From an uncultured archaeon (lineage in GTDB: Archaea > Hadarchaeota > Hadarchaeia > Hadarchaeales > Hadarchaeaceae), in contig CAKZTQ010000005.1 of assembly GCA_937921735.1 (NCBI GenBank), forward strand, positions 1 through 11,448: a stretch of DNA of 11,448 nucleotides, in the 5' to 3' direction. This document shows positions 1-11,448 of this stretch, piece by piece. The notes under the pieces are model-generated. The model was given only the letters and a program-made list of their open reading frames with translations, had not been told where the DNA came from and ran no database searches. Position 1 is the stretch's first letter; every line of letters begins with the position of its first letter. A program made the translations under genes and the position numbers.

Positions 1-1056
1 GGCCAGCTCCTTGGGGTGGGAAAGAAGCCACTCCACCTTGGCGGCTAGGTCCTCTGGCTCCCCGGGACGGAAGAGAAGCCCGGTGCGGCCGTGGTCAACG
101 ATGCTACCCTGAGAGCCAAGGGCAGTCGCCAAGATGGGTAGTCCCTTGGCCAAAGCTTCGGCCATCACCATAGGAAATCCCTCGTACCATTCAGAAGCAA
201 AGACCAAAAACGCCGCCTCTCCCATTAGGGTGTAGACCTCTTCTCGCTGTCTACGCCCCAGCCATTCCACCCCCGGCATCCTCTGGGCTGCCCGCCGCAC
301 CTCCTCGGCCAGAGGCCCATCGCCTACGATCTTGAGAGGTACCTTCCCGCCCAGCCGCTCCCAGGCCCTGAGGAGCGTCCCCACTCCCTTCTCCGGTGAA
401 AGCCGCCCCACGAAGAGCACGTAGCCGGCCTTCCCTTCGCCCGTCCCAGGGTCCGGATGAACGAAGTTGGGCTTCACCACCAGCTTCGCCGGCGGAAAGC
501 CTGCCTGGAGGAACTTCTGCCGCACGAACTCCGTGAGGGTGATGAAGCGGTCCACCAGGCTCCAGGTGCCGAGGAAGCGGTGCAGGGTCAGCATCCCCGC
601 CACCACGCCGCTCGCGGCGCGGCTTCCCCGGTAGCAGCCGTGGACCACCCCCCGCCACGCCAGGCGGCCCAGGCAGTCCTCGCATACCCGGCCTTGGCGG
701 AAGAAAAGGGCGTTGACGCATAGGAGCCGGTAGTTGTGAAGGGTCATGACCCCCGGCAGCCCCTCGACCTTGGCCGCCCGGATCACCGCCGGAGAGGCGA
801 GGGGAAATGTGTTGTGGATGTGCATCACGTGGCGGCGCTTTTCTCGAATGAGCGTCCGGAGGCTCCGGTATAACTCCCCGTTCCACACCGTCACTGCCGC
901 CTGCCGCCAGGGAAGCATGGCTTCAAGGTCCCGGTTGTCGAGCGTGAGGGCAATGACGTCATGGCCCCGCCTCCGAAGCAGAGCTTCCTCCGCCCGAAAG
1001 GCGGCATCCTCACCGCCAGCCTGCAGGTAGTGGGTGTGAAGGAACAATACTTTCAT
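1..1056 (-). CDS. Glycosyltransferase family 4 (GT-B fold), 3'-partial (runs off the window)
   Basis: Missing from the ORF track because there is no stop in the window. Manual translation from ATG 1056 gives MKVLFLHTHYLQAGGEDAAF...HIHNTFPLASPAV...TLHNYRLLC...LFVGRLSPEKGV...SEWYEGFPMVMAEALAKGLPI...HPKELA, open to base 1. It has the GT4 GRLxxxKG and EGFPMVxxEA (EX7E) motifs. Its ATG overlaps the TGA of the upstream gene (ATGA). Confidence 0.93.
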   Translation of the reverse strand, partial: MKVLFLHTHYLQAGGEDAAFRAEEALLRRRGHDVIALTLDNRDLEAMLPWRQAAVTVWNGELYRSLRTLIREKRRHVMHIHNTFPLASPAVIRAAKVEGLPGVMTLHNYRLLCVNALFFRQGRVCEDCLGRLAWRGVVHGCYRGSRAASGVVAGMLTLHRFLGTWSLVDRFITLTEFVRQKFLQAGFPPAKLVVKPNFVHPDPGTGEGKAGYVLFVGRLSPEKGVGTLLRAWERLGGKVPLKIVGDGPLAEEVRRAAQRMPGVEWLGRRQREEVYTLMGEAAFLVFASEWYEGFPMVMAEALAKGLPILATALGSQGSIVDHGRTGLLFRPGEPEDLAAKVEWLLSHPKELA

Positions 1057-2171
1057 CGTAAGATACCTAAGATATCCTCCGCCATCTTTCGAGCCACTTC
1101 ATCCCATCTCCACAATCTCGATGTATCAGGTGGAGCAATCTTCCCACTGATAGCGCGCTCCAGGGCATCATCAAAGCTTGTCGGATCTAACGGATCAAAT
1201 CTGTTCTCAGGTGGCACTATCTCTGGAGTGCATCCTGCGTAAATAGAAGAGATAACCGGCAAACCGGACCAGAGCGCTTCGTTAACAACTAGACCCCACA
1301 CGTCACCCAGGGTGGGGAAGACCAGAACGTCCGCGCTTCTATAAACTGAAGGCATCTCCCCTGGACTCCTCGGACCCAGGAAGTGAACATGACGCAGTGC
1401 TAGAGCTTCTGCCTTTGCCTCCAGCCGCCTTTGCTCTGGTCCACTCCCCACAAGAGCCAGGGTGAATTCGTAGCCTTTACCTTGTACCCGAGCCCCGGCC
1501 TCCAAAAGCAGATCCACACCCTTCCGTCCTATTAGTTGGCCCACGTAGAGAAGCACGGGCCTGGGTGCAAGGGAGAAGGTTGGAGGAACGGGTTTTGTAA
1601 AAAGGCTTTCGTCAACACAGTTCTGTATCTGCAGTATTCTCTCTCTGGAAATTCCTAGACTTAAAAGATATTCGGTTGATGACAGTCCATAACTAATCCA
1701 TCGCGGAACCCAGCGAGAGAACAACCTTCTCCACAATCGTTTGACGAGATTATTGGACCGTTCTGTATAAATAGTCCCACCCCACCACACCAAAACAGGT
1801 ACACGAAAAAGAAAACCATAAATAACGGCCACAAGACTTCGGAAGCCCATTTCGCTGCTAATAATTACATCAGGCGCGTACCGTACTAACTCCGGGAAAT
1901 ATCCTGGATTTATATGAATATGCCACCAATCGAACAATCTGCCACTATCACGCTGAGGGATAGCTATGGACATACCCCAAACTTGTTTTACACTCAAACC
2001 GCCCAAAGCCTTTTCTGCTCCACTCCAAATACTCCTATTTTGTTCAAAACCAGAGATGAAGATAGCCACATCAAACCACCTTGCCAGGGCTCGGTATATT
2101 GGGACCCTGTACGGGGCGATAATGTTCACTAGGATAGCAATTCGCGGCTTACGTTCCACTCGTAGTCTCAT
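1053..2171 (-). CDS. Glycosyltransferase family 4 (GT-B fold)
   Basis: RIAILVNIIAPYRVPIY N-terminus, LYVGQLIGRKGV and DVWGLVVNEA motifs. The ORF-track start (2309) lies in IS256-derived sequence. The plausible real start is ATG 2171 (or GTG 2159). Confidence 0.9.
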   Translation of the reverse strand: MRLRVERKPRIAILVNIIAPYRVPIYRALARWFDVAIFISGFEQNRSIWSGAEKALGGLSVKQVWGMSIAIPQRDSGRLFDWWHIHINPGYFPELVRYAPDVIISSEMGFRSLVAVIYGFLFRVPVLVWWGGTIYTERSNNLVKRLWRRLFSRWVPRWISYGLSSTEYLLSLGISRERILQIQNCVDESLFTKPVPPTFSLAPRPVLLYVGQLIGRKGVDLLLEAGARVQGKGYEFTLALVGSGPEQRRLEAKAEALALRHVHFLGPRSPGEMPSVYRSADVLVFPTLGDVWGLVVNEALWSGLPVISSIYAGCTPEIVPPENRFDPLDPTSFDDALERAISGKIAPPDTSRLWRWDEVARKMAEDILGILR

Positions 2172-2233
2172 ATCCCATAATAAGGATACCCTAGCAAATT
2201 TAAACACACACAAAATATCCCAAAGAATCGTCG

Positions 2234-2691
2234 TCATTCGGTAGGTCTCAACTGCGCAGGCCGTGTCGCGATCACCAGGCCTGTCGCATGCGCCGTAGAG
2301 CTTCGCCATCGACGCCTGGCTGAAGTACCGCCGTTGGGTCTGCCACTCGTCGTGATGCTCCTCCAGCTAGGCACCCAGCAGGCGCAGTACCGCCGCGCCA
2401 GCTGCCGATTCAGCCACTCCAGGACGTTCGTCGAATGGATCCCCCGCCAGTGCTCCGATGGGAACCCCACGTACGCCAACTCGTAAAGCAGGGCGGCCAC
2501 CTGTGGAAACCGGCGCTGTAGGCTCACCGCCACCTGCTGCAGCTGCTGGCTGGCGCTGGCCCGGTCCGGGTGGGCGAAGGCAGTCCGCACCATGCCGGCT
2601 ACCATGCGCTGCGCGTGCTTGGTCAGCCGGGCAAGCTGGTGCAGGAAATGCACCTGCCAGCGCTGCCACGTGGCGCCCGCCAGCACCTCCC
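2234..2691 (-). pseudogene. IS256 transposase, C-terminal fragment
   Basis: GEVLAGATWQRWQVHF...FPSEHWRGIHSTNVLEWLNRQLARR / AAVLRLLGA*LEEHHDEWQTQRRYFS. Contains a frameshifting deletion at about 2391-2396 and an in-frame TAG at 2367-2369. Confidence 0.88.
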
Positions 2692-2696
2692 CTGAT

Positions 2697-2707
2697 ATGG
2701 AAGGGCC
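2697..2707. repeat. IS110/IS1111 right subterminal inverted repeat (ATGGAAGGGCC)
   Basis: Exact reverse complement of 4214-4224; lies 3 nt inside the core dinucleotide. Confidence 0.9.
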
Positions 2708-2708
2708 C

Positions 2709-2714
2709 CGTCAA
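2709..2714 (-). promoter_or_regulatory. Outward-facing -35 hexamer (TTGACG) of the IS circle-junction promoter
   Basis: After circularisation the junction reads TTGACG-18 nt-CACAAT, with the -10 supplied by the left end (4223-4228). Junction promoters of this kind are established for IS110/IS1111 elements. Confidence 0.7.
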
Positions 2715-2782
2715 GACCCCTCCGCGGTTTTCTTTGCTCGATGCTCTTATGTCTCGTCGTTCACCCACGTCACCTCCAAACA

Positions 2783-2980
2783 GGGTGCAGGAGGCAGCGG
2801 GCGAGTGAGGCGCGTGTCGACGGTGGATCAGCCTGATATTCGCGGGCTGGCTACCGCATGACCTTGATCCGTCGGGAGCTGCCTCGGTCTAGTGTCGCGG
2901 GCTTGGCTGACGCCGTACCGCATAGGAGGGCCGAGGACGCTCGGTACCGTGGCCGCACTCGCCCGATGCCCGCTGCACCC
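2783..2980 (-). ncRNA. Putative bridge RNA / seekRNA of the IS110 element
   Basis: Outer stems 2973-2980/2783-2790 (8 bp perfect) and 2956-2965/2798-2807 (10 bp perfect) enclose two similar stem-internal-loop-stem modules (2882-2936 and 2818-2874). Both modules contain ATGCGGTA...AGCCCGCGA. One loop carries ATATCAG, identical to the element right end plus core. Transcript ends are unknown. Confidence 0.72.
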
Positions 2981-3023
2981 CGCCCTATGCATCTTTACAA
3001 GAAGCCGCGACGACTGTTACCTG

Positions 3024-4142
3024 CTACGCCGCCTGCTTGACCTTGGCGCTTTCCACTTCGTGCGCAAGCTCCCAGATGAAGCCCAGCAGTTCACGGGCGA
3101 CGGCAGTGATCGCCTTCTGTTTCGTCTTGCCGCGACCCACGAGCCGGCGGTACTTGTGATTTAACCGCAGCTGCGCCCGCCAACTGATGCCCTTGATCGC
3201 TGCGCCCAGCCCCTCCTGCCGCCGGCGTAGCGCAATGCCCACCCGCGGCGGGTGGCGGTAATGCCAAGCCGCTTCGACGACCACGCGCCGTAGGTGGTGA
3301 TGGCCCGTCTTGGTGACTCCCCCACGCCGCCGACGGGAGCCGCTGGAATGCTCGCTCGGCACCAGGCCGGCATAGGCCATCAACTGCGTCGGCTTGCGAA
3401 AGCGGGCGACGGCACCGACCTCCGCGACGATCGTCGCCGCCGTGGTCAGGGCGACACCCCGTAGCGCCTTCAAGGCCTGGATCAAGGGCGCGTGTGCAGA
3501 AGCCTCAGCCCGTTGGGCGATCTCCCGGTCCAGGCGTGCGATGCGCTCCGTCGCCTCGTCCAGTGCCTGCAGGTATTCCTGCAGCACGATCTGCTGGGCC
3601 GGCTGATCCAGTTTCACCTGATCCAGCCACTGCCGGTGCCGCTGCGTCCAGGGCCGTACGCCCTGCGGCGGCCGCTGCCCCAGCCGCAGCAAAAACTTGC
3701 TCAGTTGATGGCGCTTGCGCTGCTGATCCTCTTTGGCGTCCTCCCGGGCCCGCACCAGGTCGCGCAGGGCTTCGTGCTCCGCATCCGGCACCCAGGCCGG
3801 CGTCAGCTCCCCGCTCCGGAGGAGCCGCGCCAACTGCCGCGCGTCCCGCCGATCGGTCTTGACACGGTCGCCCGGGCGCTTCGGCACCCGCGACGGCGCC
3901 ACGACGACACATGGCACGCCCATCGCGGTCAGCTGCCGGTACAACCCGTACCCGCACGACCCCGCCTCGCAGGCAACCACCAGGTTGTCCTTCGGGCCTA
4001 GCCTGCGGATCAGTTTCGCCACCGCCTCTGCCGTATGCGGGATCACACCCAGGTCGCGTACCTCGCCGCGGCCTTCGTCGGCCACCGACACCGCGATCGC
4101 ATCCTGATGCACATCTAGGCCTACAAACTTGGTATCCTGCAC
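3024..4142 (-). CDS. IS110-family transposase/recombinase (DEDD RuvC-like domain + Transposase_20-type domain)
   Basis: FVGLDVH, ACEAG, VKTDRRDA (D-E-D-D) and GLVPSEHSSG...TKTG motifs in an uninterrupted frame. GTG 4142 has an upstream GAGGGG SD; the ORF-track start GTG 4178 is an alternative. Confidence 0.95.
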   Translation of the reverse strand: MQDTKFVGLDVHQDAIAVSVADEGRGEVRDLGVIPHTAEAVAKLIRRLGPKDNLVVACEAGSCGYGLYRQLTAMGVPCVVVAPSRVPKRPGDRVKTDRRDARQLARLLRSGELTPAWVPDAEHEALRDLVRAREDAKEDQQRKRHQLSKFLLRLGQRPPQGVRPWTQRHRQWLDQVKLDQPAQQIVLQEYLQALDEATERIARLDREIAQRAEASAHAPLIQALKALRGVALTTAATIVAEVGAVARFRKPTQLMAYAGLVPSEHSSGSRRRRGGVTKTGHHHLRRVVVEAAWHYRHPPRVGIALRRRQEGLGAAIKGISWRAQLRLNHKYRRLVGRGKTKQKAITAVARELLGFIWELAHEVESAKVKQAA

Positions 4143-4213
4143 TTGGGCCAGCCCCCTCGCGTGGGTACTCTGTGCCACCTCGTCGAGAGTAGCCTACGGC
4201 TCCGCGAAGGGCT

Positions 4214-4224
4214 GGCCCTTCCAT
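4214..4224. repeat. IS110/IS1111 left subterminal inverted repeat (GGCCCTTCCAT)
   Basis: Exact reverse complement of 2697-2707; lies 5 nt inside the core (7 nt including it). Confidence 0.9.
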
Positions 4225-4231
4225 TGTGTCT

Positions 4232-4946
4232 ATGGCTCGCTTCAGCCCTTCGTGGGCGGCCGTAATCACCAGCCGCACGCCCCTCAGCCCCCGCGCCACC
4301 AAGCCGCGCAGAAACGCCAGCTAGAACTCATACGTCTCGGCCGCCCCGACGTCGAAGACCAGCACCTCCCGCTCTCCCGTCTCCCGCACGCCCACCGCCA
4401 CCACCGCCGCCACATTTACCACGCGCCCGTCCTGCCGTACCTTGACCTCCTCGGCGTCCAGCCTGACATACGGTGTTCCCCCTGTAGCGGCCGGTTCTGG
4501 AACCGCTGCATATGCTCGTCCAGCTCGGCACAGATGCGGAAGATCTCGCTCTTGCTTAAGCCCGCGATGCCGAGCGCCTGCACCAGCTCGTCCACCTTGC
4601 GCGCTCACCCCATGCACGTACGCTCCTGCACCACGGCCACAAGGCCGGCTCCGCGCGCCGTCGCGGCTCCGGCATGGCTGCGGGAAATAGCTGCCCCAGC
4701 GTAGCTTCGGATCTCCAGCTCGATGGTGCCCACGCGCCTGTCCCTGCGCCGGGCGCGGTACCCGTTCCCGTACTTGCTGCGCGACGGGGTGCGCTCGTAG
4801 CGCCGGGCGCCGATGACTCCGCTAACCTCGACATCCATCACCTGCTGGGCGAGCAACAGCAGTTCTTCCCGCAGCGCGCCGACCTCAGGCTCACCCTCGT
4901 ATTGGCGCGGCCGCTGGAGTATTGGTATCCTGGAGTCGGCGGTCAC
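4232..4946 (-). pseudogene. IS256 transposase, N-terminal fragment (multiple frameshifts and a stop)
   Basis: Segments in different frames: VMDVEVSGVIGARRYERT..NGYRAR..RVGTIELEI / SARKVDELVQALGIAGLSKSEISRICAELD / YVRLDA..VKVRQDGRVV..AVGVRETGEREVL..ETYEF*LAFLRGLVARGLRGVRLVI..HEGLKRAI. GTG start at 4946 follows AAGGGAGG. Confidence 0.9.
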
Positions 4947-5010
4947 CGGTGGTCCGACCTCCCTTTGTCTGCGGTTCGTCCAGTCCCAAGGGAAACCACC
5001 GGTCACCGCC
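4938..5010 (-). promoter_or_regulatory. Inverted repeat able to sequester the IS256 transposase start codon
   Basis: 4938-4953 (GGCGGTCACCGGTGGT) and 4995-5010 (ACCACCGGTCACCGCC) are complementary at 15/16 positions. One arm covers the GTG start. TTGACA (minus strand) lies at 5013-5018. Confidence 0.6.
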
Positions 5011-5021
5011 GCTGTCAACGA

Positions 5022-6239
5022 TCACCAGCCACGGACTACCGGTACCCGCGGATTTACACCACCCACGACTCTAACGCTCCGGGCGCCATCGCGTTCTTCG
5101 AGCGAAGCATCACGCTTCCCCGCCATCCGGATTGCGCTTGGCACAGACATCGCTATGGCAGCAAAGATCCAATTGTAACCCACATAAACCAGAACATTAT
5201 CCGTAAATAAAACACACGCCAAGTAAAACGCCACCATCGTGCCATAAACAGAGCGCGCTAGCGAGTTTGCCCAAACCCAAATAAACACGGCCGTCCCAAT
5301 AAGTCCAAAATCATATACCATCCTTAGATAACTCGCGTGAGCGTGCACGATGCCAAACATTTCATGCAACAGTTTGCTTGATGAGCCGGCACCTCGCCCC
5401 CAAAAAGCTTCCTGAGCATGAAAACCGAAAATTTCCTCTTTCAACACCTGTATCCATCTATACCGGCCCATGCTCAAACCTTCAATCGATACGCCTGAGA
5501 ACAGTGAAGCGATTACATTAAAAACCCAATCCTGCACAACGGACATAACCAAAAAAACTGCGAAAATAACAAGGATAATTAGCCTCCTCGTACGAAATCT
5601 TGAGGCGGCCCTAGCCTTTCCAAGAATTAAACCCAACATAATAGTACAGATAGACGCTAAAATTGAAATTCGTTTAAAAAATACCACGCATAGGAAAATC
5701 GAGAAAACCGACTGCGCGATCCTACCGGACACAGCATACGCCGCTGCAAACGCACCTATCACCAATCCAATATTTGACTCGGTCGTCGCATACGAACGCA
5801 AATAATCAAAACTAATGCCTTCAAACCCTCGTCGTAAAATGTCAAAAACGCCAACGCAACTCGCCGACACCATGAGAATATCCACGTGTGCCATACTAAA
5901 CCGCAGATGAAATAAGTATGGTAACAAGCCAAGATTAATCAAAAGCAAATCGTTCAAAAAATACGGTGATGGTGACATTCCTAGAAGCACAGTCACTCCT
6001 TGCGCGAGAGCTATAAAGACAACCAGAAGTATCCTAGAACTACTTGCTCGCGATCTAGCTAGCGCGAATAAGACCGCTAATAACGGTAAATAAACAAGCC
6101 ACCTCGCACTTGCAGCCGGAAGAAGCAACCACATTGCAAGGTGCATGGATACGGCCATGCAATATAGCGCTTCTGCACTTACACGAAACTTGCTTCTCAT
6201 CATAACAGCCGACCGCCCCAGTAAGTATGGCATCCCCAT
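5022..6239 (-). CDS. Putative polysaccharide polymerase (Wzy) / O-antigen ligase-like membrane protein
   Basis: About 400 aa with many hydrophobic segments. SMGR...WGRGAG...HAHASYLRMVYDFGLIG resembles the O-antigen ligase/polymerase loop motif. Flanked by glycosyltransferases. Start uncertain; the last ~18 codons lie in the IS256 end. Confidence 0.75.
   Translation of the reverse strand: MGMPYLLGRSAVMMRSKFRVSAEALYCMAVSMHLAMWLLLPAASARWLVYLPLLAVLFALARSRASSSRILLVVFIALAQGVTVLLGMSPSPYFLNDLLLINLGLLPYLFHLRFSMAHVDILMVSASCVGVFDILRRGFEGISFDYLRSYATTESNIGLVIGAFAAAYAVSGRIAQSVFSIFLCVVFFKRISILASICTIMLGLILGKARAASRFRTRRLIILVIFAVFLVMSVVQDWVFNVIASLFSGVSIEGLSMGRYRWIQVLKEEIFGFHAQEAFWGRGAGSSSKLLHEMFGIVHAHASYLRMVYDFGLIGTAVFIWVWANSLARSVYGTMVAFYLACVLFTDNVLVYVGYNWIFAAIAMSVPSAIRMAGKRDASLEERDGARSVRVVGGVNPRVPVVRGW
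5051..5075. repeat. IS256-like left terminal inverted repeat (unpaired)
   Basis: GATTTACACCACCCACGACTCTAAC has the TTTACAC core also present in the IS256 end at 8970-8996, and sits where composition shifts from the AT-rich gene to GC-rich IS sequence. Confidence 0.55.
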
Positions 6240-6266
6240 TAAATGTGGCCGACGATCCCCTGGCGC

Positions 6267-6959
6267 CTAAAGTTTAAACAAAAGTGTTAAGTGATCCAAA
6301 TCCACCCACACTGGCCCGGCAAAAACGTCCCAGTCGGACGCCACAGTTCGTAATTCTCTAATTCCCTCTTCGTACTCCTGTCTCTGCGCATCATCAAATA
6401 ACACTATACATCCAGGTTTCATCCTTCCTTCAGCCTTCAGCGCAGCTAAGAATAACGCACAGTCTATCCTGTATATACCATCAATAACTATTAAGTCTGC
6501 TCGTGCAAACGGAACACTCGTAGGTCGCACATAGAGTTCTTTCCTATCGGCGTAAATAACGTTCAGATTAGGCACGTTACGCGTAATTGCAAAATATTTG
6601 ATCGTTTCATACCACCTTTTGTCGTGCTCTATCGCCCAAACCTCGCATCCGAATCGTAAAAACCACGCGGTGGAATTCCCTGATCCCCACTCAACTACTG
6701 TACTAATCTTCCCCGCTGACAGTACATTCGTTAGCCAACGAATTGCACCAATCGCATAATGCGGTCTCGGATCAGTCGGATTAAACTTACTCTTGTTTTT
6801 CACATAGTAATCCAAGTAATCAAGGCCAGGATCCGTAACCATCAGCACTAAAAACCGCAACCAATCCGGTGACAGTGCTCGCCTAAGCCTTGTGAGGCGC
6901 TGCAATTTGCGAGCCATTCGAGACATCGAGTCATCACCGCTATCCTCAGAGCAAAACAT
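6267..6959 (-). CDS. Putative class I SAM-dependent methyltransferase-like protein
   Basis: VVEWGSGNST (motif I-like), AIEHD (motif II-like), DLIVIDG and VLFDD strands. Alternative start at ATG 6926. Confidence 0.7.
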   Translation of the reverse strand: MFCSEDSGDDSMSRMARKLQRLTRLRRALSPDWLRFLVLMVTDPGLDYLDYYVKNKSKFNPTDPRPHYAIGAIRWLTNVLSAGKISTVVEWGSGNSTAWFLRFGCEVWAIEHDKRWYETIKYFAITRNVPNLNVIYADRKELYVRPTSVPFARADLIVIDGIYRIDCALFLAALKAEGRMKPGCIVLFDDAQRQEYEEGIRELRTVASDWDVFAGPVWVDLDHLTLLFKL

Positions 6960-6977
6960 CTCCGATAAACAGATCTT

Positions 6978-7922
6978 CTAAGCTTGCGAACTTATCATTC
7001 TTAGCTTCAAAAAGTTACAAAATGCATCTGGCAACTCCTCTGCAAAATCCAATTCAACTTCCGCAGACGGGTGGTCCACTACTTTTTGCCTCATCCACCC
7101 AGGGAACCATATCGCTGGACATTGTCCCAAGTATATTGCCCACATTGAGAACGTCGACCCTGACGTCACTAAAACGAACGAGCTCGCCAAAGTGAGCAGA
7201 TCAGCTATAGCTGAGGTTCGAATAATGTGTAGATTTTTCACCTTCATTAGAGGACCCATTTCCCAGGGGCTACCATCTGTAAACACGTAAACAGGTGTGT
7301 TGCTGCCGAGTTGCTGGCGAAGTTTGTCAATCTGATTAATATACCAAGTCAGAGGTAGCCTGCACTTCCAAGGATTCTCTTTGACGAATTCTGTGTCCGG
7401 AGCAGATGGCAAATCACCCATCCGCACATGCACACTTATGGAGGGCCATGGCAGGGTTCGAATAAGGTTTCTATGATGACGTGAGACTATTTTATAAAGC
7501 TCACATTTAATCAACGGATGCCAGCCCAAAACGGGCCTAAAGAGATTCTTCATACCCTCGAATACAAACACCCAGTCACCATTCGATGTGTTCATATCAG
7601 ATGAATTTGAATTAAAATCCTCTTCAGTCATCTTCCTCGAGCTAAGAAGAATTCTCATTTTCTTCAGCCCGAAAACATATTCATCAGTAGGAGTAAAGTA
7701 TCCTATATAGTGCCTCTTTATGAGCTCGAAGGCTATGTCTAACCGCCTTGACAAGTATAACTGGGGCCATGTAGGCCAAATTAATCGTAATCGAAAACGT
7801 TTTGCTACTACAACAGCCCTTGCCCAAGGAAACAGCAGATTCCCTAAGCCTGCTCCAGAGATTCTCATAAAGCCAAGGTGCAGATATTTCCACGGTAGCC
7901 TCGGATAGACAAATACTGCCAT
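6978..7922 (-). CDS. Glycosyltransferase family 11 (alpha-1,2-fucosyltransferase-like)
   Basis: GLGNLLF, SVHVRMGD (HxRxGD), VFTD and STFSMWA are GT11 hallmark motifs. ATG 7922 has GAGGTG 8 nt upstream; the ORF track uses GTG 7931. Confidence 0.85.
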   Translation of the reverse strand: MAVFVYPRLPWKYLHLGFMRISGAGLGNLLFPWARAVVVAKRFRLRLIWPTWPQLYLSRRLDIAFELIKRHYIGYFTPTDEYVFGLKKMRILLSSRKMTEEDFNSNSSDMNTSNGDWVFVFEGMKNLFRPVLGWHPLIKCELYKIVSRHHRNLIRTLPWPSISVHVRMGDLPSAPDTEFVKENPWKCRLPLTWYINQIDKLRQQLGSNTPVYVFTDGSPWEMGPLMKVKNLHIIRTSAIADLLTLASSFVLVTSGSTFSMWAIYLGQCPAIWFPGWMRQKVVDHPSAEVELDFAEELPDAFCNFLKLRMISSQA

Positions 7923-8515
7923 TAATGCCACACCTCGCTAAAGAGCTCGGCATTTGGATTGACCCAAAACGCAATACTGCGGTCGGAGCGCGTTCCCGCG
8001 GTGAGGATCACGGAGGCACCGGGTGAGTTGCCGGCCGCGAACTCGGGGGCCGGAACCGAGGGGCGCCGCTCCCTTAGCGCCAGTGCCCGGCCGTTCCGGT
8101 TCTCGAAGGCTTCGCGTATCAGCGCCCGCACCCAGTTGCCCGTGCCCAGGAGCACGGTGGACTTGTTGACCACCACCGTGAAGCGGCTGTTCAGGTGCTC
8201 GCCGATGGCGCAGGCGGCCTGCTCCACCGCGTCCAGCACGGGCCGGGCGTCGGGCGCGGCGGGCGTGCCCACCGCGATGAACACCGCGTCGGCGTGGGGA
8301 ACCGCCTCCCGGTAGTCGGTGGCGAAGCGGATCCGGGCGCGCACGTCGGCCAGCAGGCGCTCGGCGTGGGGCTCGTAGAAGGGAAGACGGCCCTTTCGCA
8401 GGGAGGCGATCTTCTGCCGGTCGATGTCCACGCAGGTCACTTCGTGGCCCAGGTAGGCGAAGACCAGGCCGGTGGTGAGGCCGACGTAGCCGGTGCCGAG
8501 GATGGCGATGTGCAT
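7922..8515 (-). pseudogene. ugd: Truncated UDP-glucose/GDP-mannose 6-dehydrogenase family gene (N-terminal NAD-binding part only)
   Basis: AGGAGG SD and ATG 8515; IAILGTGYVGL, VDID, PFYEP, FIAVGTP and VNKSTV motifs. Recognisable similarity stops at about 8087 (~143 codons). The PEFLREG and catalytic-Cys regions are absent. Confidence 0.88.
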
Positions 8516-8969
8516 AACCGGTATCCTCCTGTGCGACGGGCCTGAGCCGGGTGCCGGGGGACAGACGCGGTCCACAGGCGGCGGAGGGCGAGCGGGCAGC
8601 TCCGCAGGCGGTCATTACTTCCACTACTTCCAGGTTCCGGAGACCCGGGTTTCCAGTGCTCCCGACGCAAATAACAGGCCCTGGTACCAGAATCGAGTAC
8701 CGCATCACGGGTTCCGGACACTGTATCCCGATGTGCCGGGTGTCCTTGCCGCCGTAAGACCGGTCCAAGGCCGCTTGCTCCACTCAGCCCAGCCCGTCAG
8801 GACCCTTTGCTTGGCCCCATTCGCAGGACCTCTGGGAGATTCCTGCCAGCGGGGCTGCTGTCCCAGCGAGCAACTTGGGGAGCGCGGGAAGGCTCTCACT
8901 GGGGGCTGAGATCCGCTACCGACCTACTGCTACGCCGCCCATGACGCTTTGCCCGTGTGCACGCTGGAC

Positions 8970-9850
8970 GGGGGTTCCGTCAATAGGTGTGTAAACGTGC
9001 TCAGGCAGCGTAGACCTTGGCCAGCAACTCCAGGGCATTGAGCCGCCGGAACCTCTTCTGGGCCACCATCAGCATCTTCCAGATCACCGCCGTGGCTCGC
9101 TCCACCTTCTTGAACCGCTTCGCCGCATCTGTCCGCAGCCGTAGCGCGGCGAAGGGCGACTCCACCACATTGGTGGTCCGCAGATGGCGCCAGTGCTCCT
9201 TGGGGTACCGGTAGAACGTCACCATCCGCTCCCAGTCCCGCCCCAGCGTCTCCGCCGCCTTCCCGTACCCGTGACGGTGGCACCACTCCTCGAACTCCTT
9301 GCGCTTGCGCTCCGCCTCCGCCCGCGTCGAGGCGTAGGCGATGGCGCCCAGCCTCGACTTGGCTACCGCCTGCTGCCGGCGCGGCAACTGTTCCAACACA
9401 TTGAGCACCTTGTGGTTCCAGCAACGTTGCTCCTCCGCGTCCGGCCAGACGTTGCGCAGCGCGCCCCAGATCCCCAGGTGCCCGTCCCCGATCACCAGCC
9501 GGGGGGCGTTCATCCCCCGCTCCCGCAGGTCCCGCAGCACCGCCGACCAGCTCTCCACCGACTCCCGGTAGCCTGGCACGACCGACACCACCTCCTTGCG
9601 GCTGTCCACCAGGCCCGCTCAGGCCGATCAGCAGCGCCGCCCGCTCCCACTCCAGCCCCGCCTTCACGTACACCCCGTCCACCCACAGGTACACCACTGC
9701 AACCCCTCCAGCCGCCGCCTCCGCACGCCTCCCACTCCCCCTGCCACCGCTCCAGCTAGGCGCGCCACGGTGCGCGCAGAAAGCGGTGCCTCCTCGCCCA
9801 AAAGCCCCCACAGGGCCAGGTCGGAGTCCCCCACGACGCAGCCGGCCCGT
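8970..9850 (-). mobile_element. 5'-truncated IS256-family element (a different IS256 type from the one at 2226-5075)
   Basis: Transposase motifs plus a right end TTTACACACCTATTGACGGAACCCCC (minus strand, 8970-8995) immediately after the stop. No left end visible; left boundary approximate. Confidence 0.85.
9001..9830 (-). pseudogene. IS256 transposase fragment
   Basis: GDSDLALWGLLGEEAPLSARTVARL / VVYLWVDGVYVKAGLE / GYRESVESWSAVLRDLRERG..LVIGDGHLGIWGAL..EQRCWNHK..WRHLRTTNVVESPFAALRLRT spread over three frames; N-terminus missing. Confidence 0.9.
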
Positions 9851-9869
9851 CCACGGTCGCCCGCCGCTG

Positions 9870-10223
9870 GTACCGCTTGGTGCGGAAGGCTAGCTTCCAG
9901 AAAACGCTTTGGATTACGGAAGGCTGAGCGGAAAACCTCTTCGGAGGACATATAAACTGCCCCGTGCCATTCCAGGGTAGGTAGCAGGTCCACGTGACCC
10001 CAAGTCCAGAAAAATCCTTGCACGTAAGAACGCTCCACGCCCATAGGCGTTGCCCCAACTCGTTCAAGAGCAGGGAGGAGAAAGAGGGCAAATCCCGGAC
10101 CAGCAGATCCACATCCGCGCCCCTAGCAAGGTTAGAAACGATATTAGGGTTGCGCAACACTACGTAGCCCTCGGTTTCTTTCAGAAAGGCACAAAGTCGT
10201 TCAACAGGTTCAATGAGTTCCAC
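9870..10223 (-). pseudogene. Truncated, frameshifted gene with a nucleotidyltransferase-like N-terminus
   Basis: GTG 10223 with a GGAGG SD, overlapping the upstream GT stop. YVVLRN...GADVDLLV (G-x-D-x-D) is followed by a frameshift at about 10043 into ERSYVQGFFWTWGHVDLLPTLEWHG, then abuts IS256 sequence. Family assignment is tentative. Confidence 0.5.
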
Positions 10224-11350
10224 GCTGATAGGCCTCCACCAATTGCGCAGCAATCGTGCGCCAACTATATCGTTCCTCCACCAAAGTCTGGGCCCTGCGA
10301 CCCATCCGCTCCAGCTCCGCGGGAGAAAACCTGGCGAAGGCCCGCAAGGCCTCTGAAAGCTCATCTATTCTGGGTTCGACCGTTAACCCAGCACCACATG
10401 TCCTAATATCGCCCGGATCCGCTGCCTGGGAGACCAGTACTGGCGTGCCCATGGCCAGGGCCTCGAGGACGCTGAACGGAATCCCTTCCGACCTCGAAGG
10501 GTGCACGAACACATCCGCTCCAGCCAAATAGGCCCACTTTTCTTCTCCAAAAGCCGGTCCCGTAAACGCTACCTGCCTATCCAGCCCTAACTGCTGGGCC
10601 TGTTCCTGTAAGCGCAGTAGGCTCCCCCGCCAGGCCGGGCCCACCAAGACCAGGACCGCTTTCTGGATGCGGGCCATTGCAAAAGCTTCCAACAGGGGGT
10701 CAAGTCCCTTGTGAGCTGGATGCAGTCGCCCCAGGTAAAGAAAGACCCGCTTACCCTGTAAGGATAGGAAAACGCTCCAGGAGGGGATTTGCGTCTACGT
10801 TAGCAGGCACCATATCCAGGTCAATGCCATTGGGCAGCACGACTACCCGGGCTCGTATCCCCAACAACCTCAGGCCCTCCTGTCGTTATGGCTTACTGCG
10901 TGCACAAATCGCGCCTCCTCCAGGCAGGGCTTCACCAAGAGGCGCACATAGACCTTCGCCGCGGGCCTCACCTGTGCTAACCGCCCCGGGGAAAGCCGCC
11001 GTGCGGAGTTATTACATAGGGAATCTCCTGCCAGTGCAGAGCCCTGCCCACGCCGATAAACAGGCCGATGTGCACGGAATGGAAAGGTACCAAATCCCGC
11101 TTCCACCGCAACAGCTCCTCCAGAAGCCGTTTCGGCGCCCCCGCCAAAACCTCGCTAACCTTCCGAACGGGGGTGGCAAGTCTTTCACCTCTACGCCGGG
11201 CACCGGAATGGGCTCCTTAACGGTCAGGGAAACTATACCTACCTCAGCTCCCAAAGCAGCCTGGTGGCGGGACAGGTGGTAGACAGCTTCGTCCACCCCG
11301 TTGGCGCCATCGGGATTACAGCGGCCGAGCAGCACGTGAGCGATGCGCAT
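10210..11350 (-). pseudogene. Glycosyltransferase family 4, frameshifted
   Basis: MRIAHVLLG...NGVDEAVYHL / DLVPFHSV..IPYVITPHGG / ARFVHAVS / VVLPNGID / FLYLGRLHPAHKGLD...PSRSEGIPFSVLEALAMGTPV. Joining these needs about four frame changes (near 11140, 10995, 10880, 10760). Confidence 0.88.
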
Positions 11351-11353
11351 ACC

Positions 11354-11448
11354 TCAATCCGTCCCCTTGGCCAACCAGAAGGCGAAGGCGGCAAGGGCGT
11401 TGACCAGCAAGAGAGCCTGAACGGCCCCTCCAAGGCCGTGTGCCCACA
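11354..11448 (-). CDS. C-terminus of a membrane protein, possibly a Wzx-like flippase (5'-partial)
   Basis: ...WAHGLGGAVQALLLVNALAAFAFWLAKGTD* is hydrophobic with a GLxGA pattern, and stops 3 nt before the GT start. Only 30 residues are visible. Confidence 0.45.
   Translation of the reverse strand, partial: WAHGLGGAVQALLLVNALAAFAFWLAKGTD

Follow-up and report, generated by a model that had tools for sequence, protein, structure and literature searches.

A predicted two-loop bridge RNA in the 3' non-coding region of an IS1111-type IS110-family element from an uncultured archaeon

The minus strand of an 11,448-nucleotide stretch of archaeal DNA (contig CAKZTQ010000005.1 of assembly GCA_937921735.1; the window) carries an IS110-family insertion sequence of IS1111-type organisation, whose 3' non-coding region (NCR), at about positions 2981-2782, very probably encodes its bridge RNA or seekRNA, a two-loop guide for which a mechanism is proposed below. 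This reading was built from comparison of the region with its counterparts in related elements. The region stands beyond chance owing to its conservation among relatives as detected by blastn, the covariation of its helices and the covariation of its loops with the flanks of the insertion sites.

The insertion sequence and its transposase

The element, a single and apparently intact insertion sequence of the IS110 family, occupies positions 4231-2692 of the minus strand, and comprises 1540 bases with both copies of its AG core, or 1538 with one. Its limits are given by the junctions, the subterminal inverted repeat and the split host frame. The left junction reads CCAT[AG]ACACA-ATGGAAGGGCC, in which the left AG core lies at 4231-4230, and ACACA with the subterminal repeat ATGGAAGGGCC follows at 4229-4214. 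The right end (2714-2692) holds TTGACG (2714-2709), the second repeat GGCCCTTCCAT (2707-2697), ATC (2696-2694) and the right AG core (2693-2692), and the right junction reads GGCCCTTCCAT-ATC[AG]GGGAGG. The two subterminal repeats, found by script, are of the ATG..CAT type and agree at 11 of 11 positions. The extensions outside them, ACACA on the left and ATC on the right, follow a pattern common to most relatives.

As in other IS110-family elements, there are no terminal inverted repeats and no target duplication beyond the shared AG core, and the host frame is contiguous across the insertion. The organisation is that of the IS1111 group: 331 bases separate the stop codon (3024) from the right core, compared with 51 bases from the left core to the first possible start, and the 11-bp subterminal repeats with their short terminal extensions fall within the 7-17 bp range of that group. 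In contrast, the transposase, at 372-384 aa, exceeds the 330-350 aa of the IS1111 family (PMC11187229); the IS1111-type assignment is thus one of organisation, not of transposase clade.

The host gene is an IS256/Mutator-type transposase pseudogene (Pfam PF00872) on the same strand, with its left half at 4232 to about 4700 and its right half at 2691-2234. The left piece covers profile positions 213-241 and the right piece 244-349, such that the halves adjoin at positions 241 and 244, separated by a single split codon, and the rejoined target site is therefore sound. Stops and frame breaks are present in the left half. The element occurs as one copy in its own 1.06-Mb assembly (83% complete), a search of which gave no further copy of either the element or its IS256-type host gene. 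Among the contigs from four DNA runs, one source-like contig covers the region unchanged; none joined across the element or carried a circle junction, a search of contigs only, which says nothing on expression or absence. The contigs of other samples yielded short pieces, mostly matching 2818-2901, and a relative of about 93% identity was present in one sediment run. The sequencing runs listed for the stretch include no RNA run.

The transposase gene is a 384-aa open frame (4178-3024, minus strand), recognised from Pfam, NCBIfam and homologues as an IS110-family DEDD transposase, or bridge recombinase. Translation probably begins at the GTG at 4142, which would give a protein of 372 aa; the nearest relative (92% identity) is likewise 372 aa long. 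The profile scores were 76.2 bits for PF01548 (cut-off 29), 77.3 bits for PF02371 (cut-off 21.3) and 267.5 bits for NCBIfam NF033542, "IS110 family RNA-guided transposase" (cut-off 140). Residues D22, E71, D109, D112 and S278-S279-G280 are invariant in 35 homologues, the window included, and every invariant column is kept. By motif context and the published account, as opposed to structural alignment, these residues are equated with D11, E60, D102, D105 and S241 of IS621.

The transposases of ISCro4 and IS621, whose structures are solved, are distant sequence matches, the latter with a phmmer E value of 3.8e-08 over the C-terminal half. Among named elements, the closest are the ISEc45-family transposases (48% identical) and those of the ISSso6 family (41%), and the element belongs to the ISSso6/ISEc45 clade. 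In the supplementary matrix of PMC11187229, ISSso6 and ISEc45 sit, judging by the order of names, among IS110-type elements and outside the tight IS1111 cluster. Printed stretches of the domains of ISCARN28, one of six elements for which a bridge RNA has been drawn (Durrant et al., Extended Data Fig. 10c, PMC11208160), share the motifs DRVKTDRRDA, LMAYLGLVPSE.SSG and GGITKTGN of this clade when compared by eye, a likeness of printed sequence and not of structure.

Modules and fold of the predicted RNA

The initial annotation had described two modules within an outer stem, and their strings were recovered where it had placed them. The outer stem proved to be a long basal helix, P0, which in the minimum-free-energy fold encloses both modules and extends from about 2981 to 2782. 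Its 5' arm (2981-2937) pairs with its 3' arm (2816-2782) at -58.3 kcal/mol.

Module 1 (2936-2882), the predicted target-binding loop, consists of helix P1 (CCUCGG, 2936-2931, with CCGAGG, 2887-2882), an internal loop, and helix P2 (GCGG/CCGC) with its hairpin. The 5' side of the internal loop is CCCUCCUAU (2930-2922), which is followed by GCGG..CCGC and is compared, as its reverse complement, with the right flank. The 3' side is GACACUAGA (2896-2888), which together with the next C (2896-2887) reads as CACU, the core AG, and AC, the start of the element.

Module 2 (2874-2818), the predicted donor-binding loop, has the same plan, with helix P3, CGACG(GAUCA)/(UGAUC)..CGUCG, an internal loop, and helix P4 (GCGG/CCGC) with its hairpin. 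In order, its parts are CGACGGAUCA (2874-2865), the 5' side of the loop AGGUCAU (2864-2858), which is compared with the left end, GCGG (2857-2854), CCGC (2845-2842), the 3' side GAAUAUCAGGC (2841-2831) and UGAUCCACCGUCG (2830-2818).

The fold of 3030-2690, which contains both modules and the long enclosing helix, has an energy of -150 kcal/mol and a z score of -2.11; 2 of 100 shuffles were as good, so that this single-sequence score lies weakly beyond chance. In an Rfam 15 scan of 2500-4400 with E values up to 10, a chance miRNA match inside the transposase gene (E 3.6) was the sole hit, and Rfam 15 may itself be without a bridge RNA family.

Conservation and structure in relatives

By blastn, the RNA stretch was found in 71 of 80 genome loci, with E values down to 5e-23 and at 75-85% DNA identity, in elements whose transposases are 48-62% identical. 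In these relatives it always lies downstream of the transposase gene and on the same strand. Of the 10 genome loci that remained, 8 were found to carry the RNA by a covariance model, R1 (the contigs of the other two stop before the region), which also detected it in 73 of 80 held-out metagenome loci. R1 further matched ISSso6 with 83.4 bits and, with 31.9 bits each, two ISEc45-like copies, and it recovered the RNA in more than 140 loci, these named elements included. The window RNA itself scored 118.8 bits, against a held-out range of 58-124, the window being part of the training set.

A covariance model of homologous NCRs had been proposed at the outset as a check on the structure, and the structure was found to be conserved. 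In the first set of loci, 86.1% of cells were paired, compared with at most 46% when the partners were slid, and the covariation score was reached by none of 500 shuffles, a control that, like the other shuffle controls reported here, overstates independence because the loci are related. The corresponding values for the held-out set were 83.3% and at most 45%. Helices P1, P2, P3a and P4 were 87-99% paired (P3a and P4 98-99% in both sets), and compensatory changes were observed in P2, P1 and P4; those in P2 comprised CG to AU in 12 cases and CG to UA in 5, together with GC to AU in 22 and GC to CG in 9. The inner part of P3 (GAUCA/UGAUC) was 81% paired in the first set and 47% in the held-out set, where it is not kept. 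The arms of the basal helix paired with z below -2, relative to shuffled arms, in 125 of 129 loci, and in 52 of 57 loci the native arms paired better than ten foreign arms; the structure of this helix is thus kept while its sequence differs.

The donor loop and the element ends

The string AUAUCAG in the 3' side of the module 2 loop agrees at all seven positions with the final five bases of the right end and the adjoining AG core, as the initial annotation had read it, and forms the predicted left-donor guide. Across the family, this side of the loop matches the right end at five of five positions in 103 of 111 loci. Moreover, of 11 loci with variant right ends (ATT, ACC, AGA or ATG), 8 have the variant reproduced in the donor loop.

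The 5' side of the donor loop reads the left end over a shorter distance. The reverse complement of this side contains GAC in 57 of 63 loci whose left end begins with AC, and ..TC in 36 of 43 whose left end begins with TC. In the window, three contiguous pairs are formed (GUC with the core G and AC), and the register of this guide shifts by one base between subgroups. The caution first voiced over partial guide matches and their exact register was therefore well placed for the 5' donor side, which pairs about three bases and has the least certain register of the guides. A handshake-like role for the donor loop was not evident in the held-out set: its two post-core bases matched the first two right-flank bases at frequencies of 0.24 and 0.38, against 0.15 and 0.34 in shuffled pairs.

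The target loop and the insertion-site flanks

In the relatives, the core and the first five bases of the right flank (RT1-5) recur as their reverse complement on the 5' side of the module 1 loop, and the 3' side repeats the last three bases of the left flank (LT-3, -2 and -1), the core and the first base of the element (LE1). Since it repeats the left target, core and element start, the 3' side would pair with the bottom strand. In each loop the two guides run towards the core in the 5' to 3' direction, with the top-strand guide preceding the bottom-strand guide.

Covariation of the loops with the flanks of insertion, the other comparative check that had been put forward, was present in both sets. 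From the first set, 9 of 64 loci were dropped: six with ends off the family pattern (dropped post hoc), one with no aligned 5' loop and two with short flanks. From the held-out set, all 55 loci with both flanks were used. The match at RT1-5 in the first set was 0.89, 0.87, 0.83, 0.80 and 0.61, compared with 0.25-0.34 for shuffled pairs, which amounts to 216 of 270 positions against 76.9 +/- 7.9 (maximum 119 in 2000 shuffles). For the held-out loci the figures were 213 of 275, against 85.3 +/- 7.9 (maximum 112). On the left, LT-3, -2 and -1 matched at 0.67, 0.93 and 0.98 in the first set (shuffled 0.26, 0.29 and 0.54), and LT-3 and -2 together at 78 of 110 positions in the held-out set (shuffled 29.4 +/- 4.7). 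AG is found at the left junction in nearly all relatives, and the two core bases of the 3' loop side equal it at frequencies of 1.00/1.00 (first set) and 0.91/0.93 (held-out set). The handshake-like base that follows the core, LE1, matched in the first set at 1.00 versus 0.63 in shuffled pairs, the second such base being at background.

Module 1 was accordingly assigned as the target-binding loop, because its loop sides covary with the insertion-site flanks, and module 2 as the donor-binding loop, because its loop sides copy the element ends. The same assignment had been made from the window sequence, and the family-wide comparisons of loops with flanks and with ends now back it.

Promoter, strand and alternative functions

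When the right and left ends are joined in a circle, TTGACG (2714-2709) as a -35-like element and CACAAT (4228-4223) as a -10-like element would form the promoter TTGACG-18-CACAAT, with 9 of 12 consensus positions. A junction-spanning promoter scoring at least 9 of 12 occurs in 57 of 58 loci, and no sigma-70-like promoter was found inside the linear element. We assigned transcription of the RNA to the transposase strand on three grounds, namely the geometry of the guides, the promoter at the junction and the precedent of published systems.

Origin of the functional RNA from the opposite, plus strand is considered very improbable. The pairing logic with two DNA strands is formally symmetric, and in 41 of 57 loci the opposite strand gives the more stable fold of the whole region, the average difference being 4.6 kcal/mol. 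The wobble counts show no preference for the transposase strand: on that strand, G:U pairs numbered 73 versus 100 A:C over all helices, as a plus-strand RNA would predict, and 141 versus 126 in the basal helix, while in the well-supported helices G:U exceeded A:C by 27 to 14, with 17 of these contributed by one pair. However, guides on the plus strand would run from the core outward, whereas an IS621 guide terminates in the core on its 3' side and is followed by the handshake bases (PMC11208160, PMC11208158). The sole conserved promoter, that of the junction, reads the transposase strand, and the sequenced IS1111-type seekRNAs map downstream of tnp (PMC11187229).

The lack of a strand signal in the wobble test is also what would be expected of a double-stranded or strand-neutral element. 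The conserved structure could then be a cis element (a 3' stabiliser, a terminator, or DNA sites or pseudo-ends bound by the transposase) and not a guide RNA. AUAUCAG reproduces the right end letter for letter at the DNA level, and extra end-like boxes of ISPpu9 give rise to alternative circles (PMC12288879). Nevertheless, a stabiliser or terminator leaves unexplained why the module 1 loop covaries with host flanks, one side antisense and one sense, and why both loop sides stop at the core. Neither a U run after the basal helix nor a terminator, by terminator scan, was found, and experiments on relatives of the same architecture have shown that they produce an RNA which is bound by the transposase and determines the target (PMC11187229). 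We therefore regard a cis-acting function as highly unlikely, and the assignment to a guide RNA on the transposase strand is retained.

The occupied site and the predicted cognate target

The occupied site of the window copy agrees poorly with its own guides. The initial annotation had found the module 1 loop complementary to the reconstructed target at 7 of 9 positions, and that count is correct (the reverse complement of CCCUCCUAU is ATAGGAGGG, and the rejoined site is ATAGGGGAG). However, AUAG within it is conserved throughout the family, and the variable bases agree at 3 of 5 positions, which is not above chance. UAG in the other side of the loop does correspond to the T and core of the target, as had been noted. 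Overall, the guides match at 3 of 7 informative positions (3 of 5 in the right flank and 0 of 2 at LT-3 and -2), and the bases that match at the occupied site are confined to the core, the T at -1 and three of the five right-flank bases. A score of at least 3 of 7 was reached by 28% of shuffled pairs, and among 109 real loci only 14 match so poorly.

The earlier proposal that a complete candidate programmable recombinase is definable here therefore needs amending for the target, which is not the occupied site, whose match is at chance level. For the same reason, the cognate target has to be predicted from the loops and not from the flanks. It is predicted to be ..CACT-AG-GAGGG.., of which the occupied CCAT-AG-GGGAG is a poor match, and the copy thus most likely arose from an off-target insertion or from an insertion guided in trans.

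About an even chance is given to the reading that a working element, with intact guides and a cognate site elsewhere, inserted off target here in a "relaxed" or half-matched manner. The transposase frame is intact with all invariant residues kept, and the R1 score of the window RNA lies near the top of the held-out range, even if the window belongs to the training set. One relative (locus L091), which carries the same right guide, is located at AG-GAGGG. The host assembly contains four exact ACTAGGAGGG sites, three of which agree at every one of the 11 informative positions; when the comparison is extended to 16 positions, one agrees at 15. All four sites are unoccupied. Insertion of IS621 at partly matched sites has also been reported (bioRxiv 10.64898/2026.08.31.748434). 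Against this origin, relatives in sites as poor are few, and some of these represent mis-called ends; the predicted 10-mer target is not enriched in the genome of the host (51 matches with at most one mismatch, versus 131 for the reversed control); and no second copy, empty-site contig or circle contig was found by which the event might be dated. A donor-like half-match was considered as the cause of the insertion and rejected, as comparison by eye of the occupied site with the donor-loop strings gave no match.

Alternatively, the insertion may have been guided by an RNA whose loops differed from the present ones and matched the site, supplied in trans by a sibling or by the copy itself prior to replacement of its loops, in which case the present loops do not record this insertion. 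Target-matching bases are documented to have been replaced naturally between close relatives, as ISEc11 and ISXne4 show, and a seekRNA can serve diverged transposases (PMC11187229); moreover, a sibling could be missing from an assembly that is 83% complete. This explanation is nonetheless thought rather unlikely. The assembly holds no sibling copy, the best guide pair among the 109 relatives reaches at most 5 of 7 at the occupied site, and at least four of the seven guide positions would have to change while all conserved RNA positions stay.

Comparison with known systems

IS1111-type elements have been described as having a downstream NCR, subterminal repeats and a top-strand match located 5' of the bottom-strand match (PMC11187229), and a bridge RNA was predicted in the right end of 93% of them, under a two-loop model (PMC11208160). 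The downstream position of the RNA, which had been likened from the start to that of the IS1111 group, fits both accounts when taken with the 11-bp subterminal repeats and the strand order of the guides. In addition, the window shares with the IS1111-type seekRNA elements ISEc11, ISPa11, ISKpn4 and ISPst6 a DEDD transposase with the GL-P----SG motif, the long NCR, the short terminal extensions, the circle-junction promoter as the only promoter, and two matches that overlap at the insertion point (PMC11187229). The likeness to ISEc11 and the other seekRNAs is one of description, not of RNA sequence. In contrast to the target-matching peak RNA of 82-96 nt described for seekRNAs (PMC11187229), conservation here extends over some 200 nt, taking in the two loops together with a basal helix of about 35-40 bp.

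Comparison with IS621, for which handshake guides have been described (PMC11208158), revealed similarities as well as differences. Both RNAs have target and donor internal loops with one guide per DNA strand, each including the 2-base core, and in both the target loop is variable among relatives and the donor loop conserved (PMC11208160). In both, the 3'-side guide carries extra post-core bases that match the other DNA partner (PMC11208158). Unlike IS621, whose RNA is 5' of tnp, the window RNA is 3' of the gene, the left/right strand order of its guides is reversed, and its core is AG instead of CT (PMC11208160). Its left-target guide is also short (about three bases plus the core), and a long basal helix replaces the 5' stem-loop of the IS621 RNA.

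The nearest named relatives are ISSso6 and ISEc45, in which R1 found the same two-module RNA downstream, with protein identities below 50% and different target guides. ISPpu9 of Pseudomonas putida is similarly an IS110-family element that is site-specific, forms circles and recombines at an AG found at both junctions; as described, it differs from the window in having its own strong promoter and no junction promoter, the small RNAs Asr9 and Ssr9, and a bridge RNA located elsewhere (PMC12288879).

Proposed mechanism and implications

Excision of the element would produce a circle in which the right and left ends are joined at a single AG, thereby creating the junction promoter, which would read through the transposase gene and the NCR. 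The NCR transcript is predicted, from the comparative fold, to form the long basal helix and the two stem, internal-loop and hairpin modules. By analogy with work on IS621 and ISEc11, the donor loop, whose complementarity to the ends is observed, would hold the circle junction; on the evidence of the family-wide covariation, the target loop would hold the target. The DEDD/Ser enzyme may then, as in IS621, exchange strands at the AG core, after which one or two post-core bases (AC) of the 3' target guide would pair with the incoming left end in the manner of the IS621 handshake.

The geometry is that of the published IS1111-type seekRNAs and bridge RNAs. Recombinases guided by RNA in this way are already known, and the known mechanism is unchanged. 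It is possible, though we advance it tentatively and consider it somewhat doubtful, that the ISSso6/ISEc45-like clade has a distinct bridge-RNA build, in which a helix of about 35-40 bp, maintained in structure though not in sequence, clamps the loops, target reading is strongly asymmetric and off-target jumps occur naturally. This helix may also be the signal by which the RNA is cut out of the 3' end of the transcript that the junction promoter drives. With such a build, the target would be read over five bases plus the core on the right, versus three bases, the core and one product-junction base on the left. Guides this short would permit natural off-target jumps, such as that into another transposase gene here.

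IS110-family recombinases and their bridge or seek RNAs are under development for programmable insertion, excision and inversion of DNA. To these the window adds one complete natural system, as predicted, from an uncultured marine organism, and the analysis supplies a covariance model and guide registers that apply to a widespread clade. Annotators may take from it that the 3' NCR of such elements is a gene, from whose RNA the cognate target can be read, and that the site in which a copy resides may differ from that target.

A conserved, predicted two-module RNA downstream of the transposase

The initial annotation had proposed that the non-coding region 3' of the IS110-family transposase contains a bridge RNA- or seekRNA-like structure of two modules (2936-2882 and 2874-2818, minus strand), to be checked by an alignment and covariance model of homologues. 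Read directly from the minus strand, every one of its sequence strings was found in place. In the minimum-free-energy fold of that non-coding region, both modules appeared together with a long enclosing (basal) helix, which pairs about 2981-2937 with 2816-2782. Because this single-sequence fold is only weakly better than shuffled sequences (z -2.11), the case rests on relatives.

A transposase-profile scan, with one genome per species, yielded 80 loci from many phyla, whose transposases are 48-62% identical. Window positions 2937-2817 were recovered by blastn in 71 of these loci at 67-85% DNA identity, without exception downstream of the transposase and on the same strand. The window and 65 distinct copies were aligned (alignment A2), and a covariance model, R1, was built from the alignment; the window itself scores 118.8 bits, by construction. 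R1 matched the RNA in 8 of 10 genome loci outside its training set (the remaining two contigs end before the region) and in 73 of 80 metagenome loci retrieved after model building, the held-out set. It also detected the RNA downstream of an ISSso6-family-annotated transposase (83.4 bits) and of ISEc45-family-annotated transposases on two plasmids (31.9 bits). A scan of Rfam 15 gave no match to the region. Among sequencing runs of other metagenomes, contigs of X2 and X3 match at at least 90%, almost only over the conserved RNA core (2818-2901), where word depth reaches 329; since these depths far exceed those of transposase-matching pieces, they suggest that many related elements in the samples share 2818-2901.

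RNAalifold recovered stems P1 (CCUC/GAGG) and P2 (GCGG/CCGC) of module 1, and P3 (CGACG/CGUCG) and P4 (GCGG/CCGC) of module 2, with many compensatory changes in P2. The two-module structure is conserved among homologues: in the first set of loci, 86.1% of cells in a hand-written structure were paired, versus 20-46% with the 3' partners slid, and its covariation score was reached by none of 500 shuffles. In the held-out alignment, which was itself fitted to the model, the corresponding values were 83.3% and 31-45%. The inner P3 pairing (GAUCA/UGAUC) is not a general feature, since it falls from 81% in the first set to 47% in the held-out set. The basal helix is not alignable by sequence, yet its pairing is kept. 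The 45 bases 5' of P1 and the 45 bases 3' of P3 gave z below -2 against shuffled arms in 125 of 129 loci, own arms gave -47.0 versus -26.7 kcal/mol for foreign-locus arms, and among eleven arms the own one ranked first in 52 of 57 non-redundant loci. In the window fold and the family consensus, a conserved GGAG before P1 (A2 columns about 10-17) can pair with the conserved linker CUCC (about 90-98); the window version joins CGAG (2944-2941) to CUCC (2878-2875) by three pairs. This pairing would add a second internal loop to module 1.

The element, its transposase and the interrupted gene

The element (4231-2692, minus strand) is 1538 bp long with a core of 2 bases. Its left junction reads ..GCCAT[AG]ACACA-ATGGAAGGGCC.. 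and its right junction ..GGCCCTTCCAT-ATC[AG]GGGAGG.., so that the AG core is present at both; the subterminal inverted repeat matches at 11/11 positions. It splits an IS256/Mutator-type transposase pseudogene (2234-2691 and 4232-4700, minus strand; Pfam PF00872), whose left half carries stops and frame breaks. The rejoined site ..CCAT-AG-GGGAGG.. is sound, because one half of the host gene stops at Pfam profile position 241 and the other resumes at 244, a single split codon lying between them. Neither a second copy of the element nor a further copy of the pseudogene was found in the 1.06-Mb, 83%-complete assembly. One mobile element is thus nested within a dead one. The element lies in a run of same-strand genes (1053-2309, 5022-6239, 6267-6959, 6978-7931 and 8930-9811, all minus). 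The neighbouring frames include a GT4 glycosyltransferase, a weak methyltransferase match and a GT11-like fucosyltransferase match, which point to a surface-polysaccharide locus; two frames of the run had no Pfam match.

The transposase is encoded by a 384-aa open reading frame (4178-3024, minus strand) that contains both Pfam domains of IS110-family transposases and scores 267.5 bits (cut-off 140) with NCBIfam NF033542, "IS110 family RNA-guided transposase". All columns invariant in an alignment of 35 homologues are retained, including D22, E71, D109, D112 and S278-S279-G280. The closest relative in the protein collection (92% identity) has 372 aa, which suggests that translation really begins at GTG 4142. 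Residues 179-292, between the two Pfam domains and at the start of the C-terminal domain, show similarity below threshold to a model of the TIGR-Tas RNA-guided endonuclease (NF052498; 39.2 bits, cut-off 100) and to TasH chains of solved structure (E 1.3e-04).

Correspondence between the loops and DNA

The ends of relatives were located via the ATG..CAT subterminal repeat, and the loops were then compared with the flanks. Of 64 loci, nine were left out: six post hoc for ends not fitting the family pattern, one without an aligned 5' loop and two for short flanks; the window was also excluded, leaving a first set of 54. In this set the 5' loop side of module 1, read as its reverse complement, corresponds to the core at the right junction and the adjacent five right-flank bases, with match fractions of 0.94, 0.91, 0.89, 0.87, 0.83, 0.80 and 0.61; shuffled pairings gave 0.25-0.34 at the five flank positions. 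The right-flank total was 216/270, versus 76.9 +/- 7.9 (maximum 119) in 2000 shuffles. The 3' side of module 1 corresponds to left-flank positions -3, -2 and -1 (0.67, 0.93 and 0.98, versus 0.26, 0.29 and 0.54 shuffled), and also to the core and to base 1 of the element, the latter at 1.00 versus 0.63. The held-out test, which took in every one of the 55 loci that had both flanks, obvious mis-calls among them, gave 213/275 for the right flank (85.3 +/- 7.9 shuffled, maximum 112) and 78/110 for left positions -3 and -2 (29.4 +/- 4.7 shuffled). The loop/flank covariation that had been proposed as a check is thus far above shuffles in both sets.

Module 2 is nearly constant among relatives, as are the element ends. 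Its 3' side equals the last five right-end bases in 103 of 111 loci, and where the right end varies (ATT, ACC, AGA, ATG) the same change appears in the loop in 8 of 11 loci. In loci whose left end begins AC, the 5' side of module 2 contains the complement of the core G plus AC (57/63), and in those beginning TC it contains ..TC (36/43), a one-base shift of guide register between the two groups. Taken together, the covariation of module 1 with the flanks and the matches of module 2 to the ends argue that module 1 is the target-binding and module 2 the donor-binding loop, in agreement with the initial assignment.

In eight relatives (L013, L033, L041, L058, L073, L075, L080 and L081) the right junction is AA or AC rather than AG. 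The 5' target guide matches AA or AC, and AG persists at the left junction and in the 3' guide, which would fit recombination of a donor core AG with a target core differing at the second base.

Guide geometry and the transcribed strand

Each guide, on the transposase strand, reads 5' to 3' toward the core, and the 3'-side guide of the target loop extends one or two bases past the core into donor sequence. The available text of PMC11208160 and PMC11208158 describes the same arrangement for IS621, including handshake guides, as seen from the opposite element end. Similarly, in the portions of PMC11187229 on IS1111-type seekRNAs, the top-strand match lies 5' of the bottom-strand match, as here.

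On the transposase strand, G:U versus A:C counts were 73 versus 100 over all helices, 27 versus 14 in helices with good support (one pair supplying 17 of the 27) and 141 versus 126 in the basal helix, and whole-region folds favoured the opposite strand in 41 of 57 loci. The strand is not proven by the sequence itself; the transposase strand is supported by a conserved putative promoter, TTGACG-18-CACAAT in the window, that forms only at the circle junction and matches at at least 9/12 positions in 57 of 58 loci. A scan inside the linear element found no promoter-like site. A junction-only promoter agrees with the description of ISEc11 in section 8 of PMC11187229.

The target of the window copy

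The target predicted from the loops is ..CACT-AG-GAGGG.., versus the occupied ..CCAT-AG-GGGAG... The 7/9 target match reported initially is real but not informative: beyond the family-constant T-AG, the occupied site agrees at three of five right and none of two left positions. An agreement of at least 3/7 is reached by 28% of shuffled guide/site pairs. Agreement is this low in only 14 of 109 relatives, and 89 of 109 have five or more agreeing positions. The occupied site should not be treated as the cognate one. One relative with the same right guide (L091) is inserted at AG-GAGGG. The host assembly contains four exact ACTAGGAGGG sites, none occupied, and the predicted-target 10-mer is not enriched there. 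Three of these sites (L165, L167 and L168) match at each of the 11 informative positions and are candidate cognate sites; L168 (contig 45 of the host assembly, near 36295) agrees at 15/16 when the prediction is extended into P1 stem bases. Because the RNA and the enzyme of the window copy look intact, an off-target or trans-guided insertion is favoured over decay.

Relation to known systems

The initial finding was real and correctly interpreted, and the system appears to work like published bridge RNA and seekRNA systems and to belong to this known kind. Its organisation is of IS1111 type: the non-coding region lies 3' of the transposase gene, the subterminal repeat is 11 bp long and the putative promoter forms at the junction. 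In contrast, the transposase, at 372-384 aa, lies outside the 330-350 aa that section 6 of PMC11187229 gives as a criterion for the IS1111 family. The named relatives of the element are ISSso6 and ISEc45, which the supplementary matrix of that paper places among IS110-type names, next to ISCARN28. In the available text of Durrant et al. (PMC11208160), ISCARN28 is among six elements with a drawn bridge RNA, and bridge RNAs are predicted at the right end in 93% of IS1111 elements; within the texts accessible to a full-text literature search, no paper on the RNA of ISCARN28, ISSso6 or ISEc45 was found beyond that mention. To these descriptions the present analysis adds, for this clade, an RNA model with guide registers, a conserved basal helix, target guides that are short and asymmetric, and the correction that the site occupied by the window copy is not its cognate site.
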